A stretch of DNA of 64,000 bases. It comes from Candidatus Methanomethylophilaceae archaeon (GTDB lineage: Archaea > Thermoplasmatota > Thermoplasmata > Methanomassiliicoccales > Methanomethylophilaceae). Numbering within the stretch: position 1 is the stretch's first letter; the number at the start of each line of letters is the position of its first letter. The position numbers and the translations under genes were made by a program. This document shows, piece by piece, positions 1-64,000 of this stretch. The notes below the pieces were generated by a model, which was given only the letters and a program-made list of their open reading frames with translations, was not told the DNA's origin and did not search any database. The DNA is taken from contig JBMNQN010000005.1 in assembly GCA_050944155.1 (NCBI GenBank), positions 26,398 through 90,397 of the forward strand. Reading direction: 5' to 3'.

Positions 1-254
1 ACAGTTTCGAAGTTCCCATGTCCGGCGATATGATTTACGTACGCTACAAGGACACCCCCGGCGTAATCGGAAGCATAGGAACCGCGCTGGGCAACGCCGG
101 AATCAACATCGCGCAGATGGCCGTGGGAAGACACGGAGACAGTGCTATGATGGTTCTGATTGTGGACCAGGACGTTTCCTCGGTAACCCTCGGAGACGTG
201 GTCAGGGCTGCCGGCGCGGAAGATGCCAAATTCATAGATCTGGTTGAAAACTGA
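1..254 (+). CDS. serA: D-3-phosphoglycerate dehydrogenase, C-terminal ACT domain (5' end outside the window)
   Basis: DTPGVIGSIGTALGNAGINIAQMAVGR is the typical SerA ACT-domain motif; the frame is open to the window edge. Confidence 0.8.
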   Translation, partial: SFEVPMSGDMIYVRYKDTPGVIGSIGTALGNAGINIAQMAVGRHGDSAMMVLIVDQDVSSVTLGDVVRAAGAEDAKFIDLVEN

Positions 255-263
255 GGAGAAAAA

Positions 264-653
264 ATGAAGACGATAATCACCGTCGAAGAGCTTACCCAGG
301 CGATAAGAAACGGAATTCAAGAGGCAAACTCCGAGATGGAAGAAGAGCAGGCCTACCAGCTGGTTCTTCACGTTCTCAATTTCTTCGGATATTCGGACAG
401 AATAATAGACAACATCCTCGAACCGGAAGACCGGGACGCGTTCTATATGCTCGAAGACGCGGGAATACTCACGACCGAGAGGGAAGAGACCACCCTCTAC
501 GACGGAAGGGAGTGGAGAATACACTACTGGCTCTTCAGGAAAAACAGAATAGAGGAGCTCATATCCGAGACGGTGCCGAAAGAACCCGAAAAAGAAGAGG
601 AGCAGTCTCTCTACGACGAGCTGCCCGATGACATATGGAAGAGAAGCGGCTGA
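264..653 (+). CDS. Conserved hypothetical acidic protein with a probable winged-helix fold (resembles DUF6015, from memory)
   Basis: 129 aa ORF with a GAGGAG RBS; FYMLEDAGIL...GREWRIHYW resembles a wHTH helix plus wing. Confidence 0.65.
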   Translation: MKTIITVEELTQAIRNGIQEANSEMEEEQAYQLVLHVLNFFGYSDRIIDNILEPEDRDAFYMLEDAGILTTEREETTLYDGREWRIHYWLFRKNRIEELISETVPKEPEKEEEQSLYDELPDDIWKRSG

Positions 654-2590
654 CGCCGGAAGACATATTCCCATATCCTTTCAGAACCGGTCAGAGAGAA
701 ATGGTCCGGTTTCTGTACGAAACCGCCGTAGTCGGAGGAGCTGCCGTAATAGAATCCGGAACCGGTACCGGGAAAACGATCTCTTCTCTCGCGTCTTCGG
801 TCGTTGCCGCGGAAGCTGTCGGCTGCAAAGTAATCTATCTGACAAGGACAAAGTCCCAGCAGAAACAGATTGTTACCGAATGTTCCCGTATTTCAGAGAA
901 GAAACCTCTGGTATGTGCACCGATACAGGGACGCAGCGTTTCCATGTGTCCCATGATGTCCGGCAATCCGGAGCTTGCTTCGGGTTCGCCGGAAGAACTT
1001 TCCAAACTCTGTTCAGAATACAAGAAAAAGGAAGACGGAATCTGCGCCTGCAGATATTTTTCCAACGCCGAAAACGCGGACATCCTGGATTTGGTTTCTT
1101 ACGTTAAGGAAAAGCATCCGACGCAGGAGGAATTTTCGGAATACTGCGCGGAAAAGGAAATGTGCGCCTACGAGACCATGAAAAGGATTCTGCCCGAAGC
1201 CGATGTCATCGCCGCTCCGTATCCGTTCTTTTTCATGCCTCAGATACTTTACCGTTTCACGGAATGGACCGGTGTCTCTTTGGAATCGATAATTGTCGTC
1301 ATAGACGAGGCCCACAACCTTCCCGATTACCTGAGGGAGGTCATGACCTCAGAGTACAGCCTGGAAGCACTGGCACTTGCGGAAAAGGAGGCGAGGGAAC
1401 AGGGCGACCCGGAAGTGGCGGAGGGTCTGAAAATAACCGACGTTACGTCCGTAATCGGAGAAATAATGAGAGCCGCAACGGAATACATAATCGAAGACGA
1501 CGGTCTTATTCCTCCGTATTTTCTCCAGGACGAACTGATGGAACGTCTGGGCACAACGTCAAGAACCATTTCCCGCATAATTGATTCCTTCGAAGTTCTG
1601 GGCGAAATCATTATCGAGTCCAAAAAACAGAAGAAAAAACTTCCCCGTTCTTACATAGGGTCCCTGGGCAGGTTTCTCAGAAACTGGTATTCAACGGAGG
1701 ACGGATATTACGTCAGACTCGTTACGGGCGGAGAAAATGTGAGATTCAAACTCTACTGCATGGATCCCAGAGAGGCGTCCCGGCCCCTCTCGATGTGCCA
1801 CTCGTCGATACACATGTCGGGTACTCTGGCACCTTTGGATCTGTACGTAAACGAATTGGGTCTGGAAGATGCGGAAACCCGTTTCTTCGCCTCCCCGTTC
1901 GACCCTTCCAACATCACGGTAAGGCATGTCGAAGACATTTCCACGAAATACGACGAGATGATCAATCCCGAAAATCTGGCTGCGCTGGAACGGAAGACAG
2001 TCGAAATCGTAAAATCAGTAAACCGTAACACCGCCGTGTTTTTTCCTTCGTACAGGCTTATGGACACCTTCATAAGGGACGGAGTTCCGGACGGTATCGG
2101 AAGAGATATTTTCTTTGAACGGAGAGGAATGACCCAGACAGATCTGATGGAGACAGTGGAAGGATTCAGAAACACCCCCCAGAGCGTAATATTCGCGGTC
2201 ACCGGCGGAAGAATCAGCGAGGGCCTGGATTTTCCCGACAAAGATTTGGAGGTCGCGGTTCTGGTGGGAATTCCGTACCCGAAACCCACGGCCAAGCATG
2301 CGGCGTTTACGAGGTACTGTGACATAAGATTCGGAGACGGTTTCGAATACGCGTCGAGGATTCCCGCGGAAAGGAAGATGAGACAGGCGATCGGAAGGCT
2401 GATACGGTCGGAAAACGACGTGGGAGCCGCGATTATATTGGACAGGCGGGCGGCCGTCATGCCGGGCCTGAATTCTTTTCCCACGAAAACTCCGTGCAGG
2501 GACATTGCGGACCATTTCGAGAAGAAAGAAAAACACGCATCCGCACCCATCTGCGATTACGGAACGGGCGATATCGCTCGAAGGGGTTAA
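635..2590 (+). CDS. xpd: XPD/Rad3/DinG-family Fe-S ATP-dependent DNA helicase
   Basis: Q motif FRTGQ, Walker A SGTGTGKT, four spaced Cys for the Fe-S cluster, DEAH, SGTL, SEGLDF, QAIGRLIR. Confidence 0.92.
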   Translation: MEEKRLTPEDIFPYPFRTGQREMVRFLYETAVVGGAAVIESGTGTGKTISSLASSVVAAEAVGCKVIYLTRTKSQQKQIVTECSRISEKKPLVCAPIQGRSVSMCPMMSGNPELASGSPEELSKLCSEYKKKEDGICACRYFSNAENADILDLVSYVKEKHPTQEEFSEYCAEKEMCAYETMKRILPEADVIAAPYPFFFMPQILYRFTEWTGVSLESIIVVIDEAHNLPDYLREVMTSEYSLEALALAEKEAREQGDPEVAEGLKITDVTSVIGEIMRAATEYIIEDDGLIPPYFLQDELMERLGTTSRTISRIIDSFEVLGEIIIESKKQKKKLPRSYIGSLGRFLRNWYSTEDGYYVRLVTGGENVRFKLYCMDPREASRPLSMCHSSIHMSGTLAPLDLYVNELGLEDAETRFFASPFDPSNITVRHVEDISTKYDEMINPENLAALERKTVEIVKSVNRNTAVFFPSYRLMDTFIRDGVPDGIGRDIFFERRGMTQTDLMETVEGFRNTPQSVIFAVTGGRISEGLDFPDKDLEVAVLVGIPYPKPTAKHAAFTRYCDIRFGDGFEYASRIPAERKMRQAIGRLIRSENDVGAAIILDRRAAVMPGLNSFPTKTPCRDIADHFEKKEKHASAPICDYGTGDIARRG

Positions 2591-2615
2591 TAACAGGAAG
2601 GCATTATCGCCGTTT

Positions 2616-2876
2616 ATGGCTATAACCGTCGACGAAGATGTTAAAAGATTCATCGAGGAGAGAGGCGTCGATTACAGACTGTGTACCGCCTGCACCGGCC
2701 CGGCTCTGGTTCCCGTAACCGTCAAAGGCCCCAAGACAAGCGATATCAAAATACCGATCGGCAAAAACACTCTCTATGTTTCCGCCGTCCAGGCCAGATA
2801 CGTTTCCAGAATCACGCTCAGTATGCTCTATGATTCGGACGACGTAGACCACTGTGTCGCATTCCATTACTACTGA
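2616..2876 (+). CDS. Small CxxC protein, possibly HesB/Fe-S-carrier-like fold
   Basis: ATG at 2616; MAITVDEDVKRFIEERGVDYRLCTACTGP..., 86 aa. Confidence 0.6.
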   Translation: MAITVDEDVKRFIEERGVDYRLCTACTGPALVPVTVKGPKTSDIKIPIGKNTLYVSAVQARYVSRITLSMLYDSDDVDHCVAFHYY

Positions 2877-2877
2877 G

Positions 2878-3504
2878 TCAGGAAATCCGGACTGCGGAAC
2901 CGCAGGAAGCGGAAGCAAGACCGTCGGTATCCGCGGTTTTATCGAATTTTCTTACCGATGACATTCCTGCGTTGATTACGGGTCCTTTCGGAACGATAGT
3001 GCAGCCTTCGGCGGGACGGACGGATATTTCGTAAGTGCCGATTTTTTTGGCAATCTCTTCGATTTCCAGTTTATCCAGGCCGATAAGCGGTCTTACAATC
3101 GGAAAATCCAGATCCGCGCATTCCGCGCGTATGTTGGCGAGAGTCTGCGATGCCACCTGTCCCAGCGAATCTCCCATGACTATGGCCGAACATCCGTGTT
3201 CTTCGGCGAAAAGTTTCGCGGTTTTCTGCATTGTGCGCTTGCACATAACGCACTGATATCTTGGGTCGCACGTTTTCTTTATCGAAGTCTGGGACGGACC
3301 GTGGGCGGCGGAATAAAGGGGCATTTCCTGTCCCGTTTCTTCCCGCAGACGCTCCGCCAGGTCTTTTACGTTGCGAAGTGACGACGAATCGCAGTAAGGC
3401 GAATTGTCCATGTGCAGCAGTATGACTTCCCCTCCGGCTTCTGCCGTAAGGTACGCCGCGACAGGAGAGTCTATTCCGCCCGAAATCAGGGCGACCAGTT
3501 TCAG
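2878..3504 (-). CDS. thiI: ThiI-like tRNA 4-thiouridine synthase, catalytic PP-loop domain only; CTG start
   Basis: The frame extends upstream of the ORF-track start to LKLVALISGGIDSPVAAY (PP-loop); also CVMCKR, GDSLGQVASQT and RPLIG. CTG at 3504-3502 follows GGGGAGGT. Confidence 0.85.
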   Translation of the reverse strand: MKLVALISGGIDSPVAAYLTAEAGGEVILLHMDNSPYCDSSSLRNVKDLAERLREETGQEMPLYSAAHGPSQTSIKKTCDPRYQCVMCKRTMQKTAKLFAEEHGCSAIVMGDSLGQVASQTLANIRAECADLDFPIVRPLIGLDKLEIEEIAKKIGTYEISVRPAEGCTIVPKGPVINAGMSSVRKFDKTADTDGLASASCGSAVRIS

Positions 3505-3659
3505 GTTACGAACCTCCCCGGAGGGTAGGAAGTATCGTATTCCGATTCTTCTTCCTCGGCGAGCATGAGGTAGATGCTTCCCACCATCTCTCTGAGGTCG
3601 TTTATTTCGGTTCTCAGCTGCAGGATTTCGGCTTTGAGTATGTCTATTTCGTTACTCAT
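3501..3659 (-). CDS. Small coiled-coil hypothetical protein (52 aa)
   Basis: MSNEIDILKAEILQLRTEINDLREMV...; ATGA overlap with the csl4 stop and CTGA overlap with the thiI start. Confidence 0.65.
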   Translation of the reverse strand: MSNEIDILKAEILQLRTEINDLREMVGSIYLMLAEEEESEYDTSYPPGRFVT

Positions 3660-4216
3660 AGGATTACGTTTCCGTAGTCGTCGGCCAGCTTTCTGGACAG
3701 GGAATATCTGCATTCGGGACAGTACAGTCCTTTTCCTTTCGGGACCATTTCGGTTTTGCAGGTTCCGCACAGCGATCTGATCACTCCGAGGTGGGGGTCC
3801 TTGGTGGTAAGCTGGAGCGAAGGTGAAATTTCGGTTACTCTGGCTCTTATGAAATCTCCCTTTCTGAGTTCTTTTCCCACGTCGTCCGTGTAGCCCGGGG
3901 AAATCTTGGAAACGTGAATCGTTGCGTATGTGTCTCCGCCCACCTGTCTCTCCGTGCCTTCTTTGGCTACTACGTCGGCGGTTGCCATTGTGTTCCTTAT
4001 GTCGGCAACCACCGCGTATACGATATCCCCTTCCTTCAGGATGTTGGGCGGATTGGGGGTTACCACCCTTGCGACGCATTCCTCGTTATCCAGAATCAGT
4101 TCTCCGATCTGGGATGCATATATTTTCCCGTTTTCCGCGAAGGTGCCGTCGGAAGCAAGATATTCTTCTTCGACCGCAACTTCGTCTCCCGGAAACACTT
4201 CGATTTTTCCTGTCAT
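3656..4216 (-). CDS. csl4: Exosome RNA-binding subunit Csl4
   Basis: VFPGD..EEY N-terminus, S1 domain, LGVI plus C-terminal Zn ribbon (CGTC...CPEC...RKLA). Confidence 0.92.
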   Translation of the reverse strand: MTGKIEVFPGDEVAVEEEYLASDGTFAENGKIYASQIGELILDNEECVARVVTPNPPNILKEGDIVYAVVADIRNTMATADVVAKEGTERQVGGDTYATIHVSKISPGYTDDVGKELRKGDFIRARVTEISPSLQLTTKDPHLGVIRSLCGTCKTEMVPKGKGLYCPECRYSLSRKLADDYGNVIL

Positions 4217-4223
4217 AATAAAA

Positions 4224-4817
4224 TCACCTTATGTTGACCGCAGCCATCTCTATGCTGCGTTTCGCTTCTCTGTGAAATACGAAAGTATGAGGAATATCAT
4301 ACTTATAAACTTTACAAAGCGACGCCTTTCTGCCCTTCTTTCCGCAGTACTCTTCCACGAAGGGAAAAGTTTCGGCCTTGTGTAGAGAATACACGCATTC
4401 GGCGCATTCCATTGCCTTGTCCAGAAAAGGTCTGTCCGCCCTTCTCGTCTGGCAGCCGAACGGCGGATTCATGAAAACCGTGTCCGCACCTTCGGAGACA
4501 TCGGATACGTCCGAAACAACGAATTCTATGTCCGCGCCGGCGGAGACTGCATTCTTTTTTGCCGTCTCTATCGCCTTTTCCGAAACGTCGAAACCGATAA
4601 CCAGTCCGGCGCCCAGGAGGGCGGCTCCGACGGCGAAGATTCCTGTTCCGCATCCCAGGTCGATCACTTTCATGCCTTCCACGTCTCCGTCGGAATACGC
4701 GCGGAAGAGAATGTCCGCGGCCACCGAAGCAGGAGTGGGATACTGTTCCAGACGGGGATCGGGGTCGGAAAAAGCCTCCAGTTTTCCGAGAGCGATTTCC
4801 AGATCTTTCTTTTTCAC
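4224..4817 (-). CDS. METTL5-like N6-adenine RNA methyltransferase
   Basis: LEQYPTP, DLGCGTG, NPPFG, YSLH motifs; probable GTG start at 4817 (VKKKDLE). Confidence 0.88.
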   Translation of the reverse strand: MKKKDLEIALGKLEAFSDPDPRLEQYPTPASVAADILFRAYSDGDVEGMKVIDLGCGTGIFAVGAALLGAGLVIGFDVSEKAIETAKKNAVSAGADIEFVVSDVSDVSEGADTVFMNPPFGCQTRRADRPFLDKAMECAECVYSLHKAETFPFVEEYCGKKGRKASLCKVYKYDIPHTFVFHREAKRSIEMAAVNIR

Positions 4818-5026
4818 GGAACCCGAATGTACGCGGAGATAATCATAGTTCTCCCCGGGCGTATCATTTTCACGGTTGGTTATTTGATTCACATTCAATC
4901 ATTAAAACGGGAAATCGTTAGACATTTGTCTATTCCATCCTTAAAAATAAGCCGTTCATGGGCATATTTAAATCGTGAAAATATATCACACATCAAGACA
5001 GCGGGAAGGCTGCCGGAGGAAATCCA

Positions 5027-6631
5027 ATGTATACAATCGAAAATTCCAAATCGACAACGGAAACCACCACGAGGGCCAAAGATGTGTGTCCCACCAACGG
5101 AATGTGCCCCGTGTGCATCGAAGACTGTCCCGTTATGTGCGAAGTAAGCAAAGGCGCGATCAGAGGAAGAGAGGTTCTCTACCCCAGCCCGGAGCATTTC
5201 GGAAAAAGCACGGCCGCGTCCAACAAGGATTACTTCCTGGACTGGTCCCATTTCCAGATAATGTCCGAACTTCTCGGAGCCAAAGGCATAGAGCCGGATT
5301 CCAATCTGGCATTCTTCGAAAACGCAAAAATCGATACGGTCGTGGGTTCCAGAGGAAAGAACCCCATCAAGATGGCCGTACCGGTTCACATCGCCGGACT
5401 GGGATCCACCGCGGTAGCCAAAAAGAATTGGAAGGAGCTCGCTTCCGGCGCGGCGATGGCGGGAGTGTGCCAGGTAATAGGAGAAAACGTCTGCGGAATG
5501 GACAGTGCAGCGGTATATTCCGGCGGTAAAGTTCAGAGTTCCGAAGACCTCGCATTCCGCGTATCTTCATACACCGACTTCTGGGACGGCGAACACGGAT
5601 GCATAGTCGTTCAGACCAACGTGGAAGACCGCAAGGGAGGCGTGGACGAGTATGCACTTTCCAAACTCAACGTGGACGTAATCGAAAGGAAATGGGGACA
5701 GGGTGCTAAAGCCATCGGAGGGGAAGTAAGACTTTCCACTCTCGAGAGAGCCCTGGAACTCAAGGCCCGCGGCTACATCGTCATGCCGGACCCCGAAGAC
5801 CCGTCCGTTCAGGAGGCCTTCAAAGCCGGAGTTTTCAAAACCTTCGAGAGACACAGCCGCGTAGGCTTCCCGGAGCACGATTCCTTCGTCGAAGACGTGG
5901 AAAATCTCAGATCCATGGGCGCCAAGAACGTTTTCCTCAAAACAGGAGCCTACAAACCCGAAGCCGTGGCATTCACGATGAAAGTCGCTTCGGAAGCTAA
6001 GCTGGATCTCGTTACGTTCGATGCTGCCGGAGGCGGAACGGGCATGTCCCCCGTTATGCACATGAATGAACTGAGCACTCCCACCATATGGCTGTACTCT
6101 CAGGTAATGCAATGTGCCAGAGTTCTGAAGGAGAGCGGAAGGTTTGTTCCCGACATATCCTTCGCGGGAGGATTCATCAACGAGTCCCAGATGTACAAAG
6201 CATTTGCCCTTTCCGATATGGGAGACGGGCCCGTGTGCAAATCCATAGGAATGGCCCGCGCTCCGCTTACGGCAGCGATGAAAGGAAAGCATTATGCCAA
6301 ACTGTCCGCGGAATCCAAACTTCCCGCCAACTTCGTAAAGCAGTACGGCAGCGACCCGTTCACGTACATGATCGAAGCGAAATCCCTGGCCGAAAAATAC
6401 CCGGACCTGGAACTGGGCAAGGACATCCCGTGGGGAGGCGTGGCCCTTTACACATATCTGCACGACAGAATCGGAGAGGGTCTCAAACAGCTGATGGCGG
6501 GCACCCGCAGATTCACTCTGGAATCCATCGAGTACGAAGACATCGTAGCTCTCACGGAAATAGCCAGCAGGGTTACCGGCGTGGAGACCCTGGAAGGCAG
6601 AGCCGCCCGCGTGATGAAAGAATTCCTTTGA
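5027..6631 (+). CDS. FMN-binding glutamate synthase family protein (stand-alone FMN domain with N-terminal Cys cluster)
   Basis: KWGQGAKAIGGE, DAAGGGTGMSP and AGGF motifs; GMCPVCIEDCPVMC near the N-terminus. Confidence 0.85.
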   Translation: MYTIENSKSTTETTTRAKDVCPTNGMCPVCIEDCPVMCEVSKGAIRGREVLYPSPEHFGKSTAASNKDYFLDWSHFQIMSELLGAKGIEPDSNLAFFENAKIDTVVGSRGKNPIKMAVPVHIAGLGSTAVAKKNWKELASGAAMAGVCQVIGENVCGMDSAAVYSGGKVQSSEDLAFRVSSYTDFWDGEHGCIVVQTNVEDRKGGVDEYALSKLNVDVIERKWGQGAKAIGGEVRLSTLERALELKARGYIVMPDPEDPSVQEAFKAGVFKTFERHSRVGFPEHDSFVEDVENLRSMGAKNVFLKTGAYKPEAVAFTMKVASEAKLDLVTFDAAGGGTGMSPVMHMNELSTPTIWLYSQVMQCARVLKESGRFVPDISFAGGFINESQMYKAFALSDMGDGPVCKSIGMARAPLTAAMKGKHYAKLSAESKLPANFVKQYGSDPFTYMIEAKSLAEKYPDLELGKDIPWGGVALYTYLHDRIGEGLKQLMAGTRRFTLESIEYEDIVALTEIASRVTGVETLEGRAARVMKEFL

Positions 6632-6633
6632 AA

Positions 6634-6671
6634 CGGTATCGCGGGACGTCCTCCGGGACGCCCGCGTACCG
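6634..6671 (+). terminator. GC-rich stem-loop just after the glutamate-synthase-like gene (possible terminator or 3' stabiliser)
   Basis: CGGTA-TC-GCGGG-A-CGTCC/TCCG/GGACG-CCCGC-G-TACCG; no U-tract. Confidence 0.4.
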
Positions 6672-6753
6672 GCGATGGCTAGATATTTGTACGGATAGCG
6701 TATAGGGGTCATGCAACCCATCGGACTTGCGTATCTGAAGGGGAGGAATTCAG

Positions 6754-8301
6754 CTGGTAAAGATTAAGAGAGCGGTTATCAGTGTTTCCGACAAAACCGG
6801 CATTGTCGATTTTGCCGGAGAACTGTCGTCGTCCGGCGCGGAGATAATTTCCACCGGCGGTACCTACAAACTTTTGAAAGAGAACGGAATAAATGCGTCG
6901 GAAGTTTCGGACGTTACGGGATTCCCGGAAATGCTGGACGGGCGCGTCAAGACGCTGCACCCGAAGATTCATGCAGGCATTCTTGCGAGAAGGGATATTC
7001 CCGAGCACATGAAAGCCATCAAAGACATGGCCATCGAAGCCATCGACATGGTCGTCATCAACCTCTATCCATTCAAGGAGACCGTGAAGAGCGGAGCATC
7101 CTTCGAAGACGTAGTCGAAAACATCGACATAGGCGGTCCCAGCATGATAAGGGCGGCCGCCAAGAATTACAAATCCGTAGCCGTGGTAACTAACCCGAAA
7201 CAGTATCCCGGCATACTCGAAGAAATCAAAGAAAAAGGAGAGATTTCCGAACCGACGCTGGGAAAGCTCATGGCCGAAGCCTTCTCCGTCACCGCCGAAT
7301 ACGATGCAATGATCGCTTCGAGAATGTACGGAAAATTCTGCGAAGGATTCCCCGATTTCTTCCCTCTGCCCAACGAAAAGGTCGGCGACCTGAGATACGG
7401 CGAGAACCCTAACCAGAAAGCCGCTTTTTACATGGATCCGTTCACCGAAGGAAACACCGTTGCGAAGATGAAGCAGCTCCACGGAAAGGAACTCTCTTAC
7501 AATAACATCCTGGATATGGACAAGGCGCTGGATATCGTAACGGACTTCGAAAAACCCACCGCGGTGATAATGAAACACACCAACCCCTGCGGTCTCGCTT
7601 CGGCCGCCACGATAAAGGAAGCTTTCGTAACAGCCTACGCCGTCGACCCCCTTTCCGCTTTCGGATGCGTCATCGCTCTGAACAGGGAATGCGATACGGA
7701 AACGGCCCAGGAGATGTCCAAACATTTCATCGAAGTCGTCGTGGCTCCGGATTTCTCTCCCGAAGCCTACGAGATTCTGTGCAAAAAGAAGAACATAAGA
7801 CTCATGAAGGCGGGAGCCCCGATAGGACCTGCTTACAGAAAACGGGAATTCAAGATGAAAAAGGTCCAGGGCGGACTGCTGGTTCAGACCGACGAAGACG
7901 TTCCCGTGGACAGAAGCAATCTCAGGGTCATATCCGAGCGCGCCCCCACCGAGGAAGAGATCGACGCGATGCTGTTCGCCTGGAAACTGGTGAAGCACGT
8001 GACTTCCAACAGCGTGGTTTACGTCAAAGGCGAAAGAGCCGTAGGAATCGGAGCGGGTCAGATGAGCCGCGTCGATTCGGCCAAAATCGCGACGATGAAA
8101 GCGAACGAACCCACCGAGGGGTGCGTCATGGCATCCGATGCGTTCTTCCCCTTCAGGGACGGAGTCGACGAAGCCGCACAGGCCGGCGTTACCGCAATAA
8201 TACAGCCCGGCGGTTCCATAAGGGACCAGGAAGTAATCGACGCGGTGAACGAACACGGAATGGCGATGGTTTTCACCGGATGCCGCGTGTTCAGACACTG
8301 A
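6754..8301 (+). CDS. purH: Bifunctional AICAR transformylase/IMP cyclohydrolase; CTG start
   Basis: N-terminal KIKRAVISVSDKTGIV...STGGT is in frame from CTG 6754; GRVKTLHP, DIGGP, LRYGENP, KHTNPCG, ASDAFFPF. Confidence 0.95.
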   Translation: MVKIKRAVISVSDKTGIVDFAGELSSSGAEIISTGGTYKLLKENGINASEVSDVTGFPEMLDGRVKTLHPKIHAGILARRDIPEHMKAIKDMAIEAIDMVVINLYPFKETVKSGASFEDVVENIDIGGPSMIRAAAKNYKSVAVVTNPKQYPGILEEIKEKGEISEPTLGKLMAEAFSVTAEYDAMIASRMYGKFCEGFPDFFPLPNEKVGDLRYGENPNQKAAFYMDPFTEGNTVAKMKQLHGKELSYNNILDMDKALDIVTDFEKPTAVIMKHTNPCGLASAATIKEAFVTAYAVDPLSAFGCVIALNRECDTETAQEMSKHFIEVVVAPDFSPEAYEILCKKKNIRLMKAGAPIGPAYRKREFKMKKVQGGLLVQTDEDVPVDRSNLRVISERAPTEEEIDAMLFAWKLVKHVTSNSVVYVKGERAVGIGAGQMSRVDSAKIATMKANEPTEGCVMASDAFFPFRDGVDEAAQAGVTAIIQPGGSIRDQEVIDAVNEHGMAMVFTGCRVFRH

Positions 8302-8496
8302 TCAGAGATCGTCCGGATCGTCCGGTATAATGGGCTGTCCAGCGGCCTTGCGCTTCATGTGGCCGCCGGGGCCTCCTCTTGCTTCGAAGGCTTTGTTCAG
8401 ACATTCCTCTTCTTCGCAGACGAATGCCGCGAAGGCAAAACCCTTGGCGGGTTTGCCGCAGAACTGACACTTGTACTCGCTGAAGTCCATGGTCAT
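8302..8496 (-). CDS. Small Cys-rich, probably Zn-binding protein
   Basis: CQFCGKPA...VCEEEEC...RGGPGGH, 64 aa, with an upstream AT-rich promoter region. Confidence 0.65.
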   Translation of the reverse strand: MTMDFSEYKCQFCGKPAKGFAFAAFVCEEEECLNKAFEARGGPGGHMKRKAAGQPIIPDDPDDL

Positions 8497-8560
8497 GAGA
8501 GGGTGGATTCGATTTCGGGGTAAATAAGTGTTCTTTATAGTTCCGAGGAGATTCGTTTCT

Positions 8561-8989
8561 ATGGACCTGCGGGAGATAGCCGGAATTTACGGATTGGAGA
8601 GATGCATAGGGTGCCGTTCGTGTACCAAGAACTGCCCCAGCGCAAGGCACGGAGGCATAGTTCCGGACGAAACAATCAAGTCGGTAAGGGAAGGAACCTA
8701 CGACGGGGATCCGTGGAAATGTCTGCAGTGCCACAGGTGCAGTGCCGCGTGTCCGAAGAAGATCGACGTGGCATCCGTAATCATACGCCTTCGCAGAATA
8801 CAGACCGAAGCGGGAAACGTTCCCGAAAGGTTCCGGAGAGTCGGAAAAGTTTATTCGGAAACCGGCGGAACCATGAATGTTTCCCCGTCGGCCGACAGGA
8901 ACCGCGGGATCCTGGGACTGGAGCCTCTGTGCGGAAGAACCGACATTCCGAAAAAGGCCGCGAAAATGGGCGGGAGGGAATCTCCGTGA
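8561..8989 (+). CDS. HdrC-like 2x[4Fe-4S] protein
   Basis: CIGCRSCTKNCP and WKCLQCHRCSAACP; GAGGAG RBS before ATG 8561. Confidence 0.85.
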   Translation: MDLREIAGIYGLERCIGCRSCTKNCPSARHGGIVPDETIKSVREGTYDGDPWKCLQCHRCSAACPKKIDVASVIIRLRRIQTEAGNVPERFRRVGKVYSETGGTMNVSPSADRNRGILGLEPLCGRTDIPKKAAKMGGRESP

Positions 8990-9756
8990 GACTGTTTCCC
9001 GGATGTACGGTAAATTCCAGACTTCCCTTTGTGGAGTCCGCGGTACGGTATACGGCAAACGTTCTGGGCGAAGAAATCCCCCCGTCCGGATGCAACATAT
9101 GCTGTTTCGAACCTTCGGGACTGAAATCCATGAACCCCGAAATGTGGCTGGACGTAGGCAGTCTGATACATTCAGAATACGCCGGCGAAAAACTCGTTAC
9201 ATTATGCGAAGGGTGCAACCTTTCCCTCACTTCTTCCGGAGAGATACTTTCGACAGAGGAAGGGCGGGACGCTGCGTCAGCGAGACTGAAAATCGTGAAT
9301 GCGGAATACGGGGTGGCGGAAGTAAACGGTCTGCTGGAATTTCTTTATGAAAACAAAGACAAAATCAGAAGTCTGGCACATCCATATTCATACGGCACTG
9401 CGGCGGTATTTCCCGGATGCCACGGCGAATATGCCTACGGCAGAAGGGGACGCAAGGCCGGGGAAATGATGTCCGAAATTCTCGAGTCGATAGGGTGCGA
9501 CAGCGTCGAACCGAAGAAACCCATGTGCTGCGGAGGAGGGCTGCAGGGTGTGGACGATAAAATCGCCTCGGAAATACTGGAAGAAACCGTCGGAGAGTTC
9601 CGCAGGACCGCGGACTTCGCGGTTGTTTCGTGCGTATTCTGCTTTCGCAGACTGGATATTTCCGCGAAATATCCCGTGATGCACATCTCGGAAATCGTCG
9701 CCCGTTCCCTGGGTTGGGACGAAGACATGTCCCCCTACCGCAGAACCCCGCTTTAA
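8986..9756 (+). CDS. HdrB-like CCG-domain protein (divergent)
   Basis: GTG start overlapping the upstream stop; LFPGC...CCF...LCEGC and FPGCH...CCGGG...SCVFC. Confidence 0.85.
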   Translation: MRLFPGCTVNSRLPFVESAVRYTANVLGEEIPPSGCNICCFEPSGLKSMNPEMWLDVGSLIHSEYAGEKLVTLCEGCNLSLTSSGEILSTEEGRDAASARLKIVNAEYGVAEVNGLLEFLYENKDKIRSLAHPYSYGTAAVFPGCHGEYAYGRRGRKAGEMMSEILESIGCDSVEPKKPMCCGGGLQGVDDKIASEILEETVGEFRRTADFAVVSCVFCFRRLDISAKYPVMHISEIVARSLGWDEDMSPYRRTPL

Positions 9757-10562
9757 TCCAAATCCATGGAAAACTGCACGGCTCTGACGGAATGTGTAAG
9801 GGAACCCATCGAAATCAGATCGGCGCATCCGTATTCGGCAACGTTGTCCAAGGTTATGTTTCCGGAAGCTTCTACGAGAATGCGGGGATTGATTTTTCTG
9901 ACCGCGTCCCTGAGTGCGGGTATGTCTTCCGGCGGCATGTTGTCCGCCATGATTATGTCCGCGCCCATCTCCGCCGCGGTGACGGCGTCTTCCGCGGAGC
10001 CGACTTCAACCTCGATCTTGAACTGAAACGGAGCCTTCGAAACCTTTTCCATTGCCCCGCGGACGGAACCGCAGGTTTTGATGTGATTGTCTTTTATGAG
10101 AATCATGTCGTCCAAACAGAACCTGTGGCACTCTCCGCCTCCGAGGGCTACGGCCTTCTTTTCGTATTTGCGGAAGCCGGGCGTGGTTTTCCTGGTTCCG
10201 CAGACCTTCGCTTCGGATCCTGCGGATTTCAGAATCTCGTTCGCTTCGGATACCGCCGTTGCGATGCCGCTCATTCTCATAAGGAAGTTCAGCGCCGTGC
10301 GTTCCGAAGTTATCAGCCCGCGGGCGGGTCCGCTTACGGACATTATTCTCGTTCCGGCTTTCACGTGGTCGCCGTCCTTCGCGAAAGAAGAGACGTCGGC
10401 TCCGGCGATGGAAAATATTTCGGCGGCTTCTTCGACACCCGCAAGCACGGCGTCCTCTTCGCATACTATCGACGCCCTTCCGTTCACGTCGGGAACGGTG
10501 AGCTCGGCGGTTATGTCTCCCCTTCCGATGTCTTCTTTAAGAAAACGAATCAAATCGTTCAT
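9753..10562 (-). CDS. nadC: Quinolinate phosphoribosyltransferase
   Basis: EDIGRGDIT, ERTALN, TRKTTPG, HR..LDDMILIKDNH, EVEV, EASG. Confidence 0.95.
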   Translation of the reverse strand: MNDLIRFLKEDIGRGDITAELTVPDVNGRASIVCEEDAVLAGVEEAAEIFSIAGADVSSFAKDGDHVKAGTRIMSVSGPARGLITSERTALNFLMRMSGIATAVSEANEILKSAGSEAKVCGTRKTTPGFRKYEKKAVALGGGECHRFCLDDMILIKDNHIKTCGSVRGAMEKVSKAPFQFKIEVEVGSAEDAVTAAEMGADIIMADNMPPEDIPALRDAVRKINPRILVEASGNITLDNVAEYGCADLISMGSLTHSVRAVQFSMDLD

Positions 10563-10563
10563 G

Positions 10564-11799
10564 TTAGACCTCTAATTCGAACACTTCGTCGGGGGACGGG
10601 AGTATAACGTTGTAATCCTGCAGGTCGGGCAGGAAAAGATCCCTGGTTTCCGAGTGCATAATCACTACGTTTTCCGGGTCGCACCGTTTTACGAAGTCCA
10701 CTATCTCGCTGTGATCAGCGTGGGCGGAGAAATCGTATCTCTGGATTTCGCATTCTATTTTGTACGCTTCTCCGTCAATTACCATGCTGCGCTGTTCCAG
10801 CAGCATCCTTCCGTTTGTGTCTTCGGCCTGGAATCCCACGAGAAGTATGGCGCTGTTGGGATCGTTTTTCACTCTGTCGATGTATCCCAGAACTGGCCCT
10901 CCGTCCAGCATTCCGCCGGTCGTGACGATTATCTGACCCTTTGCCGCCTGGGCTCTCATGCGGGTGTTTTTGACGGTGTTGAAGTTTCTTTTCGCGGATT
11001 TGAGTCTCTTGACGTCGCGCAGGTATTCGGGATAGTCCAGGAACATGCGCGTCACCGTTCTGCCCATTCCGTCAACCCACATCTCGTAACCCAGATCTTT
11101 GAGGAGAAGCATTATTTCCTGCGTTCTTCCCACTGCGAAACACGGAATGATGCACGTGCCTCCCCTTTCCACGACCTGCCTCACCTTGTCGAGGAACTGA
11201 AGTTCGGTCGTTTTGCGGTCGGGGTGGTTTCTTCCTCCGTAAGTGCCTTCGATGAACAGATTTTCGCATTTTATGGGTTCGGCGCCGGAAACCAGGCGCT
11301 GGTCCGCCGTGTGCAGATCCCCGGTATAGAGGGTGGTCGTATCTCCTTCGAAAAGGAACATAGTAGCGCCTGGAATGTGTCCCGCACTGTAGAGCGTAAT
11401 GTCCGCGCCTCCGATTTCGATTGTGTCTCCGAAAGTCAGCGGTACGACGCTTCTCATGGTACGGTCGATATCCGCCGACGTGTAAGGCAGGGGGTAATTT
11501 TCGGCTCTGGCTATCTTAAGCGAATCGTTCATCATCAGCTCGGAAACTTCCGCCGTGAGAGGGGTGGCAAAAAGTTCGGCATGCTGTCTTCCGCATACGG
11601 AAGGTACCATTCCGCAGTGATCCAGGTGACTGTGGGTAAGGAACACGTGATCGACCCGCGGGGCGGGAAGGGGGTACTCGGGAGGTTTGGTCGGTCCCAT
11701 TCCGTATTCGACGAGAACGGTTTTGCGCGGTCCCTCCATTACCATACCCATGCGGCCCACTGTGTCGGCACCGCCTAAAAATCGGTATTTTGTTTTCAT
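10564..11799 (-). CDS. Metallo-beta-lactamase / beta-CASP ribonuclease (short aCPSF type, no KH domains)
   Basis: THSHLDH, AGHIPG, YTGD, EGTYG, FAVGRTQE, FSAH. Confidence 0.9.
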   Translation of the reverse strand: MKTKYRFLGGADTVGRMGMVMEGPRKTVLVEYGMGPTKPPEYPLPAPRVDHVFLTHSHLDHCGMVPSVCGRQHAELFATPLTAEVSELMMNDSLKIARAENYPLPYTSADIDRTMRSVVPLTFGDTIEIGGADITLYSAGHIPGATMFLFEGDTTTLYTGDLHTADQRLVSGAEPIKCENLFIEGTYGGRNHPDRKTTELQFLDKVRQVVERGGTCIIPCFAVGRTQEIMLLLKDLGYEMWVDGMGRTVTRMFLDYPEYLRDVKRLKSAKRNFNTVKNTRMRAQAAKGQIIVTTGGMLDGGPVLGYIDRVKNDPNSAILLVGFQAEDTNGRMLLEQRSMVIDGEAYKIECEIQRYDFSAHADHSEIVDFVKRCDPENVVIMHSETRDLFLPDLQDYNVILPSPDEVFELEV

Positions 11800-11830
11800 G
11801 TTATCTTTTCCTTGTGTTGCCGTAGGCTGT

Positions 11831-11886
11831 AAAAAGAGGGACCCAACGGTCTCCCTTTGACTGTGAACAGAGACCGCAGGGGCCTC
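11831..11886 (-). promoter_or_regulatory. Hairpin followed by a U5 tract in the 5' leader of the beta-CASP gene (candidate attenuator or small RNA)
   Basis: CGGTCTC (11847-53) pairs with GAGACCG (11870-76) and GAGG (11836-39) with CCTC (11883-86); TTTTT follows on the minus strand; TATA-like ATAAATATA at about 11907-11915. Confidence 0.45.
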
Positions 11887-11997
11887 GATTGGCTATCCCG
11901 TCACGGTATATTTATCTTATCAGCGGCGCCGTCCGTCCGAGGGACCGTTTTTTCAATGTGCCACAAATTTAATTACTATCACCGCGTAACAAGTTTT

Positions 11998-13083
11998 ATG
12001 GGATACACTCGCACGAAGGCGGGATACTTCGGAGTCTTCGGAATACTCGCCGCAATAGTTTACGTTGCCGTGTTTTACACGGCTTCGGGATCGGTAAGCA
12101 ACTGGACATTCGGATCGAGTGATACGTCCGTTTTCATGGAGATTGAAAGTTACAGGTACGGTCTGATGGCCGCGGGAACGCTCGGGGCTCTTTTCGGCCT
12201 GGGATTCATAGCCCGCAGAGACAACGCGGCGCAGATAATCGGCGGAATAACCGCAGTTTTCGCGGGACTGACGCTCGTTATCGTAGGGTATCAGGCACCG
12301 TCCGTAAAAGATAATTTCATTCTGATATTTTCGGCGCTTCTGATTCTCACCGCGCTTCTCGACGCAGTCTCGGAAGCGCTGAACGGACAGTACATTTCGC
12401 TTGTAATTTCTCTGGTACTGGCAATTATTATGGCCGCGATGTATTACTTCAATACGATGTACGGCGCGGCATTCATAATCACCGCGCTGATTTGGCTACT
12501 GTTTTCGTCGCTGATTATGATCGTATACAATTCCGACCCGGATTCGGTTCCGTCGGGACGCAGAAAGAAAGATAATGCCATGACTCCGGAAGAGGCCCGT
12601 AAAGCCGAACTCAAAGCCAGAAGGGAAAAAAGGGCAGAGGCGAGGGCCGTTCAGCAGAAGTCCGCCGAGAAAAATTCGGAAAAAGAGTCCGGGAAAACAG
12701 AGGCCGTTCCGCGGGAACGGAGTTTCGAAGAAAACACCGAAAACGAATCCGAGGAAACTTACGATGTCGGCGAAGATATCTACACCGACACGTCCCCGGA
12801 AGCTCTCGTGAGAAGAGCGACGTGGAACAAGGGACTCAGATGCAGAAGGGACCACGGAAAATACGGCATTCCCGTAGCGTTCGTGGGAGCCAAGGTCGCC
12901 GTCTACGTCGTGCCCCGGGATACGGAGATCCCGGCAGAAGAAAAACTGAAATCCGAAGGATGGACGGTTTTCGTGTTCGACGAAGAAGAAGTGACGGACG
13001 GCGAGGCACAGGCGGAAATTGTCTTCGAAAAGGTCAAAGAAAAGGAGAAATCCAAAAAATCCAAGAAAAAATCCAAGAAATGA
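11998..13083 (+). CDS. Multi-pass membrane protein with a charged linker and a C-terminal degenerate Vsr/DUF559-like domain
   Basis: About 6 hydrophobic helices, an E/K/R-rich linker, then SPEALVRRATWNKGLRCR...VAFVGAKVAVYV...LKSEGWTVFVF and a Lys-rich tail. Confidence 0.75.
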   Translation: MGYTRTKAGYFGVFGILAAIVYVAVFYTASGSVSNWTFGSSDTSVFMEIESYRYGLMAAGTLGALFGLGFIARRDNAAQIIGGITAVFAGLTLVIVGYQAPSVKDNFILIFSALLILTALLDAVSEALNGQYISLVISLVLAIIMAAMYYFNTMYGAAFIITALIWLLFSSLIMIVYNSDPDSVPSGRRKKDNAMTPEEARKAELKARREKRAEARAVQQKSAEKNSEKESGKTEAVPRERSFEENTENESEETYDVGEDIYTDTSPEALVRRATWNKGLRCRRDHGKYGIPVAFVGAKVAVYVVPRDTEIPAEEKLKSEGWTVFVFDEEEVTDGEAQAEIVFEKVKEKEKSKKSKKKSKK

Positions 13084-13157
13084 GCCAGCACCAGCCCCCG
13101 TTCTGACAGAAACGGCAGAAAGTTATTAAGTCAACATGCGTCTATGACGGAAAGGGG

Positions 13158-13946
13158 ATGCACATGACCGGCAGGTTTGCAGTATTTGCGGAAAAATTGG
13201 ACGGTACCGGCTCGGCCGGCAGACCGTACGATTCATGCAGGGCAGTATTTGCCGGCTTCATCCTCGCCTCCGTTCTCTGGTGGATTCCCGTACTGGGTCC
13301 GGCCGTGGCGGGATACTATTCCGGGCGCAAATCCGGTTCCTTTTTCAAAGGCGCGCTGTCTTCCGCGTTCGCCGGCGGTGTTCTTATCGGCCTGGTAATG
13401 CTGATTTCGCATTTTCTGCTGATTCCGGCGGGATTTCCTTCGGTATCCGCGGATGCGGCCGCCGGAACTCTTACTGGATTCGGCGCTTACGCGGGCACGT
13501 ATCTTACGTATTTCTACGCCGAAGGTTCGTCCGAAATATATCTTACGGCTTACGGCGTGATGGTGGCTTTCGGCTGTATCGGCGGTATGCTTTCGATGCA
13601 GGTCCGCCGCGAAACCGCAGCGCTTCTGGCAACCGGAGCAGTGGAAGGAGCCATCAGACCCCTTTCTAGGTCCGCCGCTCTGTACGAAAAGGGCAAGACT
13701 CTCGGTTTCGAATCCTACAACGACTGTATCACGTCTTCGGAAGTATCGGTCAACGCGATGGAAGAAGAGGTTTCCGCCCCCGAACCGTTCCTTAAAAAGA
13801 GACCGGCGGCTTCGGCGGTTCAGACCGTAACGACCACCGTGGGGGAAAATCCGTCGGTAACCGTCTCCTCCTCTTCCGAGAAGAGCCAGAGCCCCTTCGC
13901 CGATATTCTGAGACGTACGGAAGTCCGCGACGACGACAAAGAATAA
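13158..13946 (+). CDS. Membrane protein (DUF5518-like N-terminus) with a Ser/Thr-rich cytoplasmic tail
   Basis: IPVLGPAVAGYYSG Gly-rich TM pattern; 3-4 TM helices. Confidence 0.65.
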   Translation: MHMTGRFAVFAEKLDGTGSAGRPYDSCRAVFAGFILASVLWWIPVLGPAVAGYYSGRKSGSFFKGALSSAFAGGVLIGLVMLISHFLLIPAGFPSVSADAAAGTLTGFGAYAGTYLTYFYAEGSSEIYLTAYGVMVAFGCIGGMLSMQVRRETAALLATGAVEGAIRPLSRSAALYEKGKTLGFESYNDCITSSEVSVNAMEEEVSAPEPFLKKRPAASAVQTVTTTVGENPSVTVSSSSEKSQSPFADILRRTEVRDDDKE

Positions 13947-14032
13947 GGATTACCCGTCTGTTTTATTCCAGTTCGGGCGCGCATCGGAACAAATTTTTAT
14001 ACAGATACCCATTGAGGGACAGTGGTGAAAGA

Positions 14033-14332
14033 TTGTTCTGTTCTGTATGCGGTTCATTGATGTTCCCGAAGGAAGGGAAGCATGTCTGCTGTTCATGCGG
14101 CAACGAGGTCGAAATCGAGGGGTCGCACATTATCGTTACCGGCTCCGTCGACAAGGAAATAACGGTTATCGGGGACGAAGATAAAGCAACACTCCCCAAA
14201 ACCCGTATCGAGTGTCCCGAGTGCGGACACACCGAGGCATATTTCGTGATAAGGCAAACCCGTGCGGCGGATGAACCCGAAACCAGAATATATCGTTGCT
14301 GCAAGTGCAATCACTCTTGGAGAGAGTATTGA
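14033..14332 (+). CDS. tfs: Transcription factor S (RpoM/TFS)
   Basis: Two Zn ribbons (FCSVCGSLM; CPECG...QTRAADEPET...CCKC); TTG start after GGTGA. Confidence 0.92.
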   Translation: MFCSVCGSLMFPKEGKHVCCSCGNEVEIEGSHIIVTGSVDKEITVIGDEDKATLPKTRIECPECGHTEAYFVIRQTRAADEPETRIYRCCKCNHSWREY

Positions 14333-14346
14333 AAATTGGTGATGCA

Positions 14347-15084
14347 ATGTTCAAAGCAGAGATAAAGTCGGACGTACTGAAAGGGTTGGTAAACATCATA
14401 TCCACACTCGTGGACGAAGTGAAATTCAGCGTAGATCCCGAGGGCCTGAGCCTTAAGGCCGTAGACTCTGCGCACGTGGCTATGATGGAGCTCCGCGTAG
14501 GTTCCGGCGCCTTCGAATCCTATTCCGCGGACGAAACCGAAATCGGACTCGACCTGGACAAGGTGAAAAGCGTGCTCAAACTCGCGTCTTCCGGCGATAT
14601 CATAACCATGGAACAGGACAACGATCACGGAAGACTGATTTTCAAAGTCGGCAATATCACCCGTCGCATGCACCTGGTGGACACTTCCGGAATGAGCGAC
14701 CCGAAAGTTCCGCAGCTGTCTCTCTCCGCAAAAATCAGAATCAAAGTGGACGAACTCCAACAGGGAATCCGTGCATCCGAGTCGATATCCGACCACATAA
14801 CGCTTACGGCAGGTCCGGAGGGATTCGAACTGTCCTGCGAAGGCGACACGGACTCGGCGAGTCTTTTCGTCCAGAAAGACAAATTGGAGAGTCTGGAAAC
14901 CGACGGAGTCTACCGCAGCATGTTCCCTCTGGATTATTTCGCGAATCTGGTCAAAGCCATACCCGCGGGAACCGACGTGGATATCGAGTTGGACAAAGAC
15001 TATCCGATAAACATGAAATTCGACATGGCCGACGGCAACGGTCACGTAGACTACCTGCTCGCCCCCAGGATAGAGAGCGACTGA
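14347..15084 (+). CDS. pcn: DNA polymerase sliding clamp PCNA
   Basis: AVDSAHVAM and C-terminal YLLAPRIE. Confidence 0.96.
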   Translation: MFKAEIKSDVLKGLVNIISTLVDEVKFSVDPEGLSLKAVDSAHVAMMELRVGSGAFESYSADETEIGLDLDKVKSVLKLASSGDIITMEQDNDHGRLIFKVGNITRRMHLVDTSGMSDPKVPQLSLSAKIRIKVDELQQGIRASESISDHITLTAGPEGFELSCEGDTDSASLFVQKDKLESLETDGVYRSMFPLDYFANLVKAIPAGTDVDIELDKDYPINMKFDMADGNGHVDYLLAPRIESD

Positions 15085-15097
15085 TGCAGGTGTTCGG

Positions 15098-15934
15098 GTG
15101 ACCCGCAGCGAGAACGAACTGAAAAAAATCGCCGACAAACTCAGACTCGACGTAATCGAGATGACGTCCGCAGCCGGTTCGGGGCATCCCGGAGGCTCTC
15201 TTTCTTCCGCGGAACTCATGGCCGTCCTCTACTTCAGGGTCATGAAGCACCGCCCCTCCGATCCTGAATGGGACGGAAGGGACAGATTCGTACTTTCGAA
15301 AGGTCACGTGGCCCCGATTCTTTACGCCGCTCTCGCCGAATCCGGATATTTCCCGAGAGAGGAGCTTCTTACGCTCAGAAAACTCGGAAGCAGACTGCAG
15401 GGCCATCCGGTCCGCGGCAAACTTCCCGGAATCGAAATGTCCACGGGATCGCTGGGTCAGGGACTCAGTATGAGCTGCGGGCTTGCTCTGGCGGCAAAAA
15501 TGGACGGCAAAAAACACAAAGTGTACTGCCTTCTGGGCGACGGAGAACTGCAGAGCGGAATGAACTGGGAGGCAGCGATGTTCGCTTCCCAATACAAACT
15601 CGGAAATCTTATCGCGTTCGTGGACCGCAACCGTCTGCAGATAACCGGTACCACGGACGAAGTGATGAGCATAGAACCTCTTGCACGCAAATTCGAATCC
15701 TTCGGATGGAAAACCATTATGATAGACGGCCACAGCATTCCGGCAATCATCAAAGCGTGCGGAATAGCCAGAAGATCGCGCACGGTTCCCACGGTAATCA
15801 TAATGAACACCGTGAAAGGGAAAGGCGTTTCGTTCATGGAGAACAACGCGGGATTCCACGGAAGGAGCTGCAATCCCGAAGAGTTCTGCTGTGCGGAAAA
15901 CGAAATCAAAGAACGGATGGAGATGAAATGCTGA
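15098..15934 (+). CDS. Transketolase, N-terminal (TPP-binding) subunit
   Basis: SGHPGGSLS, DRFVLSKGH, TGSLGQG, GDGE, KGKG. Confidence 0.95.
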   Translation: MTRSENELKKIADKLRLDVIEMTSAAGSGHPGGSLSSAELMAVLYFRVMKHRPSDPEWDGRDRFVLSKGHVAPILYAALAESGYFPREELLTLRKLGSRLQGHPVRGKLPGIEMSTGSLGQGLSMSCGLALAAKMDGKKHKVYCLLGDGELQSGMNWEAAMFASQYKLGNLIAFVDRNRLQITGTTDEVMSIEPLARKFESFGWKTIMIDGHSIPAIIKACGIARRSRTVPTVIIMNTVKGKGVSFMENNAGFHGRSCNPEEFCCAENEIKERMEMKC

Positions 15935-16869
15935 ACCGGAAAATCGCACAGAGGGATTATTACGGTAAAGCCCTCAGACAGCTGGCGTCCCGCGACGACA
16001 TCGTGGTATTGGACGCGGACCTCGCCGGTTCCACGAAAACTTCGGAATTCAGAAAAGTAAGGCCGGAGCATTTCATAGAGGTGGGAATCGCCGAGCAGAA
16101 CATGATAGGCGTTGCTTCGGGTCTCGCGGCCGCGGGGAAAACGGTTTTCGCATCCACGTTCGGTGTTTTCGCCACGGGGAGATGCTGGGAGCAGGTACGT
16201 CTGGGAGTGGCGTACCCCGCGCTTGACGTAAAGATCGTTGCAACCCATTGCGGCATAAGTGTCGGAGAAGACGGAGCTTCCCACCAGGCTCTCGAAGACA
16301 TGGCCATCATGCGCGCACTTCCGAATATGACGGTAATTTCTCCCGCAGACGCCTTCGAAACCTATGCGGCAACTATGGCCGCTGCGGACCACCGCGGGCC
16401 GGTCTACATGAGACTCGGACGTTCGGCCGTACCCGTAGTAACGGAAGAAGGCGCAGAATTCGAGATAGGAAAATCAGCCGTTATGAGGGACGGTTCTGAT
16501 GTGACTCTGTTTGCGACCGGTCAGATGACCGCGGGAAGCCTAGATGCGGCCGAAATGCTCGCGGAAGAAGGAATATCCGCCGAAGTCGTAAACGTACCGA
16601 CAATCAAACCTTTGGATTCCTACACGGTTCTTAAATCCGTAAGAAAAACCGGATGCGCCGTAACTTCCGAAGAACACAGCATAATCGGAGGGCTCGGTTC
16701 CGCGGTCTCCGAGACTCTTTCGGAAGAGTATCCCTGCCCCGTCGCAAGGGTCGGAACCAGAGATACCTTCGGGGAATCGGGAAGCCCCGACGAACTGTTC
16801 GAAAAGTACGGTCTCACCGCGAAAAACATAGCGGATGCCGCACGCGCCGTATTGAAGAGAAAGAGATGA
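15928..16869 (+). CDS. Transketolase, C-terminal subunit
   Basis: [33 protein letters not shown]; ATG at 15928. Confidence 0.95.
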
Positions 16870-16873
16870 TAAA

Positions 16874-17521
16874 ATGAAGATATTCATAGACACAGCAAAC
16901 CTCGACATGATCAGGGAAATCAACAGCTGGGGAATACTGGACGGTGTAACTACCAATCCCAGTCTGATAGCGAAAGAAGGCACCGACGTAAGAACCAGAG
17001 TAAAAGAAATCGCGAAGATAGTGGACGGTCCGATTTCCGCCGAGGCAATGTCTCCCAAGTGGGAGGATATGGTAAAGGAAGGCCGCGAACTTTCGAAAAT
17101 CCACGAAAACATCAACGTCAAACTTCCCATGTGTGTGGATTCCCTGAAGGCGACCAAGGTTCTTTCTTCCGAAGGAATCGACGTAAACATGACTCTGATA
17201 TTTTCTCCGCAGCAGGCCCTTCTCGCCGCGAAAGCCGGTGCGAGATATGTTTCTCCGTTCGTCGGACGCCTGGACGACATAGGAATGTACGGAACAGATC
17301 TGCTAGGTCAGATATGCGGCGTTTTCGGCAATTACGATTACGACACGGAAGTAATAGCGGCAAGCATCAGAAGCCCCACCCATGTGTTGGATGCGGCTTT
17401 GGCGGGATGCGACATCGCCACGATTCCCTACGACATTCTTCTGAAGATGGTCGCACATCCCAAGACGGACGAGGGCATCGCAAAATTCGTTTCGGATTAC
17501 GAGAAATCCAAGAAGAAATGA
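16874..17521 (+). CDS. tal: Transaldolase / fructose-6-phosphate aldolase family protein
   Basis: [35 protein letters not shown]. Confidence 0.93.
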
Positions 17522-18663
17522 ACATGCGCGATACGGTCGTAATAGGGGGCGGCCCCGCCGGCAGCATGGCGGCCCGACTGCTCGCCCCGGACCGCGACGT
17601 GCTGGTAATCGAAGAACATTCCTGTTCGGGAGAACCGGTTCAGTGTGCCGGGCTTCTCACCGACGAGGTTCTTTCCCTTTCCGGGGTACGTACCGAGGTT
17701 CTCAACAGGATTTACGGTGCCAACGTATTTTTTCCCGGAGGGGGAGCAATAACCGTAAGATCGAAGAAACCCAAAGTCAACGTCATAGACAGGGCGGAGC
17801 TCGACAGACTCATGGCGGAAAAGGCTATGGATGCGGGCGCCGAATACCGTTACGGCGAGCGATATCTAAGCCACACGGTATCGAACAGAATATCCGTGAA
17901 AACGGATTCCGGAACGGAAGACTGTTCTCTCCTGATCGGCGCGGACGGTCATTCTTCCAGAACCGCAATGACTCTCGGCGACAACAGACCCAGAGAGTAT
18001 ATACGCGGGTATCAGATGGACGTCAGGAAGACTTCCGGCGAGGAAGACATGATAAACATAAGGCTGGGTTCGGAAACGGCCCCCGGGTTCTTCTCCTGGG
18101 AAGTCCCCTTTGAAGACTGCATCAGAGTGGGACTTTGCACTTCATGGTCCGCGGGCCCTCCCTGGAACTATATGAAAAAGCTGCTGGCGGAAACAGGATT
18201 GGACAAAGCGCCGGCTGTGAAAAAATACTGCGGAAAAATTCCGTTGGGCGGAAGACCCAGATCATACGGCGATCGCCTTATGCTTATAGGAGACGCGGCA
18301 GGACAGGTCAAACCCGTTTCGGCGGGAGGACTCCATCCCGCATTCAAATCGGCTCCGTTTCTCAAGAAAACCGCGGACGAAGCCTTCGCTTCCGATGATT
18401 TTTCGGCAAAAGTTCTTTCGCGGTACGAAAAAGGCTGGAAAAAGGAAACGGGAAAAGAACTCCGCAGAGGATATGCGCTTAGGAAAGCCTTCAAAAAAAT
18501 GAGCGATTCTGATTTGGACAAAGCTTACGGATTGGCGACCAGTGATTCGGTGCTCAATGCTCTGAACGACATAGATTTCGACAGACCCAGCAGCGTAATC
18601 GAGAATGTTCCGAAGAGAGATCTGATAAGGTTCCTTCCCTTTGCGCTGAAGGTGATTTTCTGA
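17518..18663 (+). CDS. Geranylgeranyl reductase family flavoprotein
   Basis: [35 protein letters not shown]. Confidence 0.88.
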
Positions 18664-18668
18664 AAACC

Positions 18669-19679
18669 GTGCCCGCTTTGGAAATACCGGAAGAGGACGC
18701 GTCATCCGTGATACCCATGCTGATTTCTTCCGGAATCGCCGACCGCACCGCAAAAATCTCTTCGAGAGGAAATTACAGAATAGTGCCGATTGTCAGAGAA
18801 AGAATGCCGGACGCGGAAGCGCTGGGATACGGTATGACCGAAACCGAAGCGCATTCTCTGGAAAGAAGAACTCCCATGGAGCGGATTTACGACATGCTGG
18901 CACATCTTCCTTCCGAGGTCAGGGACAGCCTTCCCAGAAAGTGGGAATACGTGGGAGAAATCGTCATTCTCAAACTCGGTAGTCCGTGCGTTCCGTACAG
19001 AGAAGAAATCGGAAAAGCGTACGCTTCCGTACTCGGAGCGTCGACGGTGTGTGCGGACATCAAAGGAATTTCAGGGGAATTCAGAAGACCCAGTACCGAA
19101 ATAATATACGGCAGCACTACGGAATCGGTAAGGCTGGAAAACGGAATACTGTACGATTTCGACGTAACGGAAGTGATGTTTGCTTCCGGAAACACGGACG
19201 AAAGAATGCGCATGAGAAACACCGACTGCAAGGGGGAAACGGTTGTGGACATGTTCGCGGGAATAGGCTATTTCACGCTCCCCATAGCCAAGTATTCCGG
19301 CGCGAGAAGGGTATTCGCGTGCGAGAAAAATCCCGATTCCTACGGATACCTTCTGAAAAACATAAAACTCAACGGAGTATCCGACACAGTGATTCCGATT
19401 CTGGGTGACAACCGGTACATTCCCGGGAAGAAATTTGCCGATAGGATACTCATGGGATACGTTCAGAAAACTTCGGAATTCGTTCCCAAAGCATTGGAAA
19501 TGATACGTCCGGGGGGAATAATCCATTACCACGATACTTTCGCGGTCGGAACCCAGGAACGGAGAATAGACGAAATATTTTCCGGACTGTGCGGATACGA
19601 AGTACTGGGTATAAGGGAAGTGAAATCCTTCGCCCCCTCCGTTTCCCATTATGTGGCGGACATCAGAATTTCAGACTGA
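18669..19679 (+). CDS. Trm5/Taw2-family SAM-dependent tRNA modification enzyme (more like Taw2)
   Basis: MFASGN..ER.R, VDMFAGIGYF, CEKNP, ADRILMG, IIHYH; lacks the Trm5 NLP motif. Confidence 0.85.
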   Translation: MPALEIPEEDASSVIPMLISSGIADRTAKISSRGNYRIVPIVRERMPDAEALGYGMTETEAHSLERRTPMERIYDMLAHLPSEVRDSLPRKWEYVGEIVILKLGSPCVPYREEIGKAYASVLGASTVCADIKGISGEFRRPSTEIIYGSTTESVRLENGILYDFDVTEVMFASGNTDERMRMRNTDCKGETVVDMFAGIGYFTLPIAKYSGARRVFACEKNPDSYGYLLKNIKLNGVSDTVIPILGDNRYIPGKKFADRILMGYVQKTSEFVPKALEMIRPGGIIHYHDTFAVGTQERRIDEIFSGLCGYEVLGIREVKSFAPSVSHYVADIRISD

Positions 19680-21173
19680 TTCTCCGGAACTGCAGGCCGT
19701 CAGCATAGTGTTCATGTTGCTTCTGTAAGATGCGGGGTCCGATTCTATCAGCATTTTTGCGAAAGGAACCAGATATTCCATGAAACCGGTTTCTTCCTTC
19801 GACATGGTGAAGGGGTATTTCGCCGAAGGATCGCATGCCGCGAGAAACGCCGCGGAAATCGAACGGGAGCGGCTGTCCTTTGCGAAAGAGCGGTCCAAAG
19901 AACCCAGAACGAGTTCCGCGCCTCCGACCTTTGCGGCCTTTGCCAAAGAGTCGCACATAACCGTAATCGGACCGGGTCTGCTGAAGGTCGGCAGAGCACC
20001 GGAAACATCCGCCAGAACATATCTCTTTCTCGCATCCGCCAGAACGTCCGAGGGAACGCTTTTGGAAACGTCTCCCATTTCGGCCGCAATCTCCGCCGAA
20101 GTGCTGAGTTCGATTATTTTGGAGTAATTGTTTTCCCAAAGGGCCGTCAGAGCTTCGTTGGATCTTTCCGTTCTTATGACCACGGGAACGGGATTCGCCG
20201 ACAGGAATCTGCGGAGGGATTCGACATCCTCTGCGGGTCCTTTGAGTTCGGACAGGAATTTTTCCAGATTCGAACCGTAATTCTGTTTTCCTATTATGTA
20301 CGTGGCGTCGCCGCTGCTTTTCAGATCTCCCATTCCGGTTTTCATAACCGATTCTATGAGGCTTCTGTCGGTAGTTTTGCCGGCGGCATACTTTTTCAGG
20401 TCTTCCCCGGTAATCGGAACTCTTCCGTCCTCTCCTTCTTTACGGTACTTGTGTACGACCGCCACCTCGAAATCGTCCAGAGGATCGACGGCCGATATTC
20501 TGGAAATGAGGAACTGAAGGGTGGAAATGTCTTTGGCGCATTCGGAACAGATACGGACTGTTTCGCCGAGGGATTTTATTTTGATACGGACGGACGCAAG
20601 GGCTTCGTGTCCGCAGTCCAATCCGTCGTTTTTGAATTTATACGGTGTTTCGCCGAACGTATCGCAGAGATAATCTTCCGGCATGTTCCTGGTATCCGAA
20701 CATACCAGGTCGTCTCCGAAAGAGTAGAGATAAAGGTGGTTTTTCTTGACGAACGTGTTGTAAAGCATCAGGCGCTTTTTCGGGTCGTTGTGATACTGAC
20801 AGCCAATCAGCTTGTCCGCACCCACCGTTCCCCTGACGGCATAAGAAATTTTTTCATCGCCCAGTTTGGCGGTTGCGAGCAGAGGAATGTTTCCGGCGGC
20901 GGCGAGAGAAATCGTTCCCGCATACGCTCTCGCTATGTCGTCTCCGCCTTTCGACGCACTCTTTATCAGCGTATCGGCGTCGCCCGCATGAGTCGAAATA
21001 ATATCTATTTCTTTGAAAACTTTGTCGAAATGGCATTTCCTGCAGTTTCCCGCGCACATGGGTCTCAAAATCCCGGGATTCGCCGCCAGCTCCGAAGAAC
21101 AATCCAAGAGTTCGTCTTCCAATCTTTTGGAAGTGTGGCGTACACCTCTCATCCTGACGCGTTTCCTTGCCAT
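19671..21173 (-). CDS. Conserved hypothetical protein with Cys/His clusters (500 aa)
   Basis: Long ORF with a GGAGGT RBS; CAGNCRKC and CGH...ICSEC motifs. Confidence 0.75.
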   Translation of the reverse strand: MARKRVRMRGVRHTSKRLEDELLDCSSELAANPGILRPMCAGNCRKCHFDKVFKEIDIISTHAGDADTLIKSASKGGDDIARAYAGTISLAAAGNIPLLATAKLGDEKISYAVRGTVGADKLIGCQYHNDPKKRLMLYNTFVKKNHLYLYSFGDDLVCSDTRNMPEDYLCDTFGETPYKFKNDGLDCGHEALASVRIKIKSLGETVRICSECAKDISTLQFLISRISAVDPLDDFEVAVVHKYRKEGEDGRVPITGEDLKKYAAGKTTDRSLIESVMKTGMGDLKSSGDATYIIGKQNYGSNLEKFLSELKGPAEDVESLRRFLSANPVPVVIRTERSNEALTALWENNYSKIIELSTSAEIAAEMGDVSKSVPSDVLADARKRYVLADVSGALPTFSRPGPITVMCDSLAKAAKVGGAELVLGSLDRSFAKDSRSRSISAAFLAACDPSAKYPFTMSKEETGFMEYLVPFAKMLIESDPASYRSNMNTMLTACSSGESV

Positions 21174-21248
21174 ACAACCTCCAACGGCGAAGTAGGTAAT
21201 AATCTGCTTGGTCAGCGGGCTGAAATAATCGGTCGGGGATTACCGTAC

Positions 21249-21746
21249 ATGGATTGTGAGGAACTGCACGAAAGAAACGTAAGGGAGTTCCTGGCAAAAC
21301 CCCCGTTCGGATACCGGAACATTCCCTCCGGACAAATCGGACTGTTCGCTTCCGCTTTCGTGCACGACAGCTATTCCAACGAATCGGGAGCAATCAGCAA
21401 CGAACGCCTCGAATTTCTCGGTGACGCGGTTCTGGAACTGGCGGCCTGCCGTTACGTGTACTCCCTGACGGATTACGGCGAAGGAAAAATGACCGATTTC
21501 AAGCAGAGCATAGTATGCAACCGCAGAATTTCGGAATCTTTGATTTCCTACGGTTTGGATATCGACGGCATAATGATGGTGGGCAACGGTCACAGAGATT
21601 AGGTTACCGGAATTCCGATTGTGAACGAAAACATGAGGGCGGACGCTTTTGAGGCACTGCTTGCCGCAATATATCTGACGTACGGTTTCGAAGAAGTTTT
21701 CAGAATAGTCCGGGATATTCTGATCGATCCGAAAAGGAACGGTTAA
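21249..21746 (+). CDS. rnc: Ribonuclease III catalytic-domain protein (no dsRBD) with an in-frame TAG at 21600-21602, probably pyrrolysine
   Basis: HDSY...NERLEFLGDAVL before the TAG; in the same frame after it, VTGIPIVNENMRADAFEALLAAIYL...G, then TAA at 21744-46; 165 aa in total. Confidence 0.88.
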
Positions 21747-21756
21747 CTAAGACACG

Positions 21757-21765
21757 TATATAAAA
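21757..21765 (+). promoter_or_regulatory. TATA box of the AMP-pathway operon
   Basis: TATATAAAA about 22 nt upstream of the GTG at 21787. Confidence 0.55.
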
Positions 21766-21786
21766 AGAGAAGGAGATTTCGGGGAC

Positions 21787-22710
21787 GTGACGGCAGCAGA
21801 GAAAACGGCAGAAGACATAAAAAGCATGAAAATCCGCGGTGCGGGGAGAATTGCCCGCGCATCCGCCGCGGCGATGGGAGACTTTGCGGAAAATTACACG
21901 GGCGGCAGTCTGGAAGATTTCCGTAAAGAAGCCGGGAAGAACGCAGAGATACTCATAGCCTCCCGTCCCACTGCGGTATCCCTCTGGAACGGCGTCAAAG
22001 CGTCGATGAAGGGACTCGAGGACGCTTCCGATCTGAACGAGGCGAAGGAACTCGTACGCAGAAACTCGGAAGCATTCGTCAAAGCCTCGTCCGAAGCCGT
22101 GGACAGGATAGCGAAAATAGGCGCCAAGAGAATCGAATCCGGCGACGTCGTGATGACCCACTGCAACAGCAGTGCGGCTCTGGGCGTAATCAAGGAAGCG
22201 CACAGGCAGGGAAAGGAATTCGAAGTCTACGCGACCGAGTCCCGTCCATGGAGGCAGGGAATACTGACGGTCAGAGAACTTGCCGCCGAAGGAATCCCCG
22301 TCACGATAATCATAGACAGCGCCGTGAGAACCGTTATGAAAAAGACCGACAAAGTTTTCGTGGGAGCCGATACGATAACTTCGCACGGCGCACTGGTAAA
22401 CAAAATCGGGACGTCACAGCTGGCACTTGCTGCCCACGAAGCCCGCGTTCAGTTTTACGTATGCAGCGAAACGTACAAATTTTCGCCTGCGACGATTTTC
22501 GGAGATCTGGTCACCATAGAAGAAAGAGATACCGGGGAAGTGGTGCGCGACGGAGAGATCCCCGATTCCGTGAAGATATTCAATCCTGTGTTCGACAGTA
22601 CTCCGGCGGCATACATCGACGCAATCATAACCGAAGTGGGGGTAATCCACCCCGGCTCCGTTTACGAGATAATGGTCGGACAACTGGGAAGAAATATATT
22701 CGGAGAGTGA
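21787..22710 (+). CDS. Ribose-1,5-bisphosphate isomerase (eIF2B-like)
   Basis: IRGAG.IA, RPTAVSL, THCNS, ESRP..QG, VGAD, NKIGT, NPVFD.TP; sits next to rbcL and AMP phosphorylase. Confidence 0.92.
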   Translation: MTAAEKTAEDIKSMKIRGAGRIARASAAAMGDFAENYTGGSLEDFRKEAGKNAEILIASRPTAVSLWNGVKASMKGLEDASDLNEAKELVRRNSEAFVKASSEAVDRIAKIGAKRIESGDVVMTHCNSSAALGVIKEAHRQGKEFEVYATESRPWRQGILTVRELAAEGIPVTIIIDSAVRTVMKKTDKVFVGADTITSHGALVNKIGTSQLALAAHEARVQFYVCSETYKFSPATIFGDLVTIEERDTGEVVRDGEIPDSVKIFNPVFDSTPAAYIDAIITEVGVIHPGSVYEIMVGQLGRNIFGE

Positions 22711-22714
22711 AAAT

Positions 22715-23956
22715 ATGACGGAATATTCTTATCTGCATTTGGGAGACGAAGCGGACCCGCATACCGACGTGGTCTGCAGATATAAAGTAACAACCGACCT
22801 GCCAATCGAAAAGGCGGCGGAAGCCATAGCGGCGGAACAGTCCACCGGAACGTGGACGGGAATATCGACCCTCACGGGCTCCATTCTGGAAAAGTACGGC
22901 GCAAGAGTTCTTGCCATAGAGGGAAACGAAGTAACCGTGGCGTTCCCGGACGCGGATTTCAGCATCGATGTGGGAGGAGTTCCGCAGATACTCAGCGTCA
23001 TTGCGGGAAACCTCTTCGGCCTGGAAGCGCTGAAAGGCGTAAGGCTCGAAGACGTCGAATTTCCGACGAGCATAAAGTCCCAGTACAAAGGTCCCAGGTT
23101 CGGAGACGAAGGACTCCGTAAAATACTGAACAGACCCGAGAAGCCGCTTATCGGAACCATAGTCAAACCGAAGATAGGGCTTTCTCCGAAGGAAACCGCC
23201 AAGTACGTTTACGAAGCGGGCGCGGGAGGGCTCACCAACGGCAAGGACGACGAGACGCTCGTGAATCAGAAATTCTGTCCCATGCAGGACCGTACCGTCG
23301 CAATCGCCGAATCCCTGGACAGACTGGCGTCAGAGGGCCACAGAATGATTCACGCAATCAACGTGAGCACAAACGGCGACAAAATTCTGGAAGTCGCGGA
23401 AAAAGCTCAGGAATGGGGAGCCTCGCAACTCATGGTGGACGTTATCACCTGCGGATTCGGAGCGGTTCAGGCTCTGGCCGAAGACCCGTCGATAAAGGTC
23501 CCGATTCACGTTCACAGAACCATGCACGGAGCCATGACCAAAAATCTGGACCACGGAATCGCCATGCTTCCTATGGTGAAACTGGTAAGAATGTGCGGAG
23601 GAGACGCTCTCCACATAGGAACCCTCGGAGCCGGAAAGATGACCGGCGACGTGAAAGGCGACCACGACAACCTGGACGCATGCCTCGATCCGTCCCAGCC
23701 CTACAGAAAAGTCATGCCCGTATGTTCCGGCGGAGTTTATCCCGGAATGCTGGAGAAGATGGTGAAATCTTCCGGATTCAACGTTCAGATACAGGCGGGA
23801 GGAGGCGTTGCCGGCCATCCCGGAGGAGTGAGAAAGGGCGCAATGGCAATGAGCCAGGCGATAGATTCCATATTCGACGGAATCCCCCTGAAAGAATACG
23901 CAAAAACCCACAAAGAGCTGTCTCAGGCTCTCGACAAATGGGGACTGAAAGAATGA
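22715..23956 (+). CDS. rbcL: RuBisCO large subunit, form III-like
   Basis: EQSTGTW, GN, KPKIG, KDDE, HRTMHG, HIGT..GKM, SGG, QAGGG. Confidence 0.9.
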   Translation: MTEYSYLHLGDEADPHTDVVCRYKVTTDLPIEKAAEAIAAEQSTGTWTGISTLTGSILEKYGARVLAIEGNEVTVAFPDADFSIDVGGVPQILSVIAGNLFGLEALKGVRLEDVEFPTSIKSQYKGPRFGDEGLRKILNRPEKPLIGTIVKPKIGLSPKETAKYVYEAGAGGLTNGKDDETLVNQKFCPMQDRTVAIAESLDRLASEGHRMIHAINVSTNGDKILEVAEKAQEWGASQLMVDVITCGFGAVQALAEDPSIKVPIHVHRTMHGAMTKNLDHGIAMLPMVKLVRMCGGDALHIGTLGAGKMTGDVKGDHDNLDACLDPSQPYRKVMPVCSGGVYPGMLEKMVKSSGFNVQIQAGGGVAGHPGGVRKGAMAMSQAIDSIFDGIPLKEYAKTHKELSQALDKWGLKE

Positions 23957-25467
23957 AGCTTAAAGTGAAATATTACGACCTGGACTCGTCCGAACCCACG
24001 GTACTGCTCCATGACGACGACTGCATAGAAATCGGAGTCAAAGAGAACGACAGGGTGAAGATAGTCAACGGAAAAGGAATGGCCAGGGCTTTGGTCAGCA
24101 GATCCGACACCCTTGTTGAAAAGGGAACTATTATGATGCCCGGAAATCTGATGAAGATTACCGGTTCGGAGGAAGGCGACACCGTAGACGTCGATTACGC
24201 TTCGGCACCGGAATCCGTGAGAACCATCCGCAAGAAAATGGATGGTCTGGCACTTACCGACGACGAGATTCACGGCGTAGTTATGGACATACTGGAAAAC
24301 AAGCTCTCCAAAATCGAAGTATCCGCCTGGCTCACCGCCCTCTACATAAACGGAATGAACATCGACGAGATTGCCGACTTTGCGTCTTCCATGGTGGACA
24401 CGGGAGAACGCATAATCTTCGACAGAAAACCCGTATTCGACTTCCACAGCATGGGCGGAGTTCCCGGAAACAAGGTGACCCCGATAGTGGTTTCCATAGT
24501 CGCCGCCGCGGGACTCATGCTTCCGAAAACGTCCTCCCGTGCGATAAGCAGCGCATGCGGAACTTCCGATTTCGTGGAAACTTTCTGCGATGTGGCTCTT
24601 TCCGCCGAACGTCTCAAAGACATCGGAGAACGCGTCGGAGGAACTCTGGCCTGGGGCGGAGCGATCAATCTGGCACCGGTGGACGACATCGTCATTAAAA
24701 TCGAACATCCGCTGGGAATAAACCCCAGACCCCAGATGCTTGCGTCGATACTCAGCAAAAAAATGGCAATCGGTGCGGAGTATCTTCTCATGGACATTCC
24801 CATGGGAGCGGGTACGAAAGTTCCCGACATAGAGACGGCACGTGCGTACGCCAGGGATTTCATGGATCTGGGCGAGAAGCTCGGTATGCACATAGAGTGC
24901 GCAATCACTTACGCGGACCAGCCTGTAGGAAACGCCATAGGCCCCAATCTGGAAGCCCGGGAATGCATCCGCATACTGGAAGGAGACCCGCACCCAGCCA
25001 GCGTTGCTGAGAAAGCCTGCGACCTGGCCGGAATAATTCTGGAAATGGGAGGAATACGCGAAGGAAAGACAAGAGCCAGAGAGCTGCTTGCATCCGGCGC
25101 GGCCATGAAGAAATTCAGAGAAATCGTTAAGGCTCAGGGCGGAGACTACGATATCAAATCCGACGACCTGAAACCCGGAAAGTTCAAAACCGAAATCAAA
25201 TCGACCAAGAGCGGGTACGTGCACGCGATAAGAAACAAGGATATCGTGGCCATCGCAAAGGCAGCGGGTTCCCCCAACGACAAAGGCGCTGGATTGATTC
25301 TGTTCCGTAAAAAGGGACAGAGAGTGGAGGCGGGAGACGTCCTCATGGAAATATACGCCGACAACAAGGCGAAACTGGAACGCGCGAAAGACCTTGCCGA
25401 AAGATACCAGCCGATGGATATCGAAGGAATGCTTCTGAAGCACATCACCGTGCCCAAAGCCAGGTAA
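23953..25467 (+). CDS. deoA: AMP phosphorylase (archaeal nucleoside monophosphate phosphorylase)
   Basis: HSMGGVPGNK, PKTSSRAISS..GT, SKK, DIP.G...K, IGP.LEA; ATG at 23953. Confidence 0.93.
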   Translation: MKLKVKYYDLDSSEPTVLLHDDDCIEIGVKENDRVKIVNGKGMARALVSRSDTLVEKGTIMMPGNLMKITGSEEGDTVDVDYASAPESVRTIRKKMDGLALTDDEIHGVVMDILENKLSKIEVSAWLTALYINGMNIDEIADFASSMVDTGERIIFDRKPVFDFHSMGGVPGNKVTPIVVSIVAAAGLMLPKTSSRAISSACGTSDFVETFCDVALSAERLKDIGERVGGTLAWGGAINLAPVDDIVIKIEHPLGINPRPQMLASILSKKMAIGAEYLLMDIPMGAGTKVPDIETARAYARDFMDLGEKLGMHIECAITYADQPVGNAIGPNLEARECIRILEGDPHPASVAEKACDLAGIILEMGGIREGKTRARELLASGAAMKKFREIVKAQGGDYDIKSDDLKPGKFKTEIKSTKSGYVHAIRNKDIVAIAKAAGSPNDKGAGLILFRKKGQRVEAGDVLMEIYADNKAKLERAKDLAERYQPMDIEGMLLKHITVPKAR

Positions 25468-25476
25468 AGGGCGGAG

Positions 25477-26286
25477 ATGAGGTATTTCTGTTTCACCGTG
25501 GACGTGGACAGGGATGCCAACATCCCGGTTCCGGGAGAAATCTGCGCCGGGTCCGCGGACAGAGGAAAGGGGATATCGCCCAGATTCGAAGCTTCTGCGA
25601 CAGGTCTCGAAATCCTGACGGAACTCCTGGATGAAATCGGCGTTCCCGCGACTTATTTCGCCGAAGGCAGAACCCTGCAGAACGTCGGCGGACGCAATCT
25701 GATCGGACGCGAAGTGGGCATTCACGGATACGAACACGAGGATTTCACGGGACTGTTCCCTCCGGGAGGAAAAAGGGATGCCGTGACGAAGGTGATGGAT
25801 GTCGCGGAAGACATCACGGGCAAAAGACCCAGATGTTCGAGAATGCCTTACATGAAAACATCTCCGGAAGTGCTTTCCATACTTTCGGAAGAAGGAATCC
25901 TTTACGATTCCTCCGTTTACGCTGGACTGGAAAAAAGGATGATTCCGCACCGGGAGGAAGGGGTGACGGAAATACCAGTACCCGTCGGAAAGGACAAATC
26001 GGGAAAGAAAATATACGGATACCTTTGGCCCATGCACGAAAAGAAGCGTCCGTGGGAGGATTACGTAGACGCGGCATCGTTTATGGAAGAAGGAATTTTC
26101 GTTCTCGCAACACACAGCTGGCACATGACGGAATTTTGCGGCGGAGGGAGCATGACGGAAAAATACGCCGCAGAAAATCTCGAAAACGTCAGGAAAGTTC
26201 TCGAAGGAATTCTGGATTCCGGATACGAAGCGAAAACGATTCCCGAAGCCGCAGAAATCTTCGGGGACGGCCGTTCGCGTCCATAA
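25477..26286 (+). CDS. Polysaccharide deacetylase (NodB-like) family protein
   Basis: FTVDVD, ATYF, EVGIHGYEH, RMPY, YDSS, HSW. Confidence 0.82.
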   Translation: MRYFCFTVDVDRDANIPVPGEICAGSADRGKGISPRFEASATGLEILTELLDEIGVPATYFAEGRTLQNVGGRNLIGREVGIHGYEHEDFTGLFPPGGKRDAVTKVMDVAEDITGKRPRCSRMPYMKTSPEVLSILSEEGILYDSSVYAGLEKRMIPHREEGVTEIPVPVGKDKSGKKIYGYLWPMHEKKRPWEDYVDAASFMEEGIFVLATHSWHMTEFCGGGSMTEKYAAENLENVRKVLEGILDSGYEAKTIPEAAEIFGDGRSRP

Positions 26287-26318
26287 TGAATATAAGGGGC
26301 AGTTCGTTCTAAGTGCGC

Positions 26319-27215
26319 ATGGTTGCGGAACTTATCTCGGGTAAGGAGATATCTCAGGAAATTTACGGGGAGCTGAGGACAAGGATAGAGAACCTCAAAT
26401 CCAAAGGATTCACTCCCGGTCTTGCGGTTGTGCTCGTGGGCGACGACCCGGCATCCCACACTTATGTGAGAATGAAGGGGAAGAAATGCGAAGAACTCGG
26501 CATGGTTTCCAAAACGATCATTATGCCCGAATCGTCCACCGAAGCGGAAGTTCTCGACACCGTAAAAAAACTCAACGAAGACCCGGAAATCCACGGTTTT
26601 CTGGTTCAGCTGCCGCTGCCCGGACATATAGACGAAAAGAAAGTCATAAATTCGGTAAATCCGGACAAGGACGTCGACTGTTTCCACCCCTTTAACGTGG
26701 GAAAGATGATGATCGGAGAACCCGACTTCCTTCCCGCGACTCCGGCCGGGGTGCAGCAGATGCTTATCAGGTCCGGAATAGAAACCAAAGGCAAACATGT
26801 CGTAGTAATCGGCCGCAGCAACATCGTGGGAAAACCCATGGCCGCAATCATGATGCAGAAAGGAAAGGGAGCCGATTCCACGGTCACCGTCGTTCACTCC
26901 AAAACGGAGAATATGAAATCGATAACCCTCCAGGCGGATATTCTGGTTGTTGCGATAGGCCGTCCGAAATTCGTAACCGCCGACATGGTCAAAGAAGGCG
27001 CGGTCGTTATAGACGTAGGAACCAACCACATACCGGATCCGACTTCCAAAAAGGGAACGCGTCTTGTCGGTGACGTGGATTTCGAAAACGTTAAAGAGAA
27101 GGTATCGGCGATAACCCCCGTTCCCGGCGGCGTCGGTCCGATGACAATATGCATGCTCATGTCCAACACCGTCGCTGCGGCGGAGAAGGCTTACGAGAGG
27201 AAGTGTAACGAATGA
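26319..27215 (+). CDS. folD: Methylene-THF dehydrogenase/cyclohydrolase
   Basis: YVRMK, VQLPLP, KDVD, GRSNIVGKP, TPVPGGVGPMT. Confidence 0.96.
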   Translation: MVAELISGKEISQEIYGELRTRIENLKSKGFTPGLAVVLVGDDPASHTYVRMKGKKCEELGMVSKTIIMPESSTEAEVLDTVKKLNEDPEIHGFLVQLPLPGHIDEKKVINSVNPDKDVDCFHPFNVGKMMIGEPDFLPATPAGVQQMLIRSGIETKGKHVVVIGRSNIVGKPMAAIMMQKGKGADSTVTVVHSKTENMKSITLQADILVVAIGRPKFVTADMVKEGAVVIDVGTNHIPDPTSKKGTRLVGDVDFENVKEKVSAITPVPGGVGPMTICMLMSNTVAAAEKAYERKCNE

Positions 27216-27901
27216 TACGCGAGTGCGAAGAACACGGATATTTCCGTGGCGAAGAGTGCCCGCTCTGCGGAGAAGAAGGCAAATTCATAATGAGCGACTA
27301 CGAAGTCGAGAGGCTCGGCAGAAGCATGGCCGCAATCCTCAGACACGCCAACGGCGAACCCAACATGGACATACAGGGCTTCGTCGACATCAGGGAACTG
27401 GTTTCCATGATAAGGGCCAAGGACGAACGCAGGTGGAAATGGCTCAGACCCAGGCACATAGAAGCCATGGTCATGACCGACCCGAAAGGGAGATACCAGA
27501 TTGCGGGAGCAGACGTGAGAGCCACCTACGGTCACACGATTCCCCTGGAACTGGGTCTTTCCACCGAAAACATTCCCGAAGAGCTGTATTATCCCGTAAC
27601 CGAAGAAGAGCTGGAGGACGTAATGGAATCCGGACTCGTACCGGGCGACAGGACTATGGTTCACCTTTCGCTGACGTACGACGATGCGATAGTGGCCGGT
27701 TCGGTTCATTCGGAAGTGCCGATAATAATCGCCGTGGATACGGCTGCCTGTTCCGAAGCGGGTTATCCCATCGGCAGGGCGTCCCGGACGGTATTCCTTT
27801 GCGATGCAGTTCCGGCCGACTGCATATATGTCGCCGAGGAACCTGAAAACGATTACGGGGAAGAAGACGAAGATTACGAGAACGACGAAGGAGAAAATTG
27901 A
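27212..27901 (+). CDS. kptA: RNA 2'-phosphotransferase (Tpt1/KptA) with an N-terminal Zn ribbon and acidic tail
   Basis: CEEHGYFRG..CP.C, LRH, DPKGRY, RATYGHT, VHLS. Confidence 0.9.
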   Translation: MIRECEEHGYFRGEECPLCGEEGKFIMSDYEVERLGRSMAAILRHANGEPNMDIQGFVDIRELVSMIRAKDERRWKWLRPRHIEAMVMTDPKGRYQIAGADVRATYGHTIPLELGLSTENIPEELYYPVTEEELEDVMESGLVPGDRTMVHLSLTYDDAIVAGSVHSEVPIIIAVDTAACSEAGYPIGRASRTVFLCDAVPADCIYVAEEPENDYGEEDEDYENDEGEN

Positions 27902-28852
27902 ATGCCGGAAATACTCAGACCAGACCAGGTAAAGGTGAAATACGGCCCCATGTTCTGCCACGGTTTTTACACAATGGTGGACGAAGAAAACAATATGGCG
28001 CAGATAATCGAAGTGTGTTCTTCCAGAGGTCCGGCGGAGTGGGACATTGTCAACCGCCGCCGTACCGGAGGGATTCTGAAAGATTTGGAACTGGACGGGC
28101 ACATGATTATAATGAACACCGATATAGGCGAAAAAGAGCTTAATTTCGGGCCGGTGGCTGCGGGCATCGGAGGTCAGGGGCTGTCATTGCTCAGGGTCGA
28201 AGGCGACAGAGTAAGGACCAGGTGGAGGGGTCTTGCCGGCGCGTCCGTGGGAATAGGCGCATGCATACCCCAATGTCCCGACGTTATCGAAACCGTATAT
28301 CCCGACAATTTCAAGATAGGGGGCGCCAACTGCGCCGAAGTGGAGATAATCACCCCCAAGATGGTGCGTCTGGTAATCGGGATAGACGATACGGACAACA
28401 AGGAAAAAGGAGCGACCTGGGTCTTGGGAATGAAGCTGGGAAAAGCCTGCCCGTACGGCAAATTTATTCAGCACAAAATCATTCAGCTCAACCCGAAAGT
28501 TCCCAACAAAACCACCAACTGCTGCTCCACTGCCGTGTCCTTCGCGGTTACCGAAGAGGACATACCCAAACTGATAGAATTCGCCGTGGATTTTGTCAGA
28601 AAAGAATCTTATTCTGAGGGCGCAACCGTCACGGTGTTCAAGGGTCTGAAAATACCCAAAGCGCTGGCGGATTTCGGATGGGGCGCAAAATCCGTTCTGT
28701 ATACTCAGGAAGATGCGGTCAGAGTCGCATCGGAAAACGGAGTTCAGATAATTTCCGTGACCGGAACAAAAGGAGCAATAGGCGCCGTTGCGGCTATAGG
28801 CTGTTTCGATATGGGACTGCATTCCGCCGGAGTGCCGGAGGATTTTGAGTAA
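27902..28852 (+). CDS. Methanogenesis marker protein 11-like
   Basis: GLAGASVG, IGIDDTD..EKGATW, QLNP.VP.KTTNC, GAIGAVAA. Confidence 0.8.
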   Translation: MPEILRPDQVKVKYGPMFCHGFYTMVDEENNMAQIIEVCSSRGPAEWDIVNRRRTGGILKDLELDGHMIIMNTDIGEKELNFGPVAAGIGGQGLSLLRVEGDRVRTRWRGLAGASVGIGACIPQCPDVIETVYPDNFKIGGANCAEVEIITPKMVRLVIGIDDTDNKEKGATWVLGMKLGKACPYGKFIQHKIIQLNPKVPNKTTNCCSTAVSFAVTEEDIPKLIEFAVDFVRKESYSEGATVTVFKGLKIPKALADFGWGAKSVLYTQEDAVRVASENGVQIISVTGTKGAIGAVAAIGCFDMGLHSAGVPEDFE

Positions 28853-28856
28853 TTCC

Positions 28857-29633
28857 ATGTCCCTGTCCAGAATTTTGAGCAACAAGGCCTATTCGACTTA
28901 CGAATCCAGGCTCAAAAAGGAAGTCATCGACGGCCCAATTCCCAACCATATAGCCATAATCATGGACGGCAACAGAAGATATGCCGAAGAGAGGGGAGAA
29001 ACAGCCAAAGAAGGACACAATCTGGGCAAAGACAAACTGGAAGAGGTTCTGGATTGGTGCGTAGACACGGGCGTAAAGATACTGACCGTCTACGCGTTTT
29101 CGACGGAGAATTTCAAAAGAAGCCAGGACGAAGTGGACCACATAATGGGTCTTCTGAAAATGTCTCTGGTGGAGATGGCGGACAGTCAGAAAGTCAGAGA
29201 CAATCGGGTGCGCATAAAAGTGATGGGAGATATGGATATGCTCCCCGACGACGTGGTGGAAGCGATAAGATACTCCGAAGAAAAAACGAAAGACTATTCG
29301 GACTACTTTTTCAACATGGCCATAGCCTACGGCGGAAGGCAGGAAATCGTTTCCGCGGTGAAAAAAGTGGCACAGAAGGTTCTGGACGGCGAACTTGAGG
29401 TCGAAGACATCAACGAAGACACCTTTTCGTTCCATATGTACAACTCCGACATGCCGGATCCGGATCTGGTTCTCAGAACTTCCGGCGAAATCAGGATATC
29501 CAACTTCCTGCTGTGGCAGATGGCATATTCGGAACTGTACTTTACGGACGTATACTGGCCGGGATTCAGGTACATAGATTTTCTCAGGGCAATCAGAACA
29601 TACCAGCAGCGTGCAAGACGTTACGGTGAGTGA
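28857..29633 (+). CDS. uppS: cis-prenyltransferase (undecaprenyl/dolichyl diphosphate synthase)
   Basis: HIAIIMDGNRR, YAFSTENF, YGGRQEI, RTSGE.RISNFLLWQ. Confidence 0.95.
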   Translation: MSLSRILSNKAYSTYESRLKKEVIDGPIPNHIAIIMDGNRRYAEERGETAKEGHNLGKDKLEEVLDWCVDTGVKILTVYAFSTENFKRSQDEVDHIMGLLKMSLVEMADSQKVRDNRVRIKVMGDMDMLPDDVVEAIRYSEEKTKDYSDYFFNMAIAYGGRQEIVSAVKKVAQKVLDGELEVEDINEDTFSFHMYNSDMPDPDLVLRTSGEIRISNFLLWQMAYSELYFTDVYWPGFRYIDFLRAIRTYQQRARRYGE

Positions 29634-31369
29634 ACATGTCCCGTTACGACGCGGTGTTTCTGCATGCTCCGAGCGTGTACGATTTCAGAAAAAAGCCTAT
29701 TTTTTACGGACCTGTGAGCGACGTCATTCCCTCGTCGCCGGTGTTCGAAATGTATCCGATCGGGTTCATGACGCTGAGCGCCCATCTGGAAAGGGCGGGA
29801 TTCAGGACCAGAATTCTGAATCTTGCGGTAAGAATGCTCATGTCTGAAAAATACGACGCGGAAAAGGCGATATCCAAGCTTGATTCCGACGTGTTTTTCA
29901 TAGACCTCCATTGGATGCCCCATGCCCACGGTGCTTTGGAAATCGCAAAAACTGTAAAAAAATACCACCCGGACGCAAAAATCGAACTGGGCGGTTTCAC
30001 TTCTTCGTATTTCTGGGAAGAAATAATCCGGAGGCCGGAAATCGATTTCGTGATGAGAGGGGACTCCACGGAAATTCCCACGGTGGAACTGATGCGCACC
30101 CTGGAATCCGGGGGCGACCTTTCCGAAGTTCCCAACCTTGTGTGGAAAGATTCCGACGGAAGGATACACGCAAACGAAGTTTCCCATGTCCCGGACTCCC
30201 TCGACGACGTGATTTTCGATTACGGAACCATGATAAAGGGAACGATACGGAACATGGACATCAAAGGGGCGTTGCCATGGTCGGGATGGGATTCCGATCC
30301 GCTGACAATGGCGCTTTCGGTACGCGGATGTTCCCTGAACTGCGCCGAATGCGGAGGTTCCCGTTACGCAAACGGAAAAGTCGTGTGCAGGAAAAAACCC
30401 GCATTCAGAAGTCCCGAAAAACTTGCGGAAGATCTCGACCTGATTCAGAGTTACATGAGGGCTCCGATATTCATAGTGGGAGATCTGAGACAGAACGGGA
30501 AAGATTACGCGGAAAGATTCCTGAAATCGGTGAAGGAACGCAGAATAAAAAATCACGTGGTTGTCGAACTTTTCGACAGTGCCAGCGAGGATTATTTCAA
30601 GTCCTTGGACAGTACGTTCGAGGGCGGTTACACAATAGAATTTTCTCCCGATTCCCACGACGAGTCGGTAAGGTCCGCTCTCGGAAAAGGATACACCAAC
30701 GAAAGCATCGAAAAGACCGTGGTCAACGCGTTCCGCAGCGGATGCGAGCGTTTCGATCTGTTCTACATGACAGGCCTCCCCTTCCAGTCCAGAGACTCCG
30801 CGCTCGAAAGTGCCAGAGCATCAAAAAAACTGTGGTCTCTCGTGGACATGGACGACCCGCTTCTCATATACAATTCCCCGTTTTCGCCCTTCGTGGATCC
30901 CGGGAGCAGGGCCTTCGAAAATCCTGAAAAATGGGGATACAAATTTTATGCCAGAACGCTGGAGGAACACCGCGCTCTGCTGGACAGTCCCTCGTGGAAG
31001 CTGACTCTTTCTTACGAAACCGACCTGATGACCAGAGACGATATAGCCGAAACTTCGTACGACGCGGCCAAAATACTTGCCGGATGCGAATACGAAGCGG
31101 GCAGAATTTCCGAGACGCAGTACGAAAGAAGAAACGAGCGTACGGAAACGGCCCGCGCTCTGATGCACGAAGTGGACGCCATCATGGCCGTCGAAAACCG
31201 GGAAGAAAGAGAGGCGGAACTGTGGAACATCCGGGAAAAAGGAAGACGCATCATGGATTCCACGGTATGCGAGAAATCGGACCTGAGCTGGAATGCGAAA
31301 CCCGTTTGGACGGATACGTTCAGAATTGCGAAGAGACTTATTTTCCCCCTCGGAAGGAAAACCCCCTAA
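29630..31369 (+). CDS. B12-binding-domain radical SAM protein (resembles the Ta0216/TIGR04190 type)
   Basis: N-terminal cobalamin-binding region (YPIG...LHW...GG), then RGCSLNCAECGG (CxxxCxxC) and GLP.Q. Confidence 0.85.
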   Translation: MNMSRYDAVFLHAPSVYDFRKKPIFYGPVSDVIPSSPVFEMYPIGFMTLSAHLERAGFRTRILNLAVRMLMSEKYDAEKAISKLDSDVFFIDLHWMPHAHGALEIAKTVKKYHPDAKIELGGFTSSYFWEEIIRRPEIDFVMRGDSTEIPTVELMRTLESGGDLSEVPNLVWKDSDGRIHANEVSHVPDSLDDVIFDYGTMIKGTIRNMDIKGALPWSGWDSDPLTMALSVRGCSLNCAECGGSRYANGKVVCRKKPAFRSPEKLAEDLDLIQSYMRAPIFIVGDLRQNGKDYAERFLKSVKERRIKNHVVVELFDSASEDYFKSLDSTFEGGYTIEFSPDSHDESVRSALGKGYTNESIEKTVVNAFRSGCERFDLFYMTGLPFQSRDSALESARASKKLWSLVDMDDPLLIYNSPFSPFVDPGSRAFENPEKWGYKFYARTLEEHRALLDSPSWKLTLSYETDLMTRDDIAETSYDAAKILAGCEYEAGRISETQYERRNERTETARALMHEVDAIMAVENREEREAELWNIREKGRRIMDSTVCEKSDLSWNAKPVWTDTFRIAKRLIFPLGRKTP

Positions 31370-31404
31370 GGTATCATATTAGGTAAAAGAAACTCGCGCG
31401 AGGG

Positions 31405-32211
31405 TTACTCTCCGCTCATTTTCCTGGATTTTATGATGCTTGCCTCGGTAGCTTCCGTCAGTTTTTCCATAGCATCCGAGTTCTGAAGTACTTTTACTCC
31501 TTCGATTGTGGTTCCTCCGGGGGAACATACTCCGTCTTTCAGTTCTTCGGGAGATTTTCCGGTTTCCAGAATCATTTTCGCGGCTCCCAGCATAGACTGT
31601 GCCGCCAGTTTCAGAGATATGTCTTCGGGAATCCCGTTCTTTACACCGGCTTCGGCCACCGCGTCCGCGACCATGTACATGAACGCGGGAGAGCTGCCGG
31701 ATATTCCCGTAACGGCATCCAGATCGCTTTCTTTCACTTCTACGGCCAGACCCGTTGCGGAAAGAACCGCATGTACCTTCCTTACGTCCGCGTCACCGGC
31801 TTTTGAGCCTCTGGAATAGCCTGCGGCACCCTCTCCGACAAGGCAGCAATGATTGGGCATAACTCGCACAATTTTTACATCTGGCACATACGCCTCCAAA
31901 GTGCTTATTTTCAGCCCTGCAACGATGCTCATGAGCAGGTGGGAAGGTCCGAATTTAAGTCCTTTCTCGGCAAAAAGTCCGGGAATCTGAGAGGGTTTTA
32001 CGGCGATGACGACGAAATCCGTAACATTGGCAACTTCCGCGGCGGTTTCGTAAGTCTTTATTCCGAATTCCTCGGAAATTCTTTTTCTTGTTTCGGAACT
32101 CGGAGCGGCGGCGGCGATTTCGTCGTTTTTGCAAAGTCCTTTGGAAATTATCCCTCCGATCAAAGCCGAAGCCATTCTGCCGGCACCTATGAACCCGATT
32201 TTTACACTCAT
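31405..32211 (-). CDS. proC: Pyrroline-5-carboxylate reductase
   Basis: GFIGAGRM, AVKP, RVMPN, SGSSPAF, VCSPGGTT. Confidence 0.95.
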   Translation of the reverse strand: MSVKIGFIGAGRMASALIGGIISKGLCKNDEIAAAAPSSETRKRISEEFGIKTYETAAEVANVTDFVVIAVKPSQIPGLFAEKGLKFGPSHLLMSIVAGLKISTLEAYVPDVKIVRVMPNHCCLVGEGAAGYSRGSKAGDADVRKVHAVLSATGLAVEVKESDLDAVTGISGSSPAFMYMVADAVAEAGVKNGIPEDISLKLAAQSMLGAAKMILETGKSPEELKDGVCSPGGTTIEGVKVLQNSDAMEKLTEATEASIIKSRKMSGE

Positions 32212-32255
32212 TTTAACCGTAATCCGTATTGCGGACCTCGTTTATAACCTGTTCC

Positions 32256-32272
32256 CGCGCGCGTCGCGCGCG
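32256..32272. repeat. (CG)4-T-(CG)4 palindrome between the divergent proC and fpo promoters
   Basis: CGCGCGCG T CGCGCGCG read directly; flanked by TTATAA (32242-47) and TTATATA (32294-300). Confidence 0.8.
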
Positions 32273-32293
32273 TCCCGTTCTCCGGCTTAACCG

Positions 32294-32300
32294 TTATATA
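32294..32300 (+). promoter_or_regulatory. TATA box of the fpo operon (fpoA probably leaderless)
   Basis: TTATATA about 25 nt upstream of ATG 32325; no RBS. Confidence 0.55.
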
Positions 32301-32324
32301 CTTTTAAGGCATCGACTGCCCTCA

Positions 32325-32687
32325 ATGTCACTCGTTACGTACTACATTCCGCTGGTAGTGCTTGCCGCAGTATGTCTAGGGTTTGCACCGTTGGCGTGGC
32401 TGGTGTCGAGGTATATCAGACCTACGAAAACAACATCCTGGATGGAGTCAACTTATGAGTGCGGGACGGAACCGATTGGAGATGCACATGTTCAGTTCAG
32501 GTTCCAACACTACGCCTTTGCAATCATTTTCATCATTTTCGACCTTGTTGTGACGTTCTTGATGGTATGGGTGCTGGCGTTTTCCGGTTTCTCGACCGCA
32601 GCCCGCCTCTGGATGCTCATCTTCATGGGTGTAATGTTGCTGGGAGTCGCCTACGCGCTCAAGAAGGAGGAAAAAATATGGATATGA
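32325..32687 (+). CDS. fpoA: Fpo/complex I-like subunit A
   Basis: YECG, FAIIFIIFD, 3 TM helices. Confidence 0.92.
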   Translation: MSLVTYYIPLVVLAAVCLGFAPLAWLVSRYIRPTKTTSWMESTYECGTEPIGDAHVQFRFQHYAFAIIFIIFDLVVTFLMVWVLAFSGFSTAARLWMLIFMGVMLLGVAYALKKEEKIWI

Positions 32688-33241
32688 GTCTCTACCCCCA
32701 CGCGGTAGCCATGAGCGCCGAGGAGTTTATGGATTGGTCTACGGCCATCATAAACGATCTTCTCAGCGCAGGAACCAAACGAACCGTAGACAAACTCACC
32801 GGACCTATCTGGACCTGGGCTATGAAGAACTCCATGCACCCCCTTCACTGGGGCCTTGCGTGCTGTGCTCTGGAAATGGCATCGGCCTCCGCGTCGAGAC
32901 ACGACGCCGAACGTCTGGGTATTATTTACCGTTCTTCTCCGAGACAGACCGATATCCTTCTTATCAACGGCTGGATTTCAAAGAAAGTCCGCCCCTCCAT
33001 AAGGCGTCTCTACGAACAGATGCCCAACCCCAAGTGGGTCGTGGCCATGGGAGAATGCGCCATATCCGGTGGACCTTGGTTCGATTCTTATAACTGCGTA
33101 CAGGGAACCGATCAGATTGTTCCGGTGGACCTTTTCATCCCCGGATGCCCCGTGAAGCCCGACGCGATGATTGACGGATTCATGCTTCTTCAGAAGAAAA
33201 TCGGAGACTACTTCCAGAGAGGAGTATTCATGGAGGACTGA
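32678..33241 (+). CDS. fpoB: Fpo subunit B
   Basis: LACCALEM, SPRQ, MGECA..GG, IPGCP. Confidence 0.94.
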   Translation: MDMSLYPHAVAMSAEEFMDWSTAIINDLLSAGTKRTVDKLTGPIWTWAMKNSMHPLHWGLACCALEMASASASRHDAERLGIIYRSSPRQTDILLINGWISKKVRPSIRRLYEQMPNPKWVVAMGECAISGGPWFDSYNCVQGTDQIVPVDLFIPGCPVKPDAMIDGFMLLQKKIGDYFQRGVFMED

Positions 33242-33243
33242 AA

Positions 33244-33717
33244 ATGGATACGGAAGCCATTTATCAGCAACCTACCGTGGGAGAAATCCAGACCCTCCTG
33301 GAATCCAAATTCCCCGGTGTCAAAGTTTACAAAACAGAAACCAGACGCATATACGCGGAACTGGCGGATAAAAAAGACGTTTTCGACGTGTGCAACTACA
33401 TACACGACAACCTGACCTTCGAACACTGCTCGGTGGTCATGGGTGCGGACATGGGCGACCATCTCGAAGTCATCTACCTTCTCACCAATTATTACAGCGG
33501 AACGGTGATAGAGCTGGATGTAAAACTTCCTATGGACGACCTTCACGTAAGCACCGTGTCGTACATATGGGAAGGAGCCAACTGGCACGAGAGGGAAACA
33601 TACGAACTGTTCGGAATCATTTTCGACGGACACCCCAAGCTCGAAAGGCTGCTCACGCCGGATACTTATAACTTCTTCCCTTTCAGAAAATCTTACAAGC
33701 TAAGGGGGCAGGAATGA
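33244..33717 (+). CDS. fpoC: Fpo subunit C
   Basis: ANWHERETYELFGIIFDGHP.L.RLL. Confidence 0.93.
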   Translation: MDTEAIYQQPTVGEIQTLLESKFPGVKVYKTETRRIYAELADKKDVFDVCNYIHDNLTFEHCSVVMGADMGDHLEVIYLLTNYYSGTVIELDVKLPMDDLHVSTVSYIWEGANWHERETYELFGIIFDGHPKLERLLTPDTYNFFPFRKSYKLRGQE

Positions 33718-33718
33718 A

Positions 33719-34885
33719 ATGGTCGTACCCAACACGATTGACACTTTCGACGTACCTCCCGAACTGAAACCCGGCGAAAAGAGAATGGAAACGGACTCCA
33801 TGTGGATTTACATGGGTCCCCAGCACCCCTTCTCCCACGGACTGTGGACTCTTAAAGTCAAAGTCGACGGAGAAGTGGTCACGGATGCGGAGGCGATTAT
33901 AGGATATCTCCACCGCGGATGGGAGAAAGAAACCGAGAACAGAACATACCCCAGGATTATCCCTATGGCAGACCGTCTCTGCTATTCGGCTTCCATGACT
34001 TATACCCACCTTTACTGCATGACGGTGGAGAAAGCTCTGGGTATAGACATTCCGGAGAAGGCCAAGTACATCAGAATCGTCGCCGACGAGATCTGCCGCA
34101 TTCAGTCCCACCTTATGTGGCTGGCGGCGGTGGGAACCGACCTCGGAAACCTTACCATCTTCCTTTGGGGAATGAGGGAAAGGGAATTCTGGCTGGATCT
34201 CAACGTAAGACTCTGCGGTCAGAGGATGACCACCAACTATACCCGTATAGGCGGTGTGAGAAACGATACCACGGAACTTTTCGACAGGGACGTCATGAGA
34301 TGTACCGAGCGCTTCGAAAAGAGACTCTGGGACTTCGTGGGAATGATTGATGACAGCGCCGCTTTCGTGGGCAGGATGAAAGGCATAAGCTACATGACCC
34401 GCGAGCAGTGCGCCAACCTGGGAATAACCGGGCCGGCCATGAGAGGCTGCGGACTCGATTTCGATGCCCGTCGCGACGATCCTTACGACAACTACGACAA
34501 AATCGATTTCGAAGTTCCCGTGCTTACAACCGGGGACACCTATGCCAGGTACATGATAAGAATCGAAGAGATGTTCCAGTCCTGCGAAATAATAAGACAG
34601 GCCGTCCGCAAAATCAGGGCTCTCGGCAAGAACGCCCCCTACAGGGTCAAGGTACCTTCCAAAGTACCTGCCGGCAGAGCGTTCACGAGACTCGAGGACC
34701 CCCGCGGAGAGTCCATAATGTATCTGATTTCCGACGGAACCGACAAACCCTACAGACTGAAGGTCCGTGCGCCTCTGTTCACGAACATAAGCGCATCCAG
34801 GCCCATGGTTCAGGGTATCAAAGTTGCGGACGTCCCCGCCGTCATGGCGATGATTGACGTCTGCATGGGAGAAACGGACAGGTGA
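33719..34885 (+). CDS. fpoD: Fpo subunit D
   Basis: GPQHPFSHG, GYLHRG.EK, DRLCY, RIGGV, EDPRGE; no NiFe CxxC pairs. Confidence 0.94.
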   Translation: MVVPNTIDTFDVPPELKPGEKRMETDSMWIYMGPQHPFSHGLWTLKVKVDGEVVTDAEAIIGYLHRGWEKETENRTYPRIIPMADRLCYSASMTYTHLYCMTVEKALGIDIPEKAKYIRIVADEICRIQSHLMWLAAVGTDLGNLTIFLWGMREREFWLDLNVRLCGQRMTTNYTRIGGVRNDTTELFDRDVMRCTERFEKRLWDFVGMIDDSAAFVGRMKGISYMTREQCANLGITGPAMRGCGLDFDARRDDPYDNYDKIDFEVPVLTTGDTYARYMIRIEEMFQSCEIIRQAVRKIRALGKNAPYRVKVPSKVPAGRAFTRLEDPRGESIMYLISDGTDKPYRLKVRAPLFTNISASRPMVQGIKVADVPAVMAMIDVCMGETDR

Positions 34886-34889
34886 TATC

Positions 34890-36059
34890 ATGGGATTGAA
34901 AGACTGGATTACATTTACGGACCCCCTGTCAAACCCGTACTATCCTTACGGGGACACATACAACATAGGTTACGACCTCTGTTACAAAATTTGGGAAATA
35001 CTCGGAGGATTCGTAGCCTGGCTCTTCAATTTGCTGTTCCCGGGCAACGGATTTTCCACGTTCCTCGTGTCAGACGAAGTGGTCAACGCGTTTGCGATAA
35101 TTCTGTTCGCACTCGTTGTGTTCCTCGTCATATTTACCGGTGTTCTGATTTCTTTGTGGCAGGAACGTAAGTTCCTGGGAAGGTTTATGGACAGAAGGGG
35201 AACCATGATAGGTATGAAGGGTTTCCTTCAGTGCGTCGCCGACGGTTTCAAAACCTTCATGAAAGAAAACACCCTGCCCCGCAAGATTGACAAGATGACC
35301 TACATGTGGACGGTCACCCTGATTGTAGGAACGTCCGTTCTGGTGGCAACCATGCTGCCTCTGTCCGATCGTTTCTTCATAGTCAACTACGACTCGGGTC
35401 TGCTTATCGTGATGGCGATTTACGCGCTGGCACCTTTCTTCATACTTGTTTCGGGCTGGGCTCAGAACAACAAATATTCGCTTATAGGCGGAATGAGAGC
35501 CGCGCAGTCGATGATTGCTTACGAAATACCCATGCTGATAACCGTGTGTTCCGTGGCTCTCCTCGCCGGCAGTTTCAACATAGGAGAAATAGTGGCGGCT
35601 CAGAACGAGACCACCTGGTACATTATCCCGCTGGCACTCGGATTCATAGTGTTCTTTACATGTTCTCTTGCTGAATCCGAACGTTCTCCTTTCGACCTCG
35701 CGGAAGCAGAATCCGAATTGGTCGAAGGATGGCAGACGGAATACGCGGGAATGAAATGGGGACTCATAATGCTGGGAGACTATCTCAGAGGATTCGCGTC
35801 CTGTGCGATGCTGTCCATACTGTTCCTGGGAGGATGGAACATAGCTCCGTTCCTTTCCGACGAAGTCAACGCATTCTTCCCCGAAATAATACAGCTGCTT
35901 AAGGGATGGATTATGTTCGGACTCATGATCTGGGTCAGAGCCGCTCTCCCCCGTGTCAGAATCGATCAGATTCTCAACCTGGGATGGAAGGTCCTCATGC
36001 CGCTGTCCGTGGTTAACCTGGTGATAGCCGTTCTGCTCGTGAATGGAGGCGTGTTCTGA
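34890..36059 (+). CDS. fpoH: Fpo subunit H
   Basis: ERK, ADGFK...KE, KYSLIGG.R, RSPFDL.EAESELV.G, PRVRIDQ. Confidence 0.94.
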   Translation: MGLKDWITFTDPLSNPYYPYGDTYNIGYDLCYKIWEILGGFVAWLFNLLFPGNGFSTFLVSDEVVNAFAIILFALVVFLVIFTGVLISLWQERKFLGRFMDRRGTMIGMKGFLQCVADGFKTFMKENTLPRKIDKMTYMWTVTLIVGTSVLVATMLPLSDRFFIVNYDSGLLIVMAIYALAPFFILVSGWAQNNKYSLIGGMRAAQSMIAYEIPMLITVCSVALLAGSFNIGEIVAAQNETTWYIIPLALGFIVFFTCSLAESERSPFDLAEAESELVEGWQTEYAGMKWGLIMLGDYLRGFASCAMLSILFLGGWNIAPFLSDEVNAFFPEIIQLLKGWIMFGLMIWVRAALPRVRIDQILNLGWKVLMPLSVVNLVIAVLLVNGGVF

Positions 36060-36799
36060 TGGCACTGAAATATCTCGACAAATATCCTAAAAATCCCGCC
36101 AGGAAACTGTGGGTTCTCAAGCCTATGTGGGTATCGATAAAACTGTTCTTCAAGACGGTGTTCCACAGGCCTGTGACCATTCTGTATCCTTACGAGAAGG
36201 AATGGATTCCCGACAACTACCGCGGACGTCCCGGACTCAGGTTCGACATGTGCGTCGGCTGCGGAGTGTGCGTCAGAATGTGCCCCACGGACTGCATAAA
36301 GCTCGTGGAAGTTGACGACGACAACGGAAAGAAAGTGATGAGGCCCCAGATATTCGTCGGAAGATGCGCGTTCTGCGGCTACTGTTCCGAATACTGTCCC
36401 ACCAACGCCATGACGGTCACTCCGGAATACGAGCTTGCGGAGCTGTTCAAGAAGGACATGATATACGATCCCCGCAGGCTGCACTTCGAAGACACCACTC
36501 CCGGAATGGAAGTACACCTGGAGATGACCCTCCAGTCCGACATCGATGCGGGCAACCCCGACAAGAGGGTAAAGCCCTACGAAGTCGACTACCCGGTCGT
36601 CGACGAAGATCTGTGCATCGGATGCAAAAAGTGCCAGAGAGTATGTCCGGTGGACGCCGTAGAGATGGTGGAAAAAGGTGTGAACGCCAAAGGGAGACCC
36701 AAGCTGGTGCCCGTGTTCGACATCGAGAAGTGTATAGTCTGCAACAACTGCGTAATAGACTGTCCCAAATCCGTGATTCACATAGAGGAGGTGCTCTGA
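36059..36799 (+). CDS. fpoI: Fpo subunit I with an extra C-terminal 2x[4Fe-4S] domain
   Basis: TILYPYE, YRGR and four CxxCxxCxxxCP motifs. Confidence 0.92.
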   Translation: MALKYLDKYPKNPARKLWVLKPMWVSIKLFFKTVFHRPVTILYPYEKEWIPDNYRGRPGLRFDMCVGCGVCVRMCPTDCIKLVEVDDDNGKKVMRPQIFVGRCAFCGYCSEYCPTNAMTVTPEYELAELFKKDMIYDPRRLHFEDTTPGMEVHLEMTLQSDIDAGNPDKRVKPYEVDYPVVDEDLCIGCKKCQRVCPVDAVEMVEKGVNAKGRPKLVPVFDIEKCIVCNNCVIDCPKSVIHIEEVL

Positions 36800-37132
36800 G
36801 TGTCGGTTATAGGAAATGCATGGAACGAGTTCGTAAACTATCTGCAGTACCTCTGCGACAACGTGGATCTGATTATCTTCCTGGCCATAGCGGCCATAGG
36901 GATAACCGCCGCGCTGTTCGTCGTAATAGACAAGGAAGCGATGCACAGCGCGTTCTACCTTGCGCTGACGTTCGTCATGGTTGCCGTGGTCTTCATAATT
37001 CTGGAGGCGGAATTCATGGCAATCGTGCAGATGTTCGTTTACGTCGGTGCGATAACGATACTCTTCGCGTTCAGCATCATGCTGACCAGAAGATACATCA
37101 TGAAATCGGGAGGCGATAACGATGATGAGTAA
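36800..37132 (+). CDS. fpoJ: Fpo subunit J, N-terminal part (J1)
   Basis: HSAFYL, AEF, QMFVYVGAI. Confidence 0.88.
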   Translation: MSVIGNAWNEFVNYLQYLCDNVDLIIFLAIAAIGITAALFVVIDKEAMHSAFYLALTFVMVAVVFIILEAEFMAIVQMFVYVGAITILFAFSIMLTRRYIMKSGGDNDDE

Positions 37133-37415
37133 GAGAAAGATCATAGGAATCGCGACGGCCGTTCTGGTCCTCGCGATTCTCACCCTCGCGATATTCGTGA
37201 CGGGATGGGGAGACATAGTCGCATACAGCGGCCCGGTGTCCCTTCCCACGTTCAAACCCATGGTCGGAGGCGCCCTCTTGGAGGGGTCTCTGTCGTACGT
37301 GGTCTTCGAGGTTTACGGCCCTATTGTGGCTCTGCTCTCGACGATTATGTTCGGGGCCATGATAGGTGCCATATGTGTGGCAAAAGAGGAGGTCGATGAC
37401 GATGATTCCGATTGA
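37122..37415 (+). CDS. Fpo subunit J, C-terminal part (J2)
   Basis: FEVYG...LL...AMIGAI, matching the last NuoJ helix. Confidence 0.78.
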   Translation: MMSKRKIIGIATAVLVLAILTLAIFVTGWGDIVAYSGPVSLPTFKPMVGGALLEGSLSYVVFEVYGPIVALLSTIMFGAMIGAICVAKEEVDDDDSD

Positions 37416-37704
37416 GTACATACTCATGTTCTCGGCTATCCTGTTCGTGATAGGCATATACGGCATAATGACGAAAAACAACGCAATCATTGTGCTCATG
37501 TGCATAGAACTTGTGCTGAACGCGGCAAACATCAACTTTGTTGCGTTTGCGGCATACAATGCGGCAATCATGGGTCAGGTTTTCGTACTGTTTACCGTGG
37601 CGGTGGCTGCCTCCGAAGTTGCGGTGGGAATAGCCATTCTGCTTAACGTTTACAAACTGAAGAAAACGACCGTGATAGACGATCTGACGGAATTGAGGTG
37701 GTAA
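37396..37704 (+). CDS. fpoK: Fpo subunit K
   Basis: IGIYG, CIELVLNA, VAASEVAVG. Confidence 0.92.
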   Translation: MTMIPIEYILMFSAILFVIGIYGIMTKNNAIIVLMCIELVLNAANINFVAFAAYNAAIMGQVFVLFTVAVAASEVAVGIAILLNVYKLKKTTVIDDLTELRW

Positions 37705-37705
37705 A

Positions 37706-39757
37706 ATGTTCATAGAGTATACATGGCTCATACCGGTGGTTCCGCTAATCTTCTTCGTAATCATCGGTCTTGTGGGCAAGAAAACCCCCTACCAGGGAGG
37801 GCTCATAGCCATATTGGGAGCTACGATATCGTTCCTGATTTCCCTGATGGTAGTATACGAATTCCTGACGGGACCGGATTATAACGGAGGTATCGGTTAC
37901 GTAACCCAGTCGATCGAATGGTTCGCCCTGCCCGGCGGATTCTCGCTTACTCTGGGTTACTACGTGGACGGACTCACATGTCTCATGCTGATGTTCTCCT
38001 CGGCGATATCCCTCCTTATCTTCATTTACTCGATAGGGTACATGGGAGGAGAGGGCCCCAGGAGACGCAGGTACTTCGCGGAAGTCAGCCTCTTCCTTTC
38101 CGGAATGCTCGGACTCATCATAGCCAACAACTACCTGATGATGTTCGTCTTCTGGGAACTGATGGGTCTGTGTTCCTACCTGCTCATAGGATTCTGGAGC
38201 TTCAGACACCCCGAAGGGGACGACGCTTCCGACAACGCGGCGTCGGCCGCCAAGAAAGCGTTCATAGTCACCCGTATGGGAGATGTGTCCTTTATGGCAG
38301 GACTCTTCGTGATGCTTTACGCGTTCAGGAGTCTCGACTTCGTCAACACTTTCGACCCGGCAAACATAGCTGCGGTGAACCCGGACCTGATCATCATTTC
38401 CGCGCTCCTCCTCTTCGGCGGAGCAATAGGAAAGAGCGCTCAGTTCCCCCTGCACGACTGGCTGCCGGATGCGATGGCCGGTCCGACCACCGTTTCCGCT
38501 TTGATTCACGCGGCGACGATGGTTAAGGCCGGTGTGTACCTCGTTGCGAGAAGCTACCCTCTGTTTGTTCAGTCCGCGAACGTAATGCTGTTTGTGGGCG
38601 TCATCGGAGGAGTGACCGCCATACTGACGGCTTCCATGGCTCTCTCCAACTACAACATCAAGAAAGTCCTGGCGTTCTCCACGCTGTCCCAGCTTGGATA
38701 CATGATTATGGCGCTGGGAGCCGGAGGATATCTGATGGCTCTCGGAATCGAACAGAACGACGTCGCCCTTATCGCGGCGGGTGCCGCGGGTTACACCGCG
38801 GGAGTGTTCCACATGTTCAACCACGCCTTCTTCAAAGCGCTCCTCTTCCTCGGTTCCGGTTCGGTGATACACTCGGTGGGAACCGAAGACATGCGCGCCA
38901 TGGGAGGACTCGGCAAAAAGATGAAAATAACGTCTTTCACGATGCTGATAGGTTCGATGTCGATTGCGGGATTCCCCTTCTTCAGCGGATTCTGGTCCAA
39001 AGATCTGGTTCTCGAGTCCGTCATGAAGGCGTCCGAATACGGTCCCGAGGGATACATATTCGCGATAGTCTGGGTTCTCGGAATCATCACGGCTTTCATG
39101 ACCGCCTTCTACATGTTCAGAATGTGGTACATGACCTTCTCCGGACCCAAAGGCCTCACTTACGAGAGCAGTCACGGAGAGTCTTCCAAATCCATGACCG
39201 TACCCCTCGTCATACTGGCGGTGATGGCGTTCGCTTCGGGATTCCTCATACTGATCGGACTTGACGGAATAATCACCATATCGCCCGACTCTTTCGGAGC
39301 GTTCGTGGTCGGAATGGTGGAAGGACAGGGTGCAATGCATTACATAGAAGAGATATTCCTCAACCCCTACACGTATCTGACAATCGCTCTGACGATTATC
39401 GGAATACTGATAGCGTGGTCCATGTACAGCAGGTTCAGCATCAATCCCGGAAGATTCAACAAAGAAGGAGAATCGGGACTGTACCGGGCACTTCAGAACA
39501 GATGGATGTTCCCCCAGCTTTACAACTGGATTTCGTGGAAGTTCGGATACGGAATAGCCAAGGGAGTCGACTACGTCGACAGGAACATAATCGACGGAGC
39601 CGTGAACGGATTGTCCAGCGCGGTTGTCGGATCGGGAGAGACCGTGAAGTACGGTCAGACCGGAAACGTGGGCAATTACGCGTCCATCATTATGATCGGC
39701 GTTTCGGCGGTGTTCGTTGCGATAATGGTTCTCCTGTACTTCTTCGGAGGTATGTGA
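37706..39757 (+). CDS. fpoL: Fpo subunit L (antiporter-like)
   Basis: WELMGLCSYLLIGFW, GKSAQFPLHDWLPDAMAGPTTVSALIHAATMV, HAFFKALLFL. Confidence 0.95.
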   Translation: MFIEYTWLIPVVPLIFFVIIGLVGKKTPYQGGLIAILGATISFLISLMVVYEFLTGPDYNGGIGYVTQSIEWFALPGGFSLTLGYYVDGLTCLMLMFSSAISLLIFIYSIGYMGGEGPRRRRYFAEVSLFLSGMLGLIIANNYLMMFVFWELMGLCSYLLIGFWSFRHPEGDDASDNAASAAKKAFIVTRMGDVSFMAGLFVMLYAFRSLDFVNTFDPANIAAVNPDLIIISALLLFGGAIGKSAQFPLHDWLPDAMAGPTTVSALIHAATMVKAGVYLVARSYPLFVQSANVMLFVGVIGGVTAILTASMALSNYNIKKVLAFSTLSQLGYMIMALGAGGYLMALGIEQNDVALIAAGAAGYTAGVFHMFNHAFFKALLFLGSGSVIHSVGTEDMRAMGGLGKKMKITSFTMLIGSMSIAGFPFFSGFWSKDLVLESVMKASEYGPEGYIFAIVWVLGIITAFMTAFYMFRMWYMTFSGPKGLTYESSHGESSKSMTVPLVILAVMAFASGFLILIGLDGIITISPDSFGAFVVGMVEGQGAMHYIEEIFLNPYTYLTIALTIIGILIAWSMYSRFSINPGRFNKEGESGLYRALQNRWMFPQLYNWISWKFGYGIAKGVDYVDRNIIDGAVNGLSSAVVGSGETVKYGQTGNVGNYASIIMIGVSAVFVAIMVLLYFFGGM

Positions 39758-39758
39758 T

Positions 39759-41327
39759 ATGGAAGCAATACAGACACTGTTCGCGGACATACCCGTACTG
39801 ACACTGCTCCTTCTGATACCCCTGATAGGGTCTTTCGCGACCCTGTTCCTTGCGGGCGGATCGAGACAGAAATACGCCAAACACGTGGCAGGAATATTCT
39901 CGGGAATAACCCTGATCCTTGCGTTCCTGCTGATGTTCATGGACGACTTCTCCGTACTTTCGGAGAATTATCTGTGGATAGACGCGGCCAACATAAGAAT
40001 CTCGTACATACTGGCCCTGGACGGCCTCAGTCTGCTGATGGTCTTCCTGACCGCGCTGCTGGTGTTCCTGGTTGTTGTGTACTCCGCCGGAGAAAACGAC
40101 AGAGCCAACTATTTCCACACGCTGATTATGGCCATGGAAGTCGGATTGATGGGCGTATACCTGTCCGCCGATTACTTCCTGTTCTACATCATGTGGGAAG
40201 TTACTCTGATTCCGATGTACTTCATGATCTCCTGGTACGGAGGTCCCAGAAGACACTACTCGGCGATTAAGTTCTTCATCTACACGCACGTGGCAAGTCT
40301 CGTTATGCTCATCGGTATATTCGCCCTGGTCTTCCAGGCCGCGACTGTATCCGGCTTTGCAATAGCGGACTTTTCGTTTGCTGCGGTGGAAGCCGCATCC
40401 GGACTGTTCGGCGAGGTGTTCCAGATCCTTGTGTTCACCATGCTGTTCTTCGGATTCGCGGTGAAAATGCCGGTTGTGCCGTTCCATACATGGCTGCCCG
40501 ATGCCCACGTGGAAGCACCCACTGCGGGTTCCGTCCTTCTGGCCGGAGTCATGCTTAAGATGGGTTCCTACGGTATAATCAGAATCGCCCTGGCGGCTCT
40601 GCCCGAGGGAGCTCTCTGGTGGGCCGAGGGAATGCTGGTCGTCGCTCTTCTGGCTATAGTCTACGGAGCGTACGCATGCATAGCGCAGACCGATCTCAAG
40701 AAGATGGTTGCATATTCGTCCATAAACCACATGGGAATGGTGTTGCTGGGTATCGCGGCCTCGCTTCTTTATGTGAAACACACGGCCGTACCCGTTCCGG
40801 AAATTGCAAGAATCGGAGTGGAGTTCGCAGTCTTCCAGATGTTCGCCCACGGTCTCGTGACCGCAGTTCTCTTCATGGTCTGCGGATTCGCCGGACACGC
40901 GCTCGGAACCAGGGAGATGCCGATGCTCGGAGGTCTCGCGGGAAAGATGCCGGCCTTCGCCACGTTCATGATGATCGGATTCATGGCGTCTCTGGGTCTT
41001 CCCGGTCTCGTCGGATTCTGGGGAGAGTTCGGAGTGATATACTCGTTCTATATCGCTGCGGACGCCATGGGCCACATATGGCTGATTGTGTTCTGTCTCC
41101 TGTCCATAGTTCTTAATGCAGGCTTCTATACATGGGCCATGCAGAAAGTGCTGTTCGGAAGGGAAACGGACAAGATCGACATGTCGAAAGTTCACGATGT
41201 GAGCAGGTCCGAAGGATTCGCTCTTGCGGTTCTGTGCGTCCTGATAGCTCTCTTCGGAATATGGCCCGACTTTGCGTTGAGCTTCATACACGACTTTGCG
41301 GCTGTGTTCGCAATACCGGGGGTGTGA
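39759..41327 (+). CDS. fpoM: Fpo subunit M
   Basis: WEVTLIP, VKMP..PFHTWLPDAHVEAP, LKMG.YG, AYSS..HMG. Confidence 0.95.
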   Translation: MEAIQTLFADIPVLTLLLLIPLIGSFATLFLAGGSRQKYAKHVAGIFSGITLILAFLLMFMDDFSVLSENYLWIDAANIRISYILALDGLSLLMVFLTALLVFLVVVYSAGENDRANYFHTLIMAMEVGLMGVYLSADYFLFYIMWEVTLIPMYFMISWYGGPRRHYSAIKFFIYTHVASLVMLIGIFALVFQAATVSGFAIADFSFAAVEAASGLFGEVFQILVFTMLFFGFAVKMPVVPFHTWLPDAHVEAPTAGSVLLAGVMLKMGSYGIIRIALAALPEGALWWAEGMLVVALLAIVYGAYACIAQTDLKKMVAYSSINHMGMVLLGIAASLLYVKHTAVPVPEIARIGVEFAVFQMFAHGLVTAVLFMVCGFAGHALGTREMPMLGGLAGKMPAFATFMMIGFMASLGLPGLVGFWGEFGVIYSFYIAADAMGHIWLIVFCLLSIVLNAGFYTWAMQKVLFGRETDKIDMSKVHDVSRSEGFALAVLCVLIALFGIWPDFALSFIHDFAAVFAIPGV

Positions 41328-41330
41328 TTG

Positions 41331-42839
41331 ATGGTAGATATTGATATCAGTTGGATAACGAACACGTTCGAAGGTTACACCTCGGTGCTGCCGCTCGTCA
41401 TACTTCTGCTCGGAGCGGTTATAGTGCCCGGGATACAGATGGCCTTCAAACGCAGATCGCTCACCTGCGCCGTATCGCTTATCACGGTTTCGGTATCGGG
41501 CATGTTCACAGTCCTGCTCCTTCTGGGAGACTATTCGGGAATGTATTACAGTCTGTTGGGATTCGATGCATTCTCCGGACTGATGCTCGTACTGTTCCAC
41601 ATAGTCGCCTTCCTGGCAATTCTGATTTCCGGCGCCAGCCGCGAGGTAACCAGACTGCATCAGGGTGCGTACTATTCGCTGCTGATGATTGCAACGGCGG
41701 GAATGGGCGCGGTCGCTATGGCTACCGACCTGCTTGTGATATTCGTGGGAGTTGAGATGGTCAGCATACCGTCCTACGCCCTCACGGCTCTGAAGAGGAA
41801 AGACCCGAGATCCGCGGAAGCCGCGCTTAAGTACGTGGTCATCGGCGGATTGTCTTCCGGTCTTACCATATACGGTATCTCCATGCTGTTCGGCCTCACG
41901 GGGACTACGAACATCTTCGACGTAACCGCCGCCGTTTCCGCTCAGGGATACACCGCCGCTTTGGTCATTGCGGTGGCAACCATGGTTGCCGGTTACGGCT
42001 TCAAGATTGCCGCGGTTCCGTTCCACACCTGGGCTCCGGACGTCTATGAAGGCGCCGCAACCCCCGTGTCGATGTTCCTGGCGTCCGGTTCGAAGAAGAT
42101 GGGTATCGTTGTGTACCTGAAGATCTTCCTCGTGATGTTCGTGGCGCTTCAGGCGTCCCAGCCGTTCATGGTCGAATCCATGCAGTACATGTTCGCCATA
42201 ATGGCTGCGGTGACCATGACCGTCGGAAACGTGGTGGCCATAGTTCAGAACAACATCAAGAGAATGCTCGCATATTCGTCGATCGCCCAGGCAGGATACA
42301 TGCTGATGGTGATGGCGATAATGAGCCAGTATGCTCTGACCGGGGCAATGTACTACATGTTTGCCCACGTGTTCATGAAGGGCGGAGCCTTTATCGTCGT
42401 CGCAGCGCTGATTACGGCCGGAGTCGGAGAGAACATTTCCGATTACCGCGGACTCGCCAAGAGATCCAGGCTGATGGCTGCGGTCATGTTGCTCAGTCTG
42501 CTCTCCCTCGCAGGAATACCCCCTCTGGGAGGTTTCACCGCGAAGTTCTTCCTGTTCTCCGCGGCGGTCGTACCCGGAGGACCCGGAAGCGCTGTGGAAG
42601 CACAGTGGATCTGGTTGGCGTTCGTTGCGATACTGAACTCGGCGATTTCGCTGTACTATTATGCCAGAGTCATCAAGGCTATGTACATCGAAAAGGGCAC
42701 CACCGAAGAGAAGCTCAAGGTTCCCGTTGCGTTCTCGATCGCGGCGGTTCTGTGCGTGATCGGAATGATTATCCTGGGTGTTTACCCCGGACCTCTGTTC
42801 CACCTCTGCATGGAAGCGGCCCAGCTTTTGACGGTCTGA
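41331..42839 (+). CDS. fpoN: Fpo subunit N
   Basis: EAALKY, FKIAAVPFHTWAPDVYEGA, KRMLAYSSI, AGIPP..GF..K. Confidence 0.95.
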   Translation: MVDIDISWITNTFEGYTSVLPLVILLLGAVIVPGIQMAFKRRSLTCAVSLITVSVSGMFTVLLLLGDYSGMYYSLLGFDAFSGLMLVLFHIVAFLAILISGASREVTRLHQGAYYSLLMIATAGMGAVAMATDLLVIFVGVEMVSIPSYALTALKRKDPRSAEAALKYVVIGGLSSGLTIYGISMLFGLTGTTNIFDVTAAVSAQGYTAALVIAVATMVAGYGFKIAAVPFHTWAPDVYEGAATPVSMFLASGSKKMGIVVYLKIFLVMFVALQASQPFMVESMQYMFAIMAAVTMTVGNVVAIVQNNIKRMLAYSSIAQAGYMLMVMAIMSQYALTGAMYYMFAHVFMKGGAFIVVAALITAGVGENISDYRGLAKRSRLMAAVMLLSLLSLAGIPPLGGFTAKFFLFSAAVVPGGPGSAVEAQWIWLAFVAILNSAISLYYYARVIKAMYIEKGTTEEKLKVPVAFSIAAVLCVIGMIILGVYPGPLFHLCMEAAQLLTV

Positions 42840-42853
42840 AACAAACTTTAAAC

Positions 42854-42887
42854 TCCGCCCTTCGGGGCGGAACCAATATTTTTTCTT
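42854..42887 (+). terminator. Terminator of the fpo operon: C(UUCG)G hairpin plus T-tract
   Basis: TCCGCCC-TTCG-GGGCGGA (42854-71), followed by ATATTTTTTCTT. Confidence 0.7.
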
Positions 42888-42954
42888 ACTGGCTATACAC
42901 GCCTGCAATTTCTCCCGAAAAAGGTTAAGTATGTTCTACACTTCCCATCAAGGG

Positions 42955-43920
42955 ATGTCTGAACCGTGGTATGAGTGCATATCCGACGAGCTGGCGGAAG
43001 TGGACGCCACCATGGACCGGGTGCTGGTTTCCGATAACGAGGAACTTACCGAAATGTGCAGGTACGTTATATCCTCCGGAGGTAAAAGAATCCGCCCAGC
43101 TCTGTGCGTTCTTTCGCATTATGCCGTTGGGGGAAAGGACTTCAGACGTCCCGTGGAAGTGGGTTCCGCTTTCGAGATAATCCACAGTGCCACGCTTGTT
43201 CACGACGACATCAACGACAAAGGCGAACTCAGGAGAGGACGCAAGTCGCTTTACAGAGTTTATACAATTGGGAAAGCGATAGTGACAGGGGACCTTATGT
43301 TCGCCATGGGCTTCCGTCTTATCGGTGCCACGGCTCCCGAAATCGTGGATTACATAGTGGATGCGTCCGCGGCCATGGGAGCGGGCGAATTCGTACAGAA
43401 AGAATTCGAACACAAATCCGAAGTGACCCCCGACGACTATTTCGAGATAATCGAAGGAAAGACCGCTAAAATATTTTCGGCATCCGCCAAATCCGGAGCG
43501 TTCTTGGCCGACACGGACATGGAAATGGTGGATGCCCTCGGAGATTACGCACTGGCACTGGGAAAAGCGTTTCAGATAGTGGACGATGTCCTGGACGTAA
43601 CGGGAAATTCGGACAATACCGGAAAAACCGTGGGGCTGGATCTCATAGAAGGAAAACCCACCTTACCGGTGATATTTGCCATGGAAGACCCGGTTTACGG
43701 AGAGAAAATCAAAGAGATATTCGAAACCGACGAGCCGGACCAATCGTCTGTGGACAGGGCGATAGAACTCATACTCAAGACGGATTCCGTCGAAAGATGC
43801 ATGAAGGTTGCATCGGACATGATGGAAGAAGCCTACGGATATCTTGAAATTCTGGAAGATTCCGTCTACAAAAGGGCGCTCCTGAATCTCGGGGAATTCG
43901 TAATCGACAGAGACAGGTGA
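42955..43920 (+). CDS. trans-polyprenyl diphosphate synthase, probably longer than C20
   Basis: GGKRIRP, HSATLVHDDIND...RRG, GKTA, FQIVDD..D, GK..G.DL.EGK.TLP. Confidence 0.92.
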   Translation: MSEPWYECISDELAEVDATMDRVLVSDNEELTEMCRYVISSGGKRIRPALCVLSHYAVGGKDFRRPVEVGSAFEIIHSATLVHDDINDKGELRRGRKSLYRVYTIGKAIVTGDLMFAMGFRLIGATAPEIVDYIVDASAAMGAGEFVQKEFEHKSEVTPDDYFEIIEGKTAKIFSASAKSGAFLADTDMEMVDALGDYALALGKAFQIVDDVLDVTGNSDNTGKTVGLDLIEGKPTLPVIFAMEDPVYGEKIKEIFETDEPDQSSVDRAIELILKTDSVERCMKVASDMMEEAYGYLEILEDSVYKRALLNLGEFVIDRDR

Positions 43921-43924
43921 TTCT

Positions 43925-45010
43925 GTGGAAAAAGTGGATATTTTGGTTGTAGGCGCAGGCCCCGCAGGGAGCGTCACCGCCCGCTATGCCGCAGAAAAAG
44001 GGGTCTCGGTCAGAATAATCGAACGCAGAAAAGAGATCGGAACGCCTGTACGTTGCGGAGAGCTGATTCCCAGCGTGGGAGAAACCAGAGGTTCTTTTCC
44101 GGACGCGCCCGATTTGGAGGAAACCCTGTACGTTCCCGAAAATCTCGTGTCTCGCTACATCGAAGGGATGAGATTCACTTCGCCCGGCGGAAGAGTTACG
44201 GAATTCCCCTTCGAAGGGCGAACGGTGGACAGAGACAGATTCGATAAGTATCTTGCCGAAGAAGCCGTGAAAGCCGGGGCGGAACTCGTGAAAGACTGCG
44301 GTTTCCTCAGAATAGAGGACGGGGTTGCAGAAACCGAACAAGGCAGCATCGGATTCAAAGTCATAGTGGGTGCGGACGGTCCGACGTCCAGAGTCGCAAG
44401 AAATCTGGGTCTCCCCGCAAACAAAAATCTCTATCCCGCCGTGACTTCGATTGCCGAAGGGGATTTCGAACCCGTAATCGACATGTTTTTCGGAGGCGTT
44501 GCGCCCGGAGCGTACAGCTGGATAATTCCGAAAGCCGGGTCTGCCAACGTGGGAGTGGGATTCGCTCCCAGGTTCTCCGACGGAAAACCCACCGAATATT
44601 TCGAGCAATTTGCCGAAAAACACAATTTCAAACTGACAAAAAAAGTCAACGGAAAATACGTTCCCAGCGAAGGGCCGATAGAAAAGACCGTTTCGGGAAA
44701 CGGCATGGTGGTGGGCGACGCCGCAGGTCAGGTCGCTTCGGTGAACGGGGGAGGCATTCCACAGGCGATGATATCCGGCCGTATCTGCGGAACCGTCGCG
44801 GCAGACCACGTCCTCAGCGGCCGTTCGTTGGAAGATTACGACAGAGGATTCAGGGCAGCTATAGGAAAGCCTCTGAAAACCGCCGCATTCAACAAAAAAC
44901 TGGCGGACTTTTTCGCTTTCGGTTCCGATTTCAGAACCGACGCGTGCATGCGCATCCTGGGGAAAAGACGCATGGCGAACCTGGTCAGATGCAAACGGAT
45001 TTTTCCCTGA
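43925..45010 (+). CDS. Geranylgeranyl reductase family flavoprotein (second paralogue)
   Basis: GAGPAG, CGE, DR..FD, GADG, PGAYSWIIP, GDAAG...NGGGI. Confidence 0.9.
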   Translation: MEKVDILVVGAGPAGSVTARYAAEKGVSVRIIERRKEIGTPVRCGELIPSVGETRGSFPDAPDLEETLYVPENLVSRYIEGMRFTSPGGRVTEFPFEGRTVDRDRFDKYLAEEAVKAGAELVKDCGFLRIEDGVAETEQGSIGFKVIVGADGPTSRVARNLGLPANKNLYPAVTSIAEGDFEPVIDMFFGGVAPGAYSWIIPKAGSANVGVGFAPRFSDGKPTEYFEQFAEKHNFKLTKKVNGKYVPSEGPIEKTVSGNGMVVGDAAGQVASVNGGGIPQAMISGRICGTVAADHVLSGRSLEDYDRGFRAAIGKPLKTAAFNKKLADFFAFGSDFRTDACMRILGKRRMANLVRCKRIFP

Positions 45011-45011
45011 T

Positions 45012-45470
45012 TCACTTTTTGCGGTGGGCCTTCATGGGCGAACCGCAGATCGGGCACTCTTCGCTTTTTTCTTTGAACCATCTGCCGCATCCGATGCACC
45101 TGTAGTTCCACTTGAATTTCCTGCTTATGCCGGAGGTTCCCACGGCGCGGTAAGGTATGCCCATGGACAGCGCCGTATTCTGTATCGAGTAATCGTCGCT
45201 GAGTATCGTTCCGCCGGTGTCCAGCGCAAGAGCCAGTACCGAAATGTCAACGGGAGAGAGCCTCCCCAGGTCGCCGGTTTTCCCAGCTTCTTCTTTTACT
45301 TTTTCGACGGATTCGGAAGTGCATTCCGAAATTCTCAGTCTGTCGTCCCACAGTGCCAGACGGGGGTCTTCGTATTTTTTCAGCTCTTCCGCTACGCCGG
45401 GAGGACAGAGGAAGTCCTCTTCCGGAATCCAGTCCAGCGTAAAAAATGCCGACGTGTCCAGGATGAGCAT
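45012..45470 (-). CDS. nob1: Nob1 rRNA maturation endonuclease (PIN domain plus Zn ribbon)
   Basis: ILDTSAF, LS.VD, SDDYSIQN, CIGC...CPICG. Confidence 0.92.
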   Translation of the reverse strand: MLILDTSAFFTLDWIPEEDFLCPPGVAEELKKYEDPRLALWDDRLRISECTSESVEKVKEEAGKTGDLGRLSPVDISVLALALDTGGTILSDDYSIQNTALSMGIPYRAVGTSGISRKFKWNYRCIGCGRWFKEKSEECPICGSPMKAHRKK

Positions 45471-45557
45471 GCCGAGGAATCGTTTTGGGGTTAATTAATC
45501 ATGTGCAGGCCGGCAAATATTAAACAAGGGCTCGTCAATCGGGATTGAGGAGATCAG

Positions 45558-46130
45558 ATGGACGTCCTAGGAGCGCTGTCAATCATGGTTACGGGCCTGT
45601 GGCTGTTTCTGCCCGCCATGCTTCCCAATTCCGCCGCGGTAGTTTTCGGCGGCGGAACCAAGATGGATTTCGGAAAATCCTGGAGAGGAAAAAGGATATT
45701 TGGAGACGGAAAATCCTGGAGGGGTTTCTTCGGAGGCGCGTTCTCCGGTATACTGCTGGGTCTTATACTGATCGGGATTTCCCACATTTTCGATCCGGCA
45801 AACCACTGGGGTTACGGGGAAACAAAACAGGCGTTCGCGATAGTGTGCACCCTTGCGTTCGGAGCTGTGCTGGGAGATCTGTGCGGAGCCTTCATAAAAA
45901 GAAGACTGGGACTCGAGCGCGGACAGAAAGCTCCGATTCTCGATCAATACGATTTCGTGGCCGGCGCTCTGCTTTTCACGGCACTGTTCAACGGCAGATG
46001 GGTTTACGGAACGTACGTGGAGGGATGGAACATTCTCGCCCTGATTTTCCTTCTGCTGATAATGTTCGGAATACACAGGGGCATAAACATAATCGGATAC
46101 CGTGCCGGACTCAAAAAAGAACCGTGGTGA
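45558..46130 (+). CDS. carS: CDP-archaeol synthase
   Basis: PAM.PN, D.G....RIFGDGKSWRG, GDL.GAFIKRRLG, LDQYDF, K.EPW. Confidence 0.92.
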   Translation: MDVLGALSIMVTGLWLFLPAMLPNSAAVVFGGGTKMDFGKSWRGKRIFGDGKSWRGFFGGAFSGILLGLILIGISHIFDPANHWGYGETKQAFAIVCTLAFGAVLGDLCGAFIKRRLGLERGQKAPILDQYDFVAGALLFTALFNGRWVYGTYVEGWNILALIFLLLIMFGIHRGINIIGYRAGLKKEPW

Positions 46131-46134
46131 AACA

Positions 46135-46668
46135 ATGAAAGAAATGTCTGAAGCACTCATGGAATGCGGAGCTCTGAAATTCGGAGATTTCACGCTGGCT
46201 TCCGGTGCAAAAAGTTCTTACTACATAGATATCAAAAAGGCAAGCACGAACCCGGAAGTTCTGAGACTCATAGCGAAACTCATGGCCGCCGAGCTGGAAA
46301 AACTGGAATACAGACCCGACAGGATAGCCGGAGTCGTTCTCGGGTCGGTCCCTCTCGCCGCCGCACTGGCACTCGAAACGGGGATACCTTACGTGATGAT
46401 AAGGAAGGAGAAGAAGGACCACGGAACGGGGAGTCTGATCGAAGGCGATATCGCCGAGGGCGACAGAGTCGTCGTTACGGAAGACGTCATAACGACGGCG
46501 GGTTCCAGCATCACGGCCATAAAGGTGCTCAGGGAAGCCGGCGCCGAAGTCACCGACATAATATCGGTGATAGACCGTCAGGGCGGAGGTCTGGAAAATC
46601 TCAAAGCCGAAGGAGTTTCCCTCCACTCTCTGGTCAAAGCGTCGGAACTGCTGGAGGACAGGGATTGA
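46135..46668 (+). CDS. pyrE: Orotate phosphoribosyltransferase
   Basis: GDFTLASG..S.YYID, RKEKKDHG, EDVITTAGS. Confidence 0.95.
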   Translation: MKEMSEALMECGALKFGDFTLASGAKSSYYIDIKKASTNPEVLRLIAKLMAAELEKLEYRPDRIAGVVLGSVPLAAALALETGIPYVMIRKEKKDHGTGSLIEGDIAEGDRVVVTEDVITTAGSSITAIKVLREAGAEVTDIISVIDRQGGGLENLKAEGVSLHSLVKASELLEDRD

Positions 46669-47201
46669 AGCCTTCCCCGGACTGCAGGCTCTGCGGACTG
46701 TGGAGCGGGAGAACCCAAATAGTAATGCCCTGCGGAGACCCCGCATCGGGTATAGTTTTTGTAGGCGAGGCGCCGGGAGAATCCGAGGACCTCCGGGGAA
46801 TGCCGTTTGTCGGCAAATCGGGCAAAATCCTCGACGGAATGATGGCCGAGGAAGGATTCGGCCGTTCCGAAATCATGATAACCAATACGGTCAAGTGCCG
46901 TCCTCCCGGAAACAGAGATCCCACGGACGGAGAGATGGCGGCCTGCAGACCCTTTCTGCACAGCGAACTGGAATCCTGCAGACTCGTCATAGGCTTGGGG
47001 AAATCCGCATGCAGAGCGCTTATGGGATTCGAAGGCAGAATGAGCGATATCGTAAACACGGAAACCGAGATTTCCGTGAACGGGAAAACGATAAGGTTCA
47101 TTCCCACATACCACCCCGCCGCCTGCATATACCGCAAAGAAGCCAGAGAAGAGCTCAGAAAAACTCTTCGCAAAGTGAGGGAAGAGCTTGGTATTCATTG
47201 A
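46665..47201 (+). CDS. udg: Family 4 (Fe-S) uracil-DNA glycosylase
   Basis: TTG start (TTGA overlap); CRLC, GEAPG, PFVG.SG, KCRPPGNR.P, YHPAA. Confidence 0.92.
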   Translation: MKPSPDCRLCGLWSGRTQIVMPCGDPASGIVFVGEAPGESEDLRGMPFVGKSGKILDGMMAEEGFGRSEIMITNTVKCRPPGNRDPTDGEMAACRPFLHSELESCRLVIGLGKSACRALMGFEGRMSDIVNTETEISVNGKTIRFIPTYHPAACIYRKEAREELRKTLRKVREELGIH

Positions 47202-47976
47202 TGTTTCCGGCGTAATGCTGGATATGGACGGAACGGTGTACAGGGGAGACGTGCCCATTGAAGGAGCCGCGGAATTCGTAGAGAGGCTGAAGGAAGCGGG
47301 AATTCCCCACGTGTTCGTCACCAACAATTCGTCCCATACCCGCACCTACTACTACGAAAGGCTGAAAAGAATGGGGTTCCGGGTCCGGGAAGAAGACATC
47401 ATAACTTCCGCCGTGGCAGCGGCCGTCTATCTGAAAAAATACCGCCCCGGAGCAAGAGTGTTCATGCTCGCCTGTCCCGAAGTCAGAGAGGAAATGGCAG
47501 CGGCCGGAATCAACGTGACCGATACGGATCCCGATACGGTGCTCCTGACATTCGACAGAACGATAGATTACGCCGGAATCAACAGAGCGTACCATCTCAT
47601 ATCCGAAGGCGCAGCATTCTTTGCGACGCATCCCGACGACCTGTGTCCCACGGAAGATTTTTACGACGTGGACATAGCCCCCTTCATAAGGCTGTTCGAG
47701 TCCCTTACGGATGTCAAAGCGGTCATAATCGGAAAACCCAGCCCCCTTATGCCGGAGATGGCGGCGGAGTACATGAAAGTCCCTCTTTCCGAAACGGCGA
47801 TGGTCGGAGACCGCTTTTATACGGACATACGCATGGCCAACGACGCCGGAATAAAATCCGTTCTCGTTCTTACGGGGGAAGCAAAGAGAGACGACATTCC
47901 CGAATCGGATTACAAGCCCGATTACGTCGCCGAGTCGGTCGCGGAAATAAACGTATTGCCACGGGTCGGAAACTGA
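47188..47976 (+). CDS. HAD-IIA (NagD-like) phosphatase
   Basis: LDMDGT, TNN, GKP, VGDR..TD, VLTG. Confidence 0.92.
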   Translation: MVFIDVSGVMLDMDGTVYRGDVPIEGAAEFVERLKEAGIPHVFVTNNSSHTRTYYYERLKRMGFRVREEDIITSAVAAAVYLKKYRPGARVFMLACPEVREEMAAAGINVTDTDPDTVLLTFDRTIDYAGINRAYHLISEGAAFFATHPDDLCPTEDFYDVDIAPFIRLFESLTDVKAVIIGKPSPLMPEMAAEYMKVPLSETAMVGDRFYTDIRMANDAGIKSVLVLTGEAKRDDIPESDYKPDYVAESVAEINVLPRVGN

Positions 47977-48101
47977 AATTTCGTTGACCCAGTAGACAAT
48001 ATTAAATAATGTTCTGGCCATGTTTTAGCTGTCCGTACGCGGACATTTGGGGATGCACACGGGCGCGGATGCGCTCACGTTGCCCTGATAAGGGGTGTGA
48101 C

Positions 48102-51100
48102 GTGTACTTAAAGCAAGTGGAAATGGAGAATTTCAAATCGTTCGGCGGCAAATTAACGGTACCGCTGATGGAAGGCTACACGGCAATTACGGGTCCTAAC
48201 GGTTCCGGGAAGTCGAACATAACGGACGCCATTCTTTTCGTTCTGGGTCCAAAAAGTTCGAAGGCCGTGAGAGCGGGCAGACTTACCGACCTGATATTCG
48301 ACGGCGGCAAGTCCAAGAACAAAGCAAATTTCATGACGGTATCTTTGGTTTTCGACAACACCGACCGTATGATGCCCTGGGACGACGACACCGTCCGACT
48401 GACCAGAATGGTCAGATTCAACGACAGCAAAACCGATTATTACTCCTATTTCTACGTCAACGACAGAAAATCCACGATGTCGGAATTCGACGATCTTCTT
48501 ACCAAAGCCAGAATATCCGCCGACGGGTACAACCTGGTGCAGCAGGGGGACGTTACGAAAATAGTGCAGATGGGTAACCTGGAGAGAAGGCGCATCCTCG
48601 ACTCCATATCCGGAATAGCCAGTTACGACGCGGACATCGAAAGCGCCGCCAGGGAGAAATTCGAGGCGGAAACCAATCTCGACCGCATAAACATAGTGCT
48701 CGAAGAACTGGACAGCCAGCTGAAGCAGCTGGAAAAGGACAGAGAGGACGCCCGCAAATATCTGGAAGCCCAGAGCCGTCTGGAGATGTCCAGAGCACAG
48801 CTCACCCACAGACAATTGCAGATCGAAGAGTCCAAAATGGACGGATTCCGGGAACAGATTGCCAAAATCGGCGAAGAGATCGAGGCCCTGAAGGAAAGGA
48901 AACTGAAAATCAGGGAAGAATACGCCGAAAACGAAAGGGCCATCGCCGAAAAAGACGAAGAAATCACGGCCAAAGTCGGTCCCGAATACAAAGAGCTCAA
49001 GGAAAAAATCGAATCCGTCAAAATCAGAATCGCAACTTACAAAGACCGCGTGGAAACCGCGGAAGACGACATAGCGGGACAGACGGATTACCGCGATTCC
49101 GTGAAGGAATCCATCTTCGAGAACGAAATAACGCTCAAAGAACTGGAGAGGTCCCTCGACGGCGTAAAAATATCCATAGACGACACCCAAAAGGAGTTGG
49201 ACGGGTTCAAGGCCGAAGGCGAAAGAATCCGCAAAGAAATGTCCGAACACGGCGGGGAGCACACCGAACTCAACAACAGACTCACCGTCCTGGAAGACAG
49301 CATAGACGCCAAGGGCACCGAAGAACACGAGGCCAGAGTAGCCGCCGCCAAAGCGGAAAATCTGGCGGAAGAGGGAGCCCGCGCTCTCGCAATCATGGAC
49401 GAAAGGATACAGTCCGCTTCCTTTGACATAAAGGACGCGGAATGGAACCTTCAGCAGGTCAAGTCCGAGATGGGAATGTCCACCGAAGACTATTCCGGAA
49501 AGGTACTACAGGAAAAGAGGAAGGAGGCCGAACTGGAGAAGCAGGAGTCCGAACTCACGGACGCCATACGCAGGCTCGACCAGGAGTACAACCGTCTTTC
49601 GGCGGAAAAGAAAGTTTCCGAAAACATGAACAGGGGAAGTGCTGCAGTCGCCGCAATACTGGCACTCAGAGACAAAGGCAAAATGCCCGGAATCCACGGA
49701 ACCGTGCAGGAACTCGCAACCGTCGACGCGGAATACGAAACGGCGGTATCCGTCGCAGCCGGAGGAAAAATGGCCGCGGTAGTCGTGGACGACGACGCGG
49801 TGGCCGCCGAAGCAATATCTTTCCTGAAGAACAACAGACTCGGACGCGTTACGTTCCTCCCGCTCACCAAGATGGCCGGAGGAAAACCCAGAGCCAAGGC
49901 GATAATGTCCGAAAAAGCCTCGGAAGGTTACGCGATAGATTTGATAAAATTCAATCCCAAATACCAGAACGTTTTCTGGTACGTTATGGGAGACACCCTG
50001 GTTATGAAAGACCTGAGTGCCGCCCGCGCCATAATGGGCGGAATCAGAATGGTCACCATGCAGGGCGAACTCATAGAGGCGTCCGGAGCCATGGTGGGAG
50101 GTACCATCAGAAAAGACGCCGTTCTCAAATTCGGCGCTTCTTCGGAAACTGAACTGGAAGAAGTGGGCAGAAAGCTGAGAGCCGCCAACGATTCTTTGGA
50201 CATCCTCAGGTCCCAGCTCAGGGAAATCCGTGCCGAAATCCGCCGTCTCGACGACGAGATGAGGAAATCCAATTCCCAGAGCATGGACGCCCAGGCAAAA
50301 ATAGGACAGCTCAAAGGACAGATATCTGAACTCGGCAAGGCCAAACAGACTCTCGCCGCCGAATACGAGGAGAAAAAGAAACAGTGCGAGCAGTGGAATT
50401 CCGAAGCCGAATCGTCCAAGAAAATTCTCGCAGAGGTTTCCGCCGAACTGGAAGAGCTGAGAAACGAAAGAACGGCTGTAAGGGAACGCATCAAAGAAAT
50501 CGCACCCGCCGAACTTCAGGAAAAGATTCAGAACGTAAGGGATAAAATATATTCGCTGACCGGGGAACTTTCCGGCCACAAGGACCAGAAAAACGCACTG
50601 GAAGCCGAAATCACCGGACTGAACAAACAGACGGAGGCACTTTCAAAACAGCTTGCGGCCGCCGAAGCAAAAATCAGACAGAACGAAGACTACATCAAAG
50701 AATGCGAAACCGCACTCGGAGAGGCCCGGATAGAGATCGAGGCTCTCAGAAACATAGAGTCGGAGATGGAAAGCGGAATCGAAGACCTGAGAAACCAGAG
50801 AGACGCTCTGATGCAGAAGAAATACTCTCTCGACAGCGAAAGCGGAAGCGTTCAGGAAAAGATCGAGACCAAGAGCGGTCTGTCCGATTCCATGGCCGCC
50901 GAGACCGTAATAATATCGGAGAACATAGACAGACTCAGGGAGGAAATTTCCGCCATAGAGTTCGAAGTCGAGACACCGATTCCCTCCGAGGAAGAGATAC
51001 GCCGCGCCATCAAATCCTGCGAATCCATAATGTCCAAGATAGGAACCGTGAACCTGCGCGCCATCGAGGACTACGACGAGAAGAAACAGAGGTACGACAG

Positions 51101-51683
51101 TCTGAATTCCGACGTGGAACGCCTGAATACCCAGATTAAAGAACTTCTCGAACTCACGGAATCCCTGAACTCCCAGAAGAAGGGGCTGTTCATGGAATCC
51201 TACGAAGCGGTCAACAAGAATTTCAAAGAGATTTACGCGGTGCTCTCTGGAGGAGGAGAGGCGTTTATGGGACTGGAGTCGGAAGAGGATCCGTTCCTCG
51301 GAGGACTGACCATAAACGCGAAACCCAAGAACGGAAAACTTCTGAGACTGGAAGCCCTTTCCGGAGGAGAAAAATCCCTCACCGCGCTGGCATTCATATT
51401 TGCGATACAGGAGTACCAGCCCTCTCCGTTCTACGTTCTCGACGAGGTGGATATGTTCCTCGATTCGGTTAACGCGGAAATGGTTGCCAGAAGGGTCAGG
51501 GAAAGCTCTATGAAGGCACAATTCATCCAAGTTTCGCTGAGGAAAGTAACTCTTGCTCTGGCGGACCACCTGATCGGCGTGACGAGACCGCCGTCGGGAA
51601 TAAGCAAGGTGATTATGCAGCCGGATTTCGCGGAAGTATCGAAGTACGAAGAGGAAGCCCTTACGGCTAAAGCGGAGGAATGA
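48102..51683 (+). CDS. smc: Chromosome segregation protein SMC
   Basis: NFKSF, GPNGSGKSN, QQG, coiled coils, hinge GRVTFLPL, LSGGEKS, LDEVD; GTG start at 48102. Confidence 0.97.
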   Translation: MYLKQVEMENFKSFGGKLTVPLMEGYTAITGPNGSGKSNITDAILFVLGPKSSKAVRAGRLTDLIFDGGKSKNKANFMTVSLVFDNTDRMMPWDDDTVRLTRMVRFNDSKTDYYSYFYVNDRKSTMSEFDDLLTKARISADGYNLVQQGDVTKIVQMGNLERRRILDSISGIASYDADIESAAREKFEAETNLDRINIVLEELDSQLKQLEKDREDARKYLEAQSRLEMSRAQLTHRQLQIEESKMDGFREQIAKIGEEIEALKERKLKIREEYAENERAIAEKDEEITAKVGPEYKELKEKIESVKIRIATYKDRVETAEDDIAGQTDYRDSVKESIFENEITLKELERSLDGVKISIDDTQKELDGFKAEGERIRKEMSEHGGEHTELNNRLTVLEDSIDAKGTEEHEARVAAAKAENLAEEGARALAIMDERIQSASFDIKDAEWNLQQVKSEMGMSTEDYSGKVLQEKRKEAELEKQESELTDAIRRLDQEYNRLSAEKKVSENMNRGSAAVAAILALRDKGKMPGIHGTVQELATVDAEYETAVSVAAGGKMAAVVVDDDAVAAEAISFLKNNRLGRVTFLPLTKMAGGKPRAKAIMSEKASEGYAIDLIKFNPKYQNVFWYVMGDTLVMKDLSAARAIMGGIRMVTMQGELIEASGAMVGGTIRKDAVLKFGASSETELEEVGRKLRAANDSLDILRSQLREIRAEIRRLDDEMRKSNSQSMDAQAKIGQLKGQISELGKAKQTLAAEYEEKKKQCEQWNSEAESSKKILAEVSAELEELRNERTAVRERIKEIAPAELQEKIQNVRDKIYSLTGELSGHKDQKNALEAEITGLNKQTEALSKQLAAAEAKIRQNEDYIKECETALGEARIEIEALRNIESEMESGIEDLRNQRDALMQKKYSLDSESGSVQEKIETKSGLSDSMAAETVIISENIDRLREEISAIEFEVETPIPSEEEIRRAIKSCESIMSKIGTVNLRAIEDYDEKKQRYDSLNSDVERLNTQIKELLELTESLNSQKKGLFMESYEAVNKNFKEIYAVLSGGGEAFMGLESEEDPFLGGLTINAKPKNGKLLRLEALSGGEKSLTALAFIFAIQEYQPSPFYVLDEVDMFLDSVNAEMVARRVRESSMKAQFIQVSLRKVTLALADHLIGVTRPPSGISKVIMQPDFAEVSKYEEEALTAKAEE

Positions 51684-52546
51684 AAATGGATGGGAACGCA
51701 CAGTACGAAGAGATGGAACAGCACCTTCTGTTCCACAAAGCCCTGACGGACGACGCCGGGAGCAGCGAGAGAATCAGCGGATACATGGACATTCTGTCCA
51801 AAGCCGAAGGCGGCGAAAAGCTGGACGACGCGGTGGACGAATCCATACGTTCGGTGTTCAGTCTTGTTCTGGAAAACGGAATCGATCCCTGGGAGATCAA
51901 TCTTTCCGAATTCGTGAGACTGTATTCCGCGAAGGTAAGGGAAAACAGGTTCGATATGATCGTTGCCGGAAAACTTCTGCTTATGGCGTGGAAGATTCTC
52001 AGGATGCAGTCCGATGCCACCCGCGACAGGTCCGAAGAGCCGGTCGAAGAGGAGTTCGAGATACCCGAGGACTTCTTCTACGACGACGAAGAGATGTTCG
52101 TTCCGCAGGTTGCGTTCAGGGAAGCCTTCGCCAGAGAACCCATCAGGCCGGTCACCATGTACGAGCTGATAGACGCCTTCGAGGAAGCGAGGGAGGAAAT
52201 CGCCGTACAGCTGGAAAGGGAAAGGGTAAGGGAAGCTCTCAGAGCCGCCGAACCCAAAAAGTTCGAAAACAAAGCCCACGAAGAGGACGACGAAAAGGAC
52301 GTGGAAGCGGTCTGGGAAAGAATCAGAAAACTCGGCACCGGCGAAATATGCGTCACCGACCTTTACTGCGCGGACATAATGAAAAATCTGAAAGTCTTCG
52401 TTTCGGTACTTCATCTGGTCAGAGACGGAAAGCTTGGAATCAGACAGGACGACCTTCCCTACGGAGAAATTTACGTCGAAATGCTCATGGAAGGGGCGGA
52501 CGGTACCGTCGAATCGAGACAGGTGCCCGCAGAGGCGGTGAACTGA
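51680..52546 (+). CDS. scpA: Kleisin ScpA
   Basis: IDPWEINL, FVSVLHL, QDDLPYGEI; lies between smc and scpB. Confidence 0.88.
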   Translation: MKMDGNAQYEEMEQHLLFHKALTDDAGSSERISGYMDILSKAEGGEKLDDAVDESIRSVFSLVLENGIDPWEINLSEFVRLYSAKVRENRFDMIVAGKLLLMAWKILRMQSDATRDRSEEPVEEEFEIPEDFFYDDEEMFVPQVAFREAFAREPIRPVTMYELIDAFEEAREEIAVQLERERVREALRAAEPKKFENKAHEEDDEKDVEAVWERIRKLGTGEICVTDLYCADIMKNLKVFVSVLHLVRDGKLGIRQDDLPYGEIYVEMLMEGADGTVESRQVPAEAVN

Positions 52547-53074
52547 GTGGACGTCAAAGGCGCTGTCGAAGCCGCTCTGTTCTCCAGCGCCGGCAGTCTC
52601 CGTCTTTCCGAGATCGCCTTAAAAACAGACATACCCGAAGAAGAGGTGCGCTACGCGGTCATGGACCTGCGCAAGGAATACGACAGCCGCAATTCGGCGA
52701 TAACCATTGCGAAATTCGGTTCCGAATACAGGATGATGCTGCGTTCCGAATACGCGGATTTCACGGGAATGTTCTCCAGGGCGGAGATGTCCGGGGGAAC
52801 CATGAGGACCCTGAGCACCATCGCGTACAATCAGCCCGTTCTCCAGTCGGAACTCTCCAGAGTTCTGGGCAGCAGGACTTACGACGACGTGAGGGAACTG
52901 ATCGAAAGAGGGTTCGTAAGTGGCAGAAAAGAGGGTCAGACTCTGGAACTGAGAACGACACAGAAATTCAAAGAGTATTTCGGAATAACCGGGTCCGGGA
53001 AGGAAGCAATCAAAAAGTGGATTGATTCCCAGGCCAAGAACGCCCCCTCGGACGGGACGCAGGAAACCGAATAA
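52547..53074 (+). CDS. scpB: ScpB (kite subunit)
   Basis: VEAALF, TLSTIAYNQPV, TTQKFKEYFG. Confidence 0.93.
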   Translation: MDVKGAVEAALFSSAGSLRLSEIALKTDIPEEEVRYAVMDLRKEYDSRNSAITIAKFGSEYRMMLRSEYADFTGMFSRAEMSGGTMRTLSTIAYNQPVLQSELSRVLGSRTYDDVRELIERGFVSGRKEGQTLELRTTQKFKEYFGITGSGKEAIKKWIDSQAKNAPSDGTQETE

Positions 53075-53125
53075 CCCCACGGCGAATACCTTTAAATCGG
53101 ACGAACACTTAGTCTCAGCGATAAC

Positions 53126-53344
53126 ATGGTGTTGCCTCTAGCACTGCTCGAAAAATCCATAGACAAAAAGGTGATTCTTCAGCTCAAGGACGGAAAGGTC
53201 ATCGAGGGCAAACTGGCATCCTACGACGATTACATGAACATGGTGCTCGACGACGTGTCGGTCAAAGAAGTTTCCGGAGAAGAGAGGCGTATGAACACAA
53301 TCATTCTCCGCGGCGGCAACGTTGTGCACATTTCCCTCGTCTGA
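53126..53344 (+). CDS. Sm-like archaeal protein (SmAP/LSm)
   Basis: G.L..YDDYMNMVLDD (Sm1), ILRGGNV (Sm2). Confidence 0.93.
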   Translation: MVLPLALLEKSIDKKVILQLKDGKVIEGKLASYDDYMNMVLDDVSVKEVSGEERRMNTIILRGGNVVHISLV

Positions 53345-53346
53345 AA

Positions 53347-54993
53347 GTGGTTGCTATGCCGAAGGGCGAAATAACCGCGGATATTTCCGATAATCCTGCG
53401 GTCGGAAAACTTCTTTTCGCCTTCGTCTGTCTTGTTTTCATCGGAATCATAGTAGTCCCGGCGATTTACGTCTGCTTCGAAATGTTCGCCAGATGGTCGG
53501 ACGTAAAACTCGTTTACGGAAATCCGGAACTGCTCGGGTATGTGGCCGGTGCCGTGTTCAATTCTTTCAGCATCGCGTTCATCGTCTCGGTAATCGATAT
53601 CATCGTCGGTCTTCCGATGGCATGGATAATGGTAAGAAAAACCTTCAGGGGGAAACGGTTTCTCGATACTCTGATGGATATGCCTCTGGCGTTTCCGACC
53701 GCGGTTCTCGGAATGTCCGTCGTCATGTTCTGGGGAGCTCCCGAGGGAGTCACGATTCAGGGTCTGGGTCTTCATATTTCTCCCTATGTTATGGTCATTC
53801 TTCTGCACATAATTTTCACATTCCCGTACATGGTCCGTTCTCTTTCCGCCATATTGGAACAGATCGATCTGAATTACGAAACGGCAGGAAGGACGCTGGG
53901 CGCGCCCGCATGGACCGCGGTAAGGACCATAACGCTGCCCCTGTTCAGAGCGGGTTTCGTAACGGGATTCATTCTGTGTTTCGCAAGGTCTCTTTCGGAG
54001 ACGGGAGGAACGATGATAGCCCTCAACATGATGGGCGTCGATTCGTTCTTCTTCACGGGACCCACATTCATATCCTTCATGAAAAGGGGAGATTCCATAC
54101 CCCCCGAGGGATACGGAGCGATGATTCTCGTCAGTGTGATAATGATACTGCTGGCACTTCTGCTTCTGTTTGCGGTCAGGCGCATATCCCGCGGATTGAA
54201 TCTTCCGGAATCCCGCATATTCGTAGGCTTCGAGAGAAAAATAAGCAGAAATGCCGTCCCGAAAGTCAAAGACGTTATTTCCGTCGTTTTCCTTTTCGTT
54301 ATTGTTCTGATTCCTTCCTTTTACATTTTCATGTATCTGACCGAAATACCGGAAAGTATCGACTGGGCTCCGTTTTTCAAATCGATGGGAACATCCTTCC
54401 TGATAGCGGGCATCGCCGTGGCGGTAAACATTCTGATGGGAATTTCCATGGCCATGTACATAGCCAGGAACAAAGAATCGAAACTCGGGTCGGCTTTGGA
54501 TACGCTCGTAAACATCCCCCTCATAATACCGACGACGGCTTTGGGATTCTCGCTGTCGCTCTTCTGGGCCATGGCAGCGCCCGGATGGCCCTCGCTGATT
54601 CTGGTCATACTGGGTCATATATCTTTCACCTATCCGCTGGTGGTCAGAAACATGGTAGGCGCAATAGAAGAGACGGATCCTTCCTACGAAGAAATCGCAC
54701 GCACCCTGGGTGCCAGCCGTTTCCGTTCTTTCAGAGAAGTCCTCCTGCCTATTATCAAGCCCTCCGTGGCCGCCGGAGCCATTCTCGCGTTTACAAGAAG
54801 TCTCGGCGAAACGGGAGCGACGCAGGCGATAGCAGGAACGGATGTGGTAACCGTACCGGTATTTCTGGTGAACATGGTAAACAGCGGCAATTTCGCGGAA
54901 GCGGCTCTGTGTTCGATGATTCTCATTGCGGTGTGTTTTGTTCTGACCTTCGGAGTAAGGTATTTTTTGGCGGGAGGAGAGAAAAATGCCTGA
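53347..54993 (+). CDS. ABC importer permease with two fused TM domains (ModB/CysT/FbpB-like)
   Basis: Two EAA-like loops (YETAGRTLGA; YEEIARTLGA) and FARSLSETG / FTRSLGETG. Confidence 0.9.
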   Translation: MVAMPKGEITADISDNPAVGKLLFAFVCLVFIGIIVVPAIYVCFEMFARWSDVKLVYGNPELLGYVAGAVFNSFSIAFIVSVIDIIVGLPMAWIMVRKTFRGKRFLDTLMDMPLAFPTAVLGMSVVMFWGAPEGVTIQGLGLHISPYVMVILLHIIFTFPYMVRSLSAILEQIDLNYETAGRTLGAPAWTAVRTITLPLFRAGFVTGFILCFARSLSETGGTMIALNMMGVDSFFFTGPTFISFMKRGDSIPPEGYGAMILVSVIMILLALLLLFAVRRISRGLNLPESRIFVGFERKISRNAVPKVKDVISVVFLFVIVLIPSFYIFMYLTEIPESIDWAPFFKSMGTSFLIAGIAVAVNILMGISMAMYIARNKESKLGSALDTLVNIPLIIPTTALGFSLSLFWAMAAPGWPSLILVILGHISFTYPLVVRNMVGAIEETDPSYEEIARTLGASRFRSFREVLLPIIKPSVAAGAILAFTRSLGETGATQAIAGTDVVTVPVFLVNMVNSGNFAEAALCSMILIAVCFVLTFGVRYFLAGGEKNA

Positions 54994-56092
54994 GATAAGA
55001 CTCGAAGAACTGAGCAAATCTTTCGACGGCACGGTTGCCGCCGACGGCATGAATCTTACCGTAAAGGACGGCGAATACCTCTGCATCCTGGGTCCAACGG
55101 GTTCGGGAAAGACCACCTGCATGAGAATGATCTGCGGTCTCACCGTTCCGGACAGCGGCCGCATTTTCTTCAACGACGAAGACATAACCGACAAGCCCTC
55201 CGACGCCAGGGAAGCCACGATGCTCTCTCAGACGTACGCTCTGTTTCCGAAAATGACGGTTGCGGAGAACGTAGGGTTTGCTCCGAAAATCAAAAACTGG
55301 CCGGAAAATGATGCAGAACAGATCGTGAAAAGCATGCTCGATATGGTGGGCATGTCCCACAAGCGCGACTGGATGCCGAAAAACCTGAGCGGAGGGCAGC
55401 AGCAGCGCACCGCTCTGGCAAGGGCGATGGCGTCCGGTTCCAAAGTTCTTCTCCTGGACGAACCGCTGAGGGCCCTCGATGCGCGCTTAAGACTGAACCT
55501 CCGTAAAGAACTCAGGTCTCTGGTCAAAGGAATGGAGCTCACCTGCATACACGTCACCCACGACCAGGACGAGGCTCTGGAGATGGCGGACCGCATAGCC
55601 ATCATAAGAAACGGAAAAATAATCCAGGTCGGAACTCCCGAGGAAATATTCAACGAACCCAACTCTCCGTTCGTGGCCAATTTCGTGGGCCGTTCCAACA
55701 TTCTCCGCGGAACCGTGGTATCGAAAGGCGATGTTTCCGTTGCGGAACTTGCCGACGGAACCCGCGTCGAAGTGAGAAGTACGGATCTGGAAATCGGAAG
55801 CAAAGTGCTTGTCACGGTAAAGATGGGAAAAACGAGATTCGTTCAGGAAGACAAGGCCGAAGCCGAAAACGTAAACACGTTTCTCAGAGGAAAAATCGAA
55901 AGGATACTCTACGAGGGTGCGACCATAACGGCGGAAGCAAGAGTGGAAGGTATCGGAATAGTTTCTTCCAAGATGCCCAACCGCAAATACGATATGTACG
56001 AAGTGGGCGAAGAAATACTGATTTATTGGATTCCCCACAACGCGATACTGTTCGAAGATACGGGTTCGGACGAAGATTCGGAGGTGTTCTGA
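54986..56092 (+). CDS. ABC ATPase (PotA/CysA-like, with TOBE domain)
   Basis: GPTGSGKTT, LSGGQQQR, LLLDEP, VTHDQ. Confidence 0.93.
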   Translation: MPEIRLEELSKSFDGTVAADGMNLTVKDGEYLCILGPTGSGKTTCMRMICGLTVPDSGRIFFNDEDITDKPSDAREATMLSQTYALFPKMTVAENVGFAPKIKNWPENDAEQIVKSMLDMVGMSHKRDWMPKNLSGGQQQRTALARAMASGSKVLLLDEPLRALDARLRLNLRKELRSLVKGMELTCIHVTHDQDEALEMADRIAIIRNGKIIQVGTPEEIFNEPNSPFVANFVGRSNILRGTVVSKGDVSVAELADGTRVEVRSTDLEIGSKVLVTVKMGKTRFVQEDKAEAENVNTFLRGKIERILYEGATITAEARVEGIGIVSSKMPNRKYDMYEVGEEILIYWIPHNAILFEDTGSDEDSEVF

Positions 56093-57177
56093 CGGCCGAA
56101 ATCGAATTCAGAGACGTAACTATGAGATTCGGTGATTTTACCGCAATCAAAAACCTGAACCTGAAGGTAAAAGACGGCGAATACGTCACCCTCCTGGGGC
56201 CTTCCGGATGCGGCAAAACGACGCTGATCAAAATGATAGCAGGAATACTCCGTCCCACGGAAGGAAAGGTATTCATCGGCGGGCAGGATCATACGGACAC
56301 CCTCATAGAAGACCGGGACATAGGATACGTATTCCAGAACATCGCCCTGTTCCCCCACATGACCAACGGACAGAACGTGGGATACAGTTCCAGAGTCAAG
56401 GGAGAGTCGAAAGAGAAAAGGGAAGAGAACACCGGCAAATATCTGGAATTGGTGAAAATGCTCGCCCGTGCGGGCATGATGCCCGGAGAACTTTCCGGAG
56501 GCGAACAGCAGAAAGTCGCCATCGCAAGGGCGCTGGCGTCCGGATCGAAAACCATGCTTCTCGACGAACCCCTTTCCGCATTGGACGCGAGGGTGCGGGT
56601 CGAACTGAGATACGACATACTGAGACTGGTCAAAAAACTGGGAATAACCGTCGTTCACGTAACCCACGATCAGGAAGAGGCAATGTCCGTTTCCGACAGG
56701 ATAATTCTTATGCGCAAAGGAGGAATAGTGGAAACCGGCACGCCCATGGAAATATACCGCAACCCGAAATCCATATTCGCGGCCAACTTCATAGGGGAAA
56801 CGAATCTGATGGAATGCACGGTTGCCGGGAAGACCAAAAAAGGAAGAACCATCGTCCGTCTAAGAAGCGGAGACAAGGTAAGAGCCCGCAAATCTTCCCT
56901 TTCTACTGGGGATGCTGCCGTGCTGTCCGTCCGTCCCGAGTATGTGTATACGGCGAGCGAGGGGTTGGCGGCAAAAGTGGAAAGCACCGTGTTCATGGGC
57001 ACGTACCGCAGAGTGCGCGCCAAAGCGGTGACCGGAGACAGAGTGGAATACAATATATCGGCAGACGACCCGCTGCCGAAAGCGGGAGACGGGGTCAATC
57101 TGGTATTCAACAAGAAAGCGGCAACGGTTTTCCCGAAGCCGTACGACGGATTAATGGAGGCGATAAGACTTGAGTGA
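56089..57177 (+). CDS. Second ABC ATPase (PotA/CysA-like); probable CTG start
   Basis: GPSGCGKTT, LSGGEQQK, LLDEP, VTHDQ; similarity to the upstream paralogue begins at LTAEIEF (CTGA overlap after GGAGGTG). Confidence 0.9.
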   Translation: MTAEIEFRDVTMRFGDFTAIKNLNLKVKDGEYVTLLGPSGCGKTTLIKMIAGILRPTEGKVFIGGQDHTDTLIEDRDIGYVFQNIALFPHMTNGQNVGYSSRVKGESKEKREENTGKYLELVKMLARAGMMPGELSGGEQQKVAIARALASGSKTMLLDEPLSALDARVRVELRYDILRLVKKLGITVVHVTHDQEEAMSVSDRIILMRKGGIVETGTPMEIYRNPKSIFAANFIGETNLMECTVAGKTKKGRTIVRLRSGDKVRARKSSLSTGDAAVLSVRPEYVYTASEGLAAKVESTVFMGTYRRVRAKAVTGDRVEYNISADDPLPKAGDGVNLVFNKKAATVFPKPYDGLMEAIRLE

Positions 57178-57850
57178 TTCTAAGAATCTTCTTGACTGGT
57201 TCGGGAAGAGAAAAGCAGGAATGGTTGAGAACGGGGCGAGAGACCATGCGCTTACGGTATTGGATGCGGTAATCGAACTGGGACTCGCCTTTTCCGCAAT
57301 GTCCGAAGGAAACGGTGCCAAAGCGATGAAATGCGTCGGCAGACTCGTGGAATACGAACGCGAAGCCGACCGTATCGAGGACAGACTTTCGGCCAAGCTC
57401 ACCGGAGGAGACCTGGGGCCTCAGGAAAGGGAAGATCTTCTGCGGTTCGTAAGAAAATTGGACACGGTTGCCAACTGGTCCAAGGAAGCTTCGATCCATC
57501 TTCAGCTTTCGAAAGAAACCGGCGCGGAAATACCCCCGGAAATATGGGCGTTCCTCCGCGGCATGGCGTCGGAGCTCGAGAAGGAAGTCAGAATTCTGAT
57601 AGACGCCGTGGAGGCGCTGTCCGCCGGAGATTTCGACGAATCGATACGGTGCGTGGAAGCCGTGAAAGACCAGGAAAGGGTAATCGACGGAATGAATGCG
57701 GAAGGCATAAGGCGTATTCATCTATCGCCCATGGACATGAAAGGAATTCTGTTTTCGAGAGACATGGTCCATGCGGTCGAAGAGGCTTCCGACACGGCAA
57801 AAGGATGTGCGGACACGATTATGATACTTGTAACGGCAAGGAGGAAGTGA
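57170..57850 (+). CDS. DUF47 / PhoU-like phosphate transport regulator
   Basis: EREADRIE, REDLL....LD, E...D, E.ASD; all-helical. Confidence 0.85.
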   Translation: MSDSKNLLDWFGKRKAGMVENGARDHALTVLDAVIELGLAFSAMSEGNGAKAMKCVGRLVEYEREADRIEDRLSAKLTGGDLGPQEREDLLRFVRKLDTVANWSKEASIHLQLSKETGAEIPPEIWAFLRGMASELEKEVRILIDAVEALSAGDFDESIRCVEAVKDQERVIDGMNAEGIRRIHLSPMDMKGILFSRDMVHAVEEASDTAKGCADTIMILVTARRK

Positions 57851-57851
57851 A

Positions 57852-59237
57852 ATGGCCGCCCGGCTTTTCGGTACCAACGGAGTGCGCGGCATCGTCAACG
57901 AGTCGCTGACTTCGGATATGGCCATGCAGCTCGGAAAGGCCATAGGAAAGATTGTCGGAGGGACCGTTGCCACGGCCACAGACACAAGATCGTCGGGGGA
58001 CATGCTCCGCACCGCGGTGTCCGCGGGACTGATGGCGGTCGGAGCGAACGTTCTGTATCTGGGAACCGTTCCCACGCCCGCTCTCCAGTATTACGTGAAG
58101 ACGCACGACGACGTGAGCGGCGGAATAATGATCACTGCTTCCCACAACCCTCCCCAGTTTAACGGAATAAAGTTCATCTCGGGCGACGGTACCGAGGCAA
58201 GCAGGGAAGAAGAAACCCATATCGAAGAGGCGTACGAAACCGAAATACCCACGGTTGCCTGGGACGAAACCGGAACAATGGATCACGTTAACGGAGCCGG
58301 AGAGGCATACATAGACGCGGTAATTTCCAACGTCGATGCGGAACTGATCAGAAAATCCAAGCTCACCGCGTGCCTGGACTGTGCCAACGGTGCGGGATAC
58401 AAGACGGCACCGCTTCTTCTCAAGAAACTGAACGTCAAAACCGTAACTCTCAACTGCAACGCACAGGGCGAAGCGCCCGGTCGTCCCAGCGAACCCACGG
58501 AAGAAAACCTTGCGGATCTGATTTACCTGGTGAAGAAGAAAAAAGTGTCTCTGGGAATCGCCCACGACGGCGACGCGGACCGTTGCGTATTCATCGCCGA
58601 CGGAGGAAAATACGTGAGCGGAGACAAGAGTCTGGCACTTTTGGCGAAAGCCGAACTTGCCAAGGGCAAGGGCAAAGTCGTCACACCCGTAAGTTCGTCT
58701 TCTCTGGTCGAAGAAGTGGTCACCGACGCGGGAGGGATACTGAAGTACACTGCAGTCGGATCCCCCGTGGTTGCCAGAAAAATGAAGGAATACGACGCGA
58801 TTTTCGGCGGCGAGGAAAACGGAGGACTGATTTTCCCCGATATGCAGTACTGCAGGGACGGTGCCATGACCGCGGCGAAAATGCTGGAAACGATTGCCCG
58901 CAACGGCTCGCTGTCCAAGCAGCTGAAACTTCTGCCGGTATACTATACCCAGAAGAGAAAACTCGAATGCCCGGACAACATGAAACAGGCGGTAATCAAC
59001 TATCTGAAAAAGAGCGTCGGAGACATCAAAACGGACACGACGGACGGTCTTAAGATAATATACGACGACGGATGGGTATTGGCAAGACCTTCGGGCACCG
59101 AGCCCATCTTCAGGATATATTCCGAGTCCAAGGACGAAGCGGTATCGGTAGAACGCGCCAACGAATATGAAACGCGGGTTGCGAAATTCCTCGACCCGGA
59201 TGCGGTACTGGATCTTCCCGAACCGAATCAGCAGTAA
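57852..59237 (+). CDS. glmM: Phosphohexomutase (phosphoglucosamine/phosphomannomutase family)
   Basis: LFGTNGVRG, TASHNP, DGDADR, GEENGG, RPSGTEP. Confidence 0.9.
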   Translation: MAARLFGTNGVRGIVNESLTSDMAMQLGKAIGKIVGGTVATATDTRSSGDMLRTAVSAGLMAVGANVLYLGTVPTPALQYYVKTHDDVSGGIMITASHNPPQFNGIKFISGDGTEASREEETHIEEAYETEIPTVAWDETGTMDHVNGAGEAYIDAVISNVDAELIRKSKLTACLDCANGAGYKTAPLLLKKLNVKTVTLNCNAQGEAPGRPSEPTEENLADLIYLVKKKKVSLGIAHDGDADRCVFIADGGKYVSGDKSLALLAKAELAKGKGKVVTPVSSSSLVEEVVTDAGGILKYTAVGSPVVARKMKEYDAIFGGEENGGLIFPDMQYCRDGAMTAAKMLETIARNGSLSKQLKLLPVYYTQKRKLECPDNMKQAVINYLKKSVGDIKTDTTDGLKIIYDDGWVLARPSGTEPIFRIYSESKDEAVSVERANEYETRVAKFLDPDAVLDLPEPNQQ

Positions 59238-59246
59238 TCGGCGGAA

Positions 59247-60104
59247 TCACAGGTTCTTGCCGTAAACGGCGAGAGCTTCGTTGACCATTCTGGCAGCCAG
59301 AATGGACGTTATACCGGACGGATCCGCGGGAGGGCAGACTTCGGTAACGTCGAATCCCGCGAGTCTTCCGCCGATTATGTTTATCGCTTTCTTTACGTCG
59401 ATCGGACGGAGTCCGAAAGGCTCAGGAGTTCCGGTTCCCGGAGCGTAAGCCGGATCGATTCCGTCTATATCCAGAGTCAGATACACCTTCTCGCTTCTGA
59501 CGGAATCAAGGGCGGTTTTCACTGCGTACTCGATTCCTCTGTCCATGACCTCGTAGGAACTTACGAAAGGAACCGGTTCTTCGTGCGTCAGTTCTTCTTC
59601 GCCTATGGCTCTCGCGCCGATTACGAATACGTTGTCGATGCCGCAGTGTTCCGCGGCGCGCCTCATAACGCATGCGTGGCTCTCCCGCACGCCCATGTAT
59701 TCGTCCCTGGAGTCCAGATGCGCGTCTATAGATATCACCGCAATCTCGTTTTCGGGGAAACACTGCAGAACCGGAACGGTTACGGAGTGCTCTCCTCCCA
59801 GAATAATCGTGAATTTGCCGTCCTTCACCGCCGGTCCGGCGGCGAATTTGACCTCCGAGTACATATCCTGCGGAAGAGTGAAATCGTCGGTGTTTCCGTA
59901 ATCGAAAACCGACGGCCTGTAACTTTCGATTCCGTGTTCGAAATGGAATTCTTCGAAATTGTAGGAAGCGCGGCGTATGGCGTCAGGACCTTCTCTGGCA
60001 CCTGCTTTGAAACAGGCCGTGTGGTCGTATCTTACGCCGAACAGGAACGCGTCGGCTTCCTCATATTCGGAGTCGGCGCCCGCATACGTCAGTCCGTACG
60101 ACAT
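59247..60104 (-). CDS. speB: Agmatinase
   Basis: GGEHS, DAHLD, SHA, DIDGIDP..APGTGTPEP. Confidence 0.93.
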   Translation of the reverse strand: MSYGLTYAGADSEYEEADAFLFGVRYDHTACFKAGAREGPDAIRRASYNFEEFHFEHGIESYRPSVFDYGNTDDFTLPQDMYSEVKFAAGPAVKDGKFTIILGGEHSVTVPVLQCFPENEIAVISIDAHLDSRDEYMGVRESHACVMRRAAEHCGIDNVFVIGARAIGEEELTHEEPVPFVSSYEVMDRGIEYAVKTALDSVRSEKVYLTLDIDGIDPAYAPGTGTPEPFGLRPIDVKKAINIIGGRLAGFDVTEVCPPADPSGITSILAARMVNEALAVYGKNL

Positions 60105-60108
60105 GCGT

Positions 60109-60486
60109 TTACATCAGCTTCTGTCTGCCCATGGCAACGAGATACATAATCTCAGCACCCTCTTCGAGGTTGCAGGTGTGGTCTTCGTTTATGGGCATGC
60201 TGAACGTCTCGTAGGTTTCCAGATCCATAATCTGAACTTCGTCGCCGAGAAGGGTAAGAACCTGACCCTTTCTTTTATCGATCATCGGCACCTGGACTTT
60301 GGTGCTGACGGGTCCGACCAGACTCTTCTTCGCGCCGGTGAATATACTCACGGCTTCGATGTTGGCTTTGGCGGATCCGTGCTTTCCGGGCTTGGACATG
60401 CTTATCGATACGATTTTGCAGGGCTCTTCGTCTATGTTCACATAGCGGCCTTCTTTGAGCTCTCTGATTTCTTTGGTTTCCCACAT
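60109..60486 (-). CDS. eif5a: Translation factor aIF5A
   Basis: SKPGKHGSAK hypusination loop. Confidence 0.96.
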   Translation of the reverse strand: MWETKEIRELKEGRYVNIDEEPCKIVSISMSKPGKHGSAKANIEAVSIFTGAKKSLVGPVSTKVQVPMIDKRKGQVLTLLGDEVQIMDLETYETFSMPINEDHTCNLEEGAEIMYLVAMGRQKLM

Positions 60487-60569
60487 GTTATTGACCTCTA
60501 GGTTTTAGGACGGCGTATATTCCGCCGTATCAACTGAGCCTGTTATGTTCCCTATTATAATAATACTTT

Positions 60570-61655
60570 TCAGGCACGGGGTGTTTTCGGCCTTCTTTTC
60601 GGATTTTTGGATTTACCCGTTTTCTTCTTCTTCGGAGGATCCGGATATCTGCGGGTAACGTCCTCTACGCGTTTTTCGAATTCTTTCAGCAGGTCGTCTC
60701 CGCAGTATTCTCCTTTGAAACAATCCACCTTTGCGGCGATGAGAGTCTTTCCCGCAAGCGATCTGGCTATTTTGCCTCTCAGCCAATAGGGTGCTCTGTG
60801 GACGGCGGGATGCTGATATATCACTCCGTGCTTCGGGGGTCTTTTTCCGGATCTGAGGTGTCTGAACATGGCTTTTTCCGCACCCAGCAGCTGTACCGTG
60901 GACGACGGAAGGGATGCCAGTCTGTCCAAACCTCCCGACAGGGATATGAGACGCGCCGCCAGAGGCCCGCCCAGGAGAGCGCACATGTTGGGGCAGGTTT
61001 CCGAGACTATCTCTTCGATGTATTCTTCGGTGCGGTCTCTTTCGTCGTACAGTCCGCATACGGTTTCCGCCAGGGCTCTGACGGAATCCATGTCCTCGGT
61101 TCCGAAGTCCGCACCCATGGACTGTATGTCAAGACCCAGTTCTTCGATAATACCTTCCCTGTCTCCGTGGGCGGCAATGAGTTCCGAATATTTTCTGTCC
61201 TTGGCAACGTCCGCGAGTTCGGGAAAATGCATTCCGTACCATTCGTGCAGTCTCTCGTCCAGAAGATTGCAGGTTTCGAAAAGACTGTCCAGATATCTTA
61301 TGGCCTGAACCAGATTTTTGTCTCTGGACACGGGTTCGGAGGTTCTGAGCTTTCCCAGGCGTATCATCACGTCATGCATGAATCCGGAATTGAATCCGTA
61401 CTTTTCGGGCGTGATATGGGACGAATCGTAAAATTCGGGGCGTCCCAGCTCCGACTGTCTTCTTTCGGATACGGATACCCTGCCGGCCTTTTCGGCAAGT
61501 TCCTTCTCTTCGGGAAGAATCTCTCCCCTCTGTATGCGTGCCAGTTTCTCCGCCGTCTCGGCGGCGTCCCTGGGCATTAAGATGTTGTCCAGAACCCTTC
61601 CGGTTTTCTCGTCGCACAGAAACACGCCGAACCATTTGGTAACCAGCACGGCCAA
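60570..61655 (-). CDS. nop5: C/D box sRNP core protein Nop5
   Basis: RLHEWYG.HFPEL, PSSTVQLLGAEKAMFRHL, PPKHGVIYQHP, RGKIAR. Confidence 0.94.
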   Translation of the reverse strand: MAVLVTKWFGVFLCDEKTGRVLDNILMPRDAAETAEKLARIQRGEILPEEKELAEKAGRVSVSERRQSELGRPEFYDSSHITPEKYGFNSGFMHDVMIRLGKLRTSEPVSRDKNLVQAIRYLDSLFETCNLLDERLHEWYGMHFPELADVAKDRKYSELIAAHGDREGIIEELGLDIQSMGADFGTEDMDSVRALAETVCGLYDERDRTEEYIEEIVSETCPNMCALLGGPLAARLISLSGGLDRLASLPSSTVQLLGAEKAMFRHLRSGKRPPKHGVIYQHPAVHRAPYWLRGKIARSLAGKTLIAAKVDCFKGEYCGDDLLKEFEKRVEDVTRRYPDPPKKKKTGKSKNPKRRPKTPRA

Positions 61656-61659
61656 AAAA

Positions 61660-62265
61660 TCACATCCTATCCAGTTTCTTGATTTCCGATGCGGGAAGAG
61701 GTCTGGCTCTTCCGGTTATTATCTGAAGTTTTGCCTGGAATTCCAATTCTTCCATGCGGTTGTAGGCCTCTTCCAGGGTTTTCCCCTGGGTAATCGCGCC
61801 GTGGCGTGCCATAATCATTGCTTTCGCATTGTGATTGGAAGCGACGGCTTCCGCCAGTTCTTCCGATCCCGGCGTGAAATAGGGAATCACGGGGACCTTT
61901 CCCAGCAGAATTATTCCCTCGGGAGTGAGTTCGGTTTTTACCGCCGTGCCTTTGACCGCCAGGGAAGTGCACCAGAGAGGATGGCAGTGTACGACGGCCC
62001 TCGTTTCTTCATTCAGTCTGTAAAGTGCCAGATGCATCTTGGATTCCATCGACGGCTTCCCGTCTCCGATGACCGTGCCGTCCGTATCCATGAGAACCAG
62101 TTCGTCCGGTTCCAGCAGACCTTTGTTCCGTCCGCTGGGCGTAATCAGAATTTTTCCGTCGCCGATCATGAGGCTCATGTTGCCTCCGGCGGAAACCGTA
62201 AGATTTCTGTCGTAAAGCAGTCTGCAGAACTTCACGAGTTCTCTCCGCCCGCGGACTTCGTTCAT
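61660..62265 (-). CDS. Class II aldolase/adducin family protein (FucA/Ald2-like)
   Basis: GGNMS, ITPSG, PSMESKMH, HCHP, RHG; ATG at 62265 overlaps the mtnA stop. Confidence 0.88.
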   Translation of the reverse strand: MNEVRGRRELVKFCRLLYDRNLTVSAGGNMSLMIGDGKILITPSGRNKGLLEPDELVLMDTDGTVIGDGKPSMESKMHLALYRLNEETRAVVHCHPLWCTSLAVKGTAVKTELTPEGIILLGKVPVIPYFTPGSEELAEAVASNHNAKAMIMARHGAITQGKTLEEAYNRMEELEFQAKLQIITGRARPLPASEIKKLDRM

Positions 62266-63257
62266 TTTTTCACCTTCCGGATTTCCTCGGGCTTCAGGAT
62301 TCCTTCTTCGGTGATGAACCCCGTAACCATTTCGGCGGGTGTGACGTCGAAGGAAGGATTCATAGCTCTCGAACCTTCGGGTGCTATCCTTTTTCCGTAT
62401 ATCTCGGTGACTTCCTTTTCGCTTCTTTCCTCTATCACGATATCCTTTCCCGTCTCCGTCGAAAAGTCGAAGGTCGACACCGGAGCGGCAACGTAAAACG
62501 GAATTCCGAAATGTTTTGCGGCTATCGCTTTGTCGAACGTTCCGATTTTGTTGGCGAAATCTCCGTTTGCCGCTATGCGGTCCGCTCCCGTGATTATCAG
62601 GTCGACGCCTTTGGACATGTAGTACGCGGAAGCGCCGTCGGGTATTATCGCGTGTTCGATTCCCTCCTGGAGAAGTTCCCACGCCGTGAGTTGCATTCCC
62701 TGAAGACGGGGTCTGGTTTCGGAAACGTAAACGAAGAATTTTTTTCCGTTGTTATGGGCCACCCTCATGGGAGCCAGTGCCGTACCCACGTCCACGGTTG
62801 CGAGGGCACCGGCGTTGCAGTGGGTCATTACCCTGGAACCGTTTTCGATAAGACCTTCTCCGAATTTTCCTATCGCCGAACATTTGTCCACAATACTCTG
62901 AGCGTACACGTCGGCCGCTTTCACTGGGTCTTCGGTTTTCAAAGCATCCGTCATATAATCCACCGCATAGAACAGGTCGTAAGCGGTGGGTCTTGCCGAT
63001 TTTATTTCTGCGGCGGCTTTCTTAAGGTCCTTTTTCTCCAGGGCCGCGAGGCACATGCCGTATGCGGCGGCGGCCCCTATGGAAGGCGCTCCCCTCACGG
63101 TCATGTTCTTTATCGCTTCCGCAACTTCCCCGTAACTTCCGAACGAAACGAATTTCAGATTTCCCGGAAGTTCTCTCTGATCTATCATTCTGACCCTGCC
63201 GTCTTCGAACCAAACGGCACGGATGTCCTTTTCCCCGTCAGTAAGTTTGACTTTCAT
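62262..63257 (-). CDS. mtnA: S-methyl-5-thioribose-1-phosphate isomerase
   Basis: IDQR.LP, MTVRGAP.IG, ARPTA, THCNAGALAT, ETRP.LQG..LTAWEL, GADRIA.NGD.ANKIGT. Confidence 0.93.
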   Translation of the reverse strand: MKVKLTDGEKDIRAVWFEDGRVRMIDQRELPGNLKFVSFGSYGEVAEAIKNMTVRGAPSIGAAAAYGMCLAALEKKDLKKAAAEIKSARPTAYDLFYAVDYMTDALKTEDPVKAADVYAQSIVDKCSAIGKFGEGLIENGSRVMTHCNAGALATVDVGTALAPMRVAHNNGKKFFVYVSETRPRLQGMQLTAWELLQEGIEHAIIPDGASAYYMSKGVDLIITGADRIAANGDFANKIGTFDKAIAAKHFGIPFYVAAPVSTFDFSTETGKDIVIEERSEKEVTEIYGKRIAPEGSRAMNPSFDVTPAEMVTGFITEEGILKPEEIRKVKK

Positions 63258-63465
63258 TTGCCAACGCCGTAACATAATGCGGTGCCGTTATATTTTTTGT
63301 CCGATTTTCCAATCCCGGCCGACCCGAAAGGAACAGAAACCGCCCAGAGAATCACTAAAAAGATGCGCGGAGAGGTTTCATCCAGGCTTCGATACACGTC
63401 CGAGAGGGCTCCGAGATATATACTCAACAGTAAATTTAATTAAAGACGATGCAGCATAACAAGAT

Positions 63466-64000
63466 ATGGACGTGAACCAGCAGGGTTCGGAGAATTTTGA
63501 CATATATCTGGCGGCCGAAAAGACATAATTCCCGTTGTACAGGTTTCGGACCCCCTGCAGACGTGCATTCTCAGAATGGTTGCCGAGAGGCCGATGTTCG
63601 CAACCGAAATTTCGGAAAGGAGCGGAAGGGCCCAGTCTACGGTTTCCTCTCATCTGGATTCTCTCACGTCGAGGCTTCTTCTGGAATGCACTTCGGACCC
63701 CGCGGACTGTCGCAGAAAAATATATTCCCTGAAGGGACAGCCGCTCCTGCATGTCGACTCCTCGGCGAACTGCACCATCGACGAATTCAAAGAAATCTAC
63801 AAAGAGGTTTTTCTTAAGTATTCCAAAAACAAAGAAGAGTTCTACAAGGAATTCTGCTTGGCCCTGGTGATGACGGCCGAGAAAGTAGGAGTGGACGTAT
63901 CGCCTATGATAACGGGCAGTTCGGCACTCATGGCCAGCATATTTGCCGCCGAACACAAAGACGAGACCATCGAGCAGGTGATGGTGCACGTAAAAGAGTA
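63466..64000 (+). pseudogene. ArsR-type winged-helix regulator, possibly with a V4R-type domain; frameshift near 63518-63522; 3' end outside the window
   Basis: ATG 63466 gives MDVNQQGSENFDIYLAAEKT and stops at 63526; the -1 frame continues DIIPVVQVSDPLQTCILRMV...EISERSGRAQSTVSSHLDSL...DPADCRRKIY and is open to the window end. Confidence 0.6.

Follow-up and report, generated by a model that had tools for sequence, protein, structure and literature searches.

The window analysed here, a stretch of 64,000 nucleotides from a metagenome-assembled genome of Candidatus Methanomethylophilaceae (1.04 Mb in 27 contigs, 92% complete), contains on its forward strand a gene for an RNase III-domain protein at 21249..21746. 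Starting from ATG 21249, the frame runs for 117 codons to an in-frame TAG at codon 118 (21600..21602, + strand; surrounding residues ...MVGNGHRD*VTGIP...), continues for another 47 codons and ends with a TAA at 21744..21746 (+ strand), which gives 165 codons if the TAG is read through. The first catalytic signature, NERLEFLGDAVL (21399..21434, + strand), carries E52, E55 and D59; the signature NERLEFLGD corresponds to residues 51-59, and the catalytic Glu and Asp are present. The second catalytic motif, ADAFEALLAAIYL (21639..21677, + strand), with D132 and E135, is located 3' of the TAG, and this second catalytic pair is present in the product only if TAG118 is read through. The earlier note on this DNA had described an RNase III gene in which both catalytic motifs are intact, an amber codon interrupts the frame at codon 118 and a TAA ends it; the frame and the Pfam searches confirm this description. 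It had also stated that termination at the TAG would remove essential acidic residues, and these are indeed D132 and E135. The gene stands alone, with a divergent 500-codon ORF without Pfam match on one side and an IF-2B-family gene on the other, the latter being followed by a gene for a form III-type RuBisCO large subunit.

Each of the two pieces of the gene was recognizable separately. The 5' piece alone matched PF14622 (Ribonucleas_3_3) with an E-value of 1.3e-14 over profile positions 4-83 of 128, and the 3' piece alone matched profile positions 93-125 (E 3.9e-05). Since the read-through product matched PF14622 as a single stretch (residues 32-158, E 1.1e-22), the two pieces are halves of one domain. 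Both PF14622 and PF00636 exceeded their gathering scores on this product. The protein differs from the canonical bacterial RNase III, which is defined by a nuclease domain with a C-terminal dsRBD and a score above the cut-off of TIGR02191 (the NCBIfam equivalog for bacterial RNase III): it reached 97.6 bits against a cut-off of 166.25, the match covered profile positions 12-138 of 219 only, and the protein ends at residue 165 without a dsRBD. Its archaeal relatives likewise lack PF00035, whereas the nearest bacterial proteins, which are ~37-43% identical to it, possess a dsRBD. The catalytic domain, signature motif and fold resemble those of bacterial class 1 RNase III as outlined in PMC3867540, and the lack of a dsRBD is a feature shared with Mini-III described there; no chain named Mini-III was present among the 32 sequence matches or the Foldseek matches listed.

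The sequences with solved structures closest to the protein were the RNase III domains of Drosha (E 6e-17) and Thermotoga maritima RNase III (E 1.5e-14). RNase III of any class acts as a homodimer and cleaves dsRNA in an Mg-dependent manner. An AlphaFold model of the read-through product, built on 60 homologues, had a mean pLDDT of 93.8 and a pTM of 0.90, and its top Foldseek match was T. maritima RNase III (1o0w; TM 0.72, E 5.4e-07). The predicted structure shows the all-helical fold of the nuclease domain. In an alignment of 60 sequences, residues R53-D59 were invariant and E52 was conserved in at least 90%; on the 3' side of the TAG, F134, E135, A136, A140 and G146 were invariant and are all kept here, and D132 was again conserved in at least 90%.

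A homologue of the gene was found in all 15 other genomes of the same genus and in 31 of 36 Methanomethylophilaceae genomes, and close homologues are named in the database as Candidatus Methanomethylophilaceae. Judged from these comparisons, a single-domain RNase III without dsRBD is conserved in the family. Its presence in most genomes of the family is noteworthy in itself, as this protein has been little studied; our literature searches on RNase III of the order or of the family Methanomethylophilaceae returned no paper treating it. The enzyme may be dispensable in the family, because it was not found in 5 of the 36 genomes, all of them 97-99% complete. At least four other genera of the family were without any RNase III match in their genomes, and in other families of the order 3 of 24 genomes gave a match, which was weak.

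The earlier note had placed the TAG in a variable loop between the two motifs, and both the model and the alignment agree with this. Residue 118 is predicted to lie in a non-helical segment (residues 109-126) ahead of the helix 127-145 that bears D132 and E135, with a mean pLDDT of 92 for block 111-120, and the corresponding column is variable: it is occupied by P, S, V, R, E, K or G in the 29 other orthologues. A TAG at this codon was not seen in the relatives: the homologue alignment has a sense residue in 29 of 29 cases. In bacterial RNase III, RNA is contacted by RBM4, a short loop in the nuclease domain that is not conserved. An RNA-touching region of this kind is mentioned in the Nicholson review (PMC3867540).

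The window or part of it was found in 20 listed public runs from 13 studies, all of digester, landfill, bioreactor or sludge metagenomes. We compared the contigs of four of these runs with positions 21100-21900 of the window; as these are assembled contigs, the allele given for a run is the state of its contig. T was present at 21600 in the contigs of run X9 (word depth 751.7) and run X11 (depth 20.2), which come from different studies. The contig of run X10 (depth 32) had C at this position, resulting in CAG (Gln), and so did run X15, an RNA library represented by one 209-nt contig of depth 2.8. This was the only RNA-library contig spanning codon 118, and it thus carries CAG and not TAG. In the X10 haplotype, position 21600 was the sole difference from the window in 801 bases. 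The TAG haplotypes of X9 and X11 had one and two further differences from the window, all upstream of the start codon; therefore, the TAG allele had time to diversify. In a public protein collection, the 117-aa product cut at the TAG was present on 29 contigs and a 165-aa protein with Q118, otherwise identical to the read-through product, on 8 contigs; the 90% cluster of the 117-aa product had this 165-aa protein as its one other member. An exact-pattern scan around codon 118 and a protein-based scan of a metagenome contig collection gave no match.

These data bear on the trivial explanation that the TAG is a sequencing or assembly error in a metagenome-assembled genome. The C found at 21600 in some runs could be taken in its favour; against it are the T in two further runs from different studies and with the depths given above, and the truncated product called on 29 contigs. 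We regard an error as extremely unlikely. As far as assembled contigs show, TAG118 is a genuine allele; it is the commoner one by contig count, and a sense allele exists beside it in the same species. The earlier note had named a sense codon at this position as evidence against its own reading; such a codon does exist in X10 and X15, and TAG exists in X9 and X11: the site is polymorphic.

In the closest other species (82% protein identity), position 118 is Pro, and the six same-genus orthologues compared at the DNA level have CCG, CCT or CCC there. The route CCG to CAG to TAG takes two steps, whereas any route in which CAG is derived takes three, and for this reason CAG is probably the ancestral state and TAG was derived from it by a C-to-T transition; this is an argument of parsimony and not a proof. 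Since the X10 CAG haplotype differs at a single base in 801, the TAG mutation is so recent that the conservation of the 3' part says nothing about its translation. A comparison of dN/dS upstream and downstream of the TAG is uninformative for the same gene, with the closest CAG haplotype one base away and the next relative at 82% protein identity.

The earlier note had relied on the pyl system known from Methanomassiliicoccales, and this system is indeed present here. On contig C25, the 3' end of mtmB is followed by a tRNA-like gene (anticodon CUA) and then by pylS, pylB, pylC and pylD, in this order. The encoded proteins exceeded the respective family cut-offs: PylS, 274 aa and of the C-terminal domain type, with 273.3 bits (cut-off 178.15), PylB with 420.1 bits (348.2), PylC with 300 bits (248.3) and PylD with 203.7 bits (150.05). 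The candidate pylT (C25:636-706; 71-72 nt) is located between mtmB and pylS. Visual inspection of the region upstream of pylS revealed it, and it was assigned from its position, anticodon and shape; neither ARAGORN nor Rfam called it, the latter being applied to C25:62-4081, which includes it. The candidate has a compact cloverleaf-like fold with CUA in the anticodon loop, with a fold z-score of only -1.28. The set that characterizes a Pyl-decoding archaeon, pylT, pylS and pylBCD, is present. The mtmB fragment (C25:1-477) is cut by the contig end and covers profile positions 292-450 only, so that the mtmB amber codon falls outside the assembled part; mtbB and mttB were not found in the 92% complete genome. 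Among 121 genomes of the family that were searched, 84 have a pylS above the cut-off, and 14 of the 15 further genomes of this genus are among them.

The use of TAG as a terminator was assessed with a crude ORF call, which took ORFs of 100 codons or more, scored them by codon usage and removed overlaps greedily. Of 887 ORFs, 665 ended with TGA, 213 with TAA and 9 with TAG. The call is only approximate; the RNase III fragment escaped it because a longer upstream start clashed with an antisense ORF. Among the nine TAG-ending ORFs, pylB is the only one supported by a protein family; its TAG precedes the pylC start by two bases, and reading through it would lengthen the frame by 19 codons. In two of the nine, coding-like sequence goes on past the TAG, and six have no Pfam match, four of these having no Rfam match either. 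TAG may thus retain some function as a terminator, e.g., at the end of pylB. At the loci of the relatives, ORFs ending in TAG made up 6 of 37 in the same genus and 4 of 34 in other genera, a sample that says little on genome-wide use, as five of the six same-genus cases are the same orthologous RNase III gene.

Sixty TAGs in the genome have open frames on both sides, and in five of them the frame is the best of six on both sides. These five lie in the RNase III gene, an aquaporin (MIP) gene, an MscS-like gene, a gene for a surface-repeat protein and an ORF without family, and two of them, RNase III and aquaporin, lie inside a single Pfam match. The same both-sides filter was passed by 18 TAA and 58 TGA sites as a control. 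Pfam was run on 20 of these 76 sites, picked by eye for a late first start codon: 12 had different families on the two sides, i.e., they are junctions of two genes, four had a family on one side, three had none, and one (L055) is a disrupted gene, a xanthine/uracil permease with a TAA inside one Pfam match, and hence a pseudogene.

The aquaporin TAG (contig C16, codon 124; one Pfam stretch at residues 2-197, E 1e-41) had been considered as a second proof of read-through and was downgraded, as the gene is decaying across the genus. With the query from this genome, the aquaporin was not found in 9 of the 15 other same-genus genomes, and in three of the six that have it, the gene is broken or in pieces: G014 has a TAA, G012 pieces and a TGA, and G009 pieces with a TAG and a TAA. 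The aquaporin TAG may therefore be a true nonsense mutation. Because this genome and this genus hold decaying genes, an internal TAG alone is no proof of read-through.

The same question has to be asked for RNase III, where TAG118 could be an ordinary nonsense mutation, or could yield an inactive Pyl protein, so that the gene would have begun to decay in some members of the species, whose lineage has a small and shrinking genome. The genome is only 1.04 Mb at 92% completeness, it has at least one clear pseudogene (the TAA-interrupted permease), the aquaporin gene is decaying across the genus, and RNase III itself was not found in the five family genomes mentioned above. The mutation is very young, and an intact 3' part would be expected either way. 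Partial termination at UAG, as described for Methanosarcina acetivorans in PMC12626013, also fits such a null allele. The contig counts of the alleles point in the other direction: TAG is the majority form (29 contigs versus 8) and occurs at high depth and in independent studies.

The orthologues do so as well. In tblastn searches, each of 30 orthologous loci was aligned in a single unbroken piece, without any hint of a frameshift. None of the loci has a TAA or TGA within the gene, and their only in-frame stops are the TAG at codon 118 here and a TAG at codon 35 in one other genome (G005). An apparent internal TGA in G023 turned out to be the terminal stop of the gene. Thus, all 15 other same-genus genomes have an orthologue free of TAA, TGA or frameshift lesions. 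The codon-35 TAG arose from a TCG (Ser) that is kept in five relatives; 3' of it, G005 has three synonymous and two conservative replacement changes when polarised against four relatives, which is too few for inference. In addition, codon 163 is TAG in 6 of 16 same-genus orthologues (and CAG in G009), with three codons then leading to a conserved TAA; the codons after this TAG were not counted as a sign of translation, as they resemble the A/T-rich promoter region of the next gene. TAG is thus found at three unrelated positions (35, 118 and 163) in the RNase III of this genus, and no other kind of lesion is. This pattern of TAG-only lesions in the aligned sequences suggests that TAG is tolerated, although the statistics are weak: of the 54 single-base changes that would create a stop in this gene, 18 produce TAG, which for two of two TAGs gives p ~0.11. 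Finally, ~1% of TAG-ended ORFs together with a complete pyl operon is the published signature of lineages that translate TAG. On balance, we consider loss of function of the gene unlikely.

The reading that we prefer, and regard as probable, is a near-neutral change from CAG to TAG that is decoded as pyrrolysine in a variable loop and yields a full-length nuclease. Codon 118 would have become UAG in this strain, most simply by a C-to-T change from CAG (Gln). Because of the full pyl machinery, mtmB and the near-absence of TAG ends, this UAG is most likely read by Pyl-tRNA(CUA). The product would be a full-length nuclease with Pyl in the variable loop, 14 residues before the helix with D132 and E135, and a part of the ribosomes may stop at UAG118 and release a 117-residue fragment without the second catalytic acid pair. 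Pyl118 itself would have no special role; it would be near-neutral and tolerated because TAG already acts as a sense codon in the lineage. The Pyl-containing RNase III of the earlier note is accordingly kept as the most likely reading, favoured by the nine TAG ends among 887 and by proteomics in the family; the insertion of Pyl at UAG118 and the activity of the product are what we infer from these observations.

The presence of Pyl in proteins of this family other than methyltransferases was published as early as 2014 (PMC4153887) and generalised in 2024 (bioRxiv 10.1101/2024.09.30.615893). For Ca. Methanomethylophilus alvus, Borrel et al. 2014 (PMC4153887) gave 1.6% TAG stops, compared with ~1% here, and 16 predicted non-methyltransferase Pyl proteins, and they argued that, in a background of this kind, a newly arisen amber codon constitutes a stable mutation. 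As in that organism (PMC4153887), in-frame ambers here occur in housekeeping genes whose homologues in relatives have none; unlike here, RNase III is not among the 16 non-methyltransferase proteins of their Table 7.

Kivenson et al. 2024 (bioRxiv 10.1101/2024.09.30.615893) proposed Genetic Code 34, with recoded genera including Methanomethylophilus, Methanogranum and Methanoplasma. A genome of this code would have few TAG terminators, internal TAGs flanked by homologous sequence and no large out-of-frame overlaps upon read-through. By proteomics of M. alvi, they detected Pyl in 12 of the 15 predicted Pyl proteins that were expressed, and as far as the main text goes, mass-spectrometric Pyl at TAG is given only for M. 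alvi and M. burtonii, and no PYLIS was found. The case described here resembles their 'Category 1' genes: it comes from the same family as M. alvi, one of the two proteomics-validated organisms, it has a complete pyl cluster, TAG is near-absent as a terminator, the TAG interrupts a conserved domain that shows homology on either side of it, and the Pyl position is a singleton not common to relatives. It differs from the cases in their main text in that a sense (CAG) allele and an amber allele occur within a single species, and in its habitat records, which are digesters, landfills and bioreactors and not the gut. The words 'ribonuclease' and 'RNase' are absent from that main text; the 1903 predicted proteins are in its supplementary tables, which may include one.

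A further parallel is the tRNA-His guanylyltransferase of Methanosarcina, in which the presence of Pyl was reportedly explained by neutral evolution (Heinemann et al., in 2009), and for which the activity of the Pyl form is said to have been tested experimentally in that same work. The likeness lies in the site of Pyl, which is neither conserved nor catalytic in either RNA-processing enzyme, and in drift in a Pyl-decoding host; the differences are another enzyme, another order of archaea and, in our case, knowledge that comes from sequence alone.

The earlier note had gone further and proposed that Pyl availability acts as an on/off switch that links methylamine metabolism to RNA turnover. According to this idea, the ratio of full-length to truncated protein would follow the supply of Pyl-tRNA, the processing of dsRNA would be coupled to methylamine metabolism, and the TAG would have been selected. 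Much of the dimer interface of RNase III is formed by the signature-motif region. This region is retained in the 117-aa fragment, and a truncated subunit could in principle interfere with a full-length one. A specific form of the idea would be that the amber allele was raised to majority because the 117-residue product pairs with full-length subunits and damps dsRNA cleavage when Pyl is scarce; we hold this form to be quite improbable. In M. acetivorans, translation of a UAG codon leads to read-through products as well as terminated ones, in a ratio proposed to follow the supply of and demand for Pyl (Shalvarjian et al. 2025, PMC12626013). RdmS of this organism is, like RNase III here, a non-methyltransferase protein with an internal UAG, and its coexisting long and short forms are a model for partial termination at codon 118 (PMC12626013). 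Such read-through governed by supply and demand, in which a Pyl protein occurs in a long and a short form, speaks for a switch, as does the fact that the TAG allele is the commoner one, and a supply-dependent share of truncated RNase III is physically plausible.

M. acetivorans differs from the present family in having retained more TAG codons and in a UAG whose ambiguity has been demonstrated (PMC12626013), whereas proteomics in the family argue for consistent read-through. Several observations argue against a switch. No stop is present at the aligned position in any of the 29 other orthologues, the Gln allele coexists within the species, and the TAGs of the orthologues lie at unrelated codons (35, 118, 163), as drift predicts. 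The few TAG-ending ORFs indicate that the Pyl system is probably constitutive, as was argued for Ca. M. alvus (PMC4153887). A structured element after the TAG was likewise missing: a PYLIS-like element was considered and dropped, as the 104 nt from the TAG onwards fold less stably than shuffled sequences (z = +1.55). The methylamine-linked switch is thus not borne out by these data, and we judge it to be very doubtful in comparison with near-neutral decoding of TAG118 as pyrrolysine.

To summarize, the internal amber codon in RNase III is another example of the recoding already published for this family and involves no new mechanism. Under translation table 11, gene callers split or shorten the RNase III gene, as seen from the 117-aa fragment on 29 public contigs, and TAG should be annotated as a sense codon in Pyl-decoding Methanomethylophilaceae. 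What is new here is the occurrence of Gln and amber alleles at one site of an otherwise identical gene within one species. With these two natural alleles, the Gln, Pyl and truncated forms could be compared cleanly, and if the switch were true after all, a natural, still-segregating stop codon would have been recruited as a metabolic rheostat for an RNA-processing enzyme. The CAG/TAG pair corresponds to the step that the neutral-emergence model predicts for pyrrolysine codons and that is rarely seen directly.

The complete pyrrolysine (Pyl) machinery of the genome under study, G000, lies outside the window on a single 4.6-kb contig, C25 (G000:C25:1-4575, extracted as locus L042), where the genes follow the order pylT, pylS, pylB, pylC and pylD behind the 3' end of the methylamine methyltransferase gene mtmB. 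The contig ends within mtmB, and this break is perhaps due to a repeated copy. The stop codon of pylB is itself a TAG, located two bases upstream of the pylC ATG; if it were read through, pylB would gain 19 further codons, overlapping pylC. Searches of G000, which is 92% complete, for the methyltransferase genes mtbB and mttB found neither.

Further in-frame TAG codons are found in the RNase III orthologues of the same genus. Six of the 16 orthologues (loci L008, L009, L010, L011, L012 and L014) have a TAG at codon 163, which is followed by S/A-R-I and then by a conserved TAA at codon 167; the corresponding codon is CAG in genome G009 (L013). The orthologue from genome G005 (L011) has a second TAG at codon 35, where it replaces a conserved Ser (TCG).

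Immediately 3' of the RNase III gene in the window are two forward-strand genes (21787-23956), one for an IF-2B-family protein (PF01008, E 5e-89) and one for a RuBisCO large subunit (PF00016 and PF02788). Genes paired in this way are characteristic of the AMP or nucleoside salvage route of archaea. Divergently oriented from the RNase III gene is a 500-codon ORF (19671-21173, reverse strand), for which no Pfam match was obtained at E values up to 1e-05.

Outside the window, two more long frames of G000 contain an internal TAG that is flanked on either side by coding-like sequence (G000:C1:45341-46930 and G000:C15:2192-3823). One of them encodes an MscS-like channel with the TAG in its N-terminal extracellular part, and the other a surface protein that matches the Flg_new repeat weakly. 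At codon 124 of an aquaporin (MIP) gene (G000:C16:14497-15114, corresponding to L038:198-815), upstream of the second NPA motif, there is likewise an in-frame TAG. When the 15 same-genus genomes were searched, the aquaporin orthologue was absent from the results for nine and was TAA/TGA-interrupted or fragmented in three others; the G000 gene may be a pseudogene instead of encoding a Pyl protein.

With 1.04 Mb, G000 is very small for a methanogen; members of the genus range from 0.9 to 1.3 Mb. For this organism, the run records indicate digesters, landfills and bioreactors rather than animal guts. The xanthine/uracil permease gene of G000 (G000:C20:6806-8098, locus L055) is interrupted by a TAA, at position 301 of the analysed stretch and within a single Pfam match (91-389), and the N-terminal portion looks frame-shifted. 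This gene is probably a pseudogene, in a genome that is probably shrinking.
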